Program-made: the position numbers and the translations under genes
Origin: a virus
Lineage: Duplodnaviria; Caudoviricetes
Virus record (IMG/VR): IMGVR_UViG_3300022876_000002
Reading direction: 5' to 3' (one strand)
DNA length: 64,000 bases
Shown: positions 1 to 64,000 of the stretch, in pieces
Numbering within the stretch: the stretch's first letter is position 1
Layout: every line of letters starts with the position of its first letter
The notes under the pieces: model-generated
Told to the model about the DNA's origin: nothing
The model's input: only the letters and a program-made list of their open reading frames with translations
Database searches by the model: none

Positions 1-1
1 T

Positions 2-631
2 GATCTTGGTGTTGTTGGTATCCCGCAGGGCATACAGCTGGTCAAAGAAGACTTTAACAGCAGGGCTGATCTCACCAACGTCACCTAAGTCGCGCAGGTT
101 AACGTTGTTGGTCATATGCTTGAAAAACCCGGTCATCTCAAACCAGTCACCGATCTCGGTACGTACCGAGTGCAAGTGACGGCTAGCAGGGTACCCATCA
201 GGCAGACCGATGATTTGCGACCAGTCCCATTTGCGACCAGGCATCGACGTCTGCGCTAACAGTTCCTTCAAGCCATTACGAATTACAAAATACGCACCTA
301 CCGATTGGTAAGTTACAAAGACTTTCTTGTTGGCTTCCAGAATTGCATCGGATAACCGGATGAAACACATGATAGGACGTCCAGAGACGACCACTAAGGG
401 CATGAACTCTTCTTCGATGAAGTAGTCCCGGTCCCGTTTTAATTCGCCACCATCCTCGTTATAGACGATGGTAAGGGGTTGTTGTGCCCCGGTGGGGTAA
501 TCCCCAAAGAACGGCGACCCGTTAGGAATAACCCAAGGGCAGCCGTCTTCAATCGTAATCTCTTCTTTTACTACTTTGTTAGCCGGGTTAGTCCCCCGGA
601 TATCGAAGGTATTGATCAGCTTAATATCCAC
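2..631 (-). CDS. Tail/baseplate-fibre structural protein, 5' part (runs off the left edge; absent from the ORF track); paralog of the 254-aa and 1186-aa genes
   Basis: Hand translation from GTG at 631: MDIKLINTFDIRGTNPANKVVKEKITIEDGCPWVIPNGSPFFGD...LKRDRDYFIEEEF...YQSVGAYF...WDWSQIIGLPDGYPASRHLHS..., open to the window edge; same motif order as the N-termini of the two neighbouring genes. Confidence 0.8.
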   Translation of the reverse strand, partial: MDIKLINTFDIRGTNPANKVVKEEITIEDGCPWVIPNGSPFFGDYPTGAQQPLTIVYNEDGGELKRDRDYFIEEEFMPLVVVSGRPIMCFIRLSDAILEANKKVFVTYQSVGAYFVIRNGLKELLAQTSMPGRKWDWSQIIGLPDGYPASRHLHSVRTEIGDWFEMTGFFKHMTNNVNLRDLGDVGEISPAVKVFFDQLYALRDTNNTKI

Positions 632-651
632 TTTTGCACCTTAGAGGTTAA

Positions 652-681
652 TAGGAGGAAAGGGTATCCCCCTTCCTCCTA
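652..681 (-). terminator. Intergenic stem-loop (terminator or mRNA-stabilising hairpin)
   Basis: 13-bp stem with one G-U pair on the minus strand, GAUA loop; no U-tract. Confidence 0.45.
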
Positions 682-687
682 GGGTGG

Positions 688-3600
688 TTAAGGGATAAGT
701 TCGTTATCTCGAATCCATGGCAGCTGACCTTCTTTGCTAGCAAGACCAGAAGTCGCAGGGATAGCACCACCACGTTTGATTTCAGATACGCGGTTGCCGT
801 TGATGGCGAATACGTTGAAACGTTCAATCTCAATGATCTGCGTAGCGTTGGTGGTTACCTTGGCTACCCAAACTTGGAACGGCGATTCAAGTCGCTGGTC
901 CTGAGCAATCACGTAGGTGGCTTTACCGTCTTCCACCATTGCGTAGATATAGAACGTCTTGTTACCAGGTGATGGATCAATTGTCCGAAGGTCAACCGAG
1001 CCCACCGGGAACGTATACGGGATACCGTTGAACACCGCCTGAATTTCAGTCTGGAAATACAGGAACCAACCGGACTGTGGGTAAACCGAACCCAGCAGGT
1101 AGTTAATACCATTCCCGTTGTAAGACTCGAAGATCGTAGCAGCACCACCGGTAGTTGTGATGTGCGGATAAGCTTGCACCACACCGCCGTCAGGAACAAC
1201 TGCTTGGTGGTTACCACCACCAGACTGACCGATGATGTAACCAATTACGTCACCAGGTGTTGCAGACCAACGCTTACTGGCACGATCGGTGTATTTAAAG
1301 AGGAACTTAACTACCAACGCGTCACCGATACCTGCTGCCTGGATACCTGCGTCTACATAACCATGTACGGTATTACCGTCTACGTAATAACCTACACGCA
1401 TGGCACCATGGGTGCCGTTTGGTTGGTTACCGCCTAGTGCCACATCCCACTTAGTAGGAGTGAGATCAGCGGCTACGTTGTCGATACCTTCACCATAATG
1501 GATTTTGTCCAACACGGTGTAGTTAGTGACAGTCTTGTCCGTACCACCGGAGTAGGTAGGGGCAATAGACATCAGGGTGGTGCGTCGTTGGGTGGTCCCG
1601 ACCTTTGCCCAACTGATTACCACAAACACTGGTAACCAACCGAACTTGGTAGTAAGTGGTCCACCGGTAGGATCGCATACCTGCACGATAACGGTAGGAC
1701 AAATTGCAAGGCCTGCTGGATCAGCCACCTCGTTCTTAAAGCGATCAACGATTGCTTTAGGGTAGAGGATGGTCCCATTAGGTACTACCGTGCATTCGAG
1801 GTTGGCCTCGTTGCGGATAGTGTGATCCACCATCAGCTTGATGTCATCCAGGTCCGCAGTGGTAGGCCATTGTCCAGGTAAAGTACCACCATTCTGCCAA
1901 CGAGTCTGTGTGGCAAAGCAGAACGTAGCCAGACCGGCATCCGTGATACCTGCCAACGAAGCAGACGGACCCGTAACTGTAGCCCCACCCATGGTAGATG
2001 GGCCACGGACTTCACGTACGTCGTTAGATAACGGCCGTGCGTAAATGTTACCCAGGTACAGGTTAGTCACGTTAGCCTGTGGCGCAAGCTTACCAGGCGA
2101 AGACCGGTAATACAAACGGTTGAAAGTCAAAGTGGCTGGGTCCGCTGCACAGAAGAAGTCACCTTTGTTACCCAGCAAGAAGGACCTTGGTTTGACCGAA
2201 GACTTCAATGGACTGACGATCTCTTCCATTTGGTCTATGTACTGTTCCAGTTCACCCATCCCAAGGTTCCAACCGCGGTTCATCATTGCCCAGCGAGATT
2301 TAGCCGCTTTAGCACGGTACATGATAAAGCCACGCGGGAACGACTGGTATGCGGCAGTAGAACAGATCAGCGTGCCGTCTTCGAGTATAACCGAACCTTG
2401 TTCTTTGTCGAGGAACACCAGGCCGAACATGGAGTTGGCCAACTCGTGATCACCGGCAGTAAAGTCTACTGGAGCGGTCTTCGGTGTTTGGCGCACTAAC
2501 GTCATGACGTTAGTGGCCGGATCAATCTCGTACACCATCTCGATCATGCAGTTAAAGGTTTGCGACAAATTGGGAATGGTGTAGTTAGCCCACCATGCCG
2601 AAGCAAACCGCAATTGGTATTTACCAGGCTTGGTCGGAATCTCACAAGCGTAAGACGGTTGTGAGCGATAACTACCAGTACTCCTAACGCCGGTAGTCTG
2701 CACGAAGGTGAAATACCATTTGCTGTACTCGTCTGGTGTGCCGCCTGGTACAGGTACCGGAGTACCCCAACGCCAGTAAGGCTGGTTGGTTACCTGAACG
2801 TTGTCACCATCCCGATAAGTGAGGTTGACCGGAGTAAACGCCACTGGGTTGGTTAACTGTACAGTTGCCTTAGGTGCACGGAAGCAATGACGGAAGTTGT
2901 TACCAGCAGGGTACGGTGCGGTTCTGTTCACATACGGTGATGCAGCAAACAGATAGATCCAGTCGCCCATGCTGACAATCGACATCTGCCCAACCCAGGA
3001 CAACAGGTTATCAGAGCCTTCTGGGAAAACGGCTTTAACCGCAGACATGTCTACTAAAGAGTAAACGTGTTTGCCAGGATCCAACGTACCGTTAGTCAGA
3101 CCCAGGAAGAACTTGCCGTTAAGCGAGTCCATTACCATGATGATCTCACTACCCGAGCCCTGAACAACACGGTCCGGGTTGCTATTCTCAGCTTTGAACT
3201 TTTGGTGTTCGTACTGGTAAGCGGAGTAGGTACGTTTTGGGTTCACATACGGGTTGGTAATGGTCGAGAAATACAGACCCTGGACACGACCGTCCATGCG
3301 GTTCTCGAGCATAACGATAGTACCGTCGGTTTCCATGCAGATGGCTGCGGATTCCGAGATACCACCCAGACCTTCAAACGAACCAGCGATCGATGGTGGA
3401 ATGAAGTTACTGTTACCAAACTGCGAGATGGGCAACTGGTTGACTGGCAACAGTTTATCCAGATCAGCCGCTTGGGTACGGATGATCGCTTTCAGCCCGG
3501 TTGGGGTCAAGTGTTTGTCGCTACGCTTGACCAGCGCGTCTTGACCACGTACAGTGCCGAAGTTATCTACCAGCGGCAGACCGATGTGACCTTTATTAAG

Positions 3601-4248
3601 GCCGTGGGCGTTGTAGGCTGCTTTGTGGGCATCCAGTTTAGCCTTGATCTCGGTCTTGTATGCGTTGAGGTAGTTGGTGAACGTATTGAAGTAGTGCGAG
3701 ATTTTCGCCTCTACTACTGTACGCCCCTGGGTCTTGGCGATGGTGAGCACACCGTCTACCAGATCCACGAAGTCTTTGAAATACATGATATCGTAGATCA
3801 GGCTGTGGCCGTGCAGCTTAGGTTTAAACCACTCTGGCTTGTTACGGATCTGATCCCACGATACCTTGTCGATATCCTGACCAACCATCTCGGCGATCAT
3901 TTGCATCAGGGACTCATCGAACAGACTGAACTCCCCGACGATATCGTAATCAATGAACCCCGACAGGACTTCGGTATTCATTACTTCAATCATGCAAGTT
4001 ACCGACGTAGCGGTAAGCTCGGTCAGTGCTGGCATGATCTTGAAAATACGCCAGTCCTTACCAGGAATCAGTTCCTGGAGGTTGGCGTTGTACAGACGCA
4101 CACTCTTGGCGAATGCTGGTGCATGCCGCGGTACCAAGATACGGCTGTAGGTACTACGCTCTAAAGTGAACGGTTCCCCTCGTTTCTGGTTATCCGGGTT
4201 TACATGCAGCAGGTCTGTTTTGTATTCGGGAACTAAGGGGAAGTTCAT
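688..4248 (-). CDS. Large tail fibre / baseplate receptor-binding-type virion protein (phiKZ gp146/gp131-like family)
   Basis: 1186 aa; shared N-terminal anchor domain (L.PGKDW..F...YD.VG.F...W..I..KP..F.P..H.H), fibre motif HNAHGLNKGHIGLPLVDN, then a long beta-rich region. Confidence 0.7.
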   Translation of the reverse strand: MNFPLVPEYKTDLLHVNPDNQKRGEPFTLERSTYSRILVPRHAPAFAKSVRLYNANLQELIPGKDWRIFKIMPALTELTATSVTCMIEVMNTEVLSGFIDYDIVGEFSLFDESLMQMIAEMVGQDIDKVSWDQIRNKPEWFKPKLHGHSLIYDIMYFKDFVDLVDGVLTIAKTQGRTVVEAKISHYFNTFTNYLNAYKTEIKAKLDAHKAAYNAHGLNKGHIGLPLVDNFGTVRGQDALVKRSDKHLTPTGLKAIIRTQAADLDKLLPVNQLPISQFGNSNFIPPSIAGSFEGLGGISESAAICMETDGTIVMLENRMDGRVQGLYFSTITNPYVNPKRTYSAYQYEHQKFKAENSNPDRVVQGSGSEIIMVMDSLNGKFFLGLTNGTLDPGKHVYSLVDMSAVKAVFPEGSDNLLSWVGQMSIVSMGDWIYLFAASPYVNRTAPYPAGNNFRHCFRAPKATVQLTNPVAFTPVNLTYRDGDNVQVTNQPYWRWGTPVPVPGGTPDEYSKWYFTFVQTTGVRSTGSYRSQPSYACEIPTKPGKYQLRFASAWWANYTIPNLSQTFNCMIEMVYEIDPATNVMTLVRQTPKTAPVDFTAGDHELANSMFGLVFLDKEQGSVILEDGTLICSTAAYQSFPRGFIMYRAKAAKSRWAMMNRGWNLGMGELEQYIDQMEEIVSPLKSSVKPRSFLLGNKGDFFCAADPATLTFNRLYYRSSPGKLAPQANVTNLYLGNIYARPLSNDVREVRGPSTMGGATVTGPSASLAGITDAGLATFCFATQTRWQNGGTLPGQWPTTADLDDIKLMVDHTIRNEANLECTVVPNGTILYPKAIVDRFKNEVADPAGLAICPTVIVQVCDPTGGPLTTKFGWLPVFVVISWAKVGTTQRRTTLMSIAPTYSGGTDKTVTNYTVLDKIHYGEGIDNVAADLTPTKWDVALGGNQPNGTHGAMRVGYYVDGNTVHGYVDAGIQAAGIGDALVVKFLFKYTDRASKRWSATPGDVIGYIIGQSGGGNHQAVVPDGGVVQAYPHITTTGGAATIFESYNGNGINYLLGSVYPQSGWFLYFQTEIQAVFNGIPYTFPVGSVDLRTIDPSPGNKTFYIYAMVEDGKATYVIAQDQRLESPFQVWVAKVTTNATQIIEIERFNVFAINGNRVSEIKRGGAIPATSGLASKEGQLPWIRDNELIP

Positions 4249-4259
4249 TAGCGAGCACC

Positions 4260-5024
4260 TTAATTCAAATCGAGAGTGGAACCGTCGTATTTACGGAAGG
4301 CTTCTTTGAGTACTTCGATGGTAACCGCAATGGTAGGACTGTTGCCTGCCAGGTCGGAGATCTTCGCTGGCATCAGGTTACCTACGTCAGACAGACCCAG
4401 GTCGGTCTTGTTAGCCGGGTGCGCTTCTGGCAGACGCTTGTTCATGTGTTCTTCCAGCAACGACAGCACACTGGAGGAGTCCTGGGTGTTGGTAAGTACC
4501 ATGATCAGGCTCTTGAACGCAGTGTACATTTCCAGCCAGTCGTAGGTCTGAGTGATTGGCTGTTGGTGTGGGTCTGCCGGGAAGTCATCTGGTACGTTAA
4601 CCAGAGCACTCCAGTCTACCGAACGTGGGGTTACCAGGACGTCACCTACCACCTTAGCAAATGCGGTATCGTCCAGAATGAATGGACCACCAATGGTGTC
4701 ATAGGAAGCCAGCAGGGCTTCGTTAGGGTAGTCCTTGAGCAGTACGATAGCGCCAAATACGTTACGGCTGTATTTCAGGATGAAACGACTGAAGTCGTGT
4801 GCAAATACGTAGTCTTGGCCAGGTACCAATGCAGTCTGGCTACCTTGGCGGCGGAGTACAAATTTCTGGCCTTGGCCAGCCAAAGGAGCGTTGGGATAGA
4901 AAGGGCCGTAACGGGGTACAAACACCTTACGGGTGTTGTCCGAAGAGGTTTTAATTACTTCATCAGTGATTCGGCAATCGATGCGTTCCTGGAAGGGGTT
5001 CCAAGGGTAAGTAATAGCAGCCAT
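4260..5024 (-). CDS. Virion tail/baseplate protein (phiKZ gp145-like), anchor-domain paralog
   Basis: 254 aa; FVPRYGPFY...LVPGQDYVF...YDTIGGPF...VDWSALVNVPDDFPADPH and HPANKTDLGLSDVGN. Confidence 0.7.
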   Translation of the reverse strand: MAAITYPWNPFQERIDCRITDEVIKTSSDNTRKVFVPRYGPFYPNAPLAGQGQKFVLRRQGSQTALVPGQDYVFAHDFSRFILKYSRNVFGAIVLLKDYPNEALLASYDTIGGPFILDDTAFAKVVGDVLVTPRSVDWSALVNVPDDFPADPHQQPITQTYDWLEMYTAFKSLIMVLTNTQDSSSVLSLLEEHMNKRLPEAHPANKTDLGLSDVGNLMPAKISDLAGNSPTIAVTIEVLKEAFRKYDGSTLDLN

Positions 5025-5132
5025 TTACAGGTCTCCCAGGGCATTTTATAGTCTACCCTATTAATAAAAGGCCACCTATACGCAGTATAGGGGCGGTCTC
5101 AGGTCATATAATTCAGAGGAGTCAGCGCCTTT

Positions 5133-6374
5133 ATGTACACTTATCAAAGGGCGGTTGGCGTTAGCCGGCGAGCACCGCAAGGTGAGGAACTCGTCGATAT
5201 CAGCGCCATGGCGTGCAATAAATTATTTACTGAGTACAGTCGTTTAATCATTGTAGTTACGGACGGCCTGGCTAACAACCGTCAAGTGGCTATTGATCTC
5301 CAGAACTATTACGTGGAAATGGGTAGCTATTCCGGTAAGATCCAACAGTGGCTCACCAGCAAAGCTACTACGGTGTTGATCACTAGCAACGTACTGCCAG
5401 GCGACCGCTACCGGTTCGTGACTACCCACGACATCCAGTATCGTTGGTTCAGCCTCAAGCCCGGTAATGCTGACATGGGCGACGGACACCAAGACTCCTT
5501 GGACACTGTAGAGGCCCCGGATATCCGTGTAGTTAAAACGGATAACAGCGACGTAGATTTCGATGCACTGGTTAACCGTGGGTTGTTCACCATCAATGGT
5601 CACTTAGTGCGTGCAGTTAAAGGTAATCGTTGTGCCTACTTGCTGAACGCTGGTAAACACTTCAACGTGTATGATAACATCCACGTCAACTACCTTAACT
5701 TCAACACTGTGTCTACCCTGAAGACTTATCCGATCACCGAGACGGATATTGACTTCAAAGAGATCAACGGTATTCCTTTCTTGCATGTGAAGTCCCCAGT
5801 CAATATGTCTGGTAAGACTTGCTTGATGTCCATTGGCGGGCGACTGTATCTGAATGATGTGGCCATGCCCACTGGTGACACTACCTTTGCGATCAACATC
5901 AACAAGGTAGACTGGTTCTCTGCTATCTTCGACTCCAAGGAGTTGATCGACCTTAGTAGTGTCATCGCTAAGGAACGCATGGTAGTGGATAAAGGGTTCT
6001 TCCGTACCAAAGAGTTTTTCACTAAGCTGTTAACTGACAAATCGTCTTTCACTATTGTCCTGGATAACCCATATCTGGACATCAGTGTTAAGCCCATGGT
6101 CAATTACCTGTACCCATTCACCTACCATACCGAGGAAACCAAGCAGTTACCGATTTTGACTGGTAACGGTTTGTTGCCTAAGTATTTCACCAGAAGGATC
6201 ATCAACCGACGACTACTAGATATCGACATAGGAGTTCAAAAGTTATACGTAAACAAAACTACCGGTATCCAGAACGGAGGGGATCTTTACCACGGCTTTA
6301 AGAGCAAGTACGCCCCCAGCCGATTACACCCTGGTTACTTGTTATATATCCGTGCCATCATCCAAGGTACCTAA
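5133..6374 (+). CDS. Putative virion structural protein
   Basis: 413 aa with GAGGAG upstream; divergent from the tail genes and co-transcribed with the spanins; resembles conserved phiKZ-like structural proteins. Confidence 0.55.
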   Translation: MYTYQRAVGVSRRAPQGEELVDISAMACNKLFTEYSRLIIVVTDGLANNRQVAIDLQNYYVEMGSYSGKIQQWLTSKATTVLITSNVLPGDRYRFVTTHDIQYRWFSLKPGNADMGDGHQDSLDTVEAPDIRVVKTDNSDVDFDALVNRGLFTINGHLVRAVKGNRCAYLLNAGKHFNVYDNIHVNYLNFNTVSTLKTYPITETDIDFKEINGIPFLHVKSPVNMSGKTCLMSIGGRLYLNDVAMPTGDTTFAININKVDWFSAIFDSKELIDLSSVIAKERMVVDKGFFRTKEFFTKLLTDKSSFTIVLDNPYLDISVKPMVNYLYPFTYHTEETKQLPILTGNGLLPKYFTRRIINRRLLDIDIGVQKLYVNKTTGIQNGGDLYHGFKSKYAPSRLHPGYLLYIRAIIQGT

Positions 6375-6376
6375 AC

Positions 6377-6931
6377 ATGGGAAAAGCAATTAAAGGATGG
6401 TTATTCCTTGATCGCGTTCGTTCCATGGTTACTTTCTTTGCGGTATTAATTGGTCTGGGTTTGCTTGCATGGCAGACCTACAGCCCCAAGCCCGTGAAGT
6501 TAGAAGCCGAGTCATTCAACGCCATCAAAGAAGCAACCGAAGCCATGCGACGGACCGCGCAGTTGTCAGAACAAATCGTTAAAGATAACGAGGTGTTTAC
6601 TGCCGGTATCAAGGAAATGATGCAAAAGCAAGCTGACTTAAGGGAGGCGAATTATGATTTCCTTATGGGGGAATACGGTACAGGCGATAAGCCGCCTAGT
6701 TATGACGGTGGGCCTCCTCCTGACTTTGGGTTGCACAAACAACCCCTCAGTCTCGGAGGGCTCCCAGTTTATCCAGATCCAGGCGGACCGGATAGAGTAC
6801 AACACGTACGCGTCCCAGTTGAAAGCGATTCAGAAACAGCTAACGGAAGTAGCACCGGAGTTTCGGGAGGTAGCTCCCCTCCCCCCTCAGTCCAGGGTGG
6901 GCGATCTGACAAGGTGGTTGGAGCAGAATAA
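6377..6931 (+). CDS. Rz: i-spanin (Rz-like)
   Basis: Single N-terminal TM helix (MVTFFAVLIGLGLLAW) followed by a helical/coiled-coil periplasmic segment; overlaps a lipoprotein gene. Confidence 0.75.
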   Translation: MGKAIKGWLFLDRVRSMVTFFAVLIGLGLLAWQTYSPKPVKLEAESFNAIKEATEAMRRTAQLSEQIVKDNEVFTAGIKEMMQKQADLREANYDFLMGEYGTGDKPPSYDGGPPPDFGLHKQPLSLGGLPVYPDPGGPDRVQHVRVPVESDSETANGSSTGVSGGSSPPPSVQGGRSDKVVGAE

Positions 6932-7136
6932 CTGTCTCCTCCCAGGTCTCTCACCTACTGAGCGGGTGTATTGCTACCAAGTGACTCGTGTATACTTGAT
7001 TCAAACCACGAAAGCACTTGATGCACAAGACACCACCGTGTGGGCTGCTAAGCGGACGATCCAGCAGCTGGTAGGTAATTTGAACAAAGTCATTGAAATG
7101 GCACCACAGCCTAACATAGACAAAGTTCCCCCCTGA
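6654..7136 (+). CDS. Rz1: o-spanin (Rz1-like outer-membrane lipoprotein)
   Basis: GGAGG at 6643-6647, 6 nt before ATG; lipobox LTLG-C27; two more Cys; overlaps the i-spanin by 278 bp in another frame. Confidence 0.8.
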   Translation: MISLWGNTVQAISRLVMTVGLLLTLGCTNNPSVSEGSQFIQIQADRIEYNTYASQLKAIQKQLTEVAPEFREVAPLPPQSRVGDLTRWLEQNNCLLPGLSPTERVYCYQVTRVYLIQTTKALDAQDTTVWAAKRTIQQLVGNLNKVIEMAPQPNIDKVPP

Positions 7137-7151
7137 TGCAGACATAAGTTA

Positions 7152-7194
7152 ATATACCCTCCAGGAGCCCTACAAAGGCTCCTGGAGGGTATAT
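7152..7194. terminator. Hairpin at the convergent spanin/holin junction
   Basis: Perfect 18-bp stem ATATACCCTCCAGGAGCC / GGCTCCTGGAGGGTATAT, 7-nt loop. Confidence 0.75.
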
Positions 7195-7201
7195 AGCTGC
7201 A

Positions 7202-7594
7202 TTACTGCCCATTGGTACTGTTATCACCGTTCTGCTTCTTATCGGTGCTGATAACGTTTGCCAGACGGTTCCGTAACTGATCAGTAAGGCCGCTTCCTTG
7301 CATGATAGTCGAAATCGTCTTGTTAGCGTTCACCCACGTCCAAGCACAGATAATCGGACCGATGTTAACAATGACCAGTGTCAGCTCGCTAGGCCATTCA
7401 CCACCGTCTTTAACCGACAGGTGTGTGGTGTACACGTTGAACACCGCAACCACACACATGGTGATAATGGAAAGGATCCCGCCCAGGTTACGCAGGGAGA
7501 TCGTCCACTTACCAAACAGTTCCCGTTCAATACCCCCATTAACAGCAGGGGACTCTTCGGGAGTTACCGGTTGCTCCTCCACTGGTTTATTCAT
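7202..7594 (-). CDS. Small two-TM membrane protein, holin/antiholin candidate
   Basis: 130 aa; hydrophobic segments LGGILSIITMCVVAVFNVY and LTLVIVNIGPIICAWTWV; adjacent to spanins; ATGA overlap with ruvC. Confidence 0.5.
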   Translation of the reverse strand: MNKPVEEQPVTPEESPAVNGGIERELFGKWTISLRNLGGILSIITMCVVAVFNVYTTHLSVKDGGEWPSELTLVIVNIGPIICAWTWVNANKTISTIMQGSGLTDQLRNRLANVISTDKKQNGDNSTNGQ

Positions 7595-8223
7595 GCATAG
7601 AACACTCCGTAGTCTTTAGCGATGATCTCACAACGGTACAGAGCAATAGCCGTGGCGTCTGACGAGTGCTCATCGATTACCTTGAGATCGAACCCTTCGG
7701 AGTCTAAGTGCTCGTATGCCATCACACCGTTGTGGACGTCTTCTTTCTCTGATTTCTTAGCCACTACACCTACCGTCTCTTTTGGAGGGATGGGTGTAAC
7801 GGTAGACACGTGGATACCACGCTCAATGAAAGGTGTTTGCAACATAGCCACAGCCTGGATTAGCTGCTTAAAGGTACCAGGGCTACGACCAAGGTAGTTA
7901 TCCTCGATAATAGCCGTGACGCACACCTTAACGAACTTACAAGCCTTGTCGATCCAATCGGTAAGGTAGGCGTCAATGATCCCACCCAGTGCACGAGCCA
8001 ACCCATAGCAGCGTGCCAATACCCCAGTACCATTAATAGTGTCGTCGTACTGTTCGGGGATGTCGTATAACACCCTGTCCCCTTTAATGGTATTTACGTA
8101 CACCAACTTGAAGGGCGTGCGCTTGGACAGATCGACGTCCATGACACACACCCCCATGTTGGTGGTAGAAGGGTCAATTGCAATGACCCTCAATACCTGG
8201 GGGACTGTTAAGTCCTTAACCAT
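7591..8223 (-). CDS. ruvC: RuvC-like Holliday junction resolvase
   Basis: IAIDPSTTNMGV (catalytic D), IIEDNY (E), KEDV, HSSDATAIAL (C-terminal D). Confidence 0.9.
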   Translation of the reverse strand: MVKDLTVPQVLRVIAIDPSTTNMGVCVMDVDLSKRTPFKLVYVNTIKGDRVLYDIPEQYDDTINGTGVLARCYGLARALGGIIDAYLTDWIDKACKFVKVCVTAIIEDNYLGRSPGTFKQLIQAVAMLQTPFIERGIHVSTVTPIPPKETVGVVAKKSEKEDVHNGVMAYEHLDSEGFDLKVIDEHSSDATAIALYRCEIIAKDYGVFYA

Positions 8224-8235
8224 AGGCAGCTCTTA

Positions 8236-9183
8236 TTAATTGCTCTGGCTACCAGCGCCGGCAGTTGCGTTAGTGTGCAGGAGCATTGGCTCGCTGGCAC
8301 CGTGGTCGTAATCCATGTTGAGCATGGTGTTGTTCAGGGCACTACGGGCGTCACGCTCAGTGATGTAGTGGGCAGCAACAGCGCTACGCACTTCAGTGTA
8401 ACGTACGACACCAGCACCGCCGGTAACACCGTCAGTAATAGTATCTACACCCCAGCACTGCATTACCTCGTTGACGGCAGCGTAGCTGGCATCGTTGTAG
8501 AGGATACGGCAGGCGTTGGCCATCTCTTGCAGGTCACCTTGGTTCAGCGAGCAACCCAGGATACCCGAGGAGTTGATGTACGTGTTCGACAGCGCCACCG
8601 AACCTTCACTGGTGAAGTCGATTGGCTGTGGATTGAACAGGTCATCCCGCACCGGTACGTGTGGGGTAGCGGTCTCGTTACCGTTCTCGTCACGCACCAC
8701 CTTGGCAACCTGTGGGTTGTAGTTGGTGAAGTCGATCAGTTTCAGGTAGTAGAACACGTAGGAGTTACCGTCGTAACCGTTCTTTACCACACGCATGCGG
8801 TACTTGGCACGGTTGACGTTGTCCAGATCTTCGTTGATCGGACGGCAGATGAACGGGATGGCCGTGAACAGGTTCATGTCGGTCGGCTGGTGCTGGTTGA
8901 TTTTCATGCGGCTTACGCCCATGTTGTCAGAACCATTGCAGTTCGCACCGCGGATACCGACGCCGAAGTATTTCAACTCGAAGTCTTTGGCCGCTTTAGC
9001 ACCGATCGATTCAGTCGCCAGGATGTTGTACAGCTCGTTGAGCGTGGTGTAACGTGGCAGGTTGAAGCTCTGGCGAGTGGCCAGACACTTCATGATGATG
9101 TTACCCCAGGCAGTGTTGGTGGTAGTCTGGGTAGGTACTTCCGACCGGTTCTGGTCTTGTACGTCGGTGTTGGACAAAGCCAT
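8236..9183 (-). CDS. Virion structural protein (baseplate/collar; phiKZ gp139-like)
   Basis: 315 aa; LKYFGVGIRG and YVFYYLKLIDF motifs; position between RuvC and the baseplate gene. Confidence 0.6.
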   Translation of the reverse strand: MALSNTDVQDQNRSEVPTQTTTNTAWGNIIMKCLATRQSFNLPRYTTLNELYNILATESIGAKAAKDFELKYFGVGIRGANCNGSDNMGVSRMKINQHQPTDMNLFTAIPFICRPINEDLDNVNRAKYRMRVVKNGYDGNSYVFYYLKLIDFTNYNPQVAKVVRDENGNETATPHVPVRDDLFNPQPIDFTSEGSVALSNTYINSSGILGCSLNQGDLQEMANACRILYNDASYAAVNEVMQCWGVDTITDGVTGGAGVVRYTEVRSAVAAHYITERDARSALNNTMLNMDYDHGASEPMLLHTNATAGAGSQSN

Positions 9184-9195
9184 TGGGTAAATTCC

Positions 9196-9609
9196 TTATA
9201 GACGGATGAGCCTAAAGCTCGTCGGTGTAAAGCGCATAGAATCTGACACCAGGACCACTGTGAGGGTCTCTTTATCAGGCACTAAATAGGCAATGTCCTC
9301 ATCCAGGACGTGGTGTCCGGAGTAGCGGGTGACCCAGTTAGCGATCATGGCTTTGTTATGGTTTACATCGTAATCGTTACGATACTGTTTTGGTATACTT
9401 AGGGTTTTGACCATGTCCAGGCAACTGAGGTCTACACGCTGGTGCTCGTAATAGACGTTGTCGCCATTAGCCTTAGACACCAAGAATACCGCGTTCCCTT
9501 TAGCGTTAGTAGCCGTGTGGGTGAACGTGGTGTTCAAAGCCTCAGTGGCATCAAGGATATGGTTGTCTTCCAAATACCGTTGTTTGATAAGTGCTAAGAC
9601 TTTATTCAT
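9196..9609 (-). CDS. Hypothetical protein (probably structural)
   Basis: 137 aa; 4-nt overlap with the upstream gene. Confidence 0.6.
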   Translation of the reverse strand: MNKVLALIKQRYLEDNHILDATEALNTTFTHTATNAKGNAVFLVSKANGDNVYYEHQRVDLSCLDMVKTLSIPKQYRNDYDVNHNKAMIANWVTRYSGHHVLDEDIAYLVPDKETLTVVLVSDSMRFTPTSFRLIRL

Positions 9610-11714
9610 TCTTCCACCGGCAACTTGCGGATGTAGGAGTTGTCGATACCACGTACAGCGTAACGACGTGGGTCTTTCTCCAAGTTGACTGACTTGAGCA
9701 CGCTGCGATCAGTCAACTTACCGTTAGCAGTGGTGCTGGCTACGATATGCGGCTTAAGCGGTGTATACAGTCTAGTCAGCGAGTCCATGCTGCGGATACC
9801 GTCCATGTTGGACTGGTAGTTCAACTCTACGCCACTGAAGTCAGCAGTAAGTTTATTACCAGGACCCATCAGGTCCGAGTTACCTACGAACACCTCGTTT
9901 ATCAGCTCAGTAACCGCTACGTCATCGTCCATCAGTTTAATGACGTGGATGGTGTAAGAACTAAGCTGGGTCATGATATCAATCAGATCACTCTGTTTGA
10001 TGCGCATGTTAGGCTGGATGTTGGTGTCCCAGCCAGTTACCCGTTTGAAGATGTCCCAAGCAAACGCTTTACACTCAGCAGCAGTGTAATCACTAAAGTC
10101 GAACTTGTACTCGTTAAGCAACTCGTCGTACCGAGTGAAGTCGCCCAGTTTAACGATACCAGATGTATAAACAGTTTTGGTGGCTTGTTTAACCCGCGCA
10201 CGTTTGTTCAGGTCGTAGAACTGACTGTACAGCTTCTTGTGCTTCCACATGGTCTCGTACACATCGAATGCGTACTGGATCAGGTAGTCAGGTGCTACGA
10301 AGTTGGCTACCGGGAACCACAGTGCCAGGATGTCCTCTGCCAGGTATTTCGGGTAAACGTATTTCTTACCACCGATTGCCAAGATCTCCTTGACAGTAGG
10401 AGGCTTGATCCGCATCACGTTCTGGTAGTAAACCGGACAGATATGTACAGGGTTGTCACCATTGGAGTAATCAACCAAATACTTCCAGACGTGGTAAGCG
10501 TCAGTAACTGGGAGACGGACTTGTCTGCCGGTCTTTGGATCGTTAACGATAACACGGCCCAGGAACTTCTTATTACCTGCCAGGTAAACCCATTCGTTCT
10601 TAACCACCGACATTAGTGTGTCTACGTGCCGGTTGGTGTAGTCGCGCATGGCAGACTCTAGTGCTTTGGTGGGGAGCTCTGAGTGTAACGAGTTCTCACC
10701 TTTGGCTAATGCGTCTTCCTGGTAGATAGTGGTGAAGTCATAGTTGTCCTTAGCGAGTGGTTGTTGCTTCTCGATAAGGGCGGGGGTATCGATGTACGTT
10801 GGATCGCGACCGTAGTCGTCGATCAGGTTAAGGTTAAGGCGACGGTACAGCGGGGTAGGTGTAAGGTCTTCTACCTGGGTGGCGGTACCTTCTACCATGT
10901 CATATTTAGCGAGGGGGATGTTTGCTTCGGTAAGCATATTTTGCAATAGCTTATCAAAGGTAAACGACTGCCCTGGGTTATTACGCAGCCAAGCAATGTT
11001 GCGGAACAACCACATGGTCTGTTTACGCGTCAGGCTGTTTTTGTACTTTGAAAACTCGCCGTACGAATCTATATGACTCCAAATAAAGAAGTCGTGACTA
11101 TGCCGGGTGCGCATGTGCTCTAAGCGGATGGTCCCAATCCCTTGCAGGATCGACGCATAAAGCAGCTCCGACATCATCGGCATGAATAGGTCGTCGGTAT
11201 AGTTGTATTCGTGACCCATGATCTGGGACACTACCGACTTGATGTATTTCTGCAACTCCGGGATTAACTGGGTTTCATTCCAGAGTACCAATTTGGTATT
11301 GTAACGGAGGATCTTATAGTCCTCGGCCTCTATGGTCTCGCTATAGGGGATCGGCTGCAGGATACCTCGAATCAGCGTAGGCTGGGCTGGGTATTCAGCG
11401 ACCAACCGATTAAACCAGTACGTGCCTTTAGCGTACTCGCGTGCGGTAGCCAAGTGCAGCTTGAGGTTCTCTTTGTTGAAGACGATTTCTTCATCGGTGT
11501 CAAGAGACCGGATCACCATTGGGACGTCAGTCTCGTGGTAATCGCCGTTAAGGTTCATGTAGTAACGCCATGTGGTCTTATCTTCACTGATCACATGCCC
11601 TACACGTTCCAATGCTTGGTTGTACCGCTTCGCCCAGAGTTCGATCTTGACGATCATAGTTCTTGTTAGGGCGAACGTGTCCCTGAAGAACTTGTCCTTA
11701 TCCGCATTGTTCAT
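9606..11714 (-). CDS. Virion structural protein, probable baseplate wedge subunit (phiKZ gp128-like)
   Basis: 702 aa; YYMNLNGDYHETD..M.I.SLDT...I.F.KENL..H and WLFRNIAWLRNNPGQSFTFDKL motifs; divergent from the portal. Confidence 0.65.
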   Translation of the reverse strand: MNNADKDKFFRDTFALTRTMIVKIELWAKRYNQALERVGHVISEDKTTWRYYMNLNGDYHETDVPMVIRSLDTDEEIVFNKENLKLHLATAREYAKGTYWFNRLVAEYPAQPTLIRGILQPIPYSETIEAEDYKILRYNTKLVLWNETQLIPELQKYIKSVVSQIMGHEYNYTDDLFMPMMSELLYASILQGIGTIRLEHMRTRHSHDFFIWSHIDSYGEFSKYKNSLTRKQTMWLFRNIAWLRNNPGQSFTFDKLLQNMLTEANIPLAKYDMVEGTATQVEDLTPTPLYRRLNLNLIDDYGRDPTYIDTPALIEKQQPLAKDNYDFTTIYQEDALAKGENSLHSELPTKALESAMRDYTNRHVDTLMSVVKNEWVYLAGNKKFLGRVIVNDPKTGRQVRLPVTDAYHVWKYLVDYSNGDNPVHICPVYYQNVMRIKPPTVKEILAIGGKKYVYPKYLAEDILALWFPVANFVAPDYLIQYAFDVYETMWKHKKLYSQFYDLNKRARVKQATKTVYTSGIVKLGDFTRYDELLNEYKFDFSDYTAAECKAFAWDIFKRVTGWDTNIQPNMRIKQSDLIDIMTQLSSYTIHVIKLMDDDVAVTELINEVFVGNSDLMGPGNKLTADFSGVELNYQSNMDGIRSMDSLTRLYTPLKPHIVASTTANGKLTDRSVLKSVNLEKDPRRYAVRGIDNSYIRKLPVEE

Positions 11715-11737
11715 AATTAGTCACCAAAGGGTTCAAT

Positions 11738-14700
11738 ATGTCCTACAGAGTGCGAGCGACGACGATAGGTAACCAGCGCGCTGACTATACTCAAATCAGC
11801 AAGAGCTTTACCAACCTACCGCCAGCTATTCAGTCAACGGTGCGAAACGCTGTACCACAAAACGGTCTCACACCTGAGAAAGGGGATATCGGTGGTACGG
11901 ATACAGTCAACCAATATAAACTGCAAAGGCTTAGTGACGTAATCAGTAACAACATCAATGCCGTAACCGACCTGCGGGCAATTACCCCGTATGTGGACAA
12001 AGCGGAGTTGATCTGGAACACCATTCTGCTGTACCCCAATGGTAAGCAGGAACGTATCCTCACCTATGACACTCTGCCGTCTCAGTTCAAGAACAACGCG
12101 TTGCACTTAGAACTGTTGAAGGTGTGGGAAGAATACTTCACCAACGACTATAGGATCGAGGAAGAACTCAGCAAAATTATCAACGATATCCTGTGGAATA
12201 CTGGGTCTTACGTGCTCTTTAACTTGAGCCGTCCTGGTCTGGATTACTTGATCAATGGTAGTGAGTTCGATCCAAAGAAAGCCCGTGAAGGTACCGAGGC
12301 TTTCATGGAATACCGCAACAAATCCCTGGAGGAGTTGCGTCGGGAATTCGTAGAGGTTAATGGTCAAGTCCGCGCCAAGAACATTGGCAAGATGATCCGC
12401 GACCCTAATGCACCTGAAAAATCCAAGGTGAGTGGTCTTGAAGCTATTCTTAGCGGCGGTACCACTGAGGCTGGGTTGGAATTCAACCTGTTCGGTAGTG
12501 ATGTGGACCCCGATAACGACATGGGGATCACCTTTACTGACAACCCGGCGGTGCTGTACTTCCAGAAACTCAAAGAGAAAGACCGGATCAACCATGCGCA
12601 CAATGTGATGGGTGCTGAGAACCTCGATCTGATGATCGACCAGTTGCTCACCCAGCCTGAGGCTAAGGATCCAAAAGATCCAATCACCGACAAGGATACC
12701 AAGGTAAGGCAGAAAAAGGCAGAGCCTTCGGAAGCTACCACCAAGAACCTTGACGAGCCCATGATCGCAGCTGCTGCGCGTGAGCTTTACCGTGCACGGA
12801 ACATCCATCACCAGTCGATGCAGTTCGTTAAGCCTATTGACACTCTGTCGGTAGCGCCTTACGGTCGTGGTCTTACTTGGCATATCCCTAGTGAAGCGGT
12901 AATTCCAATTCATTATAACGGTCAGAACAAGCGTCAGGGTGACTTCATTTTCCTGATCGATCCTGAGGAGGGTACCTTCCTCAAGAACACTGCTGACCCG
13001 GAATACTACCAGTCGGTCAACAAGACCAAGAACGGCATCGGCAATAAGAACAAGGCTGGTAGTGAGAACAACCTCATTAGCAGTCTGCGGGTGATCCAAG
13101 AAGGCAAGGAATGCGAATTCGACATGTCCGAATTCGTTGACATTGCCAAGAAGTCGATTATCAAGCAGTTCACTTCGGCTATTCTGAGCGACAAGGCTGA
13201 GAACATCAGCATCACTATTGACGAAGAGACCAACAAGATTTTCTTGAGCCGTCTGTTCCGTCGTCAAGGTGTGCGTTGCTTGTATGTGCCTGGTGAAGCC
13301 GTTACCTACATGGCTCTGAAATTCAGTCGTCTGGGTACTGGTCAGTCGTTGACTCAGCTGGCTAAGATGCACATCGCTCGTCTGGCTGCATTTGACGTAG
13401 CGGATGCTCTGGCTAACCTGGAGGCTGCTCAGCCTCACACGCTGATGACTCTGACTCACGGTAAGGAAGACGGGGATCCAAACAACACAGTCGCTATTGC
13501 GCGGGCTGCGTTCTACGATCAGAACCCTAAACTCCACTCGATGCTGGCCAGTGCCCAGCTGTCTGTCCCGTCGATTGTAAACGCCCTGAAAGACTCCTCG
13601 TTGACCGTTAAGATCAATGCTGGTGACAACCCGTTAGTGGCTGCTCCAGAAATCGACATGCAGCAAATGGAGAAAAACTATTTCAAGCCGGTGGCTGATG
13701 AGTCTCGTCAGAAGGTGTTGAACGATATCTCTAACTACTTCTTCACTCCTCGGAGTTGGTTGGACGTTAGTGACGATCAGAACAACTTCAAGATTGAGGC
13801 TATTACCGAACACGAGATGGTTACCAACCAGGCTGTTAACTGGCAAGCTGCGCTGGCTGAGTTCATTGTGGACTTCCAGAAGAAACACACCCGTGTTAAC
13901 GCTCCATTGCTTACTAAGCTGATTCAGTGCATCAAGGACAACAAGAAATACTGGAAGCCAGACAACGCTAAGGAAGCAATTGCTGGTGACGACGGCACGG
14001 TTATCAAGACCCTGCTGGCTGACTTCTTTGTAGGTGTTAAGGTTAGCTTCCCTGAACCTACCAGTATGGAAACCACTGACAAACTCAAGAACCAATTGGA
14101 CTCGATCCAGGCTCTGGTTGAGAAGTGGATGGAGATGGCCGGTGACGGCATTATCATGGATTCCATTGTTAAGACCTTGGGTCTCAATACGGAAATGGCT
14201 ACACCGGATGAGATCAACAAGCACGTGAAAGCTTACTTCTACGCGGAGGCCTTCAAGAAGTTCAACATCCCAATGCCGTTCGACGAGATCGTCAACGACG
14301 GTAAAGGTGGTGGTATTGCTTCGTTGGTACACGGTATCGTGCATCAGCAGGTCAACATGCAGGAGTTTGTGGTCGCTTACCTTACAGAGAAGCAGAAGGC
14401 TACCAAGGACTTCATTAAGAAGAACCAGACCAAGCTGCAGAAACTGTTTGATGAGCAACCTGAGGTACCAGAAGGTGAGCCACAGCTGGATGCTGACGGT
14501 AATCCGATTCCTGGTACTGAAGATGTTCCAGGTGACGACAACGCAGGTGGTGGGTACAATCCGTTTGGTGGGGATGCTCAGACGGATGATTCTGTACCTG
14601 GTGATGATGATGTACCTCCAGGGGATGATGACACCCCGCCTGGCGATGATTCTGGTGCTAGTGGTGACACACCTACAGAACCAGATGACGATGCTGGCGA

Positions 14701-14773
14701 TAGCGCCGGTGGTAAGGGTAGCAATGATCCAAGCTCCCCTAACTACGATCCGTTCACTGGCGGTAAGGCGTAA
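11738..14773 (+). CDS. Portal protein (phiKZ gp129 / SPN3US gp81-like)
   Basis: 1011 aa; opposite strand at the portal position; internal G-x-E sites (EGTE, SGLE, MGAE); long acidic P/G/D-rich C-tail. Confidence 0.65.
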   Translation: MSYRVRATTIGNQRADYTQISKSFTNLPPAIQSTVRNAVPQNGLTPEKGDIGGTDTVNQYKLQRLSDVISNNINAVTDLRAITPYVDKAELIWNTILLYPNGKQERILTYDTLPSQFKNNALHLELLKVWEEYFTNDYRIEEELSKIINDILWNTGSYVLFNLSRPGLDYLINGSEFDPKKAREGTEAFMEYRNKSLEELRREFVEVNGQVRAKNIGKMIRDPNAPEKSKVSGLEAILSGGTTEAGLEFNLFGSDVDPDNDMGITFTDNPAVLYFQKLKEKDRINHAHNVMGAENLDLMIDQLLTQPEAKDPKDPITDKDTKVRQKKAEPSEATTKNLDEPMIAAAARELYRARNIHHQSMQFVKPIDTLSVAPYGRGLTWHIPSEAVIPIHYNGQNKRQGDFIFLIDPEEGTFLKNTADPEYYQSVNKTKNGIGNKNKAGSENNLISSLRVIQEGKECEFDMSEFVDIAKKSIIKQFTSAILSDKAENISITIDEETNKIFLSRLFRRQGVRCLYVPGEAVTYMALKFSRLGTGQSLTQLAKMHIARLAAFDVADALANLEAAQPHTLMTLTHGKEDGDPNNTVAIARAAFYDQNPKLHSMLASAQLSVPSIVNALKDSSLTVKINAGDNPLVAAPEIDMQQMEKNYFKPVADESRQKVLNDISNYFFTPRSWLDVSDDQNNFKIEAITEHEMVTNQAVNWQAALAEFIVDFQKKHTRVNAPLLTKLIQCIKDNKKYWKPDNAKEAIAGDDGTVIKTLLADFFVGVKVSFPEPTSMETTDKLKNQLDSIQALVEKWMEMAGDGIIMDSIVKTLGLNTEMATPDEINKHVKAYFYAEAFKKFNIPMPFDEIVNDGKGGGIASLVHGIVHQQVNMQEFVVAYLTEKQKATKDFIKKNQTKLQKLFDEQPEVPEGEPQLDADGNPIPGTEDVPGDDNAGGGYNPFGGDAQTDDSVPGDDDVPPGDDDTPPGDDSGASGDTPTEPDDDAGDSAGGKGSNDPSSPNYDPFTGGKA

Positions 14774-14778
14774 ATAGC

Positions 14779-14835
14779 AAAAAAAGAAGTAACGTCTATA
14801 ACCCCTACCCAGCCATTGGCTGGGTAGGGGTTATA
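14779..14835 (-). terminator. Intrinsic terminator at a convergent junction
   Basis: Perfect 18-bp stem 14797-14835 with an A-tract at 14779-14785 (U-tract for minus-strand RNA). Confidence 0.8.
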
Positions 14836-14840
14836 TTTGC

Positions 14841-15269
14841 TTAACGTTTGATCTTGGTGAAATTCAAGCCGGTAAGTTCTTTAACGCCGTCGTCACCAAT
14901 GGTCACAATACGCATATGGAGATGTCCGTAGCCGTAGTAAGGCCCTTCCGTTGCACCGGTCTCGATATAGATGTAAATCTTGTTCCATGACTTGCCATCA
15001 ACGTGATGGTCCAGGGCATTTAACAAGCAAGCAGTAACACGATGTTCCAGATTGGGCGTACGCAACAAGGCTTTCGGCCAATTGCCTGCCCGACGAATAG
15101 CACGGAACTGCTTGGAGATTGGTTCCGGATCAACAAATGCGCTATCACCAACTTCAACAGCTTGTTTGAATACGTCGGTGCCTTTCACCAATATTGGGAA
15201 CTCGGTGAACTCGAACGGTTGTTCTTTACTGTCTTGTTCCAATAGCAGGTTCAATGCAAGTTTGGTCAT
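14841..15269 (-). CDS. Hypothetical accessory protein
   Basis: 142 aa, closely coupled to the upstream ORF. Confidence 0.7.
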   Translation of the reverse strand: MTKLALNLLLEQDSKEQPFEFTEFPILVKGTDVFKQAVEVGDSAFVDPEPISKQFRAIRRAGNWPKALLRTPNLEHRVTACLLNALDHHVDGKSWNKIYIYIETGATEGPYYGYGHLHMRIVTIGDDGVKELTGLNFTKIKR

Positions 15270-15270
15270 A

Positions 15271-15774
15271 TTAACTTACTCCGTGGATTTGTTCGTAAAT
15301 TACCCAGTCGACGCCACGTACTCTGATGTAGCGATGCGGGGCTGGTTCGTAAGGGTCTTCAGTAAAGATGACAGATAGTCGTCTGCTCATGTGCCCGCCA
15401 ACCAACAGGTTTTCTTCCATAAGACCCAACACTATTTCACGTGCCAGCTCTTTAGGCTTACGTCGGATAGCTTTGTCACCATTCAGTACTAATGGGTTAA
15501 GTATATCAGCGATGGCATTCACCATGCTAACCCCATTAGTATCATTAATGGCATTAAGGTCTATCTCGTACCAACTACCTGGTTCCTTGGGAGGTTTCGG
15601 TGTGGCCTTATCCAGCTCCTTAAGCCGCTGCACTAGATACTTCTTGAACTCAGGGCCAGAAGGTCGGGTGTCTTCACCAGATTTCTTGGTGGTGTCGTAG
15701 ACACTGTAATAAGACAGGAGCTCGGCGAGTTCAGTGAGTGTGAATTTGTCCAGTTTGTTCTTACACGGGGTCAT
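15271..15774 (-). CDS. Hypothetical accessory protein
   Basis: Start reassigned to ATG 15774 (GAGG upstream, TAATG overlap); 167 aa. Confidence 0.7.
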   Translation of the reverse strand: MTPCKNKLDKFTLTELAELLSYYSVYDTTKKSGEDTRPSGPEFKKYLVQRLKELDKATPKPPKEPGSWYEIDLNAINDTNGVSMVNAIADILNPLVLNGDKAIRRKPKELAREIVLGLMEENLLVGGHMSRRLSVIFTEDPYEPAPHRYIRVRGVDWVIYEQIHGVS

Positions 15775-16019
15775 TAAACATCTACCTCGTTTTGGATCTC
15801 CAAGCACAGAGCCCACTTCTCAGAACGGTTAGGGTCTGCTTTGATACCAGCCCCTGGAATAAATGCCAGCGATTCAGACATCATACCAGTTGGCCCGCGC
15901 GAGTTAACGCGCATCATTACCCCACCAGGTACTTTCATTACAGTTGTAGATTTTACTGGATAACCCGTGCCCTCTGTGACTAGAGGGTACCATTCGCCGC
16001 CTGGGAATTTATTAGCCAT
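15774..16019 (-). CDS. Small hypothetical protein
   Basis: 81 aa; GGAG 8 nt upstream of ATG. Confidence 0.7.
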   Translation of the reverse strand: MANKFPGGEWYPLVTEGTGYPVKSTTVMKVPGGVMMRVNSRGPTGMMSESLAFIPGAGIKADPNRSEKWALCLEIQNEVDV

Positions 16020-16036
16020 GTCATATTCTCCTAGAC

Positions 16037-16063
16037 AAAAAAAGAAGGACTCCGAAGAGTCCT
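16037..16063 (-). terminator. Intrinsic terminator with cUUCGg loop
   Basis: AGGACUC-UUCG-GAGUCCU followed by UCUUUUUUU on the minus strand. Confidence 0.8.
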
Positions 16064-16091
16064 AAGGGGAAACAGCGCTAGCTGTTTAGGA

Positions 16092-16162
16092 GGGTTACCT
16101 AGCACACAGTCTTAGGACCGAAGTCCAATGCCCTAAAGCAGGCGTCGTATGCTAGGTAACCC
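16092..16162 (-). ncRNA. Candidate structured RNA (three-way junction) in the 3' UTR of the 335-aa gene
   Basis: 16-bp closing stem with one U-G pair, enclosing GCCU-GCUUUA-GGGC and GGAC-UUCG-GUCC hairpins. Confidence 0.5.
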
Positions 16163-16169
16163 AAACTCG

Positions 16170-17177
16170 TTAAACTTTCAAGTGGCTGTATGGGAAAGGT
16201 ACATCAAACATTTCCCACATCTTGGAAAGGACACCCTTCATACTTTCCAGATTGGCCAATTGTACTGTTAGTGAATTACTAGGACCTTGCGCGTTGCGGT
16301 AGCAGGCGCCCGGAACAGTGGTGAGTACCCAGGTGAAGAACTCCAGCGTAAGGACTGTTTCGAAAGCTTTCTCTGCGGATTGCAGAAGGACAGATTCCGA
16401 CCAGGACCGGTTGCCGGTTTTAACCAGGTCTTCAAACAAAAAGTGGGCGAACACTGTAGAGGCCGTGGTAGCCATTGCAGTATTAAAGGTGTGATCCGAC
16501 TCAGCCCAGCACAGAAACTCTTGTCGAGCTTCCAGTTGGTCACGGTAGTCAGTGTCAGTAGCGAATTGCTTTTTAGTCTTTGCGTAGATCCCGGTAAATA
16601 TCCCGGGGATGCGCTTAGCTATGCTGACGGAAAAGGAAACCACTGGCTCGCTAATCAATACCATAATTGTTGTTTTACGAGCTTCCGATATCCCTACAAC
16701 TTTGACCTCGCCATTCAGTACGCTTTCCATCATGTCTTTACGGACATTAGAAAGCTCTGCCTCCGTGCGCTGTGGCTCAACGGCCTCGAGCGAAGTTACT
16801 TCCGGCACCAGCTTGCCATCAACCAGGTAATGGATATTTTCCAGTGTACCGCAGGTGTGGATCTGGTCTACCTGCGCTACGTTGTAGTTGGTGATACCTT
16901 GTTCCAGAGTAGTGCCGTTCATGCACTTCACCACACCACCAACGGACTCACGAGATACGTGAGGGAAACCACGCTCGTCCAGGTACAGACGGTTGAGCGA
17001 GAAATAGATCGAGCGGCACAGCACGACTGGGATGCGGGACTCGCCTTTAACCAGTTCTGCGATGCCAGCTACAGTCATACCGCTAGCGCCATTGTTGTGG
17101 TCATCCAGGATACGACCCGAAGTGTGGTTAACGGCGTCAACGATTGCTGCGAAATTGTTTACGTTGTTCATGGACAT
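16170..17177 (-). CDS. Chimeric hypothetical protein (N-half paralog of the 160-aa gene, C-half paralog of an internal domain of the 798-aa gene)
   Basis: 335 aa; visible alignments to both neighbours, including a shared SKMWEMFDVPFPY. Confidence 0.75.
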   Translation of the reverse strand: MSMNNVNNFAAIVDAVNHTSGRILDDHNNGASGMTVAGIAELVKGESRIPVVLCRSIYFSLNRLYLDERGFPHVSRESVGGVVKCMNGTTLEQGITNYNVAQVDQIHTCGTLENIHYLVDGKLVPEVTSLEAVEPQRTEAELSNVRKDMMESVLNGEVKVVGISEARKTTIMVLISEPVVSFSVSIAKRIPGIFTGIYAKTKKQFATDTDYRDQLEARQEFLCWAESDHTFNTAMATTASTVFAHFLFEDLVKTGNRSWSESVLLQSAEKAFETVLTLEFFTWVLTTVPGACYRNAQGPSNSLTVQLANLESMKGVLSKMWEMFDVPFPYSHLKV

Positions 17178-17237
17178 TTCCTTAATATAATAATTGGTGT
17201 TGGTGGTCCCCTATGGACCACCGTACACGTGTAACAG

Positions 17238-17720
17238 TTAGAAGCTTGCGTGACCGATTTTAGCGCGACGTGCTTCATCGATGATGAATGCCGCTGCAGT
17301 CATTTCAGCTACTTCACCTTCTTCGAAGAGTTTGACTGGAACCAGTTGGCCCAGGCGCATCTTGTAGAAGTTGGTGAGGAAAGCAGTACCGTGTTCGTTG
17401 GTAGCATGAGTGGTATTGTAAGTTACTACCGACTCGCGCAGATCCACCGGAACCAATCCGCCAAATACTGGCTTCATGTCACGGAACATCAACCCACCGA
17501 CCGACCGACGGGACAGACGCACTTTACCATCTTTGAGGTAAACCTCATTAAGGGTGAAGTGTTCTTCGTCGAAAAGGCCAACTGGGGTTACAACACCGTC
17601 ACGATGCAGCAGCGCAATGCCGCTTACCATTGCACGGGTGATAGGGTCGTTGTCATCGCCAATGAAACCGTGGGCTTCATTAACAGCTTTGACAATTGCA
17701 GCGTAGTCATAGTTAGACAT
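17238..17720 (-). CDS. Hypothetical protein, paralog of the N-terminus of the 335-aa gene
   Basis: 160 aa; YAAIVKAVN...GIA.L...PV.L......F.LN..YL...G...SR.SVGG shared; AAGGAG upstream. Confidence 0.75.
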   Translation of the reverse strand: MSNYDYAAIVKAVNEAHGFIGDDNDPITRAMVSGIALLHRDGVVTPVGLFDEEHFTLNEVYLKDGKVRLSRRSVGGLMFRDMKPVFGGLVPVDLRESVVTYNTTHATNEHGTAFLTNFYKMRLGQLVPVKLFEEGEVAEMTAAAFIIDEARRAKIGHASF

Positions 17721-17773
17721 GGTGAACTCCTTAGAAGATTTAGTAATCCAAATGAATTACTGTTCTTATTCAC

Positions 17774-17795
17774 CCTAGTTATATAGATCTGAGAT
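17774..17795 (-). promoter_or_regulatory. Candidate phage promoter motif, copy 1
   Basis: ATCTCAGATCTATATAACTAGG; 16/22 identical to 23112-23133; lies between a hairpin and the next gene. Confidence 0.35.
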
Positions 17796-17823
17796 TGTGT
17801 AGAAATTAAAATTACGGAATAGA

Positions 17824-17854
17824 CCCCTACCCACCCGTTAAGGGTGGGTAGGGG
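17824..17854 (-). terminator. Terminator-like hairpin after the 798-aa gene
   Basis: 13-bp stem CCCCTACCCACCC / GGGTGGGTAGGGG. Confidence 0.7.
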
Positions 17855-17888
17855 CTATCTCTAAACTAATTGCGCAATTAACTCAGTA

Positions 17889-20285
17889 TCAATTAACGCC
17901 CATTACCACGAGTGGCTTATCGGTATCCACATGACGCAACGTGGCCACGTTACGGTCACCACCGACATAGCTGAACAACCAGACGTGACCCGACGCAGCA
18001 TAACGCAACAGATGGTCTTTGTGGACTTCTGCAGTCGCTGGTGCTTCCGGATCTTCTACCACGATTTCCATGAGCTTGAACAACTCAGGGAACTTACTAC
18101 GTTTAATGTACAACGGCACATTAAACTCTTCGTGGTACGGGCCTTTGTCGTTGACCAGGTTGGCCATGTAGAACTCACGTACTACATACAGGTCGACGTC
18201 GTCCTTGAGTTTCTCGATGACACCCATCTCTTCAGGCGGGATACCGTGCGGGTTAACTTTGTGGAACATACGCAGGTTACGGGTCAGGTAGTTGGATACC
18301 GCACCGTCGGTCAGCAGACCGTAAGCCTGGTCATCGTTCTTTTGGAGCTCGTTGGCCAGGTCTTCGATGTCAGACACGAAGTTGCCAATCTGCAGTTTAC
18401 CGCCACCGCCTTTTCCGTCCACAGCATTGTAGCCGCAGACGTTTACCAACCATTCATTCACAATGGCGGTCATACGGCTGTTGATAAACCCAGCTACGTT
18501 GTTGTCGATAACGTTTTCGTTGAACAGGCGACGCAGGTGCTTACCGGCATTCAGTACCGACGGACGCTCGTTGTCTTTCAACTCGGCATCGCTGAACAGG
18601 TAAGGTGCATCTTGGAACAGGCGAGTTTTGTCTTCTGGCTTGACGCAGCTGAAAACATCCCACTCGACCAGGGTGTCGAACACTACTGCAGCTTTGTTGT
18701 CTTTGAACTTGGAAGTCAGACGATCAGTGATCAGTTTGACGTTCTGCATCAGCGCAGTAGTCTTCTGCTCAACGATTGGTTCGTCTACTACGATAGCCGG
18801 GATACCAGCACCCAGCTCTTTAATACGCTCGACGTCTACTTCCAGCTTTTTCTCGTCTTTTACTACGTCAGCCATCGGAGCGGCAACAACCATATACAGG
18901 TCGCCTTCGTTCTCTGGCTTCTCCAGGAGCGGTAGGAGCACTTCTGGGTTACTGAACACACGTGCCACATCGAGACCCTCAGCTCGCACGGCATGGCTGA
19001 ACCAGCCGTCGTTGTTATCGAAATCGATCACGACTACGCGATAGCAATCGCGCAGCAGACCTTCCTCTTGACGCATTTCTGGGTGACGTTTGAAGACCTT
19101 CTGGATTTTGCGCCAGTCGGTTTCCGGGATGAAGTAATGATTGTCACGACCGATCGGCTTGAAGAAGCGACGCAGGTTGTAATCCTGCATGTTCTCCCGC
19201 GTAAGGTTGTCGAAATCATTACGAGTAGTACCCCAAGTCATACTCACCTCATTATCAAAATTTGGTTGGCTAGCGGCCGGTTTAGGTGCGGGTTCATGGT
19301 AGTATTCCCCACGCCTGGATGCAACATTACGATCCACCATTGCATTGATTGATTCATAGTCCGAATTGGTGTAGGCCTGGTCGCGTTTGGCTTGTGGGAT
19401 GTACCCGATGTAATCGCCATAACGGTCTGGGTCAAACACCCGTGCATGTTCCACCGGAGTGGAGACTGCATTGGAGAACGACAGTGACGCATAAGGAAAC
19501 GGTACATCAAACATTTCCCACATCTTGGAGAACTCTTCCTTAATAGTCTCCAAGTTGTTCAACTGCAGTTCCAGCTTTTTCGGGAGCCGGTGTGTATATG
19601 AAACGCCCTTCTTGGTGTTAAACAGCCAGTTGAGGAACTCCAGGAACAGTGCCTGGTAGCATGCGATCTCCGATGCGTTGTTGAAGTCGGCTTCGGACCA
19701 TTGTTCCTTACCAGACTTCCGCATGTTCTCGATCAACAGATAACCGAAAATGACACCACCGTTAATTGCTGCTGTTTGGTGGAAAGAAGGAAGTTTATTA
19801 ATGTCATCAATAAACTCTTTCTTGAGCGGGCAGATCTGGCCAGTGTCCTGGTCAACCGTGAACTGCTCCTTCATTTTCTGGTAGTTCTTGTAAAAGAACG
19901 TAGGTTGACGACGAACCATGTGTTGCATAAACACGGTCATCGGATCTTCTACTTTACCGATGTAATACTCGATGGTATCTTGGGAGATCCCACCGTTCTC
20001 TAGCATCCCTGCTAGAACCTCGTTTTGCTCTAGTCCGCCACCGTGGTGCTTCCAGTTGAAACCACCACCTGCCCCTGTAGTGGCTGCGCTACTAGCAACC
20101 CCTGCAAGGAAGTTCTTAATAGCTTGACCAGGGATGATTTGCTGGTGGAGTTGCGCGCCTTGCAGCCCTCCCATCCCAGCAGCCTGACGGCCATCTGATT
20201 GAGGAGGGTCGGCGTTCAAGTTCACCGATCCGGGGCGTGAACCACCAAAGCCACCGAGACCAGTTGGTTTAATCGATCCGACCAT
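17889..20285 (-). CDS. Large hypothetical protein coupled to the nvRNAP beta-N gene
   Basis: 798 aa; Gly-rich N-terminus; start overlaps the end of the RNAP subunit gene. Confidence 0.75.
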   Translation of the reverse strand: MVGSIKPTGLGGFGGSRPGSVNLNADPPQSDGRQAAGMGGLQGAQLHQQIIPGQAIKNFLAGVASSAATTGAGGGFNWKHHGGGLEQNEVLAGMLENGGISQDTIEYYIGKVEDPMTVFMQHMVRRQPTFFYKNYQKMKEQFTVDQDTGQICPLKKEFIDDINKLPSFHQTAAINGGVIFGYLLIENMRKSGKEQWSEADFNNASEIACYQALFLEFLNWLFNTKKGVSYTHRLPKKLELQLNNLETIKEEFSKMWEMFDVPFPYASLSFSNAVSTPVEHARVFDPDRYGDYIGYIPQAKRDQAYTNSDYESINAMVDRNVASRRGEYYHEPAPKPAASQPNFDNEVSMTWGTTRNDFDNLTRENMQDYNLRRFFKPIGRDNHYFIPETDWRKIQKVFKRHPEMRQEEGLLRDCYRVVVIDFDNNDGWFSHAVRAEGLDVARVFSNPEVLLPLLEKPENEGDLYMVVAAPMADVVKDEKKLEVDVERIKELGAGIPAIVVDEPIVEQKTTALMQNVKLITDRLTSKFKDNKAAVVFDTLVEWDVFSCVKPEDKTRLFQDAPYLFSDAELKDNERPSVLNAGKHLRRLFNENVIDNNVAGFINSRMTAIVNEWLVNVCGYNAVDGKGGGGKLQIGNFVSDIEDLANELQKNDDQAYGLLTDGAVSNYLTRNLRMFHKVNPHGIPPEEMGVIEKLKDDVDLYVVREFYMANLVNDKGPYHEEFNVPLYIKRSKFPELFKLMEIVVEDPEAPATAEVHKDHLLRYAASGHVWLFSYVGGDRNVATLRHVDTDKPLVVMGVN

Positions 20286-21936
20286 TGTTAATTTCTCTCG
20301 TTTTGAGTCGCTTCTCTGCTTTAGCGTAACGCTCCGCGTGCTTAGGGTTCAAGCCGGTAACTTTGCCGTGCAGGAAGATACAAGGTAAAAGATACGCCCG
20401 TCCGTCTGGACATGGTGAGGACACCTTGAGGTGACTGTTCACAAACAGTTGGGAAGCGTGGATATGCGTGGAGGAATCCCCGGCATCGAAATCACCCTTC
20501 TTACGGTTCTTAGACGAACTGGTGAACACCTTATCTTGAGGAATACAACCCAACATATAGTCAACAAACGGAACGTCTGTCGGAGTGGCTTCCTGGATCA
20601 GGTTGGTAGTACGGGCATTGTCGATCTCTTTAGCGTGGAACCTGCTATTGAGGAATCGCGATACCTTCTTCTGGCTCAACTCAGAATTGTTCTTGATATC
20701 GTGCTTGAAGTTGTTCGCTGCTGTGATCAACTTATCCATGGTGAACTCCAGTGACGAGAGTTCTTTGTGGAACATGGACGCACGATCGGTGGTTTGCACG
20801 ATCTCACTACGGTTGGTGATAATGTAGTTGAAGAGATCGAAGATGTCGTTAGCTTCGATATCCTGGTTGCGGAACTTCTTGATGGAGTCCTCATCCAGGT
20901 AATCGTTGATGGAATCAAAGTGGTTATACATCAACCGCATGATAGCTTCGTTGGAATCCCCGCTCTTAACCGAAGTACGTCCGATCAAAAGCTTCCAATA
21001 GTCCGGGTCATCAATCCGTTCTACATCAAAGTAACTGCCCATACAGTCAATAACGAACTGCAGAGAAGCAGCGTACTGCAAACCGAGGTTGTTGAGGGTC
21101 TTACGTGTAGGTGAGACATTGCGCAAAGCAATACCCAGATCCTGCACTACGGTTTCCCCCAGGTACTTGTGGTTATCTGCCTTGGACCGTGTGATAATCT
21201 CCCAACGGTCTTTTGCACGGCAGTCGCTCAGCAATGCATCCACTGGGCCCAACTCGTACTCACACTCACCATAGCGTCGCATGGCCTCTGTGAAGCCAAT
21301 GTTGGCAAACACGTACCACGCTAGCAACGGGATTGGAACTGTCTTGCTAGTGATCTTCCTGGCGGCTGTAGGGCTATAGAACCGGTTGCACGCCAAGTTG
21401 ATACTTGCAGTGGACGTCAATACCTGATGACCATGCTGGAATACGTAATCGTAGTTGAAGTTTTCTGTTCCGATTTTGAACTTGAACCCCAGTACTTTCA
21501 CGAACAGCGAGTTCTCCTTAGTAACAGGAAGCCCCCGCTCAGCCAGTACAATTTGCAGACTATAGTGCACACCACGCAACCAGATATCACCATACTTGTC
21601 ACAGTACGGCAACATGGTGTACGCATGCATTCGGATCATTTGACCCGACTTATCCTGGTAGTCGATTGCCAACTTGACAGGATAGATAGTCTCCTTGTGA
21701 ATATCGTAGATCTTCGTACTCGAGTTGATCAAGTAGTCGATATACTCACGAGGTGGTACTTTGGTCACTCCCCTGAAAAACACTCCACGTGACTCAATGC
21801 TCTTAAAGATGATGCGAAGCGCGTTCTCGTAGTAGCGCAAAGCACCCTCAAACTCTTTCTGGTGGAAACCCTCCATAATCGTCTGATTGAACTTTGGATA
21901 CTTTTCTTTGATGCGGTCCGCGAGTACGTGAAACAT
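20269..21936 (-). CDS. rpoB: Non-virion RNA polymerase beta subunit, N-terminal part (phiKZ gp123-like)
   Basis: YPKFNQTIMEGF, TMLPYCDKYGDIWLRGVHY, IHASQLFVNSHL..SSPCPDGR..LLP motifs; position two genes after the capsid gene; start reassigned to ATG 21936; uninterrupted. Confidence 0.75.
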   Translation of the reverse strand: MFHVLADRIKEKYPKFNQTIMEGFHQKEFEGALRYYENALRIIFKSIESRGVFFRGVTKVPPREYIDYLINSSTKIYDIHKETIYPVKLAIDYQDKSGQMIRMHAYTMLPYCDKYGDIWLRGVHYSLQIVLAERGLPVTKENSLFVKVLGFKFKIGTENFNYDYVFQHGHQVLTSTASINLACNRFYSPTAARKITSKTVPIPLLAWYVFANIGFTEAMRRYGECEYELGPVDALLSDCRAKDRWEIITRSKADNHKYLGETVVQDLGIALRNVSPTRKTLNNLGLQYAASLQFVIDCMGSYFDVERIDDPDYWKLLIGRTSVKSGDSNEAIMRLMYNHFDSINDYLDEDSIKKFRNQDIEANDIFDLFNYIITNRSEIVQTTDRASMFHKELSSLEFTMDKLITAANNFKHDIKNNSELSQKKVSRFLNSRFHAKEIDNARTTNLIQEATPTDVPFVDYMLGCIPQDKVFTSSSKNRKKGDFDAGDSSTHIHASQLFVNSHLKVSSPCPDGRAYLLPCIFLHGKVTGLNPKHAERYAKAEKRLKTREINNGRID

Positions 21937-21955
21937 CCTTTTATCCCCAAATGTG

Positions 21956-23083
21956 TTAAGTCGTAAAGAATCTAATACCCGCAAAAAGCAAACCAGAGAT
22001 AGCAGCCAAACCTTTCAACAAATCTACGCCGAAGGACATCTTGGTTTTCTGCTTCATCTGATCTATTGCATGTTTGTCCCGTGCCTCACGACGCTTTGAA
22101 TCGTCTTTGAGCCTGAGGATCTCTTCCTTATTACTAAAGTCAACACGTTCTCTTTTATCCTCGGCCGCCTTGAACTCTTGTTTGAGTCTGGCCAAATCCA
22201 TTTGATGGGACTGCTTCAGATGTACTAGCTGGAGATCCAGTTTTTCTATCTGACGATTCGCCCCGTCTAAACGGATATTAGTATCGTCCAGTAGTTTAAT
22301 TTTACTATCTAGCGCTTTAGACAGCGAATTAGCCTTAGCCTCAGCTTCTTGATACCTTTCGGTATTACCATTTAACATGGCTTCTGCTTTGCTCTGGAAG
22401 ATGCCGAGCCCTTCTAGCCTGCCTTTCGACAAGTCATCAAAACTATATAATGAAGCCACCGGTGGGTTTGTACCGACCGATACTCCGATATACAGCCCTG
22501 GCGTAGCTTGTGGATCGTCAGCTACTGGCACTTCAGTAGCACGACCACCAATGTTTACGTAGAAGGGTTTCTGTGTTTTACGCGGATCGATTACATATGC
22601 ACAGTAACTGATCGAGCATCGCGGATTGCTACGATGCAGTTGGTCCAGGGCCTCGGTAAGACTCGACTCGGGGACGTTGAGTGGAGCCCTATCGATATTG
22701 CCACGACCACTGTACATGGTGAAGCCAAACATCTCACTGTGGATCGCACCGTGCTCATCAGCCAGGTGTGCTCCCAAGTGTACTACGAAATTAGCAGAGC
22801 TAGGAAAATCTTGATAGAAGTCTACGTTGTCACGCAGGGTCTTCACTTTAGCTGCCATTTCTTCCAACACTGCCCGATCAAACTTGGTCAGTGCTTGTGA
22901 AGGATCTACTTGGATTTCTTTAACCTTGAAGTTTTGGAAGGACACTCGAACGTATTGTTCTTTGTTATATGTCGCTTCTGCGCTCTTTGGGATGATGTAT
23001 CGCAGACCACCTTTGTGGGCTACAACCAAATCGAAAGAAGTACTGTTATTTACGACTTCACGTTCAAGCTTGAAAGTTGCCAT
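21956..23083 (-). CDS. Conserved hypothetical protein (phiKZ gp122-like) with coiled coil and C-terminal hydrophobic anchor
   Basis: 375 aa; heptad-rich residues about 250-345, then GVDLLKGLAAISGLLFAGIRFFTT at the C-terminus. Confidence 0.7.
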   Translation of the reverse strand: MATFKLEREVVNNSTSFDLVVAHKGGLRYIIPKSAEATYNKEQYVRVSFQNFKVKEIQVDPSQALTKFDRAVLEEMAAKVKTLRDNVDFYQDFPSSANFVVHLGAHLADEHGAIHSEMFGFTMYSGRGNIDRAPLNVPESSLTEALDQLHRSNPRCSISYCAYVIDPRKTQKPFYVNIGGRATEVPVADDPQATPGLYIGVSVGTNPPVASLYSFDDLSKGRLEGLGIFQSKAEAMLNGNTERYQEAEAKANSLSKALDSKIKLLDDTNIRLDGANRQIEKLDLQLVHLKQSHQMDLARLKQEFKAAEDKRERVDFSNKEEILRLKDDSKRREARDKHAIDQMKQKTKMSFGVDLLKGLAAISGLLFAGIRFFTT

Positions 23084-23111
23084 TCCAAACCACCATTAAT
23101 AGTTGCACTGT

Positions 23112-23133
23112 CCTGATAATTTAGGTCTGAAAT
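23112..23133 (-). promoter_or_regulatory. Candidate phage promoter motif, copy 2
   Basis: ATTTCAGACCTAAATTATCAGG; downstream of the capsid terminator and upstream of the gp122-nvRNAP operon. Confidence 0.35.
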
Positions 23134-23155
23134 ATTCCAACAAAAATGAAAATGC

Positions 23156-23210
23156 AAAAAAAAAGAAGTAATACCACCCCTAGCCCCGCAAAGGGCTAGG
23201 GGTGGTATTA
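23156..23210 (-). terminator. Intrinsic terminator of the capsid operon
   Basis: Perfect 18-bp stem 23169-23210 plus a U-tract (A9 at 23156-23164 on +). Confidence 0.85.
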
Positions 23211-23235
23211 GTGAAGCTTATACCCTAAGGCTACG

Positions 23236-23308
23236 GCCCCATCCTGAACTAGGGAGCCTTATTGCACGAATGCTTTAAGTACTCCATAGTCCGTGTCCGG
23301 GATGAGGC
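23236..23308 (-). other. Long imperfect RNA hairpin starting immediately after the capsid stop codon
   Basis: GCCUCAUCC/GGAUGGGGC, GGACUAUGGAG/CUCCCUAGUUC, CUUA/UAAG, GCA-UUCG-UGC; G-U pairs fit only the minus strand. Confidence 0.55.
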
Positions 23309-25507
23309 TTAAGGGTTTTTTGCTTCGATCGCCTCAACAACTTTGTCCAGGCCAGCTTCCAGGCCGAGGATCTCGACTTTCTGTTTCGCCAGCTTGGTCA
23401 GCAGACCTTCGTCACCCAGGAACTTGGCAGCGTCGGTGATCTTCAGCGAGCCGATGATCGGGTTCAGCGCCCAGTGCTTGTAGGTAGGCATGGTCATGAC
23501 CACACCGTAGTCTTGCTGCTCACGAGTCACGTTACCTTGAACAACGATGTTCTCTTTCGAGACCACAACGCCGACACCGCCCAGAGGGTTGATGAAGTCG
23601 CTGGTGGAGTTGTTCTTGGTGACGATCAGGATCTCGCCGATCTGGCTGTCGAAGTTGGTTTCGATAGCGGTCATGTTGACCATCGAGCCCAGGGTACGAG
23701 CATCACCAGTCTTCATCAGGAAGCGACGCAGGTTCTGGTGAACGATGATGTTCCACTCAGGAGCAGTGGTGCCACCGTATTCAGCGATCGCAGCGATACC
23801 GGACTTGGTGACCAGCGCCGAGGTGATGTCGGACAGTTCGTTGGTGAACACGGCCGATACAGCTTCGAAGATGCCGGTGCTGTCTTGAACCGAGACCACG
23901 TCTTCCAGGGTGATGGTACGGTTGACGGCCGAAGCAGTCACGTAGTGCATACCTGGCAGAACGTTGGAACCCTGGTTGTTCGACACAACTGGGTGACCGT
24001 CGATCGAGGTGATGTACTTCAGGTGTTCGTGAGCCATGTCGAAGGCTTTCTTCGAGCACTGGTTGTTGATCACCACCGACATCTGCTGGATGGCGTAGTC
24101 CAGGGAGTCCTGGTTCACGTCGTCTTTGGAGATCGGGTACTTCACGGAGACCGGCGAACCACGGTGTACCGACAGGTGCTTGTCAGCGTCGAACACTTCG
24201 ATGCGGTAGCCGAAGTTACCACGGTTCAGGTTGTTGACGTTGGCCGAGGTCTTGACACCGGTGACCGAACCTTTGGTCAGCAGCTTGAACAGGGCTTTCT
24301 CATCTTCGCTGGCGCGGCCGCGATCGATGACGTTGCCGGAGGCGATGTGGCGCAGAGCGGAGATGGTCAGTTGACCACCGTTCAGGCGCATCACGTTCTT
24401 CTGGCGTTGGAAGTTGCCGTTCATCGACACGTCGAGCAGCGGCTGGTAGCCAGCAGCTTTGATGTCAGCGAACAGGGTCTCGCCGACCAGGTTGCCTTCT
24501 TTGTCCAGCAGGGTGAAACCGTTGTGCTGGTTCAGCAGCATGCCCAGCTGACGGTCATCGGAACCCTGGCCGTTGGTGGTCGGGTTGAAGGTGTTGTTCG
24601 ACATTGCTTTGGTGTTCACGAAGAACACTTTCTCAACGCCGCCGATGGTGGCAGTCAGTTGCAGCGCTTCGACGGTGATCGAGTTGGACTCGATTTCGTC
24701 GGTGCTGGTCCAGGCGCGCTGGCCAGGAGCCTGGCAAAGACCCAGGTAGTTCGGGATCACCGAAGGAACCTTGAGGTAGTTGGTCAGGTGGTTTTCACGA
24801 CCGTAGGCATCGGCTTCCATGTAGGTAGCTGGCCATGGGGTCATGGTGGCTTTGTCGACGAACAGCTCGAGGGTGTCGTCGTCAGCGTCTTCCGGGAACA
24901 CCGGGTGGATGGACAGGACGTCGTCCTTGTACATGTCACCGGTACGCAGCAGGCCGAAGATCGGCTTCAGGTCGGAAGCTTGCTGCCAGGCGCTGTTGCC
25001 GTAGGCGTAGGTACCCAGGCCGGCCGCACGGACTTTCAGCAGAGCGCCTTCGTCTTCGTAGCGAACGGTGATGGTGCTGAACAGGGCCTCGGCTGCAGGG
25101 GTCTGCAGGTGGCTCTGGGCGTTCAGGGTCATGTTGGCGGCTTTGATGTCGACTTCCGAACCGCGGAAGTTCTGCATCGAGAAGCCTTCCAGACCACCTA
25201 CGGTGCTGTAGTAGTCTTCGGTCTTGGCGACGATGTCGACCAGCTCACCACGTGGGATGGCTTCGGAACGAGCCATGGCGCTTTGGAAAGCGGCATAGGT
25301 CTTGTCGGTCAGCTTGTCTTTCAGCGCGCTTTGCAGGCTGGCGCTTTCGTTGCCCTGCACTTGGGACAGGCCGAAGTTGCTGGAGAAGTCGTTGAAAGCT
25401 TCGTTACCTTGTACCGCTTGGAAACCGTTGGTAGCAACGGCTTGTCGGATCATGTGAAAGAGGTTGCCCTCGTTCTTCAGACCAGTTTTGATCGCTTTAT
25501 AGGCCAT
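23309..25507 (-). CDS. Major capsid protein (phiKZ gp120-like)
   Basis: 732 aa from ATG 25507 (AAGGA upstream); very strong C-ending codon bias; probable propeptide cleavage GGLE|GFSMQNF; position next to gp119-like and DnaB. Confidence 0.9.
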   Translation of the reverse strand: MAYKAIKTGLKNEGNLFHMIRQAVATNGFQAVQGNEAFNDFSSNFGLSQVQGNESASLQSALKDKLTDKTYAAFQSAMARSEAIPRGELVDIVAKTEDYYSTVGGLEGFSMQNFRGSEVDIKAANMTLNAQSHLQTPAAEALFSTITVRYEDEGALLKVRAAGLGTYAYGNSAWQQASDLKPIFGLLRTGDMYKDDVLSIHPVFPEDADDDTLELFVDKATMTPWPATYMEADAYGRENHLTNYLKVPSVIPNYLGLCQAPGQRAWTSTDEIESNSITVEALQLTATIGGVEKVFFVNTKAMSNNTFNPTTNGQGSDDRQLGMLLNQHNGFTLLDKEGNLVGETLFADIKAAGYQPLLDVSMNGNFQRQKNVMRLNGGQLTISALRHIASGNVIDRGRASEDEKALFKLLTKGSVTGVKTSANVNNLNRGNFGYRIEVFDADKHLSVHRGSPVSVKYPISKDDVNQDSLDYAIQQMSVVINNQCSKKAFDMAHEHLKYITSIDGHPVVSNNQGSNVLPGMHYVTASAVNRTITLEDVVSVQDSTGIFEAVSAVFTNELSDITSALVTKSGIAAIAEYGGTTAPEWNIIVHQNLRRFLMKTGDARTLGSMVNMTAIETNFDSQIGEILIVTKNNSTSDFINPLGGVGVVVSKENIVVQGNVTREQQDYGVVMTMPTYKHWALNPIIGSLKITDAAKFLGDEGLLTKLAKQKVEILGLEAGLDKVVEAIEAKNP
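23315..23321 (-). other. Candidate -1 frameshift heptamer A-AAA-AAC at the end of the capsid gene
   Basis: ...GCA AAA AAC CCT TAA; hairpin begins 6 nt downstream. Confidence 0.4.
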
Positions 25508-25592
25508 GGAAGGAATTCCTTGCAGACGTAGGACAAACAAACAAATGCATTTGTTGTGTATTTGGTGCTACACATACAATGTATTTATTTAA

Positions 25593-26144
25593 TTAGGGGT
25601 TTTGGATACCAAGTAGCTTGTAAACCACTGCCAGAGAGAACTCTCCGGTGCGCGGTTCTGGGATAGCGCCGAAATGACTTTCCATGTAGCCCTTGCAGTG
25701 GGTAATCATCTCGAGCAAAGCACCAGAGAAACACGTAGCCTCTGCACAGACCCAGCCCGGCAAAGGTTTGTCGTCTTCCTCTGGGTGTAACGCCAACACC
25801 AGGACGTTCTGCCCAGCATTGATATAAGAGAAACAACGAGTACCGTGGATCACTTCGGATAAGTTACTACCGTCGACACTATTAAATGCCTCGCGTAGCA
25901 TACCACCTTCGTAATCCTTGGAGAACAACATATCAGGTTCGAGCATGGGCACACCCATCTCTTGAGCCGCCTGATATTGGAACTTGAAGAACTGGGCAAG
26001 CTCAGGCCACATCAACTTTTGATGATATGTCTCAATTGCTACCAGTTCCCTCAAAGGAATTGACATCCGATCCAGCAGTCGTACGAACTGGCTGGGCAGA
26101 TAAAATACATGAACCGAAGGCCCATTAGGGGTCCTGAGAATCAT
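25593..26144 (-). CDS. Head protein (phiKZ gp119-like)
   Basis: 183 aa, between DnaB and the capsid gene; GGAG upstream. Confidence 0.65.
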   Translation of the reverse strand: MILRTPNGPSVHVFYLPSQFVRLLDRMSIPLRELVAIETYHQKLMWPELAQFFKFQYQAAQEMGVPMLEPDMLFSKDYEGGMLREAFNSVDGSNLSEVIHGTRCFSYINAGQNVLVLALHPEEDDKPLPGWVCAEATCFSGALLEMITHCKGYMESHFGAIPEPRTGEFSLAVVYKLLGIQNP

Positions 26145-26170
26145 ACTTGCACTCCTAGGAGTTAGTCTGA

Positions 26171-27703
26171 ATGAATGACTTACTGGTGTTGGTCAAACTG
26201 TTGTCGGCAATTTACCAAGCCAAGAAAATTAAAGATGTCAATTTGCTTAAGGAGCTGGAGGAGTTGATGGACGAACTCCCGCCACCTCCACCAGAAGTCT
26301 TTGTTCAGAACAAAGATATCCGAGAGAGTATCAAAAGCACAATTGCGTGGCTGTTTGACGAGCCAGATGATGAACCGATCATAAAATCAGTATTGTTACA
26401 ACGTGTGCGGATGTTCTCTGGTATTACCGAGGATATCAAGCTCAGTATTGAAGACGGTTTAGAAGACTTTGACGACGAGCAAATGACTCGTAAGGTAATC
26501 TACAAACAGATTACTGATATACGTCTTAGTTTGGAAGACAAGGGTTTTGCTGAGAAATGGAAGCGCGCTACTAAGCAGTACTTCTTTAAAGACATTAGCG
26601 AGATCACCAAAGAAGACTGGGTTAACCTGTCGGATATCATCAACGACCGGATGGCTACGCTATATGAGGAGAAGCAGTCAGAGGTTATTTGTGAGGTCAG
26701 TACTGCAGACCCTACTAGCTTCCATGCGACCATCGATCTGGCTAAGAAGGAAAACTCCAACGAGGGTATCCTCAAGTCTGGTATCCAGGCACTGAACTTG
26801 GCACTCAGTCCTGATGGTGGTTTCCGTCGTAGTAAGTTCTATCTACTCAACGCATTGACCAACCGTGGTAAGTCGTTGACTGTGGCGCACCTTACTGCAT
26901 CGGTAGGTCTGTACAACAAACCACAGCTGCGTAATAAGGCTAAGATCCCAACGATCCTCCTGGAGTCGGCAGAAGACACCATGGACCTTATTATCCAGCG
27001 TATGTACAAGCTGGCTATTACTGCTACCACCGACAACGAACCAGATTTCAACCTGGCTGAGAACGACGATATCGTTGAAGCTATCTGCAGCTGCTTCAAA
27101 CAGAACGGTTGGGTACTGGTCATCAAGGTTATCGATTCGAGCAAAGACACCGCTGCTGCTATGTTCGATCGTGTACGTCGCATGGAGCTCAAAGGCCACG
27201 AAATCATTTTCTACGCCTACGACTACGCTGCGCTGCAGAACTACGACAAGCTCCCGGGTGAAACCAAGTCGGATAAACTCCAACTGCACTTCCGGAAGAT
27301 TCGTGCGTTTATCATTGCTCGTGGTATTTGCTTCATTACTCCGCACCAGCTTAGCCCCGATGCTAAGAAACGTTTGCAGGAGTCGGATGAAGAGTCTGAG
27401 GTTTACTTCGCCAGAGAAGTCGCGGGTAAGTCTTATACTGAAACATCCACCAAGATTACCAACGAAGTCGATGTGGAGATTACCTTCCATGTGGCCAAGA
27501 CTTCGTTCAAAGCTTACTGGACGTTCTCCATCGGTAAGCAGCGCGGTGAAGGTTGCCTTCCCGAGCATCGGTTTGCCATCTACGATATCCATCCCGTGCA
27601 TGGGTTGAAGCACGATATCAATGGCAAGCCACAGTTCAGACGTAGTTTGCAGACACGACTAAACGAACTAGGCGAGATTGAAGCCGATATCGACTCTATT
27701 TGA
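26171..27703 (+). CDS. dnaB: DnaB-like replicative helicase (phiKZ gp118-like)
   Basis: Walker A NALTNRGKS, H1a LESAED, Walker B-like YAYDY, H4 ITPHQLS, GKQRG arginine-finger region. Confidence 0.9.
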   Translation: MNDLLVLVKLLSAIYQAKKIKDVNLLKELEELMDELPPPPPEVFVQNKDIRESIKSTIAWLFDEPDDEPIIKSVLLQRVRMFSGITEDIKLSIEDGLEDFDDEQMTRKVIYKQITDIRLSLEDKGFAEKWKRATKQYFFKDISEITKEDWVNLSDIINDRMATLYEEKQSEVICEVSTADPTSFHATIDLAKKENSNEGILKSGIQALNLALSPDGGFRRSKFYLLNALTNRGKSLTVAHLTASVGLYNKPQLRNKAKIPTILLESAEDTMDLIIQRMYKLAITATTDNEPDFNLAENDDIVEAICSCFKQNGWVLVIKVIDSSKDTAAAMFDRVRRMELKGHEIIFYAYDYAALQNYDKLPGETKSDKLQLHFRKIRAFIIARGICFITPHQLSPDAKKRLQESDEESEVYFAREVAGKSYTETSTKITNEVDVEITFHVAKTSFKAYWTFSIGKQRGEGCLPEHRFAIYDIHPVHGLKHDINGKPQFRRSLQTRLNELGEIEADIDSI

Positions 27704-27723
27704 GCGCATAAGCAAACATAACC

Positions 27724-27758
27724 CTATACCCCTGGCCCTACTAGGGCCAGGGGTATAG
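27724..27758. terminator. Hairpin at a convergent junction
   Basis: 16-bp stem CTATACCCCTGGCCCT / AGGGCCAGGGGTATAG. Confidence 0.75.
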
Positions 27759-27784
27759 TAAGGCTTATTTCGCAAATTTGGAGC

Positions 27785-28264
27785 TTAGCCCAAATAGCCT
27801 GGCTTGAATGCCGCAGACCCCAAGTACTTAGATGGGTTATCTTTGGCTATTTGCACGACATCAAGGCTACCTAAAGCCGTGGTGTAGTTACCCCAAGATT
27901 CCGCCATTTGCGCTACCAGAGCTTTTTGCTTGGCGTCAATGGTGTCCATGAGTTCTTCTGTGGTGCCTACGCCTCTAACGTAGTGCAAGAGCTCACCGAT
28001 AACGAAGTCCTTCCATCGTGCCGCAGACTCTGGCGCTAGTTTATCAGTAACGCCCAGTAAAGCAATAACACCCCCGTTGATGCCATCAGGATGCTTATCC
28101 AGTTGACGAACGCCAATTAATTTCTCCATTTCATCACAGAACCCACGACGACGGTCAAGTGCTTCAACAATGCTGTTTGTTGCTGCCGCAAATCCCTTAG
28201 CAAAGAAACCAGGTTGCAGTTGGGTGGCAACACCGTCTTCGATCTTTTCGATATAACCTTTCAT
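27785..28264 (-). CDS. Hypothetical protein
   Basis: 159 aa; AAGGG upstream; only gene between the gp101-like gene and DnaB. Confidence 0.7.
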   Translation of the reverse strand: MKGYIEKIEDGVATQLQPGFFAKGFAAATNSIVEALDRRRGFCDEMEKLIGVRQLDKHPDGINGGVIALLGVTDKLAPESAARWKDFVIGELLHYVRGVGTTEELMDTIDAKQKALVAQMAESWGNYTTALGSLDVVQIAKDNPSKYLGSAAFKPGYLG

Positions 28265-28294
28265 GTAAATACCCTTTAAATGATGATGTCGTAC

Positions 28295-28316
28295 GTAGGG
28301 TACTATAGTACCCTAC
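28295..28316. repeat. Perfect 22-bp palindrome
   Basis: GTAGGGTACTA-TAGTACCCTAC in the intergenic region. Confidence 0.7.
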
Positions 28317-28408
28317 TACTCCGCTTAGCCTATACTCAAAAATAACCCAACCATCCCCACCCGCTTTCGCAGACAGTTCTCATTAAGTGTATAAACTAAT
28401 ACACTCAG

Positions 28409-29749
28409 TTAAGAAACAACGGTTTCCTCTGGTCGGATTAACAGCACCAGGGTAGAGTGTTCCCGGAAGGTTGGTTCTAGTGCTTCGGTATCCATCTGGT
28501 ACTCTGTCCGTAGAGCACCGATACTACCCTCCTGGTAGACCAAGTGTTCTGGTCCACTCATGTAGTAGTAGCGCACAGGCATTGCTGGGTCAATCATTTC
28601 CCAGTTCGAGTTATGCCACGGGATAGTCGTGGTGTTAATATCACTCAAGGCGTTGTCGCTTAGGTGCTTACAAAGGTTACCCGTAGGCAGGAACTCTGTA
28701 GGAATCCATTCCTCACCAGACATACGAGCTTTGGTACGGTATTCCGACAAGGAGTCCTGACTGGTAGTTACCGCCACACCCTTGTTGTAGTACCGACCGG
28801 TTTCACCCATAGCTGCGTCAGATGTGATAATCCGTTTACCCACACCTTTGTTCTGACGCTTAACGTCGGAGTTGTCACTGTTGATCGCTTCACCTGTAGC
28901 AAAGATAGTCACGGACTTATCGTCAGCAATCCAGGTGTTGTGCAACGTAGGGAATACGTTCTGCGGCAAACGGTAGATGTTCAATACCCGTCTAGCTTTC
29001 TCGTAACGGCCGTCACGGTACAGTGGGTAGATGCGCCACAGTCCTTTACGGTAGTACATCCCTAGCCCGGTATTGTAGATACCGTATTCCTCATGCTGTT
29101 GGAGGAACTGCCCCAGGTCAATCAACCTGGTACCGAAAGGAATGACAATGTGCTTGAACACCCGGTCGTTGTCGATAGGCTGCTCAATGTCCACCCCTTT
29201 CCACGCATCTGGTCCAGTTAAGCCCAAAGACTCACCGGCTTCACACAGCTTGTCATGCAGTGCGTTGTCCAGCGTAGACATCAACAAGATATCTTGTGCT
29301 GGCAGGTTGCGCAGTTTACCCATACCGGTCTCGTACAGCTGGAACGAGATCGTGATAATGTTAGTTTCGTCCTTACCACCCAAGTTAGCCTGGGCGGTGT
29401 GGCTACCTTCCATCTCTGGGTTATCTGCGTCGATCGGTGTTGCACGGAACCGATACATTGTCTGGTTTACGCCTGTACGCTCGCAGACCTCGATGATCAG
29501 ATCCTCTTTATACGGCAGGATATTGTTCTGGTACACACCCGGTTGGATCTGTACGCGAATAGTGCAGTCGTCACCCCGTCCCGATACAAAAGAACACATC
29601 CTTGCGAACCCGTTGGGGATCAGTAATGGAATCTGTTCCACCGGGGTGATAGCCATGGCGGTCATATTGAACTTACGTTCGTTACGCTGAGTAGCCTCAA
29701 CGTACTGGACGTACTCAATAAGGTTTTGTAAGGAACGGGGTGCTTCCAT
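28409..29749 (-). CDS. Virion structural protein, probable baseplate hub (phiKZ gp101-like)
   Basis: 446 aa; LQQHEEYGIYNTGLGMYY and WHNSNWEMIDPAMPV.Y.Y motifs; synteny. Confidence 0.6.
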   Translation of the reverse strand: MEAPRSLQNLIEYVQYVEATQRNERKFNMTAMAITPVEQIPLLIPNGFARMCSFVSGRGDDCTIRVQIQPGVYQNNILPYKEDLIIEVCERTGVNQTMYRFRATPIDADNPEMEGSHTAQANLGGKDETNIITISFQLYETGMGKLRNLPAQDILLMSTLDNALHDKLCEAGESLGLTGPDAWKGVDIEQPIDNDRVFKHIVIPFGTRLIDLGQFLQQHEEYGIYNTGLGMYYRKGLWRIYPLYRDGRYEKARRVLNIYRLPQNVFPTLHNTWIADDKSVTIFATGEAINSDNSDVKRQNKGVGKRIITSDAAMGETGRYYNKGVAVTTSQDSLSEYRTKARMSGEEWIPTEFLPTGNLCKHLSDNALSDINTTTIPWHNSNWEMIDPAMPVRYYYMSGPEHLVYQEGSIGALRTEYQMDTEALEPTFREHSTLVLLIRPEETVVS

Positions 29750-29751
29750 GA

Positions 29752-30534
29752 TTAACCTTCTCTAAATATCCAGTCAGGGTTTGCCACCATTTGGGGCTGT
29801 TGGGCAAACAATGTATCAAACGGCACAACTGGTTGCAGTAGTTGTTGTTGCTGTACGGCCAGCTCTGGGTTGAATGGAGCTGGGTTGTACATTGGGGCAG
29901 CGGGACCTTCGTAGCTGTGGCTACTAGTGCCCATAAGCTCGTCCAGAGGGCTGTAGAAGCTGATGCCATCCTTACTGCCATGGATCACCTGCTCAACCAT
30001 AGAAGACATCCCAAACAGCGCGCGGAAGCCTGCTAGGCCAGCACCTTCCAGTTGGGTGTCTTGTTCATACTGCTTGCGCTCTTTCTCACGTTTGACAAAC
30101 GGCTTGATGCGTTTGTATACGTTGAACAACAAGTAAGCCAGTGACTCGAGTTCCCGTAACTCAGCAAACGTGGGAGCTTTAAAGTCTGGGGCATTCTTAA
30201 TGATCTCGCACCACAGTGCGATATACTCAGTCAACCCTTCGTAGACTTCAATCACTGATTTGTTGTAGCGTTCGAACACGATATCCTCAGCCGACTGGAA
30301 GTTCTCCATGTACATGAGGATCTGCGGGATTTTCATTACCCGCATGCCTTTCTCGGAATAGAAGTCGTGGTCGTTAGCAAACCCTTCCTGGGTGTACGTA
30401 GGACGTGTACGGATTTGGTCCAGAGTCATCATTTTCTCTGGAGCGATGTGTACTCGGTAGCCTCGGTGCTGCACAATGTTGTAAAGACTAATCAAACGCT
30501 TCCTTACAAAATCATACCGCGCGTATGTCATCAT
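29752..30534 (-). CDS. Conserved hypothetical protein (phiKZ gp100-like)
   Basis: 260 aa, tightly coupled within the structural operon. Confidence 0.65.
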   Translation of the reverse strand: MMTYARYDFVRKRLISLYNIVQHRGYRVHIAPEKMMTLDQIRTRPTYTQEGFANDHDFYSEKGMRVMKIPQILMYMENFQSAEDIVFERYNKSVIEVYEGLTEYIALWCEIIKNAPDFKAPTFAELRELESLAYLLFNVYKRIKPFVKREKERKQYEQDTQLEGAGLAGFRALFGMSSMVEQVIHGSKDGISFYSPLDELMGTSSHSYEGPAAPMYNPAPFNPELAVQQQQLLQPVVPFDTLFAQQPQMVANPDWIFREG

Positions 30535-31838
30535 GATGGAACTCCGAATTTCCGACTGACTTGGATCAGTAGAATCAAAATAGCACCATGATAGAGTTGT
30601 TCCTTAGGAGTGAGCTTGAAATACTCATCCTTGCAGTACGCCAGCAACTCTTTACGTGGCACGATCTTTTGTTTGAGGATCTTGTAAACCAGCTTTTCAA
30701 ACACAGTCTCTGGTTCACCGTTGTAGAAAGCTTCCCCGAACACATAGCTACCGATTTTGGATTGAGGGCTAGGACGCAGGATAGGGTAACCATCCATGTT
30801 GTAATAGACCTTGTACTGTTTGTACTCCTCCGGGTCGGTACAGATGAAATACGTGAACTTACTGGAACGCAAGTTACCGTACAGACGGCTGTTAACCAGG
30901 CGGTCTACACCGATCATGGCTGCGCCCTTAGGGCACTGCGACAACAGGTTGAAATCACCACGCAGGATTACGTCCCAGATGTTGATTGTCCCATGCATAC
31001 CGAAGTCACGACCACCGTACTGTGTAGACAGTTGTCCAATCACAGGATACATGACACGCATATCTGGTTCGATCACTGCGGAGAGGAACTTAACCAGGTA
31101 CTGGTCGTAAACGTAACCACCCAGGACTTCAGTGTCCCCACTGGTGTTGTACGCAATGGTCCGTTCTGGGTTCCACCAGAATTTGGTCATGATCCACTGG
31201 CCAATGGTAGTCCGCCACTGGAACAGTTGCGCTTCGGTGTCGAAGTCATCTTCACTGAGTAGGCCCACACCGCCACTAAGAGCCGAATCAATCGAGTAGA
31301 CCAACTCCTGTTGTACCCGACGCTCTAACTCATCAGCCCAGTCTTTCTGCAAGATACCAACCATCTGGAAGGTAATACGGTAGGCTTTGTTGGCAGTGAA
31401 GTTCGGGAGTTCGGGTTGTTCGGTGAGCTGGAACAAACCAGCACGACCGTCCATGATCTCAGCAATGAACACGTCTCCACGGATAGGAGGCAACCCAAAG
31501 CTTACCCAGCCAGTGTAGTCTACCTTAGACTCGGCTTTCTGTGGGTCAAAGCTAAACGCTCCGTCACCCTCAGACTTAACTACCAGCCTACGGATACGAG
31601 TGTACTGGTTGTACGTAGCCGCGTTGAACGGATCAAACGGTTGTGGTTCCTCGTCAGGTGCCACACGTTGACGGTAGTACTCCACCTGGAACGGGGTACC
31701 CTGCACCATGGTGATCAGTGCGGTCTCAGGCTGGTAGGTGCCTTCTACGATTCCGTGGCGGTATTGCTCGTTGTAGATCTTGGGGGTTTCTGGTTCTGGT
31801 GGGAGAATCTCACCCAACGGGGTAATATCAAACGACAT
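30531..31838 (-). CDS. Virion structural protein (phiKZ gp99-like)
   Basis: 435 aa; VQGTPFQVEYYRQ and PPIRGDVFIAEIMDGRAGLFQ motifs. Confidence 0.65.
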   Translation of the reverse strand: MSFDITPLGEILPPEPETPKIYNEQYRHGIVEGTYQPETALITMVQGTPFQVEYYRQRVAPDEEPQPFDPFNAATYNQYTRIRRLVVKSEGDGAFSFDPQKAESKVDYTGWVSFGLPPIRGDVFIAEIMDGRAGLFQLTEQPELPNFTANKAYRITFQMVGILQKDWADELERRVQQELVYSIDSALSGGVGLLSEDDFDTEAQLFQWRTTIGQWIMTKFWWNPERTIAYNTSGDTEVLGGYVYDQYLVKFLSAVIEPDMRVMYPVIGQLSTQYGGRDFGMHGTINIWDVILRGDFNLLSQCPKGAAMIGVDRLVNSRLYGNLRSSKFTYFICTDPEEYKQYKVYYNMDGYPILRPSPQSKIGSYVFGEAFYNGEPETVFEKLVYKILKQKIVPRKELLAYCKDEYFKLTPKEQLYHGAILILLIQVSRKFGVPS

Positions 31839-33357
31839 CGTCCAATACCTCTAATAAGTGTGCGTTGAGACCCATCTGCATCATGTAGCGGTTAAAGTCA
31901 TTAGGCGGTAACCCACGACCTTTGTTGATACCAGCACGAATGATGTGTGGGTAGGCAGCCCAAGGTTTAGGCAAGTTCCACCAGTCAAACCCTTGGAACA
32001 ATGTGGGGAGGATTGCCTCGTCTTCTGGGTTCTGCATCAAGTCATCCCAGAAGCTGGGGAAATAATCACGTACGGCGTGGTCGATACAGACTACCAATCG
32101 GTACTTGTTCTTGAAGTTCACTTGGTCCTTCAAGGTGACGATCCCGGTCTCATCCATAGACAGTCGCACTGGCAGCACCTGGAGGTCTTCAGAGAACACC
32201 CGTACCCAGAAAGGCGAATGGAACTGATCGAACACCGTAGCACGTCTGCGCAGGATGTACTGCTTAACACGTTCGTTCCATTTGAAACCAGGGATCTCAA
32301 AGATGTTGCCGAGTACCTGTTCACCCATGGTGTCTTTAACGGTAAGGCGTGCTTGTACTACTGGTTGGATCCAGTCACCACCTGGCATCACCCATGGGTC
32401 GTGCGCAGGCAGTTTAAGGTAGTACGGTGCCTGATACTTACGTGTGTCAGTAAGAGCTTTACCCAAAGCCATCTCCGGGTTAACCCGGATGTTGAAACGC
32501 TGAGTGAAACCTTCTTCTGGTTTAGGAATCCAAACCTGGTCGATCTCATCCTGGTATACGTTGAGTGGGTATTCAAGTTCCCAACCCACAAACTCAGGGA
32601 AGTGGAACTTATAACCGATCTCGACTTCGTACTTACCGTAGGTGTCGGCATTACGGGTCTGGGAAACCTTAGGTTCCTTAAACTCGATACCGATCTCATC
32701 CAAACGCACAGGTACTACTAACCGTGGGTTCTTGTTGGCATCGTCAGAGATGTTCATGAACGGTACACGACGGTACTTGGAGAACCACACACCGAACTCT
32801 GGTGTGGTAGGGTCGTTCTTTACCAGGAGCTTGTGGATAGACAGGAACAATGCAATGATGGAGTTATTGAACACCATGTGTACCGTTGCACTGAAGTTCA
32901 TGTCCACTACTTGCTGAGCTTGCGCCCGGTTAATACGACGACGGAACTGGTCAGCCAACTTGGAACTGTTGAAGTGGGCTACTACAGCTACGTTAACCAC
33001 ACGACCAGCGTACGACGGATAAACCATCATTGGCTTGGGGTCGTCATTCATCCACACTGGGCGTTCGGTCATCTCACGACGTTGGTTAGCAAAGCCAGAG
33101 TTGAATGGAGAGTCCTCGAACTCAGCCACCACAAATAGCTTGTTACGGAACATCCCGTCCGTGTACAAGTCAGTACGCACACGATCGCCATTGTTACTAC
33201 CTACCAACTTGGCGATCTCATTACGGCCGTTGTAGAAGATCTCTGCGGTAGACTCCAGGTTGTAGAACCGGAGCATACGACGCAAGGAATCCATAACAGC
33301 TGGTCGAGCAAAGGACCGATAGTCCTCCTCCGACATCATGGTAGTTTTAAGAAGCAT
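31828..33357 (-). CDS. Virion structural protein (phiKZ gp98-like)
   Basis: 509 aa from ATG 33357 (AGGAG upstream). Confidence 0.65.
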   Translation of the reverse strand: MLLKTTMMSEEDYRSFARPAVMDSLRRMLRFYNLESTAEIFYNGRNEIAKLVGSNNGDRVRTDLYTDGMFRNKLFVVAEFEDSPFNSGFANQRREMTERPVWMNDDPKPMMVYPSYAGRVVNVAVVAHFNSSKLADQFRRRINRAQAQQVVDMNFSATVHMVFNNSIIALFLSIHKLLVKNDPTTPEFGVWFSKYRRVPFMNISDDANKNPRLVVPVRLDEIGIEFKEPKVSQTRNADTYGKYEVEIGYKFHFPEFVGWELEYPLNVYQDEIDQVWIPKPEEGFTQRFNIRVNPEMALGKALTDTRKYQAPYYLKLPAHDPWVMPGGDWIQPVVQARLTVKDTMGEQVLGNIFEIPGFKWNERVKQYILRRRATVFDQFHSPFWVRVFSEDLQVLPVRLSMDETGIVTLKDQVNFKNKYRLVVCIDHAVRDYFPSFWDDLMQNPEDEAILPTLFQGFDWWNLPKPWAAYPHIIRAGINKGRGLPPNDFNRYMMQMGLNAHLLEVLDDVV

Positions 33358-33375
33358 AAAGACTCCTAACAAACA

Positions 33376-33407
33376 ACTATAACTGGAGGTCTCCCTCCAG
33401 TTATAGT
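33376..33407 (-). terminator. Terminator-like hairpin
   Basis: 14-bp stem with a GAGA (GNRA) loop on the minus strand. Confidence 0.65.
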
Positions 33408-33414
33408 AAACGGT

Positions 33415-34896
33415 TTATTTTGCTTTGGCTTTACCCTTACCCGCAGCTTTGGCGGCCGGGGCTGGTGCAGCAGCTGGCTCAGTAGCAGCAGGCTTGTTCT
33501 CGTCAGTCTTGACCTCAGCATCTTTGCTGAAGATTTTCGGACCAATGCCTTTAATGCACTTCTTGATACCAGCGACGTATTTCTTCTGGGCTTGCGCAGC
33601 CTTACGGACTTCAGCCACTTTCTCTTTGGCCTTAGCGATTTTGTCAGATACGTTAGACTTGGCATTGGCTACCACGTCTTTGTTATCTGCCTTAGTGCTA
33701 GCGGCTTTGGTGTTAGCGGCTTTCAGTTCATCATGGGCGGCTTTAGCAGCGTTGAGTTTCTCACCCAGCTTACCTTCTTTGGTCATCTGCTTGCTCAGCA
33801 GTGCCTGCAAGGCATCCAGTACACGACTAGCGTCAGCAGGGGTATTCAAGGTTTTAACAACCTTACCTACCGCACCAGTGGTATCGATACTGGCAGCCAA
33901 AGCAATGATACCCTTCTTAGCAGCATCGTTGATCTGGACGTTTTTGTTTTCCATCGACTGGATGGCTTTCTTGTTGTTCTCCGCTACAGTTTCAACTTCC
34001 TTAGCGACCTCCTCGGCCTCCTCAGGAGAGAACAACTCGAAGAAGCTAGCCAGGGCTTCCTTGATCCACTCGTAGGCTTTGGTACCCATCTCCTTGATGG
34101 AGTCGAGCATACCTTCCTCGTTACCCTGGTAAGCTGCCAGACGAATGTCGTTAGCGAACAGTACCCCGGCAGCATAACGCGCCGCCTCAGTACCCTCACG
34201 ACCAGAAAGCAAGTCTTCCATGCCTTCCAAGACCTTGATGGGGTGGTCCATCACACAACCACATTCACAGCCCTGGTGACCACTGCACTCAACACCGGTA
34301 GTGAAATCCGGTACGTACATTGGGTACACATCGTTGTAGTCAGCTGGGGCGTATTCTTCCATCCCAGCCAACATACCGTTGTGGGCGGTAACGAACACAT
34401 CTACCAGCTGGAGGATCTTGACACAGTACGACAGATTACGAGTATAGAGTTCCAAGAAGTCGGTCTCGATACCCTCGTCGAACTTTTCACGCATCGCGTC
34501 TACGAGTTGCTGTGCTTGTTCGATCCACAGGTTAACACCGGCAGTGGAGTCACGCTCAGCTACCTTGTTACCGTAGGCACAGATCAATGCAGCGATCTGG
34601 TGGGTGTCGTCTTTGGAACCGTTGGTGAAGTTGTAATGCAGTTCTACCAAGTAACGGTCCAACACCTGGTTGACTTCGAGTTCACTGGCATCGAAGTAAT
34701 CGATCTCACGTTCAGCGCCATTCAAGATGCTGTGAGCGCGCTCGAGGATGTCTTCGTTGGTCCACTCAGCCCAGTTACCAAAATCGTAACCCAGTTGGTG
34801 AAGTGTGCGAATCAACACCGGATTGGATTCTTGTGTGGGGCGGTTAGGGGATACCAGCAAAATGCCGAGTAATCCCAGTTCCCTTAATGCGCGCAT
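33415..34896 (-). CDS. Internal head / ejected protein with long propeptide
   Basis: 493 aa; GME, GME, GTE and GNE sites, then amphipathic GMLDSIKEMGTKAYEWIKEALASFFELF; Lys/Ala-rich tail. Confidence 0.7.
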   Translation of the reverse strand: MRALRELGLLGILLVSPNRPTQESNPVLIRTLHQLGYDFGNWAEWTNEDILERAHSILNGAEREIDYFDASELEVNQVLDRYLVELHYNFTNGSKDDTHQIAALICAYGNKVAERDSTAGVNLWIEQAQQLVDAMREKFDEGIETDFLELYTRNLSYCVKILQLVDVFVTAHNGMLAGMEEYAPADYNDVYPMYVPDFTTGVECSGHQGCECGCVMDHPIKVLEGMEDLLSGREGTEAARYAAGVLFANDIRLAAYQGNEEGMLDSIKEMGTKAYEWIKEALASFFELFSPEEAEEVAKEVETVAENNKKAIQSMENKNVQINDAAKKGIIALAASIDTTGAVGKVVKTLNTPADASRVLDALQALLSKQMTKEGKLGEKLNAAKAAHDELKAANTKAASTKADNKDVVANAKSNVSDKIAKAKEKVAEVRKAAQAQKKYVAGIKKCIKGIGPKIFSKDAEVKTDENKPAATEPAAAPAPAAKAAGKGKAKAK

Positions 34897-35028
34897 AGCT
34901 TATCCTTTGATTAAAGCCCCTAGGAGGGGCCTTATAAACGTTTTAGTGCGTTATCAGTACCATTTATCAAACTGATAGAGATAACACACCACAAGAGGCT
35001 TTACGGGGCTTATAACCCACGCCTGGAG

Positions 35029-36114
35029 TTATTTAAGATCCTTGTCCACACTTTGGTTGTACACGACACCAGTGCACCCAATAGTGGCGGCAGCGCGAAT
35101 GCACTTAGCGATCAGTTCCTGGAGGAAACTCAAGTTAGCCATAGCGGTGGTAACCATCGACTTAACACCGCTAGCAACGAGTTTAGCACCAGTCGAATCT
35201 TTAACGTCTAACGAACTGGCAAACTTGATGGACTCGTTCAGACCTTTCACCACATTCGTTTCCATGTCGGTGATTTTCTTGGTAGCGTCACTAGACAACT
35301 TGTTACTAGCGCGGGCTGCTTTAAGTACAGCCAGGTTACCAGCAGCAGTAGGCTGGAACTTAAGGGTAACTCCTTTCTTGGCCTTGGTGATCTTGCCATT
35401 GGCGCGGCCGATCAGTTTACCGTTATCTGCAATATCCAGGACCACACCACCAATGAAAGGGCCGTCCTTAAACAGCTTGTTGATGGCACTGATATGCTCG
35501 GAGCGGGCTTTGTCCATGTCTTCTTTGGCATTGGACAACATGCCGTCTTTAACGTTAACGTTAATGTGGTTAACGTCGTCGATGTATTTCTGTACTTCCT
35601 TGAGGTAGGGTTCCAGTTGCTTGGTGATCACCTCGTTAACTTTAGACAGGGATTTAGTTACCCAGCCAATGTCGCTACCGGGATTACCGGAACCATCCCA
35701 AATACGGGTATAGTCTTTAGGGTAGGGAACTGGATCTTTGTCTACCCCTTTTACTTCAATGGCTTTCTCGGCTTTCTCAGTAGTACGCTCGATTTGTGCG
35801 GAGCTGTTGCCGAAGAAGCTAAAGATCCATTTGAAAAACTTCTTGATGTTTTCGATGAAGGCATTAAAGCCTTTACCGATAGTCTCGAAGAAACCTTCGT
35901 TACCATCTACCCGACGTGGTTGTACACGGGCTTCCTGGATAATGAAACGATAGAAACTTTCAGTACCAGTTACATCACCTTTGTCGTCGTATTCCTTAGA
36001 AAGCTCGTCTTCATCTTTCTCTGGGAGCTCTGGTTCTTTGGTCTGGGACTGTTCCCAGACTTCCATTACGGTTGGTGTGTTCACAAAGCGTAACGGAGCT
36101 ACGTATTCAGACAT
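35029..36114 (-). CDS. Internal head / ejected protein
   Basis: 361 aa from ATG 36114 (AGGA upstream; the track's TTG start lies in a U-tract); GTE, GNE|GFFETIGKGFNAFIENIKKFFKWIFSFFG. Confidence 0.7.
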   Translation of the reverse strand: MSEYVAPLRFVNTPTVMEVWEQSQTKEPELPEKDEDELSKEYDDKGDVTGTESFYRFIIQEARVQPRRVDGNEGFFETIGKGFNAFIENIKKFFKWIFSFFGNSSAQIERTTEKAEKAIEVKGVDKDPVPYPKDYTRIWDGSGNPGSDIGWVTKSLSKVNEVITKQLEPYLKEVQKYIDDVNHINVNVKDGMLSNAKEDMDKARSEHISAINKLFKDGPFIGGVVLDIADNGKLIGRANGKITKAKKGVTLKFQPTAAGNLAVLKAARASNKLSSDATKKITDMETNVVKGLNESIKFASSLDVKDSTGAKLVASGVKSMVTTAMANLSFLQELIAKCIRAAATIGCTGVVYNQSVDKDLK

Positions 36115-36170
36115 GTTTGTTATCCTGTTAATTGGACGATAGCGACCTATAGCATTTAAGCGAAAATGCA

Positions 36171-36217
36171 AAAAAAGAAATATAATAACCTACCAGCCCC
36201 GAAGGACTGGTAGGTTA
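36171..36217 (-). terminator. Intrinsic terminator with cUUCGg loop
   Basis: 14-bp stem with a U-G pair and UUCG loop, followed by UUUCUUUUUUU. Confidence 0.8.
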
Positions 36218-36239
36218 CCATTAAGGGTTAAGCCGAAGC

Positions 36240-37523
36240 TTATTCCTTGCCGAAGCCCAGGTGAGCAGCAACGGCGTCCAGGGTGGCGCCAGCGACGTTG
36301 ACAGTGTCACGCTCGCCAACAGCGGTCAGCTTGGCAGCCAGGGCGAAGACAGCCTTAACGATGGCCACTTTACCGTTGACTTCCGAGGACTTGTCGCCGT
36401 CAGCAGCTTTGACGTTGTTCAGCTTGCCGATGATCTGGTCGCGGGTGGTGTTGGTGAACTGGCCTTTCAGCTTGTTCTCGCGGATCGCGGCGATCTTGGC
36501 CTTGACGCTGTCCAGAGCGGAGATCAGGCCAGACTTGTCAGCCTTGGCAGCAACTTCGCCCGAGGACAGTTTCTTGGCTTCTGGAGCTTTGCCAACAGAC
36601 AGGGAAACCGAACGGATGGCCGAAGCGGCGTCGTTCAGGGATTCCATGGTAGGCTCGCTGAAGGAAGCGACCAGACGAACACCGGCCGACTGCGAGACCA
36701 GCAGGTCTTTGGAACCTTGCTTCTTGGCGTTGTACTTGCCGAAGGCAGTGGCGTCGGCTTTCAGGCCGGATACCAGGGTGCCGTAGGCAGACTTCACGCC
36801 GCCCAGCTCGATGCCATCAACTTTGCCAGCTTCTGCTACCAGAGCAGCGATACCGGCGTCGGTACCGGCGGTGGTGCCTTTGTTGCGCTTGGAGACGCCA
36901 CCCAGACCAGCCGAGGCGTAGTCGATGTAGACGTTCCAGCCGCCCAGCTTGATTTTCTTCTTGATGGCAGCGCCATCGTTGATGCGCTTGCGCAGTTGCT
37001 CGGCGCGACGCTGCAGACCATCAGCCTTCGAAACGATGGAGACGAAGAAGTTGATGATGGTGTTGAAGATGTGCTTGATGAAGTTGACGGCTTTGGTACC
37101 CCAGTTCTTCAGGGTTTCGCCGATAGCTTCGATACCAGCACGGGCCATCAGGTTGGCGTTGGCGATGTCGCCCATCGATTCGGCGCCGACACGCTCACCG
37201 GTGAACTCGCAACCCAGCTTGGCGGCAGTGCGCAGAGCACGGTTGTAGGTGTTGGTGAAGCTGATCGAGTTGAAGTTGCCGGAGTTCAGCATCGACTCCA
37301 TGCCTTCTACAGCTTCTTCCAGCTCTTCAACCGCTTCTTCGGTGGCTTCGACGTGGTCGGCCAGCTTTTCGATTTCAGCGGTTTGCTCTTCGATGACCGC
37401 GGTCAGTTCGGCGATCTCGGTCGCTACTTGCGCCTCGGCCACGTCACCGACGACTTCGGAGTGCTGGCCTTCTTCGTTCAGGCCCAGTTCTTCGGCGCCC
37501 ATGTAATTCAGGAGAGGATCCAT
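36240..37523 (-). CDS. Abundant inner-body/head protein (phiKZ gp93-family)
   Basis: 427 aa; acidic coiled-coil propeptide; GME, GAE, GIE|AIGETLKNWGTKAVNFIKHIFNTIINFF; capsid-like codon bias. Confidence 0.75.
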   Translation of the reverse strand: MDPLLNYMGAEELGLNEEGQHSEVVGDVAEAQVATEIAELTAVIEEQTAEIEKLADHVEATEEAVEELEEAVEGMESMLNSGNFNSISFTNTYNRALRTAAKLGCEFTGERVGAESMGDIANANLMARAGIEAIGETLKNWGTKAVNFIKHIFNTIINFFVSIVSKADGLQRRAEQLRKRINDGAAIKKKIKLGGWNVYIDYASAGLGGVSKRNKGTTAGTDAGIAALVAEAGKVDGIELGGVKSAYGTLVSGLKADATAFGKYNAKKQGSKDLLVSQSAGVRLVASFSEPTMESLNDAASAIRSVSLSVGKAPEAKKLSSGEVAAKADKSGLISALDSVKAKIAAIRENKLKGQFTNTTRDQIIGKLNNVKAADGDKSSEVNGKVAIVKAVFALAAKLTAVGERDTVNVAGATLDAVAAHLGFGKE

Positions 37524-37571
37524 GTTGTTACCCTTTTTCGTTAACGAAGGAAAAGTGTGTTTGGAAACGTT

Positions 37572-38576
37572 TCACACAAAGACACCCAGCACACCATGAA
37601 TGTACCGGTCAGTATAGCTGATCACCCGAGGAGTGAATCCGCTATAAAATGCGAGAGCATCTGAATCACCACCTAATAAACGTTCAACGTCTTTCAGGGC
37701 GCTCTTACTTACCTTGTCCAAATTACCTAAGCTAGGCTCTACGGCTTTCACCATGTCGCCCCAGGATTTGATGAAACCCAGATAACTTTCAAAGTTCGCT
37801 TTAAAGCGTTTGTGCATACCATTGACTTTATCGAGTCTAACGAGCAAAGAGCTTACATCAGACTTCGACATTTCAACAGTCGCTGGTGACCCAGCTGTAG
37901 TGTCCCCGTTCATAAGATATTTAGTATTCGATTCATCGAACACCATTACCTTACCGCCAGGCAGCTTATCGGAGCTGTACTCACTACCACTGTGGTGGCT
38001 AAAGTTAAGCACCGGGTACTTCAAGGCGTTGTGTTTATCTATGATCTCGTACAGGTCTTCGGTGGTATGTGCATTACGCAACCCACGCAGTACGCCCATA
38101 CGTGCATCCAAATGGTCCAGGACTGCCTTGGCGTGCTTGTCCACTAACTCCAGGGTATGGAGCAGTGTGTCCAGGTCTTTACTTATGTCCTCGTGGTCGC
38201 CGCCACTAGTGATAAGGTTGAGCTTATCCTTAGTGATCTTGACCTCATGAGCATCAGACCGTGAGAACTGTTGGAGGACCTTGCGGATCAACACATCGTT
38301 ATCAGCGAAAGCCTTAGACAACAAGTTACCAGCTCCACCTAGTACGTTGGCAAAGGCACTAACGGTTTTACCGCCTACCCAACCAACAGTAGTAAGTAGA
38401 CCACCACCCAAACTACCCATGCCATTTACCAGGGTCCCCAATACTTCTGTCAGAGCCTCATTACCGGTTACTGCTTCGTGGACAGCCACGTGTAGCTTTT
38501 GCAGACCGTTATTGAACTCTAGCAGCTCCAAATGGGTTTCCATGCCCTGGATGTAAAGTTGCTTTAACTCACTCAT
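37572..38576 (-). CDS. Internal head protein
   Basis: 334 aa; GME, GNE|ALTEVLG, then a Gly-rich hydrophobic stretch. Confidence 0.65.
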   Translation of the reverse strand: MSELKQLYIQGMETHLELLEFNNGLQKLHVAVHEAVTGNEALTEVLGTLVNGMGSLGGGLLTTVGWVGGKTVSAFANVLGGAGNLLSKAFADNDVLIRKVLQQFSRSDAHEVKITKDKLNLITSGGDHEDISKDLDTLLHTLELVDKHAKAVLDHLDARMGVLRGLRNAHTTEDLYEIIDKHNALKYPVLNFSHHSGSEYSSDKLPGGKVMVFDESNTKYLMNGDTTAGSPATVEMSKSDVSSLLVRLDKVNGMHKRFKANFESYLGFIKSWGDMVKAVEPSLGNLDKVSKSALKDVERLLGGDSDALAFYSGFTPRVISYTDRYIHGVLGVFV

Positions 38577-38584
38577 GTAACCTC

Positions 38585-39892
38585 CTAGTCGGAAAGGTTA
38601 GCGGTGATGGAAGTGTTGCAGATTTCGATGAGTCCGTTGAACACCAGGACCAGGTAGTTGTTTACCGCCGCACGGTTAGTGAGCAGGTCTACTTGGTTCT
38701 TACGTACCAGCGAGGCAAATGCGGTCTGTACCTTGTCTTTCATTTCGTCAGACATCGGCGACTCGTAGATACCCCGCATGACGTCGTTGAACTCCGAGTC
38801 ATCCACTTTGTAGCGGTCGATCAGGTCAGCAGCTTTACGCCAGCTAGCCAAAGTACCGCGCAGGGATTTGACCAGACTGCGAATAGTGTCACTCGACAGG
38901 GTCTTGATCTCGGTGCCGATTTTCGGGTATTCAACTGGAGAACTGTTGAAGAACTCCACGCCATCCAGGTCGATCAATGCATGGACGTAGCCCACCACCT
39001 GTTCCACGTTAGTGGGGTTGGTGTTCTTACGCTCATTACGCTTGTCCAAGAAGTAAGCACCACCCATCAACTCGACGGACTGCTTAGCCACCACGTTACC
39101 AGTGGTGAACTCCTTATTGGGATACGAGCACTCTTTGAAGCGATTCGACGGCACAGCTTTAGGCAGCAAGAGGAAACGCTGCACAGCCTGGTCATCGTTG
39201 TCGTCAGCAAAGCCACCGAAATAGCGCACAGTGTTGTTCAACGCCGTGTTGCTAGCCAGGTAGTAGTTGTTGCTCAGCGCATTGATAGTCGCATTCAGCT
39301 TGGTGACACTACCGATCCAGTCCTCGTTTACCTTACCGCCAATCTTGAACAGATTGAACAGACGGGTACCCAGGAGGATGGTGTCAGTACCAGCCTTGAA
39401 CGTACCGGCGGACTCGACGTCTTTTTCCAGCAGGTCCAGCAAAGCATTCAGGGAGTCTACCGACTGAGTAAACAGCAGGTAAGACTCCTGGAAGCCAATA
39501 CTGATGTGCGCAGTGATTTCCTTAGCCTTACGGTAGAAGTCACCCAGGAACGATTCACAGCCCTGTATACGTGTTTTACGGAATACCGCTGGCGACAGAC
39601 TGCGACCGAGGCATTCGAAGCCCTGGACGTCTCCCAGATCGTCTGCGGGGATGTCTACATCGGACCGGGTAAGCTGGTTGTCGATTTGCTTGGCCAGGGT
39701 AAGGTTAATACCGTGGTCATTCAACGACACCAATACCTTCTTGGCTACTGTTACTCGGTCTTTGTCCCCATCCAGCTTTTCTTGCAGCTGCTGGAGTTGG
39801 GCAGTGTCCTTGGCTTTCTCTACTAACTCAGCAGATTTAACCGTGGAGATCACCGCCATTTCAGCAGCTAGTTGCAGATCACTGTTCGACAT
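38585..39892 (-). CDS. Internal head protein (phiKZ gp92-like)
   Basis: 435 aa; GFE and GCE|SFLGDF sites. Confidence 0.65.
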   Translation of the reverse strand: MSNSDLQLAAEMAVISTVKSAELVEKAKDTAQLQQLQEKLDGDKDRVTVAKKVLVSLNDHGINLTLAKQIDNQLTRSDVDIPADDLGDVQGFECLGRSLSPAVFRKTRIQGCESFLGDFYRKAKEITAHISIGFQESYLLFTQSVDSLNALLDLLEKDVESAGTFKAGTDTILLGTRLFNLFKIGGKVNEDWIGSVTKLNATINALSNNYYLASNTALNNTVRYFGGFADDNDDQAVQRFLLLPKAVPSNRFKECSYPNKEFTTGNVVAKQSVELMGGAYFLDKRNERKNTNPTNVEQVVGYVHALIDLDGVEFFNSSPVEYPKIGTEIKTLSSDTIRSLVKSLRGTLASWRKAADLIDRYKVDDSEFNDVMRGIYESPMSDEMKDKVQTAFASLVRKNQVDLLTNRAAVNNYLVLVFNGLIEICNTSITANLSD

Positions 39893-40391
39893 AGTAGGTA
39901 CCTCCGCCCAAGAGCAGGAAGATCCTGGCTACTTCCAAGGTACCGACACCTGCCATCAAGCGGTAGAGATCGAAGTGGTATAGCTGCAGGCCTTGCTTGA
40001 TCAGTGGGTCAATCGAGCTGCCGCCGTGACTGGTGGTAACGTAAACAGCATCGTGGTAATGGTTGGCATTACGCAGCCGTTCTTCGTGCATGGTGATCGC
40101 TGTACGCAGAGACATGTGCCCGATCTTACCGTTGAGGTAGTTCAAGATATCCCGCACCAGGCTAGACAGCGGACCTTCAGCGTTAACACGCATCCAGTCA
40201 GCAAAGTCATCACCAGTCAGACGACGTACCGCGCGAATAACTTCGATCGCAGTGTAGCCTTTCAGCAGCACGTTGAAATCGACGTAAGCGTCACGACGCA
40301 AGGCCACGAAATTACGGAAGAGACCTGTGGCTTCCGCATCTGTAACCTGGTCGTTGAAGAACCCGTTGGTTCCCATACGGAAGCTGGTCAT
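39879..40391 (-). CDS. Small head protein (phiKZ gp91-like)
   Basis: 170 aa; overlaps both neighbours; synteny. Confidence 0.6.
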   Translation of the reverse strand: MTSFRMGTNGFFNDQVTDAEATGLFRNFVALRRDAYVDFNVLLKGYTAIEVIRAVRRLTGDDFADWMRVNAEGPLSSLVRDILNYLNGKIGHMSLRTAITMHEERLRNANHYHDAVYVTTSHGGSSIDPLIKQGLQLYHFDLYRLMAGVGTLEVARIFLLLGGGTYYVEQ

Positions 40392-41278
40392 CAGTCGTAA
40401 CTCCGGATGATTTGCTCGATGGCGTGTTCGTTCTTGATGATTTTCTCTTGATAGATCTCAATGGTGCGATCGATCTGAGGATCATTGGTGCCATCACGCC
40501 GGTTGATAGCCTGGGAGATTTTCATGGCGTGCTGTTGGTTCTTAGCACGCATGTTGTCGATCCGAGCCAGGTTGATGTTTTTCATACCCAGGCCGATCCA
40601 GAACAGTGGGTTCAGGTTGTGGATACCAAAACCTTTACCGACCATATCGGTGGCACTCTTACCGGTGGTGGACTCGAGCACGTCGATCGACACTTCGGAG
40701 ATCTCTGCGTCTGGAACTTTCTCCAGGGTGGAGATCATCATCTTGCTGCCTTTCAGGAGCTCGACGGTGAAGTGCTTGTAGAACTCCTGGGTACCGTTCA
40801 ACCATTTCTGGTCGTGGCCACTCAGGTACTTGGCTGGGTCTACCTTGTTCAGCTGAATGGTCAGCAGGACATCGAGGATCTTGCTGGTATACTCACCCCA
40901 GAAATAGAAGTGTTCTACCAGGTTGAGGATGTTAGCCTGTTTGAGGGTAACCAGCTTGCCATCCCACACCTTGGTGTTGTAATGACGAACCATTTTCTCA
41001 ACCGCCATCACCCCGATCTTGATAGCCGACAGACCGAACTCCAGGTTGTGCAGGAACGATGCACCACGGAAGCCCTTGTCCTGGGTGTAACGGTGGATAG
41101 CCTTGGTCAGGTACCACTCGTCGGCGATACCGTTGATCACGCCATCCATGTTGTTGGCTTTGAGCTGGTCGATGTTGCCGAGCAGATCGTTTACGCTTAC
41201 GCTGATAGCGGCCAGCAGACCGTACAGTTCCGACTCGGTGAAGGTTTTCACCTTACCAGTGTAAGACAGAATATCCAT
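40391..41278 (-). CDS. Inner-body protein (phiKZ gp90-like)
   Basis: 295 aa; strong codon bias; GFGIHNLNPLFWIG motif then a coiled-coil tail. Confidence 0.65.
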   Translation of the reverse strand: MDILSYTGKVKTFTESELYGLLAAISVSVNDLLGNIDQLKANNMDGVINGIADEWYLTKAIHRYTQDKGFRGASFLHNLEFGLSAIKIGVMAVEKMVRHYNTKVWDGKLVTLKQANILNLVEHFYFWGEYTSKILDVLLTIQLNKVDPAKYLSGHDQKWLNGTQEFYKHFTVELLKGSKMMISTLEKVPDAEISEVSIDVLESTTGKSATDMVGKGFGIHNLNPLFWIGLGMKNINLARIDNMRAKNQQHAMKISQAINRRDGTNDPQIDRTIEIYQEKIIKNEHAIEQIIRSYD

Positions 41279-42387
41279 TACATACCCCCGTTCAGCAGCT
41301 TGACGAGATCAGCGAAGCTGCTCGAGCCCATATCTTTTTTGCTCTTCAGCGCGATGTCCTTACGGGTGTAAACCTCAGGACGCGACTGACCGTGCGTGTA
41401 GAAAGTGAAAATGCCGCGGTCTTCGTTGCACACCACGATGGTGTTGGCTTTGACAGCCTTGAAGATTTCATTACGCGAGTTCGCATCGGAGAACCGGCGA
41501 CCAATGGACAGTTCCAGTTGGTTGGCAGTGTCCTGCGAGAAAATGAACGAGTTGGCCAACGAGTTAACCGAGATCACACCGGTACGCACGGCTTCCATAC
41601 GGTTGCCTGCTTCGTTTTTCATGGCCTCGCGGTAATACCCGGACATGTCCTCGTTCTTGATCTTGAAGCGCTCTTTGATAATGTCCTTACCAGAGAGCAG
41701 ATCAGGAATGGTGATTTCCTTGGTTTCTACCATGGTGAAGCGACCCCAGAAGGAATCGTCATTTTTGGCAGAGGAGAAAATACGAGTCAGGTCACTGGAG
41801 TTCACCGGTACCGGGATCTGACGGAAGGTCAGTGGGAACTCGATGTCCTTACCACTAGCGGTAGGCAGGGTAGCGATTACTGTACGACCAACAGCCAGCG
41901 GAGTGTACTCACTCAGGTCGGGCATGTTCTTACCGTTGACCGAGATAGTAGGAACGAAGTTTTTCTCTTCCTCTTCCTTCTGCTCTTTGGTCTTGATATT
42001 TTTGTCGTACGCTTCGATACCGGCCAATGCCATGAGACCAGCGCGCTTAGGGTTTACCGAACCGATGAGGTTGGAAACCTTGACGCCCATGGCTACCGAA
42101 GACTCCAGCGACAGGTGGGTCAGGGTAGCGACGATGTCGCGCAGGTTAACGATCTGGATGAGATCGTTCATGTATTCTTGGTGGATGCTAGCGGCCTCAA
42201 TTACCACCATAGGGGCGATAATTGCACGGTTTGCGCTCTCGTGTACCGAGCGCGTACTTACCACATTGTATGCTTGTCTGGCTTGACCAGTAGCCTCTAC
42301 TACGGCCCCGATATCTTTGTTGTCGGGGTAGATTCTGGAAGCCAGGCCCAGAAACATCGATCCCAGGTTCAACGCTGCGGAGATCAT
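41278..42387 (-). CDS. Inner-body protein (phiKZ gp89-like)
   Basis: 369 aa; AGIE|AYD site; synteny. Confidence 0.65.
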   Translation of the reverse strand: MISAALNLGSMFLGLASRIYPDNKDIGAVVEATGQARQAYNVVSTRSVHESANRAIIAPMVVIEAASIHQEYMNDLIQIVNLRDIVATLTHLSLESSVAMGVKVSNLIGSVNPKRAGLMALAGIEAYDKNIKTKEQKEEEEKNFVPTISVNGKNMPDLSEYTPLAVGRTVIATLPTASGKDIEFPLTFRQIPVPVNSSDLTRIFSSAKNDDSFWGRFTMVETKEITIPDLLSGKDIIKERFKIKNEDMSGYYREAMKNEAGNRMEAVRTGVISVNSLANSFIFSQDTANQLELSIGRRFSDANSRNEIFKAVKANTIVVCNEDRGIFTFYTHGQSRPEVYTRKDIALKSKKDMGSSSFADLVKLLNGGM

Positions 42388-42419
42388 TGGGTTTACCTCT
42401 ATTTTTAAGAGAATCGTTT

Positions 42420-43487
42420 ATGGCAGATAATCCAACGAGTGGTTGGTTTGACGGAACACCAGGTAACGCAAAACCTGCCAGTAATTTAACTCCACAGTCT
42501 TTCGAAGACTACATGGACTTTGCACTGCGAGAGAACGGAGGGCCTGGTTATCGGTCAGTCCTCGTTAACTTGTTGCGCGGAGCTAGGATTTTGGGCCCTG
42601 GGAACCAACAGGCCCCCATCCCCGACGACACCATAGGATTAGTCTTCATGAACCGTCCGTGCTTGAATTTATCGGACAGTAACATCGAAGAACACCCGCA
42701 ATTACTGTCTTATATCAGCCCGCCACAAAACAGTCTCAACTCGTACATTAAAGGCTTGTTGGATCCTAACTGGGCTAAGGGCAACAGTGGTCTGGTGGAG
42801 TGGCTTGATCCACTTTATCCATGGATCGCTCCAGTTAGTAATTTGGTTAAAGTGTGCAGTGGCTTCCCAGACGTTAGTCTTAACGTAGCTCGTAGCACGC
42901 CAGGTATTCGTAAAGAGGTCTACCAATACGTCGACGGCATCTTAGCTGTCAACGGTGACTTCGATATGTCGTTGTCGTTCTATCCATTAAAGCATAACCT
43001 ACTGGCTACTATCTTCGATGTGTGGAACCACTACATTGATGGTGTGTCTACAGGTGACACTGGGATGGAGCCTTACTCGGAAGCACTGATTCAGAACTAC
43101 CGAGATTACGACTGTACTATCTTTACCGTTATCATGAATAAAAACATGCGTAACGTTGAAGGCATTTATAACAACTTCTATTGCTGGCCCAACACTTTCC
43201 CGAGTGGGGCATTCAGTGCGGTAGACCGTACCCAAGACACCTTGCGTGGCCAGGGGCAGGACGAACTCGAGATCCGGTTCCCTAGTGTTGGGTTCCGGTA
43301 TAACAACCTTAAAGTAGTGGACCGGTTCAACCGTATTACTCTGGCGTTCAATCCTAACATGCGTCCCGACCTGCGGGAGCAGAACTACAAGAAGTTAGAT
43401 GTGGCCGAGTACTTTGCGGGCGGTTACCATGCCTATCCATGGATCAACCCACTGAACATGGAAATGGAATACTGGAGCGCTAAATAA
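42420..43487 (+). CDS. Virion structural protein, tube/baseplate-related (phiKZ gp88-like)
   Basis: 355 aa from ATG 42420; VFMNRPCLNLS motif; TAATG overlap with the next gene. Confidence 0.6.
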   Translation: MADNPTSGWFDGTPGNAKPASNLTPQSFEDYMDFALRENGGPGYRSVLVNLLRGARILGPGNQQAPIPDDTIGLVFMNRPCLNLSDSNIEEHPQLLSYISPPQNSLNSYIKGLLDPNWAKGNSGLVEWLDPLYPWIAPVSNLVKVCSGFPDVSLNVARSTPGIRKEVYQYVDGILAVNGDFDMSLSFYPLKHNLLATIFDVWNHYIDGVSTGDTGMEPYSEALIQNYRDYDCTIFTVIMNKNMRNVEGIYNNFYCWPNTFPSGAFSAVDRTQDTLRGQGQDELEIRFPSVGFRYNNLKVVDRFNRITLAFNPNMRPDLREQNYKKLDVAEYFAGGYHAYPWINPLNMEMEYWSAK

Positions 43488-46423
43488 TGCCGATCACCCA
43501 AGACCAGTTAACCGCGTTAGCGGATAACCCCGAACGTGGTATTGACATCCTGATCAACGATGTCGAGAACAACTTCTTTAACAAGCGTGTCCAGCTGAAC
43601 AGCAAGACCCACCCGGCTATTCTGGCATACGACTTGATCCTCGGTACCACCCACGGTGTGCTGAACCGTATCGACGATTCGATCAGCAAGTCTTTCCCCG
43701 ACCATGCGCGGAATATCTCCGAGCTGGCCAAGCACATGGGTGACGAGGAAAAGATTGGCTTGTTTGGTATGCCTAGTAGTTGCACACTGTTACTGGGTAT
43801 CCAGATTGATGCCTTTAATAAGCTAGCAAAAGAAGAAACCGTAACGGTAGGGAAAATCACCAACAAGTACCGCGTGCTGTTGTTCCCGAAAGACACCGAG
43901 GTTTACTTCAACGGTATTCCTTTTGCTATCGAGAACGGTATCGAGATTCGTTTCCGTGACTCGTCAGGCTACCAGGTGGTTTACGACGAGAAGGTCCCTA
44001 ACCCACAAGCGCCTGTTCAACAGAACATCTTGCAGCGGGATTTCAAGACCGAGAACGGTGTTAACTTCCTGACTATCCAAGTGCCTGCTCGTCAGTTGGC
44101 TTGTAACCCAACTGAAGGTCTGACCTCCAACGCCTCGTCTGGTTGCCGTGGGCAGATCACCTACTCCGATAACTTGTATAACGTACGTGCGTTTATCCAA
44201 CGTGCCAACAGTAACGTTAAGCAAGAGATCAAGGTGGTGTTCGACCAAGACGTGTTCGACCAGAACAGCATCACGCTGGCGCTGAACATCGACACTACTA
44301 ATAAGACCTTCAACTACGAGATCCCGGACGTTTACATCCAGGATGGCAGTGGTGTTGGTACTATCAGTATTTACACTTACACCACGCTGGGGGAACTGAA
44401 CAAAGACTACCGCTCGATCCCATTGAAGGAAGTCAAGGTTAACTACCAAGACTACCGTTATGGTGCTGGTCGTCTGGGTGAGTACTCGGAAGGTATCCGT
44501 AACTCTGGTGCAATTGCCTGGGGTGCAATGACTCCTACCCGCGGTGGTACTACCCCTCCTCCATTCCTGGAGATCAAGCGTAGTTTCCTGTTGGGTCGTC
44601 GCCTGCGTACGTTGCCGATCACCAACAACAACCTGGAAGGTACCGTAGAAGCTTCTGGCTACAACTCGGTTAAAGTGATCGACTACCTCACTGGTCGTCA
44701 GTACTCGATTACTAAAGAGTTGCCTATCCAGGAGAACAAGAGTTTCTACAGTGCCATGTCTTGCTTTGTTGGTAGCCACTTGGCTTCGGCTAACCAACTG
44801 GTAAACAGCGGTGTGGTACTGGACAACGGTAAACGTATCACCATTCCACACAACGTGCTATTTGACGTGACCGACTACACTACACAGTTGGTAACCAGTG
44901 TGGTCAAGAACCGTTACCTGGGCCTTACCAATGAAGAACTGGTAGAGCTCATTGCTAACCGTACGTTGGTGTACACCCCGTTCTACTACGTGATGGACCT
45001 TACCAACAACCAAGCAGTGCTGCGTACTTACCACCTGGATGAACCAAAGCTTAACTACCAGACCTTTGTGTCTGAGAACGAAGCATTGGGTATCGAGGTC
45101 GGTGTAGGTTCTATTGATATCGAACACCAGGATGATGGCTACCTCATTACCCTGGTTACTCAGTCCAGTCAGTCGTACAAACAACTGGAGAACGACTCGG
45201 TCGGAATCCAGCTGTGCACGAACATCACTGACTCGATCTCGTTGGCTAGTGTGCGCGGTACATTCTTCGGGTTGAATGAGAACGACGAACGTATTTGGCA
45301 ATTCAAGCTGGATACCAACTACGACGTTGATGTTAACGACGTAATCTATTTCACCAACCTGTGGATGTTTGGTCAGAAGCAGTACAGTGTAGGTACTCCA
45401 CTGGATCTGAACATGTCGTTCATTTTCACAATGGATGGTGACCCTGCTAGTACTGACACGCCTAGCGACCGGAAAATCGAACAGCCAATGTTTGAAGACC
45501 TGCAGCTGGCTATCATTGAGACCTCCTACTCGGTAACCCTGGGTAAACGTTTGGGTAACCTATACAGCCGTATCCGGCCACTGGTTGGGGAGGGTCAGTA
45601 CAAACGCTATGAGACCGATATCCCACAGCGTTATGAAGTCGATGAGCTTAAGCGTGACCCAGAAACTGGTAACTTGGTGTTTGACTCCCAGGGCAAAGTG
45701 ATTATCCTGCATCGTGCAGGTGACATCGAATACGCCCCTAACGGACAGCCACGTCTGAAGTACCTGAAGAACGATATCGTCATGGACGAGAACGGTAACC
45801 CAGTTCCACTGGCTCCTCGTGATCTCCTATACCACTTCGACTTCATTGGTTTCGATGGTGCTTACTACTTCAGTCGTGATGATTACGACAAGGAGTTCGC
45901 CCAAGAGACCAAGGACCACTTCATCAACGTCATTAACGTCGACATGCAGTATTTCGACACACTGATGTTGGACCGCACCGGTCTGTTCTATCAACCACGT
46001 AGCAAGATCGGATCGCAGGAGGTCGTTGTTAACAGCAACTACCAGATGGCGCTCAAACAAGACCTTAGCTTCGTGTTGGTGTACTACCTCTCGGAGACTG
46101 GCTACAAGAACCAGAACCTCAAAGAGTCCTTACTGGCTGCAAGCCCACGCTTGATCAACCAGACGCTCGCTGGGGCTACTCAGATCTCGACTGCCGAGCT
46201 TACTACTATTCTGTTGGCGGATGCGCCAGAAGACGTACGTGGTCTCAAACTGTCGGCACTGGCTGGAGACTCCACGATTGACATCATCAGTAACGAAGAC
46301 GCGCTTACCGGTTTCGGTGTGCGTAAAGTCTTGCGTCTTACTAGTGACCAGTTGATCTCGGTACAAGAAGCGGTAGATGTAACGTTCATGCCTCACGACG
46401 TAAACATGGTAACAATCAAATAG
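43487..46423 (+). CDS. Large virion structural protein, probable baseplate wedge (phiKZ gp87-like)
   Basis: 978 aa; HARNISELAKHMGDEEKIGLFGMPS and YTPFYYVMD motifs; synteny. Confidence 0.65.
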   Translation: MPITQDQLTALADNPERGIDILINDVENNFFNKRVQLNSKTHPAILAYDLILGTTHGVLNRIDDSISKSFPDHARNISELAKHMGDEEKIGLFGMPSSCTLLLGIQIDAFNKLAKEETVTVGKITNKYRVLLFPKDTEVYFNGIPFAIENGIEIRFRDSSGYQVVYDEKVPNPQAPVQQNILQRDFKTENGVNFLTIQVPARQLACNPTEGLTSNASSGCRGQITYSDNLYNVRAFIQRANSNVKQEIKVVFDQDVFDQNSITLALNIDTTNKTFNYEIPDVYIQDGSGVGTISIYTYTTLGELNKDYRSIPLKEVKVNYQDYRYGAGRLGEYSEGIRNSGAIAWGAMTPTRGGTTPPPFLEIKRSFLLGRRLRTLPITNNNLEGTVEASGYNSVKVIDYLTGRQYSITKELPIQENKSFYSAMSCFVGSHLASANQLVNSGVVLDNGKRITIPHNVLFDVTDYTTQLVTSVVKNRYLGLTNEELVELIANRTLVYTPFYYVMDLTNNQAVLRTYHLDEPKLNYQTFVSENEALGIEVGVGSIDIEHQDDGYLITLVTQSSQSYKQLENDSVGIQLCTNITDSISLASVRGTFFGLNENDERIWQFKLDTNYDVDVNDVIYFTNLWMFGQKQYSVGTPLDLNMSFIFTMDGDPASTDTPSDRKIEQPMFEDLQLAIIETSYSVTLGKRLGNLYSRIRPLVGEGQYKRYETDIPQRYEVDELKRDPETGNLVFDSQGKVIILHRAGDIEYAPNGQPRLKYLKNDIVMDENGNPVPLAPRDLLYHFDFIGFDGAYYFSRDDYDKEFAQETKDHFINVINVDMQYFDTLMLDRTGLFYQPRSKIGSQEVVVNSNYQMALKQDLSFVLVYYLSETGYKNQNLKESLLAASPRLINQTLAGATQISTAELTTILLADAPEDVRGLKLSALAGDSTIDIISNEDALTGFGVRKVLRLTSDQLISVQEAVDVTFMPHDVNMVTIK

Positions 46424-46432
46424 CAACCCCTA

Positions 46433-46464
46433 CTACCCCTACTCCCTTGCGGGAGTAGGGGTAG
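46433..46464. terminator. Hairpin at a convergent junction
   Basis: 14-bp stem with a GCAA loop on the minus strand. Confidence 0.7.
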
Positions 46465-46471
46465 GTAAGGA

Positions 46472-47227
46472 TTACATTTCCAACACGATTTCCAGCTTGA
46501 CTACGAGCTCGTTCAAATACTCAGCAAACAGCTGGGTAATGTTAAGCTCTGCCAGGTAACGGTCAGCTTCCCACTTCACACCATGCAGGCTGGTGTAGTC
46601 GTCGGTGTAATGCACGTCCTTGTTGCGACGTTCCAGGAAGCGATTATGAGCTGCTTTGAGATCGGTATCGAACTCAGTCAACATCAGGTAGTCACCGTCT
46701 TCAATACACTGAGAATTGACAATGTAGTCTTTCCAGGTAGGAGTCTCGGCTACTTCTTCAACGCTGAGCTCAAACGAGCAATACTTAACGCCTTCGATGT
46801 AAGTGAGTACGTTTTTACGGAACTCATTCACAGCATCCAGACCGATTGGGTCATTGATGTCAAATTGGTTAAGCTTGGCCAATACCACACCCACGGTGCG
46901 CTCGATATATTCGTGCGCTTCCAGTACGTACTCCACAGCGGGTTTCATATCGCCGAGCAGGTTAGCCACTGCATAAGGCGGCAGCGGTGCGTACATGATG
47001 GTGTTGGAGTTCTCGCGGGGGAAGTTAACTACTAGGCGGGCCAGTAACTTCTTGGCATCGCTAGACTCACCCCAGATGGTCTTGATAATGGTGCGAGCAA
47101 TGGACATGCTTACACCACGGCCTAACTCTTCTTTGATCATGCCCATTGATTCTTGAGCTTCACGAATACGAGTGTCGGCAATACCTTTCTTGGTACTCAA
47201 GGTATCCCAGATCATGCTTTTCTCCAT
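46472..47227 (-). CDS. Hypothetical protein
   Basis: 251 aa, overlaps the upstream gene. Confidence 0.65.
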   Translation of the reverse strand: MEKSMIWDTLSTKKGIADTRIREAQESMGMIKEELGRGVSMSIARTIIKTIWGESSDAKKLLARLVVNFPRENSNTIMYAPLPPYAVANLLGDMKPAVEYVLEAHEYIERTVGVVLAKLNQFDINDPIGLDAVNEFRKNVLTYIEGVKYCSFELSVEEVAETPTWKDYIVNSQCIEDGDYLMLTEFDTDLKAAHNRFLERRNKDVHYTDDYTSLHGVKWEADRYLAELNITQLFAEYLNELVVKLEIVLEM

Positions 47228-48759
47228 CCGACCTGACGGGCGAAGTTGTTGTAGGTTTCTTTGAGTTCCTTCAGGTTGGGCTCAATCACTGCATGCAGTG
47301 TACCGCTAGCCCGTTCCATGAAGGTTTTAGCATCCGCATCCTTGATAAACATCAAAGGCTGTGGACGACCCTTCTTATCCAGCAACGGCTTGTGCCCGTG
47401 TGCCTTGGCATCAGCAACTGCGGCCATCATGATGTCCAGGTCACCGATTACTCCACCCATGTAGTAAGCATAGGTACGGTTGTGCCATTCCACCAGGTTG
47501 ATGATCTGCTTCTGCACCACGTTCAGCGACTGCGACACACTGTAGCAGAACTGGGTAAAGTTCCGCACTTCCATGGTCATACGCTGGTACTCAGCAGTAA
47601 GCTGGTGTTGCTTAGGCAGTTTGGTGTAACCGTAGAAACTGTTCATGTCTTCGATTTTGTCTGCATCAGACTTGTCGATCAACTCACCCAGTTCTTTCCA
47701 ATTGATACCGCTGAGGTCCAACTGTTTGTCGGAGATCTCTTGGTAGCGCTTGTTGAGTGCCTGGATGTTAACGAACAGCTGCGGGATATCCTGCGGAGCC
47801 AACTGAATGGTTTGCGTGTGGATATCCTGCTTGAGCTTAGCACGGACTTTGTCAAACCCTTCGGTCAGTTCTTCGTTAGTGAAACTGACTTTGTAGAGTT
47901 CTTCGTAGACCTTACCGACTACGACAGTAATAGGCTGGACGTCCAGGCTAGCCTTGACTTCCTCGATGCCTTTAACTACACGCACGGCTTCAGGGGAATC
48001 CCCCATGCTCAGTTGCTCACCACGGCTACGGCGTGCCACAAACTGTTTGTGCTCTTCTTTCAAGGTCTTCTTGAATCGACGAGCAGCCTGGTCGGCTTTG
48101 TTGCTAGCCTGATTCAGTTTGGACACGGCATCCTTGAGCAAAGGCAGTGCGGTGTGCAGGCCCTTGATCGAGTCCATATCCTTTTCCATTTTGGATTTAA
48201 GGATGTGGAGCTGGGTAACCGGGGACTTGCCTGGAGCCATCTCGCCCAGATAAGCCTCTACGTTGTACGTAGCCGCAGGGAAGCCCAGGCCTTTGAGAGT
48301 CTCAGCAAACTGTTGTTTCAGATCATCCAAGGAGTCATCGATCTCCTTATTGATACGCGCAGACTTACGGAAACCGAAGAAGGTCTTGACGATATCTACT
48401 ACCCAGTCAATAGCCATACGGATATAACGGATAACAGCTGCAACACCTTCCTTGAATTTCTCAGCTACGTAGCCAAAGAACCCTTCTGCACCGGTACGAG
48501 CGTTACGCTCCGATGGGAAAGGATCATAGCGGTTAGCACCATCGAGGTCTAACTGCTTAGCGATATCGCGGGACAACTTACCCATAGACAACTGCTCGAA
48601 GCCCTGCATCATCACAGTGCCTTCTTGCTGGTTGGTCTCTTTGAAGTATTCGTCCAGGTCGACTCGCTGTTTACCCGAACCTGGCTGATATGAATCAGTG
48701 GGGCTCGAGTTACCTACCTGCTTGTAGGAATCGATTTGTTCCCCAGCTTCATCACTCAT
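47212..48759 (-). CDS. Internal head / ejected protein
   Basis: 515 aa; GFE, GAE|GFFGYVAEKFKEGVAAVIRYIRMAIDWVVDIVKTFFG. Confidence 0.7.
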   Translation of the reverse strand: MSDEAGEQIDSYKQVGNSSPTDSYQPGSGKQRVDLDEYFKETNQQEGTVMMQGFEQLSMGKLSRDIAKQLDLDGANRYDPFPSERNARTGAEGFFGYVAEKFKEGVAAVIRYIRMAIDWVVDIVKTFFGFRKSARINKEIDDSLDDLKQQFAETLKGLGFPAATYNVEAYLGEMAPGKSPVTQLHILKSKMEKDMDSIKGLHTALPLLKDAVSKLNQASNKADQAARRFKKTLKEEHKQFVARRSRGEQLSMGDSPEAVRVVKGIEEVKASLDVQPITVVVGKVYEELYKVSFTNEELTEGFDKVRAKLKQDIHTQTIQLAPQDIPQLFVNIQALNKRYQEISDKQLDLSGINWKELGELIDKSDADKIEDMNSFYGYTKLPKQHQLTAEYQRMTMEVRNFTQFCYSVSQSLNVVQKQIINLVEWHNRTYAYYMGGVIGDLDIMMAAVADAKAHGHKPLLDKKGRPQPLMFIKDADAKTFMERASGTLHAVIEPNLKELKETYNNFARQVGWRKA

Positions 48760-49162
48760 TGCCGTGCTCCAGTTCTTTGGACAGGTACTGTACCAGTTCG
48801 TTGAAACCAGGTGCCTCGGCGACGTTCACTTCCAAGCCTTCTTCTTGCGGCCAGGTATTGAACTGCTTGGCGCAAGGCAGAGTACCCGAAGTAGCCAGGG
48901 CGCCAGCAATCAGGTTGGTACGGCTGAACACCGAGTTGTGGATGTAGGGAGCGTTAACTGGCGACACACGGTTCCAGCATTCCAGCTGCTTCCACAGCTT
49001 GGCTTTGAACGCTTCTACGTTATGACCTGGGTGGCTGTAGTTGACCATCAGCGCTGCGCGGATGTAAGCCTCGTTGAGCAGGTGGGACTGCTCCATTGGG
49101 CAGAGCACACCTTTCTCGGTCAGGAAGTTCTTGATAGGCAATACGTGGACGAGATGCGACAT
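48752..49162 (-). CDS. Small head protein (phiKZ gp85-like)
   Basis: 136 aa; AAGGAG upstream; synteny. Confidence 0.6.
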   Translation of the reverse strand: MSHLVHVLPIKNFLTEKGVLCPMEQSHLLNEAYIRAALMVNYSHPGHNVEAFKAKLWKQLECWNRVSPVNAPYIHNSVFSRTNLIAGALATSGTLPCAKQFNTWPQEEGLEVNVAEAPGFNELVQYLSKELEHGNE

Positions 49163-49174
49163 AGGGTTAACTCC

Positions 49175-50536
49175 TTATGCGAGGGTTTTGAGACGCTCAG
49201 CGAAGACCGTCATTTCGTTATTGACAAGTGCTTGAGTAAAGTGCTCGTGTTCGGACTTCTTGAAATCAGAACCTTTCAGCAACCAGCCAAGCATGCGCTT
49301 AAGGGCAGTACCCTCGTACCATGGCTTGATGGTCTTGTTGATCTCGAGGAGTTTCTCGATATCTTTGAGCAATTCGGCTTTATCGGCAGCTGGCATTTCT
49401 ACTTCTTTCAGCTTGGCGATCAATTGTCGCACAGCGTCTTCGAAGCGACGATGGTTGGAGTTGTACACACCGTGGAAGCCAGGCATGAAGTACCCGATAA
49501 CCGTGGCTACCAGGAAAATCAGCAAACCACCTGCTGCCAGTACACTGAGTGGGATACCAGCCAATGCCATGGTCAGTAGTGACCCGGCAAACAGCATAGC
49601 ACTGATCAGGGTATAGACAATGCCGAACATCATTGCGTTCATCACAGTCATGATGCAGCCGTGGTCTACCAATGCGCCGATTGCTGCTACCACAGCTTTA
49701 CCGCAACCCATACGGATGGCATAGACGTCAGCGATGACCTCACTAGACATCTCTTCTACACCGAGCGACAGTGCCCGGGAGGTATTACGTTGTGCTACCA
49801 GCTTGTTGAAGAACAACAGCATAGCAGCGTCGCTTTCATCTTGAGCGATCTCCTGGAGTTCTTGCTGCTTAGGAGCAGGTAGTTCCAGGAGCTGCGCTGT
49901 GTCTTTCAGCACAGTAATACGTTCTTCACGAGACTGACCACCACGATAGTGGTTCAGTGCAGCACGCGAGATAACGTTGTCTGCGGCCATGGTAGCCATC
50001 AACGCACAGCCACCGTAGCAGTGGCCCATCTCGTGTGTGATAGCACCGCTCAGTACTTCATGCATCGGCACTTCGTACTTTTCGATTTTATCACTAGGGA
50101 AAGTTAGCTTGAGGTTGGCGTTAATTTTCATGGTAATAGGCAAGTCCTGGAAACTACCAGTAACCCGACCAGTACGGAAATCAACACCACCTTCAAAGAC
50201 TTTCTCTTTGTTCTTTACGAACCACTTGTAAAGAGTGGTTTCCGCAGGCTTGAGGAACTCGTCCAGCCCTTTGGAGTTGAGTACGTGTTTGGGAGAAAAG
50301 TAGCCGACGTTGACCGAGAGGTTGCCATCTTCCACGAGTTCTATCTTGATATTACGAAAACCAATATATTCTTTGATAATGTCTTTGATGCCTTGGTAAG
50401 CATCCTTGGACAAAACCAGTTGCCCGTTTATCATCTCTGCCAAATGGCTAGATAATTTTCTGTGAAAATCATCGCTTTGAAAATCGATGAATTCCAGACC
50501 TCCCCGTTGCATGGTCAGGAACGACATGGAAAGCAT
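49175..50536 (-). CDS. Putative membrane-embedded zinc metalloprotease (M48/HtpX-like) among the head proteins
   Basis: ITHEMGH, then EVIADVYAIRMGCGKAVVAAIGAL, then about 55 hydrophobic residues; N-terminal GGLE|FIDFQ; start reassigned to ATG 50536. Confidence 0.65.
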   Translation of the reverse strand: MLSMSFLTMQRGGLEFIDFQSDDFHRKLSSHLAEMINGQLVLSKDAYQGIKDIIKEYIGFRNIKIELVEDGNLSVNVGYFSPKHVLNSKGLDEFLKPAETTLYKWFVKNKEKVFEGGVDFRTGRVTGSFQDLPITMKINANLKLTFPSDKIEKYEVPMHEVLSGAITHEMGHCYGGCALMATMAADNVISRAALNHYRGGQSREERITVLKDTAQLLELPAPKQQELQEIAQDESDAAMLLFFNKLVAQRNTSRALSLGVEEMSSEVIADVYAIRMGCGKAVVAAIGALVDHGCIMTVMNAMMFGIVYTLISAMLFAGSLLTMALAGIPLSVLAAGGLLIFLVATVIGYFMPGFHGVYNSNHRRFEDAVRQLIAKLKEVEMPAADKAELLKDIEKLLEINKTIKPWYEGTALKRMLGWLLKGSDFKKSEHEHFTQALVNNEMTVFAERLKTLA

Positions 50537-50610
50537 GGCTACCACCCCTATATTTTTAACTGAGTCGCTATGGATATAGCGCAAAATCGGCATAAAATGC
50601 AGGCCAAATA

Positions 50611-52413
50611 ATGACCACTACGAATTCACCAATTGTAGCTAGAGTTTGTAAAAGTGCTGGCTATAGTCTGCATCAAAGCGACCGTAGTCAAGACTTGTTG
50701 TGTGCAAAGATCACCAACATCCACGAAGACGGTAGCCGTACCAATTCTTTCATTGCAATCAAGAACTACAAACAACCGTTCTGGATTGTAAAAGATGTAC
50801 ACCGTAAGTTCGAGCAACACAAGGATTACATCAAAGAAACAATGGTTCGCGAGTACCGGTCACCACGGTGCCGTATCCCGTTTGAGGTCAAGAAACAGCT
50901 TTATGGAGCGGCAGACTATAAAGCTAGTATGCGTGATGTTAAGTCTGAACAGTTTGTATTTGGTTTAGACCAGACCCCGCCAGTACACTTCAAGCGTCGG
51001 TTCTTTGAGAAATACGGGGAGATCCAAGAGAAAGAACCTTACACCTTAGCAGCGTTCGACGTCGAAGCCGACATGGATAAGCCGGACCAGCCGATTATCT
51101 GTGCTTCGGTCACCATGAAGGACAAGGCATATTTCGCTGGGGTGCGTAGCTGGTATAAAGAGGATAGTGATGAGACTATTCTTAGTAAGCTCAAAGCAGC
51201 TGAAGACAAGTACGTTAAGGAACACGTTGAGCGTCGTAAGTGCAAGATTGTTTATGAACTGTTCGACACACCTGGTCAAGTAGTAGCAGCTTGTATCGGT
51301 AAGTTCCACGAGTGGGAACCAGACTGGGTGGCTAGCTGGAACGCAGCTTACGATATGGAAGCTTGCGAGAAGGCGCTTATCAAGGAAGGGTACAACCTAG
51401 CCGATATCTACTGCGACCCACGTGTACCTAAAGAGTTCCGCTCGTACGAGTACAACCCTGGTCGTACCCACAAGGTTAAAGAGAACGGTGATCGCACACC
51501 ACTCGAGCCACAAGAGAAATTCCCAAGTGTCAGATGTCAGGCTACTTGGAAGTGGGCAGATGCCATGTCGGTATACGCCATTAAACGCTTCCCGTTCGGT
51601 AAGTTGGAATCGTACTCACTGGAAGCTATTGCTACTCGTGAGGAAGTGCCTGGTAAACTGTACACCGAGGAAGGTCGTGGCTGGGGTAACGGATCGCCAC
51701 AGTGGCACCGGAACATGCAGCGTCAGCAGAAGTACCTGTACTCGATCTACAACATTGCCGATAACTGGCCGATTGAAGAGATCAACGAGAAGACGTTCGA
51801 CTTCACACTGTCGTTACCGATGCTGTTAAGGTACTCTGAGTACTTCAACTTTGTGTCGCAACCTACACTGATCTCGGATACCTTGTCGTTCGTGGCTAAA
51901 GAGCACGGTTATGTATGGGGTAGTACACCACCTCGTCGTGATGACTTCTTTACTTCGCGTCTGCCTACACTGGGTGACTGGATTGCTCTGCTTGACACCG
52001 AGAAAAACTCGAGTCAGGGTAGCTTCCTGTTTGCTGGTCTGGAAGACGTACAGTCTCAAGGTCGTGCTGCTACATCTGACTTGGACGTGGAGGGTGCATA
52101 CCCAACTGGTACACTGACTGGTAACGTGTCTAACACTACTACCATGATGGAAGTATATCGTATCCAAGGTGCTGACTCGATGCAGCTGCGTGAGATTGCT
52201 GTTAACTACGCAAGTAGTCCAGCAGCTAACGCAATCAGTCTGGCTAACAAACTGTATGGTTTCCCACGTATCTCCGAACTCAAAGATGTGTTCGAGCGTT
52301 GCCTGGGTGAGCGCGGTATGGAAGCACAGCTGTACACGCTGCAGAATGCTAAACCGAAACCTGCTCCTGTTGTTGACGAAACCCTTAACCCAGACCTGCC
52401 AATGGCAGCATAA
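50611..52413 (+). CDS. polB: Split family-B DNA polymerase, 3'-5' exonuclease plus palm motif A subunit (phiKZ gp82-like)
   Basis: ExoI AAFDVEAD, ExoII SWNAAYD, ExoIII-like YNIAD, motif A SDLDVEGAYP; motifs B and C absent. Confidence 0.85.
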   Translation: MTTTNSPIVARVCKSAGYSLHQSDRSQDLLCAKITNIHEDGSRTNSFIAIKNYKQPFWIVKDVHRKFEQHKDYIKETMVREYRSPRCRIPFEVKKQLYGAADYKASMRDVKSEQFVFGLDQTPPVHFKRRFFEKYGEIQEKEPYTLAAFDVEADMDKPDQPIICASVTMKDKAYFAGVRSWYKEDSDETILSKLKAAEDKYVKEHVERRKCKIVYELFDTPGQVVAACIGKFHEWEPDWVASWNAAYDMEACEKALIKEGYNLADIYCDPRVPKEFRSYEYNPGRTHKVKENGDRTPLEPQEKFPSVRCQATWKWADAMSVYAIKRFPFGKLESYSLEAIATREEVPGKLYTEEGRGWGNGSPQWHRNMQRQQKYLYSIYNIADNWPIEEINEKTFDFTLSLPMLLRYSEYFNFVSQPTLISDTLSFVAKEHGYVWGSTPPRRDDFFTSRLPTLGDWIALLDTEKNSSQGSFLFAGLEDVQSQGRAATSDLDVEGAYPTGTLTGNVSNTTTMMEVYRIQGADSMQLREIAVNYASSPAANAISLANKLYGFPRISELKDVFERCLGERGMEAQLYTLQNAKPKPAPVVDETLNPDLPMAA

Positions 52414-52422
52414 CAGACATAA

Positions 52423-52456
52423 CCCTACCCTAGCCCCGCTAAGGGCTAGGGTAGGG
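52423..52456. terminator. Hairpin at a convergent junction
   Basis: 14-bp stem CCCTACCCTAGCCC / GGGCTAGGGTAGGG. Confidence 0.75.
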
Positions 52457-52469
52457 ACTATGCACGCAA

Positions 52470-53555
52470 TTAGATCGCGTAGATCTTGATCAGTGCCACG
52501 TGTGCTGCACGCAGACGCACGTTGGAGATCTCGATCAGCTTGGCTACTTTGATAGCCTGGTTCATTACCACACGCAGAGTGCCCAACAGCAACTTGAGAC
52601 GCTCTTTGTCTTTACCTTCTTTGGCTTCCTTCATTTGCTTCTCAGTGTCATTGAAGATCGACTGCATCTTCGACTTCTTCTGATTGAAGGATTCACCCAG
52701 GGTTTTCATCGCATCGACGTTAGCCTGGATAGCACGGCCAAAGGCTACTACTTTGCCCACAGTGTCCAGCTCCATTGCTTTATCAAGCATGGGGATGAAG
52801 GTGCGGTCTTTGACGATAACCTTGCTTACTTCAGCTTCGATATCGATCAATACATCCACAGCAGCATGGTTGGATTGCATGAGACGATCGTTGGCTTCAG
52901 AGTACTTGCGGTTTTTCTCGTCGGTAACGATCTTGTTGAAACCGTTTTTGGCGGTAACAGCAGCTTTGATCGCCTCGGCGGCCTTGAGTTTGGCTTTCTT
53001 GTTAAGCTTGTGGATCTTTTTCAGAGCCACCTTAACAGCCGCTTTGACTTCCTGAGGTGTGCGCGCAGCACGGAGCTCATCTGCCAGGGCCTGGTCACCG
53101 TTTTCCGCTGCGACGCTAGCCATGGCACTGGCTTGCTTCTTGGCGTCCTCGTCAGACTGGGTCCCGTTCTCGGCAGCAGTAGCGTCCTTGTTCTGCTCGT
53201 CGATCTCTTTCTTGGTCTTATCCGCTTCCTCAGCGTTGTCACGACCAAAGAAGAAACCCCACACCGACTTGAACATGTCGCACAGCCATTTCCAGGCAGC
53301 AGCAAAGCCGTTGCCAATGGCAGAGAACACACCACCTTCTTCGTTACCGGCCAGCTGGCTGTGACTGATCACACCGTTGGCGAACAGCACGCCAGCAAAG
53401 TAACGCTGGTTAGCAGTAAGGCTGATGGACTCACCGCCAGCCACTGCATCCATTTGATCCACGGAGTCTTCCAGGGCATCCAACATTACGTTGACTTCTG
53501 GGAGGTCCGGTACAGCTTGTACGTAGTCCGTACTGTACTCGTCGGTGTTGTCCAT
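52470..53555 (-). CDS. Internal head / ejected protein, paralog of 33415-34896
   Basis: 361 aa; RYFAGVLFAN...GNE|EGGVFSAIGNGFAAAWKWLCDMFKSVWGFFFG. Confidence 0.7.
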   Translation of the reverse strand: MDNTDEYSTDYVQAVPDLPEVNVMLDALEDSVDQMDAVAGGESISLTANQRYFAGVLFANGVISHSQLAGNEEGGVFSAIGNGFAAAWKWLCDMFKSVWGFFFGRDNAEEADKTKKEIDEQNKDATAAENGTQSDEDAKKQASAMASVAAENGDQALADELRAARTPQEVKAAVKVALKKIHKLNKKAKLKAAEAIKAAVTAKNGFNKIVTDEKNRKYSEANDRLMQSNHAAVDVLIDIEAEVSKVIVKDRTFIPMLDKAMELDTVGKVVAFGRAIQANVDAMKTLGESFNQKKSKMQSIFNDTEKQMKEAKEGKDKERLKLLLGTLRVVMNQAIKVAKLIEISNVRLRAAHVALIKIYAI

Positions 53556-53563
53556 GACGGTCC

Positions 53564-54346
53564 TTAGCGAGCCGCTACCAGTGTGTTGAAATACATGGTA
53601 ACGTTTTGTTTACCGACTTCGCGGAGATCTGCAATCACGGTAGCGATATCAGTTTGCTGACGCAGCCGCGCGCGGTTGGTCCAGTTCACTGCGATCTTGG
53701 TGAGGAAGGTCACGTAATCGGTGTAACGGTTGATGGACTGCTGGGAGTAGTGTCCCTGCAGGTTTTTGAGGAAGCGCAGTGCTTCGCCGGAACGGAACAG
53801 TTCCTTGTTGTCCACAATCATGCGGATCAGGGCATCTGTAACGATCTTGAATTTCTCGAAGTCCAGGCTGGTGGACTCACCGACGGTTTCGATGAAGCTC
53901 ACTTGTTCCAGACGCTGTTCTTCGATACTGGCAAAGCCCACTTCACCTTTCAGGTGGCGCAGGTGCTTCTCGATGCGACGCAGCATGATGTTGGTAACAG
54001 CGCTGCCGCCATCTGCTACCATTTCAGGGCCAGGCACGACGTTCGGTACTTCGTCCAGGCTAGCTTCGCCCTTTTCCACTTCCAGGCTTACGTCAGGACC
54101 TGGTGCTGGCTCGGTGGGTTCGGTTGGATCTGGGGTAACTGGTTGTTCGGTCACTGGGCCTACCTCGTCGATTACTGGGGGAGTCCAGTCCGGTTCTGGT
54201 TCTGGTTCGGGCTCAACTGCGTCGATCGGAGCGATCGGTTCGTCTTTGAGGATTACATCACCTTCTTTTGGAGCTGCGGTTGCTGCTGCCACAGCAGTGG
54301 CCACTGCGGTAGTAGTAGCGGTAGGAGTCTTATCTTCCTTTGCCAT
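53564..54346 (-). CDS. Hypothetical protein with Pro/Glu/Thr-rich N-terminus
   Basis: 260 aa from ATG 54346 (GAGG upstream); EPEPEPEP low-complexity region. Confidence 0.7.
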   Translation of the reverse strand: MAKEDKTPTATTTAVATAVAAATAAPKEGDVILKDEPIAPIDAVEPEPEPEPDWTPPVIDEVGPVTEQPVTPDPTEPTEPAPGPDVSLEVEKGEASLDEVPNVVPGPEMVADGGSAVTNIMLRRIEKHLRHLKGEVGFASIEEQRLEQVSFIETVGESTSLDFEKFKIVTDALIRMIVDNKELFRSGEALRFLKNLQGHYSQQSINRYTDYVTFLTKIAVNWTNRARLRQQTDIATVIADLREVGKQNVTMYFNTLVAAR

Positions 54347-54397
54347 GTCACAAACCTCTATTTCGAAATAGAATAAGCTGTTGCTGATCAGCATAAA

Positions 54398-54429
54398 ATA
54401 CCCCCTAGCCCGTTAAGGCTAGAGGGTAT
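54398..54429 (-). terminator. Terminator-like hairpin
   Basis: ATACCC-C-CTAGCC / GGCTAG-A-GGGTAT. Confidence 0.55.
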
Positions 54430-54435
54430 TAAACA

Positions 54436-54903
54436 CTAACGGGGTTTTACTAATCGTGGATCAAAGCCAGCTTTACGGAGATCTTCCTGTTGCTCTTTCG
54501 GTAACCCTTGTCGCTGTTCTTCTGCTTTACGACGGGCTTCTTCAGCCTTATCGCGTTTGTTGAGGCCTTTACTAACAGCCTCTAGAAACTCATCCACTAC
54601 AGCAGACGGCATTTCCAGGTAGTCCTTAGGAGTCATTAACTCACCGAGTTTATGGTATCCGAAGTACTCACCTACCTGTTCCGTCGACCATGGGTGGAAG
54701 AAAGCGTTCTCAGCAGGGTTGTAGGCGATCGAGGAGTAAGGTGTACGTGTTTTAGGATCATAGCGCTCGAAGTTGATGTCTACCATCATTTTCTCATTGA
54801 GCAGCAAGGTCTCCGGTAGCATCTGTTTGACAGACTTACCCAACAGACTACGAGTGATACCTTCATGAACCGTATTAAACGTTACCTTACCCCCCGGTCC
54901 CAC
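54436..54903 (-). CDS. Putative second part of the tail-assembly chaperone (lambda T-like); -1 frame open back to the slippery site
   Basis: 155 aa; weak own RBS; DYLEMPSAVVDEFLEAV resembles the short helical motif that follows T4 gp26-type genes. Confidence 0.55.
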   Translation of the reverse strand: MGPGGKVTFNTVHEGITRSLLGKSVKQMLPETLLLNEKMMVDINFERYDPKTRTPYSSIAYNPAENAFFHPWSTEQVGEYFGYHKLGELMTPKDYLEMPSAVVDEFLEAVSKGLNKRDKAEEARRKAEEQRQGLPKEQQEDLRKAGFDPRLVKPR

Positions 54904-54908
54904 TTTAC

Positions 54909-56600
54909 CTATTCGGAGAGGGCTTCTGCCCGTACGTCGTGGTTTTCCGCGGCGCTCTGAATCATCAGCAACTGGATGTGGGTAAAAAAAGCCATGATCG
55001 GATCGATCGGGGTGTAGCCCAGCTTACGCAGCTTGATGTTGTCCGGATCTTCCAGATGACCTTGATTGGTCTTGCACTTCGGACAGTCGAAGTTCTGCAG
55101 GCCGACGAAGGTCTTCGACAGGAACGGAACCTTGTTGATGATATCTCGGGTCAGCGCACGGTTGAGCCATGGGCTGTCCTTGATAACCTCCAACAGACCA
55201 CCGTTGAAGTCGTTCATGTCTTTGGCATTCTGCCGATCCAGGATGTGGTCCTTGTCATCGGAGTCAGGTGCTGCCACAGCCACGAACTTCGAGATCCAGT
55301 GGATGTACTCAGTGGCACCCAGGTCGGTGTACAGCATATTGCGCTGGGTGTCGTACTCTTCCGGATCGATGATGCTGGTACGCAGTTCAGCCAGCTTAGG
55401 CGAGATCCGACCGGCGTAGTAGTCGAAGGTCATGAACGCATCGGCCAACGACGGCGAAGCCAGCTCCAGGTAAAGTGACTGGTCTTCGTTGTACACCTTG
55501 TTGGTGTCCAAGCCGAAGTGTGCTGCATTGATCAGCACCAGGGTTTCTTCGCTGGTGTAAGTGACCTTGTGGTTGAAGAGGTTAGCGTAGATCGCAGCCT
55601 CTTCATCCGTGGTGTGGTAGTCACGGTGGTGTACCAGGAGTTCAGGATCTACCAGTTGAAAGTCTTTCCAGTCACAACCAGGCTTGGAGCAGATCAGTTG
55701 CATGCCAACACCTTTGCTGGTGTAAGCGCGCAGCAGAGCCATGGTCAGTGCATCGATATCCGACCAACGAATGATCGAGGCCAGCTGACGGTAGTCACCG
55801 ATGTCGCTGATACTGGAATAGGTCAGACGCTCGGCAATGAAGTTCCAGATAACGCGAGCAGCAGCCACACGGGCCAGTACTACGCTATTGTTGTTCACTT
55901 GACGCACGTAGCCTTTGATCGACGCTTTGATGTCGTTGATCAGCTGACCCATGTCCATCTTGGACGGACGAGCCATTACCAGCTTGGTGAACGAGTTGCG
56001 CAGCTCGATGTCGAACATCAAGCGACCGTCTTCGGCCTTCAGGGAACGACGACGCATGATCTCAGAGTCTTTCAGACCCTTGCCACCGTTACCAGGCTTA
56101 CGACCGGAGATATCTGGAGTTACCAGACCGCCACGGTCGGAGACGTTGGAGATTCCGAGCTCACGGATCGCATTGGACCGGCTACGGACGTCGTCCAGGT
56201 ATTCGGTGTAGAACGCCACCATGCGCTGTGCTTTGTCTTCGGCTTCTTCCAGAGTCAGGTCTGGGTAGTTGTCTTCGACAAAGCGAGCCCAGTCTTGGTT
56301 CTGCTTTTCAGCAGCCAGGGCATAACGCTGTGGGTCTTCCTGCGCATAGCGCTCGACGGTAAGCTTCTGGATGTACGGAGACATCAGCTTAGCATCGTGG
56401 TCACGGCTTTCTTTACTGTTTCCAAGAAATACCGTGATGAAGCCCTGCGCCCGCTCGTCTTCAGTAAGCTGACGGATAAAGCTGTTCTTTGGCTCTACCC
56501 GGGTATTCATGGTGGTGTTGCCAGCCTCGTGCACCTGGCTATAGCTAGCCTTCGGGCGCTCTGGTACTGGTTGTCCTTCGTTCAGTTCGTCATTAGACAT
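54909..56600 (-). CDS. T4 gp26-like baseplate-hub / tail-assembly chaperone
   Basis: 563 aa; IELRNSFTKLVMARPSKMD...SDIDALTMALLRAYTSKGV...CSKPGC and C-terminal CPKC match the gp26 pattern as remembered. Confidence 0.55.
   Translation of the reverse strand: MSNDELNEGQPVPERPKASYSQVHEAGNTTMNTRVEPKNSFIRQLTEDERAQGFITVFLGNSKESRDHDAKLMSPYIQKLTVERYAQEDPQRYALAAEKQNQDWARFVEDNYPDLTLEEAEDKAQRMVAFYTEYLDDVRSRSNAIRELGISNVSDRGGLVTPDISGRKPGNGGKGLKDSEIMRRRSLKAEDGRLMFDIELRNSFTKLVMARPSKMDMGQLINDIKASIKGYVRQVNNNSVVLARVAAARVIWNFIAERLTYSSISDIGDYRQLASIIRWSDIDALTMALLRAYTSKGVGMQLICSKPGCDWKDFQLVDPELLVHHRDYHTTDEEAAIYANLFNHKVTYTSEETLVLINAAHFGLDTNKVYNEDQSLYLELASPSLADAFMTFDYYAGRISPKLAELRTSIIDPEEYDTQRNMLYTDLGATEYIHWISKFVAVAAPDSDDKDHILDRQNAKDMNDFNGGLLEVIKDSPWLNRALTRDIINKVPFLSKTFVGLQNFDCPKCKTNQGHLEDPDNIKLRKLGYTPIDPIMAFFTHIQLLMIQSAAENHDVRAEALSE
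54984..54990 (-). other. Candidate programmed -1 frameshift site T-TTT-TTT
   Basis: ATG GCT TTT TTT ACC; -1 frame has no stop through to the 155-aa ORF. Confidence 0.6.
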
Positions 56601-56611
56601 AAAACAAACCC

Positions 56612-57379
56612 TTAGTTGATATCTTTGATCACGCGAGGCTCGTCACCCATCGGGGTGAGTTCAGCCATGGAGATGTCACCAGCTTCGATGAACTCGGCGG
56701 GAAGGTCGTCTTCTTCATCGGCAGGCGACTCAGGTACTTCTACCTGGGCGATAGTACGATACAGGTGTTGAATACGGGCGATACGCTGGTCGTGCAACTC
56801 GAACGCGTAGTTCATGTCGGTAGTACCGGGTTCTTTGTGTTCTTTGGTGTACTCTTCGATCATTGCCTGGTTAGGCTTCAGTAGTTCTTCGAATACCGGA
56901 CGGGCGTGGAAGTGCATGCACTCGGTCACGTTGTCGAACAGGTGGACGTAGATCTCGACGAAGTCGTCCATGGTCTGGCCTTCATCCATCAGGATGCGGA
57001 TCGCAGTCATGTCTTCGGCGATTTGCACGATCAGACGGTCGAAGTTGTCTACCAGTTCCTGGATAGCTGGCGTGAACTCGATCTTGCCCTCGTTCTTGAG
57101 GATCTCGGCAACTTCCACAGCGGAGTGGATAGGTGCGAACATTTCCACGATGCCCAGGATCTGTTTAGTGACCTCCAGGTTATCCGGCAGTTTCTTGCCT
57201 TGCTTCTTGTCGACCAGAAGATCCTTGTACTTTCCGACGGTAGCCATGATACCCTTGCTGGCCAGTTCGAACTGGAGCTTGGAATTGGAAACCCGACGGA
57301 CTTCAGTCTTCTTGCCACCTTTACGCTTCTTAGCGCGTTGTTGACGTTTTGCTGCCATGGCTTGATTTTTAGTGCCCAT
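56612..57379 (-). CDS. Hypothetical protein with highly basic N-terminus and acidic C-terminus
   Basis: 255 aa; AAKRQQRAKKRKGGKKTEVRR; strong C-ending codon bias. Confidence 0.75.
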   Translation of the reverse strand: MGTKNQAMAAKRQQRAKKRKGGKKTEVRRVSNSKLQFELASKGIMATVGKYKDLLVDKKQGKKLPDNLEVTKQILGIVEMFAPIHSAVEVAEILKNEGKIEFTPAIQELVDNFDRLIVQIAEDMTAIRILMDEGQTMDDFVEIYVHLFDNVTECMHFHARPVFEELLKPNQAMIEEYTKEHKEPGTTDMNYAFELHDQRIARIQHLYRTIAQVEVPESPADEEDDLPAEFIEAGDISMAELTPMGDEPRVIKDIN

Positions 57380-57417
57380 GAATGCTATGTTCCCTTTGAC
57401 CTGGTCGTGGAGTTTAT

Positions 57418-58374
57418 ATGTTAATCAATGCTGAAGAAGCCATTTTGCTAGCTGACGATGAAGACCTAGCGGCAAATGTCATCGGCGGCCCATGGTTGCT
57501 GTTTAAGCAAACCATCCCTGAGGCACAGGCTAAAATATTGGTCAATGCGTTTAATTTAATTCTGCTGACTGATGGTGCGACCAGTGAACCCGAAGAGATC
57601 GATGAAGACTCGATCATGGGACGTACCGGATCACTCCTACCAGTCATGGTGCAGAACCTGTTAGTGGATGAGGCGGTGTCCACCCCTAACAAGAAAGCGC
57701 ATATGTACGAGTTCATGATTGACAATACAATGTCTTTATTACAAGGCATTGGTATTACCCTAGATGAGAAGTACACCACAGCAGAAATGCTGCCGTTCAT
57801 CTGTAAGATAGGGTACTTCTTCTATGAGATGCAGGGCTACCAAGACCTGATTGGTTTGGCTTCTTCGTTGGAGTCATATGACGTAGCCCCAGTAGATCGT
57901 TTCCTGCTGGTGATGCAACGTTACCTCGGTGAGGAAACCGACATGACCAACTACGAACTACTGATCTCGGACGTCTCGGAAGTAACACTCAAAGCTATCA
58001 AAGACGGGTTGGAAGGTGATGACCCATCAGTAGGGCTCCCAGAGCCTCTGATCAAGCGTGTGAAGGCGAACATCCCTTCACTCGAAGGTACGATAGCCTA
58101 CACGCACATTCGCTCCAATGGGCAGCTTGGGGGCTCTGTAGAGAGCTTCTTGAACTTCTTCCAACAAGAGCTTCGTCCACTGGTAGATAACCTTACTGGT
58201 GACAACGTCTTGCCATACTTCAAAGAGCTGATTGGTTTCTATCTGATCAGTGAGGTTAATGACCACGCCATCCGTAACCACCTGAACAAGGCAGTGTACG
58301 ATCTGGTGGATGACATGGTTATTCTTAACAAGGCAGAAGCACTGATCAATAAGCTGGTACTCGCTAATGACTAA
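57418..58374 (+). CDS. Hypothetical protein co-transcribed with the virion RNAP subunit
   Basis: 318 aa; GGAG upstream; overlaps the next gene. Confidence 0.7.
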   Translation: MLINAEEAILLADDEDLAANVIGGPWLLFKQTIPEAQAKILVNAFNLILLTDGATSEPEEIDEDSIMGRTGSLLPVMVQNLLVDEAVSTPNKKAHMYEFMIDNTMSLLQGIGITLDEKYTTAEMLPFICKIGYFFYEMQGYQDLIGLASSLESYDVAPVDRFLLVMQRYLGEETDMTNYELLISDVSEVTLKAIKDGLEGDDPSVGLPEPLIKRVKANIPSLEGTIAYTHIRSNGQLGGSVESFLNFFQQELRPLVDNLTGDNVLPYFKELIGFYLISEVNDHAIRNHLNKAVYDLVDDMVILNKAEALINKLVLAND

Positions 58375-59662
58375 ATTAGAATTCCTAAAGATCTGGTTAG
58401 CTAACCAGGGCTATGCTGAGAAGGCTGCTGTACAGTCAGTGATCTCGATTCAGTTTGAAGACGAGGACTCTGCTGGTGCTTTCCGTAAAGTCCCTTGGGC
58501 TGTCTGGGTTGAAGGCGGTGTGTATAAATGCCACATTGATGGTTCGGATGTGACCATAGATGGCAAAGTAGATCGTCCGTTGTTTGTTAACGACGATTAC
58601 ATCGATCTACCTGGCGACTTCCATCCGGTACTACGTGGCGCTAAGACCGACACTACCTTCGGTCTGTTGTTGTTCAACATTATCCTGTTCTGGGAAGTGT
58701 TCGGTACCAAGGTGCCTTACGTTAACGAGGAGTTTACTCCTAAGCTTATCCAAGGGTTCTTGTCTGACCTGATGGTAGACAACCCCAAGGAAGGCGAGCA
58801 GGTGCCTGAGGGTAAAGCCTCGGTAGACGACTGCATGAAGTTCACCCGTCACTGTAACTTCCTGGAAGGCCTGGGTACCTACTTCGTGCGGCCTGGTGGG
58901 ATTGAGATGCTCACCATCAGTCCTGCTATCCTCAAGCGTAAAGACGAGCTGATGGCTAAGCTGAAAGCCGACGGCAAGATGAACGACCCAGTAGCTGTAA
59001 CTAAGGCTATTGATGAGCTCGTCAAAATGGACCGTGAGGAGATCATGAACGGTCCTGGGGCTACGTTTATCATTAACGATGGCTTCATCAGTAACGCCCG
59101 TAAACGTATGTTCATCGCCTTTGGTATTGAACCTAAAGGTGACGGTTGGGTGTTCCTCAACATGTCCCTGGATGAGGGCATGGATCCAGATGAGATCGTG
59201 GCGTATATCAACACAGCTATTGCTGGTTCGTATAGCCGTTCGAAATCTACTGGTGAAGGCGGTGCACAGGTTAAAGAGGTACTGAAACTCGTAGGTCGTC
59301 GTAAGGTCGATCTGGCTGACTGCGGTACTACTGTTGGTGAGCCAATCCAGATGCATGAACTTACTGCTCAGAAATGGGCTGGTAGTTTTTACATCGTTAA
59401 TGGTAAGACCGAACAGTTAACCAAAGAGGTGGCACTGGCTAGCTTCGGCAAACGTCTGGTTATCCGTACCCCTAATGGTTGCCGTAACCCTGAGGGTAAC
59501 TACTGTGCTACTTGCTGTGGTACTGGCTTGGGTAAACTGGCTACTCGTCTGTCTGCTGAGGTCGTGCGTATCCCTACCAACATGATGCTGGGGCGTATGA
59601 AAGCTGCTCACGTGGCTGGTGGTAAGACTACTCGGTTGAACCTGGCTACTGCGATCAAATAA
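58367..59662 (+). CDS. rpoC: Virion RNA polymerase beta' subunit, C-terminal part (phiKZ gp80-like)
   Basis: Bridge helix GSYSRSKSTGEGGAQVK...DCGT, zinc site C..CATCCG, trigger loop MMLGRMKAAHVAGG. Confidence 0.85.
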   Translation: MTKLEFLKIWLANQGYAEKAAVQSVISIQFEDEDSAGAFRKVPWAVWVEGGVYKCHIDGSDVTIDGKVDRPLFVNDDYIDLPGDFHPVLRGAKTDTTFGLLLFNIILFWEVFGTKVPYVNEEFTPKLIQGFLSDLMVDNPKEGEQVPEGKASVDDCMKFTRHCNFLEGLGTYFVRPGGIEMLTISPAILKRKDELMAKLKADGKMNDPVAVTKAIDELVKMDREEIMNGPGATFIINDGFISNARKRMFIAFGIEPKGDGWVFLNMSLDEGMDPDEIVAYINTAIAGSYSRSKSTGEGGAQVKEVLKLVGRRKVDLADCGTTVGEPIQMHELTAQKWAGSFYIVNGKTEQLTKEVALASFGKRLVIRTPNGCRNPEGNYCATCCGTGLGKLATRLSAEVVRIPTNMMLGRMKAAHVAGGKTTRLNLATAIK

Positions 59663-59712
59663 CAAAAAAATAAACCTTACCTACTCCTAGTCCCTTGCGG
59701 GACTAGGAGTAG
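59663..59712 (-). terminator. Intrinsic terminator at a convergent junction
   Basis: 14-bp stem 59681-59712, GCAA loop on minus strand, A-tract at 59664-59670. Confidence 0.75.
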
Positions 59713-59720
59713 TGCAGGAA

Positions 59721-60323
59721 TTAACTACGCTGATTGAACAAAGCGTTCTGGAACGACAGCTTGCTCGGGTCAAACAATGCCTTGAGTTCTGCAACTCCGG
59801 GATCTTGGTCAAATATCAAATCAGCCAAACTGACTGGTCTGGTATCTGGGGTGCTCTTCGGCATAATACAAAATGCGATACGGTCAGGCAAATGGAGTGC
59901 GTTAAAACGGAACCCCTTTGCTATCTGTGGATCTTGGAATACTTCATCCAGTGAATGAATCTCACCAGGATCGTTAAACTCTTCAATGGAGATAATCGCG
60001 ATACCTAGTTTGTCTGCGATCTGTTCGTGGGCGTCGGAGTTGAACCCGTACTCTTTCTCGTCGAGGAAGATCCCACATTCTTCATTGAGTTGCTTATTGA
60101 TATCCAGCAGATAATCAATGGACAAATCATACTGACAGACGTCATCGGGTTGTTCGAGGTCACAATCATCCATGGTCTCGAACGTACCTATTTTGCCTAC
60201 CCGCAAGACTGACAGTATGGAATAGATCGCCTCCAACACCAGGAAGCCCATAAAGGACTCACTGGCATCGGAATAGAGCTCGTCCCTAGTCTCTGGATCC
60301 AGACGTATTATGAAGTTGTGCAT
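59721..60323 (-). CDS. Hypothetical acidic protein
   Basis: 200 aa in the operon downstream of the helicase. Confidence 0.65.
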   Translation of the reverse strand: MHNFIIRLDPETRDELYSDASESFMGFLVLEAIYSILSVLRVGKIGTFETMDDCDLEQPDDVCQYDLSIDYLLDINKQLNEECGIFLDEKEYGFNSDAHEQIADKLGIAIISIEEFNDPGEIHSLDEVFQDPQIAKGFRFNALHLPDRIAFCIMPKSTPDTRPVSLADLIFDQDPGVAELKALFDPSKLSFQNALFNQRS

Positions 60324-60326
60324 TCA

Positions 60327-60731
60327 TCATGATCCTTCACTCAATGTGATGATCAGTTGCAGACCCATGTTGGTCAGACCATTGATCGTGAACGGTTTAC
60401 CCTTGTACGGCACCAGGGTGTGCAAAGCTTCCTGGAACTTGGGGGTCTGTTCGTACATGGCAAACGAGTTGTACAACTCTTGAGCTTCCAGCGAGTAGAA
60501 GTTGTTGAGCTGGTCAACAGTCTGCATGGTGACCGGTGGAGTGATATACTGCTCTACCAGGGTACGTGCGATGTTGTCGAACGGAATACCAGTCATCATG
60601 GAACGCACACGGTGCTCCAAGAGTTTCTGGACGAGGAAATAGTTGCGGAGTTCCTCGATACCTGGAGTGGCAATGAACAGGGTACCGTATTCCGGAATAA
60701 TGGAGCGGGCGATAGGGCTGGTGGTGGTCAT
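60327..60731 (-). CDS. Hypothetical protein
   Basis: 134 aa; ATGA overlap; strong codon bias. Confidence 0.7.
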   Translation of the reverse strand: MTTTSPIARSIIPEYGTLFIATPGIEELRNYFLVQKLLEHRVRSMMTGIPFDNIARTLVEQYITPPVTMQTVDQLNNFYSLEAQELYNSFAMYEQTPKFQEALHTLVPYKGKPFTINGLTNMGLQLIITLSEGS

Positions 60732-61198
60732 GCTTGTAATCCTCGGATAGCCACGGCAATGTGGGTTGCGTGTATTTGAACAGTGACACTCTTTATGACA
60801 ACTGCTTCATATAGAGCGTCGATAGCCTCCCTGTTTAACGTCACTACTTCCTCAAAGAACGTCCCGATAGACTCACAGAGTAAAGCTATCGTTCGATCAG
60901 GATCGTGTTGGTACCGTTCCAGATCTGCACGCCCAGCGCTGCCCATAATGAAGGGCATTTGTTCTAACTCGTAGATGTAATCCTTGAGCTTGGTGTAATA
61001 CCAGGTATCGTCATTGGCTTCATCCGGATCAGCGTAAGCTAATATGAACGACTCCAGACTATCCCTGAGTGTTTGTAATACAAGGTCGCTATAACCGCTT
61101 AATCCTTCCGGCGCTGGCAGGATAAGGCTAAACGACCCTTCTGGATTGAGTAGACTAGGCATGATCAACCTATTCTTTTTCCATTGTTCGTCGCTCAT
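60728..61198 (-). CDS. Hypothetical protein
   Basis: 156 aa. Confidence 0.65.
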   Translation of the reverse strand: MSDEQWKKNRLIMPSLLNPEGSFSLILPAPEGLSGYSDLVLQTLRDSLESFILAYADPDEANDDTWYYTKLKDYIYELEQMPFIMGSAGRADLERYQHDPDRTIALLCESIGTFFEEVVTLNREAIDALYEAVVIKSVTVQIHATHIAVAIRGLQA

Positions 61199-61228
61199 GA
61201 CAGAGCCTTAATAAGGTACAACGCGCTA

Positions 61229-62764
61229 CTATTGCAGCGCGAGACCCGATGTAATTGTTTTCCACGACTTCTGCTTGGGAGCAAAAGCCAGCTTACGTTT
61301 ATGGTAGCAATCGCCATGCTTAGCGATATCCACACATACGGGGAATATGAAACGTGGAGTGATACGACCACCGAACTTACCTAACAGGTTACGCAGGCGG
61401 CCAATCATTTGTTTGTTACGTTGTATAGAGAACACAGTGTGGAAAGATATACAAGTAATCGCACCAGGGATATCTTTACCAGTACCACAACTACCCGGAG
61501 TGGTTACCAGGTTCTCGTGCTCTAAATACTTCTTGGGTGTTTTCTTGTCCAGGGTACCCAAGAACGTATCAAAGTCTGCACCAGGATACTTTTCCCTGAA
61601 CTTTTCCTTCATTACTAAGCACATCTCGATCAGAGTAAAGAAGAAGATACATTTAGTTCCCTCCTCCTTAGCGTCGAGGTAGTAGCGTTGATAAATGTCA
61701 TCTGCCAACTGGAAGTAGAAGTCTGTTGCCTCCTTACTTCGCAAGATGGACTTTTCCAATGCAATGTCGTTGTAGGTACCACCCTGCATTGTCTGGATTT
61801 TGTACTTACGTATATCCATTTGGTAGAGATACGCAAAGATGTCGATGTAGTTCTCAGGCTCTGCCTCTTTAAGCCTGGTCTCTTTAGGCGCCATCGCCTG
61901 ATACATTTTGTTGAGGAACGGATCGTCCCCCTTCATAGTAGCAGACAGCATGAACGTCTTGGCCACGTTGCCGTAGAACATCGACAATGTAACTTCGTGG
62001 AACGACTCGTGTGCTTCGTCGATAATACGCAACCCAGGGTTGATATTAGCGATGATCTCGTCCAGGCAAGGTAAGTTACCATTCTTGCGACGGGAACGCA
62101 TATACGTGCTTATACGAGTCGTAGGGAGGATAATGATCTTAGGATCGATCTTACCTTCCTTACAGAGTTCACCCAACCTAGGCAGGTCGGTGTACTCCCA
62201 AACCAATACATCCTTCGGCGAGATATTGAACATCTCTGCCAAGTCTTTCTGCCAGATGGGAATGTAACGTGGCTGGATAGTAATGATCGTCCGCTTCTGC
62301 ATCAACATCATGCAGTACAGAGCCATGTACGTCTTACCTAGACCCGTGGAGGCTTCGTTTACTTTGAGGGCCCCAGGACCCATTTTGTATTCGATCCACT
62401 CCTTCTGGTTTTCGCGTGGTGTGTTGTATTTCTCCTTAATACTAAATTCAGCATGCGCTCCTTCAATGACGGGTTCGTCTTTGACTTGGATACGAGCACG
62501 GTTGAAGCCCTGCGATGCAGCTAAGCGTAACAGGGGCTCCAATACCGACTTAGGCATGCGGTACTCAGAACGGTCATTGCTAGTGCGGGCAAACACATGT
62601 GTGGGCACCCAGCGTTTCTTGCGTGTACCAGGGATTGGTTCTTGACCGTACTTCGTTAACTCCATTTTGCAGTACTTACGCAGTACTAAGTTCTCGAAAC
62701 CATCTCCGAAATCAAATATGCGTATGTAGTTATTAGCGACGCTTATCGTAGCAACGGAACGCAT
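61229..62764 (-). CDS. SF2 (UvsW-like) DEAH helicase (phiKZ gp75-like)
   Basis: EASTGLGKT, IIDEAHE, LSAT, TTPGSCGTGKDIP, QMIGRLR motifs. Confidence 0.9.
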   Translation of the reverse strand: MRSVATISVANNYIRIFDFGDGFENLVLRKYCKMELTKYGQEPIPGTRKKRWVPTHVFARTSNDRSEYRMPKSVLEPLLRLAASQGFNRARIQVKDEPVIEGAHAEFSIKEKYNTPRENQKEWIEYKMGPGALKVNEASTGLGKTYMALYCMMLMQKRTIITIQPRYIPIWQKDLAEMFNISPKDVLVWEYTDLPRLGELCKEGKIDPKIIILPTTRISTYMRSRRKNGNLPCLDEIIANINPGLRIIDEAHESFHEVTLSMFYGNVAKTFMLSATMKGDDPFLNKMYQAMAPKETRLKEAEPENYIDIFAYLYQMDIRKYKIQTMQGGTYNDIALEKSILRSKEATDFYFQLADDIYQRYYLDAKEEGTKCIFFFTLIEMCLVMKEKFREKYPGADFDTFLGTLDKKTPKKYLEHENLVTTPGSCGTGKDIPGAITCISFHTVFSIQRNKQMIGRLRNLLGKFGGRITPRFIFPVCVDIAKHGDCYHKRKLAFAPKQKSWKTITSGLALQ

Positions 62765-62788
62765 CTAATACCTCTAATACGGTAGGGG

Positions 62789-62820
62789 AGGGGTGACCCT
62801 CCCTTACGGGAGGTACCCTT
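62789..62820 (-). other. Intergenic hairpin with GUAA loop and no U-tract
   Basis: CCUCCC-GUAA-GGGAGG core; overlaps an alternative GGGAGGG/CCCTCCC pairing. Confidence 0.4.
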
Positions 62821-63999
62821 TTACGACACCGCGTGTTGGAAGTAGGTCTCCAGCGGACTTGGTTGCCTGTCTTTAACCAGGAAGGTTTTGATGTTGGACA
62901 ATACCCCTTGTTGGCCTTCCGCGATCATCAGACCGCCTGCGCCTCGGTTCTTGACACACACCATAAAGTTCTCAAAGTACTTAGGACCACTACCCAAGGC
63001 TAGCTTATACGACAAGTTAGCAGGGTCTTTACACAGCAACGATGCGAGCATAGACTCCGCATGTACGATGTTGATACCCTTGGTTTCTTGGTTGATCAGG
63101 GTCCAGAATTCACCGAGTACCTCGCCAAAGATCTTCGGTGTAACTGGTTGCGACTTCCAGGCACTGTTACGTTTATTGAATGTCATGAAGTTCTCTACAC
63201 GCCCTCGGTGGGCATCCAGGGATTCACGAGTAAACGGCAGTACAAAGATTGCGTCTTCCCAGTTCCAGTCTTTGAGGTCCACTGCGATATGCTTCTTGTC
63301 CATGATCTCCCAGCCTTTCTCCAAGAGGTACTGGAGGAAGCCCAAAGAGAACCTGGATGTACGCGACGCTACCGAGGTTTGCGCCGAGTGCTGCTGAATG
63401 GTCTTACCACCGACCATCACGTCTTCGATCTCGTACTGGAAGGTTACGTCAGTCAAGTACGGAAGTTTATCCATACTGACCTCATCCAATACGTCCAGCG
63501 ACCGTAGGTCAGACAGATCCCGTTGGATCGACGACTTCAGGATCAGACGAGTACCGTCAACACACATCTCTGGCTTCAAGAAGATCTCGTTGCCGTTCGA
63601 GGTAAAGATCTGACGGTCACGCGCTGCCACATCAAAGCGACGGGTTACAGCGTTACGGATAAAGTGCTTAGTCGACAGCATTTTCTGACCAAGCGGGTTA
63701 CAGATGGTAGTTGCAGCGAACATACCAATGTTGGCATCACGTCGCATCATGGCGTTGTAAGGGATCGAAGCTTTCATAGCTCCGTAGCACTTACCACACA
63801 CCATACCGTCTTGACCGGCGTTACAGAACGCAATACTGCGGAATGCAACTGTCTCACCAGCCTTGATTTTCTTGACGGTCTTGTGGTCGATCAGCTCCAG
63901 TGTACCGTCATCCAACATCCGATGCTTACCGAGCAACGCTACAGCCATCTCGGTTGTAGACACACGGATCTCTGCCAGGTCTTGCGACCCACAGTCATA
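62821..63999 (-). CDS. rpoC: Non-virion RNA polymerase beta' subunit, C-terminal part (phiKZ gp74-like), 5'-truncated by the window edge
   Basis: Frame open to the edge (YDCGSQDLAEIRV...); zinc site C...CGKCYG; trigger loop IGMFAATTICNPLGQKMLSTKH. Confidence 0.9.
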   Translation of the reverse strand, partial: YDCGSQDLAEIRVSTTEMAVALLGKHRMLDDGTLELIDHKTVKKIKAGETVAFRSIAFCNAGQDGMVCGKCYGAMKASIPYNAMMRRDANIGMFAATTICNPLGQKMLSTKHFIRNAVTRRFDVAARDRQIFTSNGNEIFLKPEMCVDGTRLILKSSIQRDLSDLRSLDVLDEVSMDKLPYLTDVTFQYEIEDVMVGGKTIQQHSAQTSVASRTSRFSLGFLQYLLEKGWEIMDKKHIAVDLKDWNWEDAIFVLPFTRESLDAHRGRVENFMTFNKRNSAWKSQPVTPKIFGEVLGEFWTLINQETKGINIVHAESMLASLLCKDPANLSYKLALGSGPKYFENFMVCVKNRGAGGLMIAEGQQGVLSNIKTFLVKDRQPSPLETYFQHAVS

Positions 64000-64000
64000 C

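Follow-up and report, generated by a model that had tools for sequence, protein, structure and literature searches.

The 335-aa gene in the window (the whole 64,000 nt stretch of phage DNA analysed) is confirmed, by sequence comparison, as a real two-part gene, with a C-terminal half taken from one domain of the 798-aa gene, which is conserved, lies in the same locus and is an ortholog of the phage protein JADA. What is new here is the replacement of one domain; the N-module paralogs to which the N-terminal half belongs are themselves old. The chimera is tentatively read as mimicking the JADA N-terminal domain (NTD) in trans, as an adaptor or competitor that may modulate JADA-linked early events, with a probability of about 0.4. 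It is a testable candidate for a regulator or mimic of the essential, immune-sensed JADA. The features of the locus, in window positions, are:

20269–21984, minus strand: non-virion RNA polymerase (nvRNAP) subunit gene of the phiKZ gp123 / EL gp80 type (phrog_2943, E = 1.7e-145)
17889–20285, minus strand: 798-aa JADA / phiKZ gp124 / EL gp81 ortholog (phrog_13213, E = 1e-107)
19482–19988, minus strand: parent domain, the helical NTD of the JADA ortholog, residues ~100–268 (AF2 model and EL gp81 NTD match)
17818–17859, minus strand: strong terminator-like hairpin directly 3' of the JADA stop codon, the left island anchor (RNA fold)
17741–17787, minus strand: conserved upstream element of the island, candidate promoter or 5' UTR (three-genome alignment)
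17238–17720, minus strand: island gene 1, the 160-aa single N-module gene (N-module HMM, E = 3.6e-38)
16170–17177, minus strand: chimeric gene; the first ATG gives 335 aa and the more probable ATG at 17171 gives 333 aa (ORF, alignments)
16773–17177, minus strand: N-module of the chimera, residues 1 to ~135 (orthologous to the first module of the relatives' second gene)
16692–16772, minus strand: linker, residues ~136–162, common to the N+N allele, with the homology breakpoint at its end (P0005/P0001 alignment)
16173–16691, minus strand: diverged JADA-NTD copy, residues ~163–335 (BLASTP, E = 1e-30; NTD HMM, E = 1.4e-31)
16188–16226, minus strand: SKMWEMFDVPFPY motif in the copy, the same peptide as in the parent, where it lies at 19491–19529
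16037–16162, minus strand: structured RNA (three-way junction, hairpin and UUCG terminator at 16046–16063), the right island anchor (RNA fold)
16150–17690, no strand: recombinant tract (three-way sliding identity and base-level alignment)

The parent gene is an ortholog of JADA

The window belongs to an EL/phiKZ-like nucleus-forming jumbo phage. Its gene order is MCP, a gp122-like gene, the gp123-like nvRNAP subunit gene and, on the same strand directly downstream of the latter, the 798-aa gene, as in EL, the phiKZ-like fnug, RAY and PCH45. The nvRNAP subunit gene encodes 571 aa, and its tblastn matches carry nvRNAP beta/beta' annotations (RAY, RisingSun and phiKZ-like phages). Its end overlaps the 798-aa gene by 17 nt. 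The proposal of the first-pass annotation that the accessory module carries a domain of a conserved, RNAP-coupled gene is supported.

Synteny, a structural match to PDB 9RP3, profile comparisons and the domain layout identify the 798-aa gene as the JADA ortholog (Pa36 gp316, phiKZ gp124). EL gp81, in the same synteny, is 30% identical. Residues 541–705 of the model align with residues 512–635 of the chain in the JADA cryo-EM structure 9RP3 (VIA-align, Z 10.4, rmsd 2.5 Å, 119 aa), the next-best structural match having a Z of 5.2. The profile of the protein matches phiKZ-type gp124 (hhalign, E = 8e-6) and an alignment of gp124, RAY gp4 and PCH45 (hhalign, E = 2.7e-6), both over the same collinear segment as the 9RP3 match. 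The AF2 layout is a Gly-rich disordered N-terminus, a helical NTD, a disordered linker and a mixed alpha/beta C-terminal part, in a model with a pLDDT of 53 overall that is poor outside residues 100–265 and 550–700, so that the C-terminal domain (CTD) is well modelled only in part. The NTD has eight helices with a pLDDT of ~80 at residues 100–268, and its flanks, including residues 271–366, are below 50. The NTD profile matches the EL gp81 NTD (hhalign, E = 5.7e-19), and none of fnug gp124, RAY gp4 and PCH45 matches it within the first 300 aa (hhalign, E 0.2–0.8). As sequence comparison detects no similarity between the NTD of this EL-like clade and that of Pa36/phiKZ JADA, the NTD experiments done with Pa36 may not transfer here.

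JADA is an essential early chimallivirus protein that triggers the bacterial Avs5 immune system, in three Avs5 clades (PMC12931631). From Pa36 and phiKZ only, it is known to be an early, essential homodimer with an NTD, a flexible linker and a CTD that localises to early-infection (EPI) vesicles and is sensed there, and for Pa36 it is the CTD that activates Avs5, with the NTD alone not doing so (PMC12931631). The adaptor, decoy and dominant-negative roles first suggested for the chimera are more relevant because its parent is JADA, a known Avs5 trigger.

Structure and origin of the chimera

In the protein comparisons P0001 is the 335-aa chimera, P0002 the 160-aa neighbour and P0003 the 798-aa protein. 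The N-terminal half aligns with the neighbour, as noticed in the first-pass annotation, with P0001 residues 8–125 being 35% identical to P0002 residues 5–128 (BLASTP, E = 5e-14). The C-terminal half likewise aligns with the 798-aa protein, although the match begins near residues 90–100 rather than at residue 115: P0001 residues 153–333 are 34% identical to P0003 residues 90–268 over 181 residues with only 2 gap positions (BLASTP, E = 1e-30). P0002 and P0003 have no similarity to each other by BLASTP. A profile HMM of the NTD of the 798-aa family, built without P0001, recovers the C-terminal half over HMM positions 19–176 of 177 (E = 1.4e-31). The copied segment is the confidently folded parent domain of residues 100–268, with the domain boundaries captured exactly. 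No ancient standalone family of this half was found, the only phmmer matches among 1.84 billion representatives being proteins of ~780–800 aa and the P0001/P0004 cluster.

The coordinates first given for the gene were right and the 335-aa ORF is present, yet the second ATG, at 17171, is probably the better start, giving 333 aa. This is preferred because the Shine-Dalgarno sequence AAGGA (17179–17183) is 7 nt from this ATG and 1 nt from the first, and because the gene calls in relatives begin at MNNVNN. The stop codon is 5 residues past the PFPY motif, with no CTD-like sequence present. Having neither the linker nor the dimeric C-terminal domain of JADA, the chimera is therefore not JADA, just a carrier of the NTD copy.

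The N-module (~125 aa) is an orphan alpha/beta jumbo-phage family, EL gp161-like. Approximately 88 representative clusters match residues ~5–125. The module of the chimera is modelled as an alpha/beta fold with a pLDDT of 90.3 (AF2), for which the fold relatives are only uncharacterised jumbo-phage proteins, with no match in the PDB or Atlas. Orthologs of gene 1, the 160-aa type, form one clade across all relatives (support 98/100), and both this type and the second-gene type are present in relatives with a 798-aa protein that is just 57–76% identical. The two types are thus ancient paralogs, and the N-terminal half of the chimera is the pre-existing second gene rather than a recent local duplicate of its neighbour as had been proposed.

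Nor does a fusion assembled from two local duplications fit the relatives. The genome L007 has a backbone that is 99% identical, yet carries a tandem N+N gene at the position of the chimera, and the first module (N1) of this gene 2 is 83% identical to the chimera N-module. P0005 and P0001 run together to ...MESVLNGEVKV(V/I)G and are divergent after it. The DNA homology between the window and L007 stops near 16699, and there is a ~600 nt cassette without any homology. The N+N arrangement is also found in G001, P0006 and P0007; in relatives further away there is either a pair of single N genes or no N gene. The N-module joined to a JADA NTD is present in this phage and three other contigs (L012, L013 and L014) only, most relatives having the 798-aa gene without the fusion. 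Island content across the relatives is therefore none, N;N, N;N+N or N;N+NTD', from 0 to 3 modules. In one sub-lineage, then, the second N-module gene became a tandem N+N, and in one N+N allele a copy of the whole helical JADA NTD precisely replaced the second module, generating the 333/335-aa gene.

The direction of copying was from JADA to the chimera, since the NTD is found in every ortholog, including EL gp81, and the chimera in one protein cluster only among the 1.84 billion representatives. In the ML tree the copy is nested in the P0003/P0096/P0098/P0099 clade (support 96/97) on a branch of ~3.9 substitutions per site. Its identity is 32–34% to the P0003 clade, 26–29% to the next and 24–25% to the most distant, and in the motif a run of 29 nt matches the resident JADA type exactly, at a place where L015, L018 and L016 have synonymous differences. 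The nesting, the stepwise identity and the identical run suggest a local or near-local source. The last four motif codons are all synonymously different from the resident JADA type, and AU tests rejected neither an origin beyond the close clade (p 0.44) nor a grouping with EL (p 0.38). A recent local duplication of the 798-aa domain, as initially put forward, does not agree with a copy that is only 34% identical, or with an island that arrived by recombination.

Of the 37 family-invariant positions the copy keeps 21, and its identity at variable columns is 26%. Those kept are mostly aromatic or hydrophobic, being the hydrophobic core together with W256, F259, F263, P264, Y265 and L268. The terminal WEMFDVPFPY of the 13-residue motif is retained whole, and the entire motif peptide is identical to that of the parent. 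Conserved basic residues have been replaced (K111L, K156Q, K225V, K226P and R233A).

Island exchange, selection and possible function

The chimera is one of two accessory genes in an island of ~1.5 kb between terminator hairpins. The left hairpin (-34.3 kcal/mol, z -6.6) has the same sequence in L007 and L012. The structured RNA 3' of the chimera stop codon (-58 kcal/mol, z -5.7) is also identified by a terminator scan, and bases 16098–16020 are kept in all three genomes (window, L007 and L012). The 47 nt upstream element is near-identical in the same three genomes with variable bases on both flanks, and there is a second copy ~65 kb away in the same genome, seen in RNA-library contigs, which cannot report transcription. 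Within the tract 16150–17690 the window is 98–99% identical to L012, whereas its backbone identity is 99% with L007 and ~93% with L012. The island has entered this genome from an L012-like lineage by recombination. It moves between lineages by homologous recombination at the conserved borders.

The chimeras of the window and L012 have 14 synonymous and 5 non-synonymous differences (omega 0.106), and the C-terminal half alone has an omega of 0.159 (binomial p 0.001). The NTD copy is under purifying selection despite its very long branch, and the fusion is therefore functional. It is very improbable that the gene is a neutral or transient by-product of recombination without a function of its own. 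Its rarity, with one protein cluster and few contigs, and the accumulation of junk mosaics in phage accessory islands would be consistent with this; however, four independent contigs (window, L012, L013 and L014) have an intact ORF, which is complete in at least 9 runs, both omega values (0.11, and 0.16 for the C-terminal half) are significantly below neutrality, the domain boundaries are exact, and the allele has spread between lineages through recombination.

The reading of the chimera as an NTD mimic is drawn from the residues retained in the copy. The core and motif are kept and the linker, CTD and basic residues are absent, therefore it is most likely that partner binding is kept and the C-terminal function of JADA is absent. 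The chimera would most likely still bind the partner or site of the motif face of the JADA NTD, and its N-module would be tethered to the site of action of JADA, the early-infection vesicles. Alternatively or additionally, it may compete with JADA for the NTD partner.

A role unrelated to JADA, with the motif kept for folding rather than binding, is possible though somewhat unlikely, and would make the gene another hypervariable N-module variant, distinguished by its C-terminal domain. With ~3.9 substitutions per site on the branch of the copy, such a new function could have been taken on by the retained fold. The identity of only 34%, the loss of most conserved charged residues, the mostly aromatic or hydrophobic nature of the retained positions, as expected of a core, and the joining of N-modules to several other, unrelated and uncharacterised domains in other phages (e.g. 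phrog_26096 and phrog_11827) all point the same way. Against this are the full identity of the 13-residue motif, the exact domain boundaries and the position of the motif at the domain end beside a flexible linker, where it would typically be exposed. The selective loss of basic residues while another surface element is kept is also more like subfunctionalisation than drift.

A role in counter-immunity or conflict, with a device derived from the phage's own immune trigger, is unlikely. In this reading an NTD mimic acting in trans, carried on a hypervariable N-module, would shield, mislocalise or out-compete JADA at the early-infection vesicle, either dampening Avs5-like sensing or keeping out co-infecting relatives. 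It would then be the first example of part of a phage's PAMP protein being duplicated to serve as a decoy or regulator. No better odds are given to the specific case of a JADA-like domain that intercepts the host JADA sensor or masks JADA, blunting Avs5-like STAND immunity. JADA is a validated trigger of the three Avs5 clades at the early-infection vesicles (PMC12931631), the hypervariable, recombining, moron-like island right behind JADA is typical of conflict genes, and two island alleles co-occur within the same samples. However, the Avs5 activation by the CTD in Pa36 (PMC12931631) has no counterpart in a chimera without a CTD-like part, and searches of PADLOC, Pfam and PHROGs with the chimera found no significant functional match and no pointer to a defence or anti-defence family.

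More doubtful is a dominant-negative weapon, in which the NTD mimic would block the partner site of the JADA of superinfecting relatives and be tolerated by the resident phage through timing or dosage. Closely related lineages do co-occur and recombine within the same samples, the mimic retains the clade-specific form of the motif, and the literature describes full JADA as essential. The motif is, however, identical to that of the resident JADA, and self-inhibition would therefore be expected; also, no such chimallivirus system is described in the literature searched.

Comparison with known systems

The JADA of Pa36 and phiKZ is like the 798-aa parent in its position downstream of the nvRNAP subunit gene, its similar length and its N-domain, linker and C-domain layout, with part of the C-domain matching by fold and profile. 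The chimera is unlike JADA, being an NTD-like domain fused to an unrelated N-module, with neither the linker nor the dimeric C-domain that activates Avs5. The JADA paper (PMC12931631) describes neither paralogs nor partial copies of JADA. Among annotated proteins, the ortholog closest to the 798-aa protein is gp81 of Pseudomonas phage EL (NC_007623), a phage that also has a single N-module protein, gp161 (159 aa), like island gene 1. There are no N-module genes behind gp81 in EL and no fusion, the EL N-module gene being ~70 kb away, and all carry hypothetical annotations.

Phage morons and hypervariable accessory islands are exchanged by homologous recombination at conserved borders. The island described here is similar in being bounded by terminators, in having its own conserved upstream element, in its variable content among near-identical genomes and in a phylogeny discordant with the backbone. 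It differs in that part of its cargo is not foreign DNA but a copy of a domain of the essential core gene next to it.

A eukaryotic concept is that of microProteins and dominant-negative copies of domains, for example the Id proteins and LITTLE ZIPPER. The chimera differs from these in belonging to another biological system and in that the copy is fused to another module instead of standing alone. The likeness is by analogy, the C-terminal half being a paralogous copy of one interaction domain of a multidomain regulator without the effector domain, which could therefore titrate partners in the manner of a microProtein.

The locus and the identity of the 798-aa protein

The window belongs to a nucleus-forming jumbo phage of the phiKZ/EL type, with a genome of ~242 kb and a major capsid protein (MCP) of the PhiKZ type (PF25620, E 2e-135). 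The GC content is 0.555 in the MCP gene region (24001-26000), compared with ~0.49-0.51 in the rest of the window. The genes of the locus are arranged in the following order.

23309-25540, minus strand: MCP gene, the first in the minus-strand gene order
Minus strand, between the MCP gene and the 571-aa gene: 375-aa gene
Minus strand: 571-aa RNA-polymerase-subunit gene (phrog_2943)
17889-20285, minus strand, after the 571-aa gene: 798-aa gene (protein P0003; phrog_13213)
17238-17720, minus strand, after the 798-aa gene: 160-aa gene (protein P0002)
16170-17177, minus strand, after the 160-aa gene: 335-aa gene encoding the chimera (protein P0001)
Minus strand, after the 335-aa gene: 81-, 181- and 142-aa genes

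No match to the locus was found among annotated phages by megablast. The closest annotated genome is that of Pseudomonas phage EL, whose counterpart of the 798-aa protein is ~30% identical. The gene order of EL matches that of the window (MCP gp78, gp79, gp80 'polymerase', gp81) and that of phiKZ is equal to it (MCP gp120, gp121, gp122, gp123, the non-virion RNA polymerase or nvRNAP, and gp124). The nvRNAP-subunit gene and the 798-aa gene overlap by 17 nt (20269-20285), also in the related contigs L007 and L012, which suggests that they are translationally coupled. The sequence TTTCAGACCTAAATTAT (23116-23132, minus strand) resembles the 19-nt 'putative phage promoter' annotated in EL (ATTTTAAACCTACATTATC). 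It is positioned between the MCP and 375-aa genes, upstream of the latter, in the window as in EL, and the RNA-library contigs show these ~22 nt at other places of the genome too. The motif upstream of the 375-aa gene suggests that the 375-aa, nvRNAP-subunit and 798-aa genes form one unit and that the island, the ~1.5-kb accessory segment holding the 160-aa gene and the chimera, forms another. An EL-type promoter upstream of the island is not claimed, the likeness there being partial and its 3' half varying among the relatives.

The top Foldseek match of the AF2 model of P0003, which is a poor model, is PDB 9RP3, the 'Avast type 5 activator, Gp316, JADA jumbophage protein'. Model residues 541-705 align with residues 512-635 of the 9RP3 chain in VIA-align (Z 10.4, rmsd 2.5 A, 119 residues), the next-best entry in the same set having a Z of 5.2. 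Profile comparison with hhalign is independent of the fold. With a 14-member alignment of the P0003 family as query, it matched the phiKZ-type gp124 of phage fnug (E 8e-6) over the same collinear segment as the 9RP3 match, and an alignment of fnug gp124, RAY gp4 and the PCH45 homolog (E 2.7e-6, 135 columns). By AF2, residues 1-100 are Gly-rich and disordered, residues 100-268 form an eight-helix domain (the NTD; pLDDT ~80), and residues 271-366 are disordered and followed by a larger C-terminal part. This predicted architecture is that reported for JADA, in which a long flexible linker connects an N-terminal domain with a C-terminal domain that is dimeric (PMC12931631). On the basis of the 9RP3 and hhalign matches, the phiKZ gene order and the shared architecture, P0003 is therefore taken as an ortholog of JADA (Pa36 gp316, phiKZ gp124). 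JADA is an abundant, early and essential protein (Mol Cell 2026, PMC12931631) that is found at early-infection vesicles (PMC12931631).

The P0003 NTD is homologous to that of EL gp81 (E 5.7e-19). Its similarity to the NTDs of the phiKZ-type, RAY and PCH45 JADA proteins is below detection, therefore it corresponds to the Pa36 'NTD' by architecture only. A likeness of the NTD (19482-19988) to sigma-28 region 2 (1sc5, the FliA/FlgM complex; Z 5.2, 81 aa) is below the chance level for helical bundles and was rejected; it is noteworthy solely for the coupling of this gene to an nvRNAP subunit.

Composition of the chimera and ancestry of its N-half

The first-pass annotation read the 335-aa protein as composed of two parts, and both alignments on which this was based are significant by BLASTP. 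Residues 8-125 of P0001 align with residues 5-128 of P0002 (35% identity, E 5e-14) and residues 153-333 with residues 90-268 of P0003 (34%, E 1e-30); P0002 and P0003 are unrelated in the same comparison. The C-half also matches an HMM of the P0003-family NTD that was built without P0001 (E 1.4e-31). An HMM search of the window found no further copies of the JADA NTD or of the N-module, the orphan alpha/beta domain of the N-half. The copied part is the complete folded JADA NTD and nothing else, beginning at the start of the first helix and ending 5 residues past the domain-closing PFPY motif. The second ATG, at 17171, is the likelier start of the chimera because of the Shine-Dalgarno spacing and the gene calls in relatives, and would give a protein of 333 aa. 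The 160-aa gene and the chimera are separated by a stretch (17178-17237) that contains a 9-bp GC-rich hairpin without a U-tract (GGTGGTCC-ATAG-GGGACCACC).

The N-module family comprises ~88 representative clusters of 105-375 aa, in which the modules are found single, in tandem, or fused to other unknown domains at either end. EL gp161 is a member, encoded elsewhere in the EL genome. Modelled alone by AF2, the N-module is a compact alpha/beta domain (pLDDT 90.3). No relatives of this fold were found in the PDB (Foldseek; best Z 3.0 in the wide VIA search) or in the ESM Atlas (TM <0.4), a language-model atlas search with the module returned nothing usable, and the BFVD matches are uncharacterised jumbo-phage proteins only. 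In the module tree, the modules of the 160-aa type (gene 1) form a clade across all relatives (support 98/100) and the chimera's N-module is the ortholog of the first module of gene 2, being 83% identical to that of L007. The N-half was therefore not copied recently from the adjacent 160-aa gene, as had been proposed; the two are ancient paralogs.

Module replacement within a recombining island

The protein database contains one near-identical chimera (P0004, 98% identity), and three proteins of 245-275 aa that match the N-half only and then continue into a second N-module. The related contig L007 (242,882 bp) has a 275-aa gene of this N+N type at exactly the same synteny. At the DNA level, L007 and the window share ~99% identity in the 375-aa, nvRNAP and JADA genes and in the sequence from 16066 onward. 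In the 160-aa gene and the first N-module the identity is 74-90%, and homology is absent at ~16100-16700. The module content behind the JADA gene in the related genomes is as follows.

L016: no module
L015, L018 and L017: two single-module genes
L007, G001 and L008: a single-module gene and a tandem gene
Window, L012, L013 and L014, and only these: a single-module gene and the chimera

The 798-aa gene is thus present without the fusion in L007, L008, G001 and L015-L018. Outgroup comparison indicates that a pair of single-module genes is ancestral, that the single and tandem arrangement is derived from it, and that the chimera arose by replacement of the second module of the tandem gene. Assembly from two local copies, the origin first suggested, is replaced by one in which the second module of an N+N gene gave way to a copy of the JADA NTD. 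The junction is the end of the linker common to the N+N allele, ...MESVLNGEVKV(V/I)G, which resembles the JADA sequence directly before its domain (...NEVLAGMLENGG).

In a three-way comparison the window backbone is L007-like, being 99% identical to L007 and ~93% to L012. The tract between ~17690 and 16150 is instead close to L012 (98-99%) and only 29-90% identical to L007. The window is thus a clean mosaic, and the island is mobile. The borders of the island are kept in the window, L007 and L012.

Island border: JADA terminator hairpin (-34 kcal/mol, z -6.6)
17741-17787, minus strand: 47-nt element with a Shine-Dalgarno site, upstream of the 160-aa gene
After the chimera: structured RNA and UUCG terminator (-58 kcal/mol, z -5.7)

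The 47-nt element has a second site ~65 kb away in the same genome, seen in RNA-library contigs whose ends break there, and may be a promoter/5'UTR common to another accessory unit. The cassette is found in nine soil metatranscriptome runs, on contigs of up to 135 kb equal to the window; phage DNA carry-over is possible, as is the presence of the window's own source sample among these runs, and the contig depths give no basis for ranking genes. In four soil metatranscriptome runs the 160-aa gene (17204-17727) is represented by a second, minor allele in addition to the window's. This allele has 22 differences in 208 nt as well as diverged stretches, and its contig depth is ~5-12% of that of the window's allele. 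In this clade, accessory sequences recombine in a hot spot directly behind JADA.

A second hypervariable patch is located at 14570-15275. The 142-aa gene (14841-15269) is absent from L012 and has 55-87% identity in L007, and the 1011-aa virion protein, which ends at 14773, has an acidic C-terminal tail, rich in Pro and Gly, that is variable too. The 81-aa gene directly after the island (15774-16019) has an ortholog in L015 (8774-9019) with a weak precomputed Pfam match to PF26760, 'Lockin'.

Source, conservation and proposed role of the copied domain

The direction of copying is from JADA to the chimera, since the NTD is present in every ortholog, and among 1.84 billion representatives the chimera forms one cluster only. 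In the ML tree the copy is inside the resident JADA clade (P0003, P0096, P0098 and P0099; support 96/97), on a branch of 3.9 substitutions/site, and its identity to JADA NTDs drops with distance from this clade, from 32-34% to 26-29% to 24-25%. The first 29 nt of the motif are identical to the resident JADA type, with L015, L018 and L016 differing there synonymously. Recent gene conversion behind the identical motif is possible for these 29 nt only, because the following four codons all differ synonymously from the resident type. The tree placement, the stepwise identity and the 29-nt run speak for a local or near-local source and a subsequent burst of divergence, perhaps with conversion of a small patch. 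Alternative placements are not rejected by AU tests (p 0.23-0.44), so the donor may also have been distant and unsampled.

The ORF of the chimera is unbroken in four contigs. Between the window and L012 it has 14 synonymous and 5 non-synonymous differences (omega 0.106), of which the linker and C-half account for 9 and 5 (omega 0.159, binomial p 0.001). Beside these values, the reading of the chimera as a neutral by-product is very improbable. At the 37 positions where 14 JADA orthologs are invariant, the copy keeps 21 residues; at the variable positions its identity is 26%. Those kept are the aromatic/hydrophobic core and W256, F259, F263, P264, Y265 and L268; those lost include nearly all of the basic ones (K111L, K156Q, K225V, K226P and R233A). 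One conserved motif is kept and conserved basic residues are shed, so the copy looks like a ready-made separation-of-function version of the JADA NTD.

In this view the copy retains the fold and the conserved terminal motif and has discarded the basic surface; the linker and the immune-triggering C-domain are absent. Such an NTD mimic would still engage the partner or site that the JADA NTD recognises via its motif face. It would then anchor the N-module where JADA acts, compete with JADA at that place, or do both. This is the most economical reading of the chimera, with a probability of roughly 40%. That the copy has instead become a neofunctionalised scaffold is a doubtful alternative. Avs5 is triggered by the JADA C-terminal domain, and the N-terminal domain alone neither triggers it nor dimerises (PMC12931631). 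The failure of the Pa36 N-domain to trigger Avs5 (PMC12931631) weakens the case for an immune decoy or shield, a role that is considered unlikely. A dominant negative acting against co-infecting relatives is more unlikely still.

No description of a partial JADA paralog was found in PMC12931631 or in the other papers retrieved, and the fused N-module and JADA-NTD architecture is unique to this cluster in the databases searched. JADA, essential and early, is the trigger that nucleus-forming jumbo phages share for Avs5 immunity, and the phage described here carries a natural, selected, stand-alone-like copy of its NTD. This copy singles out the residues that matter, W-x-x-F-x-x-x-F-P-Y versus the K/R patch, and the L007-type genomes, with a 99% identical backbone and N+N in place of the chimera, are natural isogenic controls. 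Phages ordinarily show domain shuffling and accessory islands that recombine, and the chimera is a clear case in which an accessory module has captured a domain of a core gene.

What the first reader, a model, noticed from the sequence alone, without database searches (positions are those of the whole stretch)
54436..56600. Lambda G/GT-style programmed -1 frameshift joining a gp26-like chaperone to the next ORF
Seen: 24 codons before its stop the 563-aa gene reads GCT TTT TTT ACC, an in-frame T-TTT-TTT heptamer (54984-54990). This gene otherwise mostly encodes Phe as TTC. The -1 frame opens after a TAA about 13 codons upstream and continues without a stop (YPHPVADDSERRGKPRRTGRSPLRIGKV-GPGGKVTF...) into the 155-aa ORF, which has only a weak RBS. 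Established: tail-assembly chaperones of many long-tailed phages use a -1 frameshift (lambda G/GT). Inferred: this locus makes a 563-aa chaperone plus a roughly 720-aa fusion. I do not recall this being described for phiKZ-like phages, where the two ORFs would be annotated separately.
Basis: partly seen in the sequence, partly recalled or inferred. Interest (0 to 1): 0.8.

Follow-up and report, generated by a model that had tools for sequence, protein, structure and literature searches.

The report
Conserved frameshift in jumbo-phage assembly gene
A run of T's near the end of a jumbo-phage gene, conserved in every relative examined including the model phages phiKZ, EL, SPN3US and Goslar, very probably makes some ribosomes slip back one base, so one gene yields both a 563-residue protein and a 721-residue fusion with the next reading frame, which databases list as a separate small gene.

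Summary

**The site.** The 563-aa gene lies on the minus strand (56600-54909). It carries an in-frame T_TTT_TTT at 54990-54984, 24 codons before its stop. From there the -1 frame stays open for 182 codons, to the end of the "155-aa ORF". The predicted fusion is 721 aa.

**Conservation in 82 orthologous loci** (33 clusters below 50% identity; includes phiKZ gp77/gp76.4, EL gp47/48, SPN3US and Goslar gp81/82):
- The homologous Phe-Phe is always TTT-TT[T/C/A].
- The preceding codon encodes 10 different amino acids but ends in T in 76 loci and G in 6.
- The -1 frame is always open, for 149-183 codons.
- Synonymous change is 45% in the gene body, 0% at the site and 23% across the overlap.
- The annotated "intergenic gap" evolves as coding sequence in the -1 frame, and several lineages have no start codon there.

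**Limits.** I found no conserved RNA stimulator, and there is no direct evidence for the fusion product.

**Function.** The large protein has the fold of T4 gp26/gp51 hub-assembly proteins (PF12322, TM 0.76) but no sequence-level match. It does not sit between tail-tube and tape-measure genes. It therefore shares the G/GT logic but is not a member of that family.

**Novelty.** I found no paper describing this site. First readers of this scan noted the same site on another genome.

The parts
54909..56600 (-). 0-frame gene. It encodes a 563-aa protein with a T4 gp26/gp51-like fold and four invariant Cys (C304, C309, C506, C509). It is the ortholog of phiKZ gp77, EL gp47, Goslar gp81 and SPN3US ACQ60_gp227.
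   Evidence: ORF and translation. PHROG 4585. Orthologs. AF2 model with pLDDT 85. Fold matches. Invariant Cys.
54984..54990 (-). Slippery heptamer T_TTT_TTT in the 0 frame (GCT TTT TTT ACC; F538-F539). This is the proposed site of tandem -1 slippage of two tRNA-Phe.
   Evidence: Sequence. TTT-TT[T/C/A] is conserved in 82/82 orthologous loci, with the preceding base T in 76 and G in 6. No synonymous differences at the site, 0/26. U_UU.U_UU.Y is among the efficient -1 motifs in E. coli (PMC4066793).
54912..54983 (-). Dual-coding overlap. In the 0 frame it encodes the last 24 residues of the short form (part of the terminal helix 534-562, ending ...EALSE). In the -1 frame it encodes a Pro/Gly/Arg-rich linker (YPHP...SPLRI) that is predicted to be disordered.
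   Evidence: Synonymous differences are 23% here against 45% in the gene body (Fisher p 5e-7). Helix. Linker pLDDT below 50. Alignment A2.
54436..54984 (-). -1-frame extension: 182 codons plus TAG. It forms the C-terminal part of the predicted 721-aa transframe protein. It contains the listed 155-aa GTG ORF (54903..54436), a conserved H-P-W-S motif and a charged helical tail.
   Evidence: PHROG 19747 matches only from residue 35 of the 155-aa ORF. tblastn conservation starts at residue 3-4, upstream of the annotated starts in EL and RisingSun. Substitutions in the post-stop segment are biased to the third position of this frame (193/139/281).

Best explanation
A programmed -1 ribosomal frameshift. 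Most ribosomes translating the 563-aa gene terminate at the TAG (54911-54909). They make the short form, whose last 24 residues complete a C-terminal helix.

A minority slip when the two Phe codons of GC-T_TTT_TTT-ACC occupy the P and A sites. Both tRNA-Phe re-pair one base back (UUU/UUU). The ribosome re-reads T54984 and continues in the -1 frame. The result is a 721-aa protein: residues 1-539 of the large protein, then a flexible linker of about 25 residues, then a mostly helical domain of about 155 residues that databases list as a separate small gene.

The arrangement is a fixed feature of the whole phiKZ-like (Chimalliviridae) gene family.

**Shown:**
- the site itself;
- its register and the open -1 frame in all 82 orthologous loci;
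- coding-type evolution of the -1 frame from the site onward;
- the gp26/gp51-like fold of the large protein.

**Inferred:**
- that slippage is ribosomal;
- that it is low-efficiency, so that a set ratio of short to long form is made;
- that the protein is a non-virion assembly factor of the baseplate hub. The extension would add a second binding function, by analogy with lambda gpG/gpGT.
For: **1. Site and frames in the window**.

**2. Conservation across 82 loci** (65 non-redundant at 90% identity, 33 clusters at 50%), down to about 20% amino-acid identity, including phiKZ, SPN3US, phiEaH2, Goslar, EL and RisingSun.
- 82/82 have in-frame TTT-TT[T/C/A] at the homologous F-F, 11-27 codons before the stop.
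- 82/82 have the -1 frame open for 149-183 codons.
- The preceding codon encodes 10 different amino acids, yet its third base is T in 76 loci and G in 6, never A or C.
- Kosakonia phage Kc263 has changed F-F to F-L but keeps T_TTT_TTA.

**3. Codon usage.** Phe elsewhere in these genes is 402 TTT against 981 TTC, and 0 of 8-25 in several lineages. The first slip codon is TTT in 82/82.

**4. Synonymous differences between orthologs.**

| Region | Synonymous differences |
|---|---|
| Gene body | 45% |
| 25 codons before the site | 48% |
| The site | 0/26 |
| Site to stop | 23% (p 5e-7) |

The constraint starts exactly at the heptamer.

**5. The post-stop "gap".**
- It shows third-position-biased substitution in the -1 frame and aligned amino-acid conservation (A2).
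- tblastn of the 155-aa ORF matches EL and RisingSun 30-40 codons upstream of their annotated ATGs.
- L020, L023, L027 (EL), L028 (RisingSun) and L037 have no ATG/GTG/TTG before extension codon 55-67.

**6. No in-frame fusion.** No natural in-frame fusion exists among 33 database homologs, which are all 535-589 aa. The two-frame layout is therefore maintained.

**7. The motif works.** U_UU.U_UU.Y belongs to the most efficient class of -1 heptamers in E. coli and is used by IS elements (PMC4066793).

**8. Fold.**
- Residues 177-545 match an ESM Atlas cluster that is 84% PF12322 T4_baseplate (TM 0.76, 256 aligned, rmsd 3.8).
- BFVD returns many "baseplate hub / hub assembly" proteins at E 2e-4 to 7e-2.
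- T4 gp26 shares the CxC...CPxC layout.
- T4 gp26 is listed as a hub assembly chaperone (PMC3004832).
Against: - There is no direct evidence for the transframe protein: no peptide, reporter or ribosome-profiling data.
- No conserved downstream RNA structure was found. RNAalifold gave 0 pairs on 13 orthologs, and single-sequence z-scores ranged from -1.4 to +0.7. No upstream SD-like element is visible. Efficiency and any stimulator are therefore unknown.
- A T6-T7 run could also support RNA-polymerase slippage.
- Six loci have G_TTT_TTY, an imperfect heptamer for P-site re-pairing.
- The functional assignment rests on fold similarity alone. The Pfam PF12322 HMM does not hit, and hhalign to T4 gp26 aligns only the CPxC motif.
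- The genomic neighbours are RNA polymerase, helicase and DNA polymerase genes and unknowns, not tail genes.
- The extension has no recognisable family, and its model is poor (pLDDT 61).
Confidence: 0.8

Rival explanations
1. Transcriptional slippage. The phage RNA polymerase stutters on the T6-T7 run and adds one U (or drops two) in a fraction of transcripts. Standard translation of those mRNAs then makes the same 721-aa fusion.
For: 54 of 82 loci have a run of at least seven T (T_TTT_TTT), and homopolymer runs are known slippage sites. Sharma et al. note that UUUUUUU is depleted in E. coli genes in all frames, possibly for this reason (PMC4066793). No ribosomal stimulator structure was found.
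Against: 27 loci have only T6 followed by C, and one (L060, G_TTT_TTC) has only T5. Those runs are short for polymerase slippage but fine for tandem tRNA-Phe re-pairing. The variable last base is T, C or A, which are the bases compatible with A-site re-pairing. Contigs from four RNA libraries carry T7 with no indel. These are consensus contigs and may include DNA, so this only excludes majority slippage.
Confidence: 0.08
2. No recoding. The small ORF is translated on its own from non-canonical or internal starts. The T-run is conserved for another reason, such as the F-F residues plus a nucleic-acid signal (for example a pause or promoter element for the phage polymerase).
For: The window has a GTG right after the stop. 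Every database annotates two genes. Conserved Met residues exist further in (D-x-N-M-G-Y-Y) and are used as annotated starts. A 5-bp hairpin plus T-run was flagged as terminator-like at 55008-54996.
Against: - The hairpin is not present in the EL or RisingSun sequences.
- This reading does not explain the -1 frame being open across the overlap in 82/82 loci.
- It does not explain the preceding third base being T or G in 82/82 across 10 amino acids.
- It does not explain TTT being used in genes with 0% TTT elsewhere.
- It does not explain synonymous suppression over the whole overlap, or amino-acid conservation and codon-periodic substitution upstream of any start codon.
- Five lineages have no start before extension codon 55-67.
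Confidence: 0.05
3. A rival on function only. The frameshift is real, but the protein is not a baseplate-hub assembly chaperone. It uses the gp26/gp51-like zinc-binding fold for another job, for example in replication, transcription or phage-nucleus biology as its neighbours might suggest, or as a minor virion component.
For: The neighbours are RNA polymerase beta-like subunits, helicase, DNA polymerase and head proteins. There is no sequence-level match to PF12322. An N-terminal region of about 175 residues and the extension lie outside the gp26-like match. One GenBank record calls it ZipA-like and another calls it a baseplate protein.
Against: The fold match to PF12322 clusters is specific and covers a whole hit (TM 0.76 by the hit). 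Unrelated clusters score 0.31 or less. Structural genes are scattered in phiKZ-like genomes, so context is weak evidence. The Goslar homologs gp81/gp82 are not mentioned among the 28 modelled virion proteins or the highlighted mass-spectrometry hits. That fits a non-virion assembly factor such as T4 gp26/gp51.
Confidence: 0.35

Closest known systems
Lambda gpG/gpGT and the conserved tail-assembly-chaperone frameshift of long-tailed phages (Levin 1993; Xu, Hendrix & Duda 2004; summarised in PMC5009743)
   Same: A -1 slip on a heptamer a few tens of codons before the stop of a morphogenesis-factor gene. The result is a short product plus a C-terminally extended fusion with the next ORF. The frameshift is conserved while the sequences diverge. 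Often no strong RNA stimulator is present. The products are probably absent from virions.
   Different: - The protein family differs: a gp26/gp51-like fold of about 560 aa, not a TAC of about 100-150 aa.
- The locus is not between the tail-tube and tape-measure genes.
- The slippery sequence is U_UUU_UUY, not G_GGA_AAG.
- The binding partners are unknown.
T4 gp26 / gp51 baseplate hub assembly proteins (Pfam PF12322 T4_baseplate)
   Same: The fold is shared over residues 177-545. Both have two Cys pairs far apart in sequence, the second as CPxC near the C-terminus, followed by a short helix containing F-F. T4 gene 26 also yields two isoforms, gp26 and an internally initiated 26'.
   Different: - There is no detectable sequence homology.
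- The jumbo-phage protein is about 2.7 times longer.
- T4 has TTC TTT at its F-F, and gene 25 follows with an overlapping ATG, so T4 has no frameshift.
- The T4 isoforms share the C-terminus, whereas these share the N-terminus.
IS-element orfAB transposase frameshifts that use U_UUU_UUC (PMC4066793)
   Same: The same heptamer class is used in bacteria to make a fusion protein at a set low ratio.
   Different: IS sites usually have a downstream hairpin or pseudoknot, or an upstream SD. None was found here. The biology is unrelated.
HIV-1 gag-pol U_UUU_UUA site
   Same: The slippery sequence is identical to that of the Kosakonia phage Kc263 ortholog (T_TTT_TTA), with tandem Phe/Leu tRNA slippage.
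   Different: It is a eukaryotic ribosome system with a defined downstream stem-loop.

Membership tests
Heptamer-type programmed -1 ribosomal frameshift site | X_XXY_YYZ heptamer in the 0-frame register that allows both tRNAs to re-pair in the -1 frame | tested here: met
   T_TTT_TTT at 54990-54984. 76/82 orthologs have T_TTT_TT[T/C/A], and 6/82 have G_TTT_TTY.
Heptamer-type programmed -1 ribosomal frameshift site | The -1 frame is open from the site and encodes a substantial, conserved extension | tested here: met
   182 codons in the window and 149-183 codons in 82/82 orthologs. Extension alignment A2.
Heptamer-type programmed -1 ribosomal frameshift site | Purifying selection on the overlap, seen as reduced synonymous change that begins at the site | tested here: met
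   45% in the gene body, 48% just upstream, 0/26 at the site and 23% from site to stop; p 5e-7.
Heptamer-type programmed -1 ribosomal frameshift site | A stimulatory element: a 3' hairpin or pseudoknot, or a 5' SD-like sequence (common but not obligatory) | tested here: not met
   RNAalifold found 0 conserved pairs. MFE z-scores were -1.4 to +0.7 in 9 orthologs. No SD-like motif is visible upstream.
Heptamer-type programmed -1 ribosomal frameshift site | The transframe protein is observed | not testable with these tools
   No proteomic or ribosome-profiling data were accessible. RNA-library contigs only show T7 at consensus level.
Lambda G/GT-type tail assembly chaperone | The gene pair lies between the major tail tube gene and the tape-measure gene | tested here: not met
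   The neighbours are RNA polymerase beta-like subunits, helicase, DNA polymerase, head proteins and unknowns, in the window and in EL, RisingSun, phiKZ and SPN3US.
Lambda G/GT-type tail assembly chaperone | Sequence or profile membership in a TAC family | tested here: not met
   No Pfam family for either part. The PHROGs hits (4585, 19747) have unknown function.
Lambda G/GT-type tail assembly chaperone | A -1 frameshift near the 3' end that gives a short and a long form sharing the N-terminus | tested here: met
   See the frameshift rows above. This rests on comparative evidence only.
T4 gp26/gp51 hub assembly proteins (PF12322 T4_baseplate) | A match to the Pfam HMM above the gathering score | tested here: not met
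   No hit at E<=1 for 20 family members. No hit at E<=10 in five genomes, while T4 gp26 and gp51 scored 215 and 178 bits as positive controls.
T4 gp26/gp51 hub assembly proteins (PF12322 T4_baseplate) | Shared three-dimensional fold | tested here: met
   An ESM Atlas cluster that is 84% PF12322: TM 0.76 by the hit, 256 residues aligned, rmsd 3.8, query residues 177-545. More than 15 BFVD "baseplate hub" proteins at probability 0.8-1.0. Both sides of these comparisons are predicted models.
T4 gp26/gp51 hub assembly proteins (PF12322 T4_baseplate) | Required for hub assembly but absent from the virion | not testable with these tools
   The only evidence is indirect. Goslar gp81/gp82 are not named in the virion structure and mass-spectrometry paper. 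phiKZ gp77 is not flagged as structural in its record, although gp79-81 are.

The most novel reading that the evidence does not exclude
Every nucleus-forming jumbo phage (Chimalliviridae) would encode a so far unrecognised protein of about 700-720 residues, made only by recoding. It would be a long isoform of a gp26/gp51-like hub-assembly factor, whose ratio to the short isoform is set by a stimulator-less U_UUU_UUY slip. The slip might be tuned by the invariant nascent peptide (P-[IL]-D-x4-F-F) in the exit tunnel.

This would extend the lambda G/GT "two isoforms at a fixed ratio" principle from tape-measure chaperones to T4-type hub chaperones. T4 would meet the same need with its internal-start isoform gp26'.
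Probability: 0.3. Interest if true: 0.8.

Novelty: new variant of a known kind. Interest (0 to 1): 0.7.

Why it matters
phiKZ, EL, SPN3US and Goslar are the main models for nucleus-forming jumbo phages and are candidates for phage therapy. Their genomes are annotated with two separate genes here, and the small one is given arbitrary starts that leave a 90-220 nt "gap".

If the frameshift is real, three things follow:
- A conserved, probably essential protein of about 720 aa is missing from every proteome database, core-gene list and structural or MS search database for this family.
- The frameshifted-chaperone principle, known for tube/tape-measure chaperones, also applies to a gp26/gp51-like hub-assembly fold.
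- The site offers a simple, stimulator-less U_UUU_UUY system for studying frameshifting in Pseudomonas, Erwinia, Vibrio and E. coli hosts.

It is directly testable with a tagged construct and two synonymous mutations.

Tried and rejected
- **Megablast to GenBank phages:** no match. The window is IMG/VR contig UViG_3300026445_000027.
- **Pfam on both parts, and on all members of A2 and A3:** nothing significant.
- **PDB by sequence profile, Foldseek and VIA-align wide:** no meaningful match. AFDB Swiss-Prot gave nothing.
- **hhalign of the family against T4 gp26:** only the CPxC motif aligned, at probability 5%.
hhalign of A2 against T4 gp51 gave probability 0.1%. Rejected.
- **ESM Atlas feature search of the extension:** no usable hit. 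The AF2 model of the extension is poor (pLDDT 61), and its BFVD hits are only the annotated small ORFs of other jumbo phages.
- **Conserved RNA stimulator:** none found.
- **Hairpin plus T-run flagged as terminator-like at 55008-54996:** it arises from the P-I-D-P-I codons and is not conserved in EL or RisingSun. Rejected as a signal.
- **Second in-frame T_TTT_TTG at 41335-41341 with a long -1 ORF:** it lies on the antisense strand of ATG-initiated minus-strand genes. Rejected as spurious.
- **RNA evidence:**
  - The window's own stretch is present in 16 soil metatranscriptome runs, but only as consensus contigs with T7. That is uninformative about minor slippage.
- **Search for a natural in-frame fusion ortholog:** none among 33 homologs of 535-589 aa.
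- **Literature searches for a prior description**: none found. Only open-access papers and bioRxiv were searched.
Full report
**1. What is in the sequence**

The finding's genes are on the minus strand. There is a 563-aa ATG ORF at 56600..54909 and, six bases after its TAG, a 155-aa GTG ORF at 54903..54436.

- The minus strand reads ATC ATG GCT TTT TTT ACC. This is a T_TTT_TTT heptamer in X_XXY_YYZ register at 54990-54984 (Phe538-Phe539), 24 codons before the stop.
- After a -1 slip the next codon is TAC. The frame then runs for 182 codons (YPHPVADDSER...) to the stop of the small ORF, giving a 539 + 182 = 721-aa product.
- The -1 frame opens 13 codons upstream of the heptamer.
- Elsewhere the gene uses 2 TTT and 16 TTC for Phe.
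- As a background check, the 64-kb window has 98 stop-to-stop ORFs of at least 150 aa and only three in-frame TTTTTTN heptamers. The only other one with a long -1 continuation lies antisense to real genes.

**2. Comparative test**

The window is identical to IMG/VR contig UViG_3300026445_000027.

tblastn and two IMG/VR scans recovered orthologous gene pairs. HMM searches of named genomes recovered more. They come from:
- EL (gp47/gp48) and RisingSun (gp53/gp54);
- FishSpeaker and Miami-like Klebsiella phages;
- Gorgonvirinae vibriophages;
- Aeromonas, Kosakonia and Shewanella jumbo phages;
- phiKZ (gp77 / gp76.4), SPN3US, phiEaH2 and Goslar (gp81/gp82);
- many uncultivated contigs.

The set has 82 loci, 65 non-redundant at 90% identity and 33 clusters at 50%. 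The results are uniform:
- All 82 have in-frame TTT-TT[T/C/A] at the homologous Phe-Phe, 11-27 codons before the stop.
- All 82 have the -1 frame open for 149-183 codons, to the end of the small ORF.
- The codon before the slip codons encodes ten different amino acids. Its third base is T in 76 loci and G in 6, never A or C.
- Kc263 has Phe-Leu instead of Phe-Phe but keeps T_TTT_TTA, the HIV-1 heptamer.
- Across these genes Phe is otherwise 402 TTT to 981 TTC. Several lineages use no TTT at all elsewhere (0/14, 0/21, 0/25), yet they have TTT at the site.

**3. Is the -1 frame translated from the site?**

- Between ten ortholog pairs, codons with identical amino acids differ synonymously in 45% of cases in the gene body and 48% in the 25 codons before the site. 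The figures are 0 of 26 at the site and 23% from the site to the stop (Fisher p 5e-7). An extra constraint therefore begins exactly at the heptamer.
- The stretch after the 0-frame stop is annotated as non-coding in EL, RisingSun, Goslar and phiKZ, with gaps of about 90-220 nt. Its substitutions are biased to the third position of the -1 frame (193/139/281), and it aligns at the amino-acid level (A2).
- tblastn of the 155-aa ORF matches from residue 3-4. That is 30-40 codons upstream of the annotated ATGs.
- In five lineages, including EL and RisingSun, there is no ATG, GTG or TTG in that frame before extension codon 55-67. Independent initiation cannot account for the conserved N-terminal part there.
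- None of 33 database homologs (535-589 aa) is an in-frame fusion. The two-frame arrangement is itself maintained.

**4. Mechanism**

U_UU.U_UU.Y falls in the class of most efficient -1 heptamers measured in E. coli (H_HH.U_UU.Y). It frameshifts above background without stimulators and is used by IS elements (PMC4066793).

- I found no conserved stimulator. RNAalifold on 13 orthologs predicts no pairs, and nine single sequences fold no better than shuffles. A hairpin next to the T-run in the window is not conserved.
- The likely picture is therefore a modest, unstimulated slip, as in many phage tail-chaperone sites. That is inference.
- Polymerase slippage on the T-run is the main mechanistic rival. 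Against it:
  - 27 loci have only T6 followed by C.
  - One locus has T5 (G_TTT_TTC).
  - The last base is restricted to those compatible with A-site re-pairing.
- Contigs from four RNA libraries carry T7. This excludes only majority editing.

**5. What the proteins are**

*The large protein.*
- Sequence searches give only PHROGs of unknown function, with no Pfam and no PDB relative.
- An AF2 model is confident (pLDDT 85, pTM 0.84).
- It has no PDB match.
- In BFVD it matches jumbo-phage homologs, followed by many T4-like "baseplate hub / hub assembly" proteins.
- In the ESM Atlas, residues 177-545 superpose on a cluster that is 84% PF12322 T4_baseplate (TM 0.76 by the hit).
- PF12322 covers both T4 gp26 and gp51, and T4 gp26 is listed as a hub assembly chaperone (PMC3004832).
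- The four invariant Cys (C304, C309, C506, C509) mirror the CxC...CPxC of T4 gp26.
- Sequence-level membership fails, however.
- The locus lies among polymerase and helicase genes, not tail genes.

*The two isoforms.*
- The slip site sits at the start of the last helix (534-562).
- The short form therefore ends in that helix.
- The long form replaces it with a linker predicted to be disordered (pLDDT below 50 over residues 1-25 of the extension) and a helical domain of about 155 aa with an invariant His in an H-P-W-S motif.
- The extension has no recognisable relatives, and the suggested gp51 likeness was tested and rejected.

*Virion status.*
- The Goslar homologs gp81/gp82 are not named in the Goslar virion structure and MS paper or its held supplements.
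- That is compatible with a non-virion assembly factor.

**6. Comparison and novelty**

In logic this is lambda G/GT: a short form plus a rare, C-terminally extended form of an assembly factor (PMC5009743). It is not a member of that family by context or by sequence. It resembles T4 gp26/gp51 in fold only. T4 itself has no slippery site (TTC TTT), although gene 26 also makes two isoforms by internal initiation.

Nine literature searches gave no description of this frameshift. Look-ups in the Chimalliviridae core-genome paper, a 2025 review, the Goslar structure preprint and the 2016 recoding review also found none. Subscription-only literature was not searchable.

First readers of this scan flagged the same site on another genome (e1-5380670, e1-5380676). 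Those notes are untested and are not independent evidence.

**7. Verdict**

- The -1 frameshift interpretation is strongly supported by comparative genomics (about 0.8 for ribosomal -1 PRF and about 0.9 for recoding of some kind).
- The hub-chaperone function is plausible but inferred from fold alone.
- The finding is a new variant of a known kind of recoding, conserved across a major phage family and unannotated in its model members.

Noticed in passing
L049 (phiKZ NC_004629) 71442-73504; L001 (EL) 7653-7749; L002 (RisingSun) 7620-7725; L051 (Goslar) 5496-5589: GenBank annotations of the small ORF start at different, non-homologous internal ATGs. This applies to phiKZ gp76.4, EL gp48, RisingSun gp54 and Goslar gp82. 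The starts leave apparent intergenic gaps of 90-220 nt that are in fact conserved coding sequence in the -1 frame.
   Followed up: yes
L039 (T4 NC_000866) 3803-5229: Pfam PF12322 (T4_baseplate) matches both T4 gp26 (215 bits) and gp51 (178 bits). The two divergently transcribed hub-assembly genes are therefore paralogs. Gene 26 also carries an annotated internal-start isoform, 26'.
   Followed up: partly
L053 (Yersinia phage phiR1-37 NC_016163) about 2100-2400: This non-chimallivirus jumbo phage has a 479-aa ORF with a weak PF12322 hit (E 0.007). It ends ...ILFTASIGELMGE with codons CTT TTT ACC, which contain only a T_TTT tetramer. Its -1 frame is also open into a small downstream ORF rich in K and E. 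It may be a weaker or ancestral version of the same recoding.
   Followed up: no
L056-L060 and L087 (IMG/VR; L056 is a 309,208-bp contig): A clade related to phiKZ has G_TTT_TTY instead of T_TTT_TTY at the site. The P-site tRNA would re-pair with a first-position mismatch. The -1 frame and the extension are still conserved.
   Followed up: partly
window 54300-56700 (runs X1-X20): This phage's sequence is present at 100% identity in at least 16 soil metatranscriptome libraries from about 20 studies. Contigs reach 136 kb at word depth 55-250. Either the phage is highly active in those soils, or phage DNA is carried over into the RNA libraries.
   Followed up: no
window 54395-54426, minus strand: Read by eye: a 10-bp stem (CCCTCTAGCC / GGCTAGGGGG) followed by TATTTT lies directly after the small ORF's stop and just before the next gene's ATG (54394). 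The consensus terminator scan did not list it.
   Followed up: no
window 56612-57379 and 53564-54394, minus strand: The genes flanking the pair in the same orientation (255 aa, PHROG 28183; 276 aa, PHROG 14374; then 361 aa, PHROG 21850) are syntenic in EL, RisingSun and the vibriophages and have unknown function. They may belong to the same assembly module.
   Followed up: no
window 54996-55020, minus strand (residues about 528-536): The peptide just upstream of the slip site (G-Y-T-P-I-D-P-I-M, consensus P-[IL]-D-x4-F-F across the whole family) is nearly invariant. It would lie in the ribosomal exit tunnel during the slip. A role as a nascent-peptide stimulator is speculation only.
   Followed up: no
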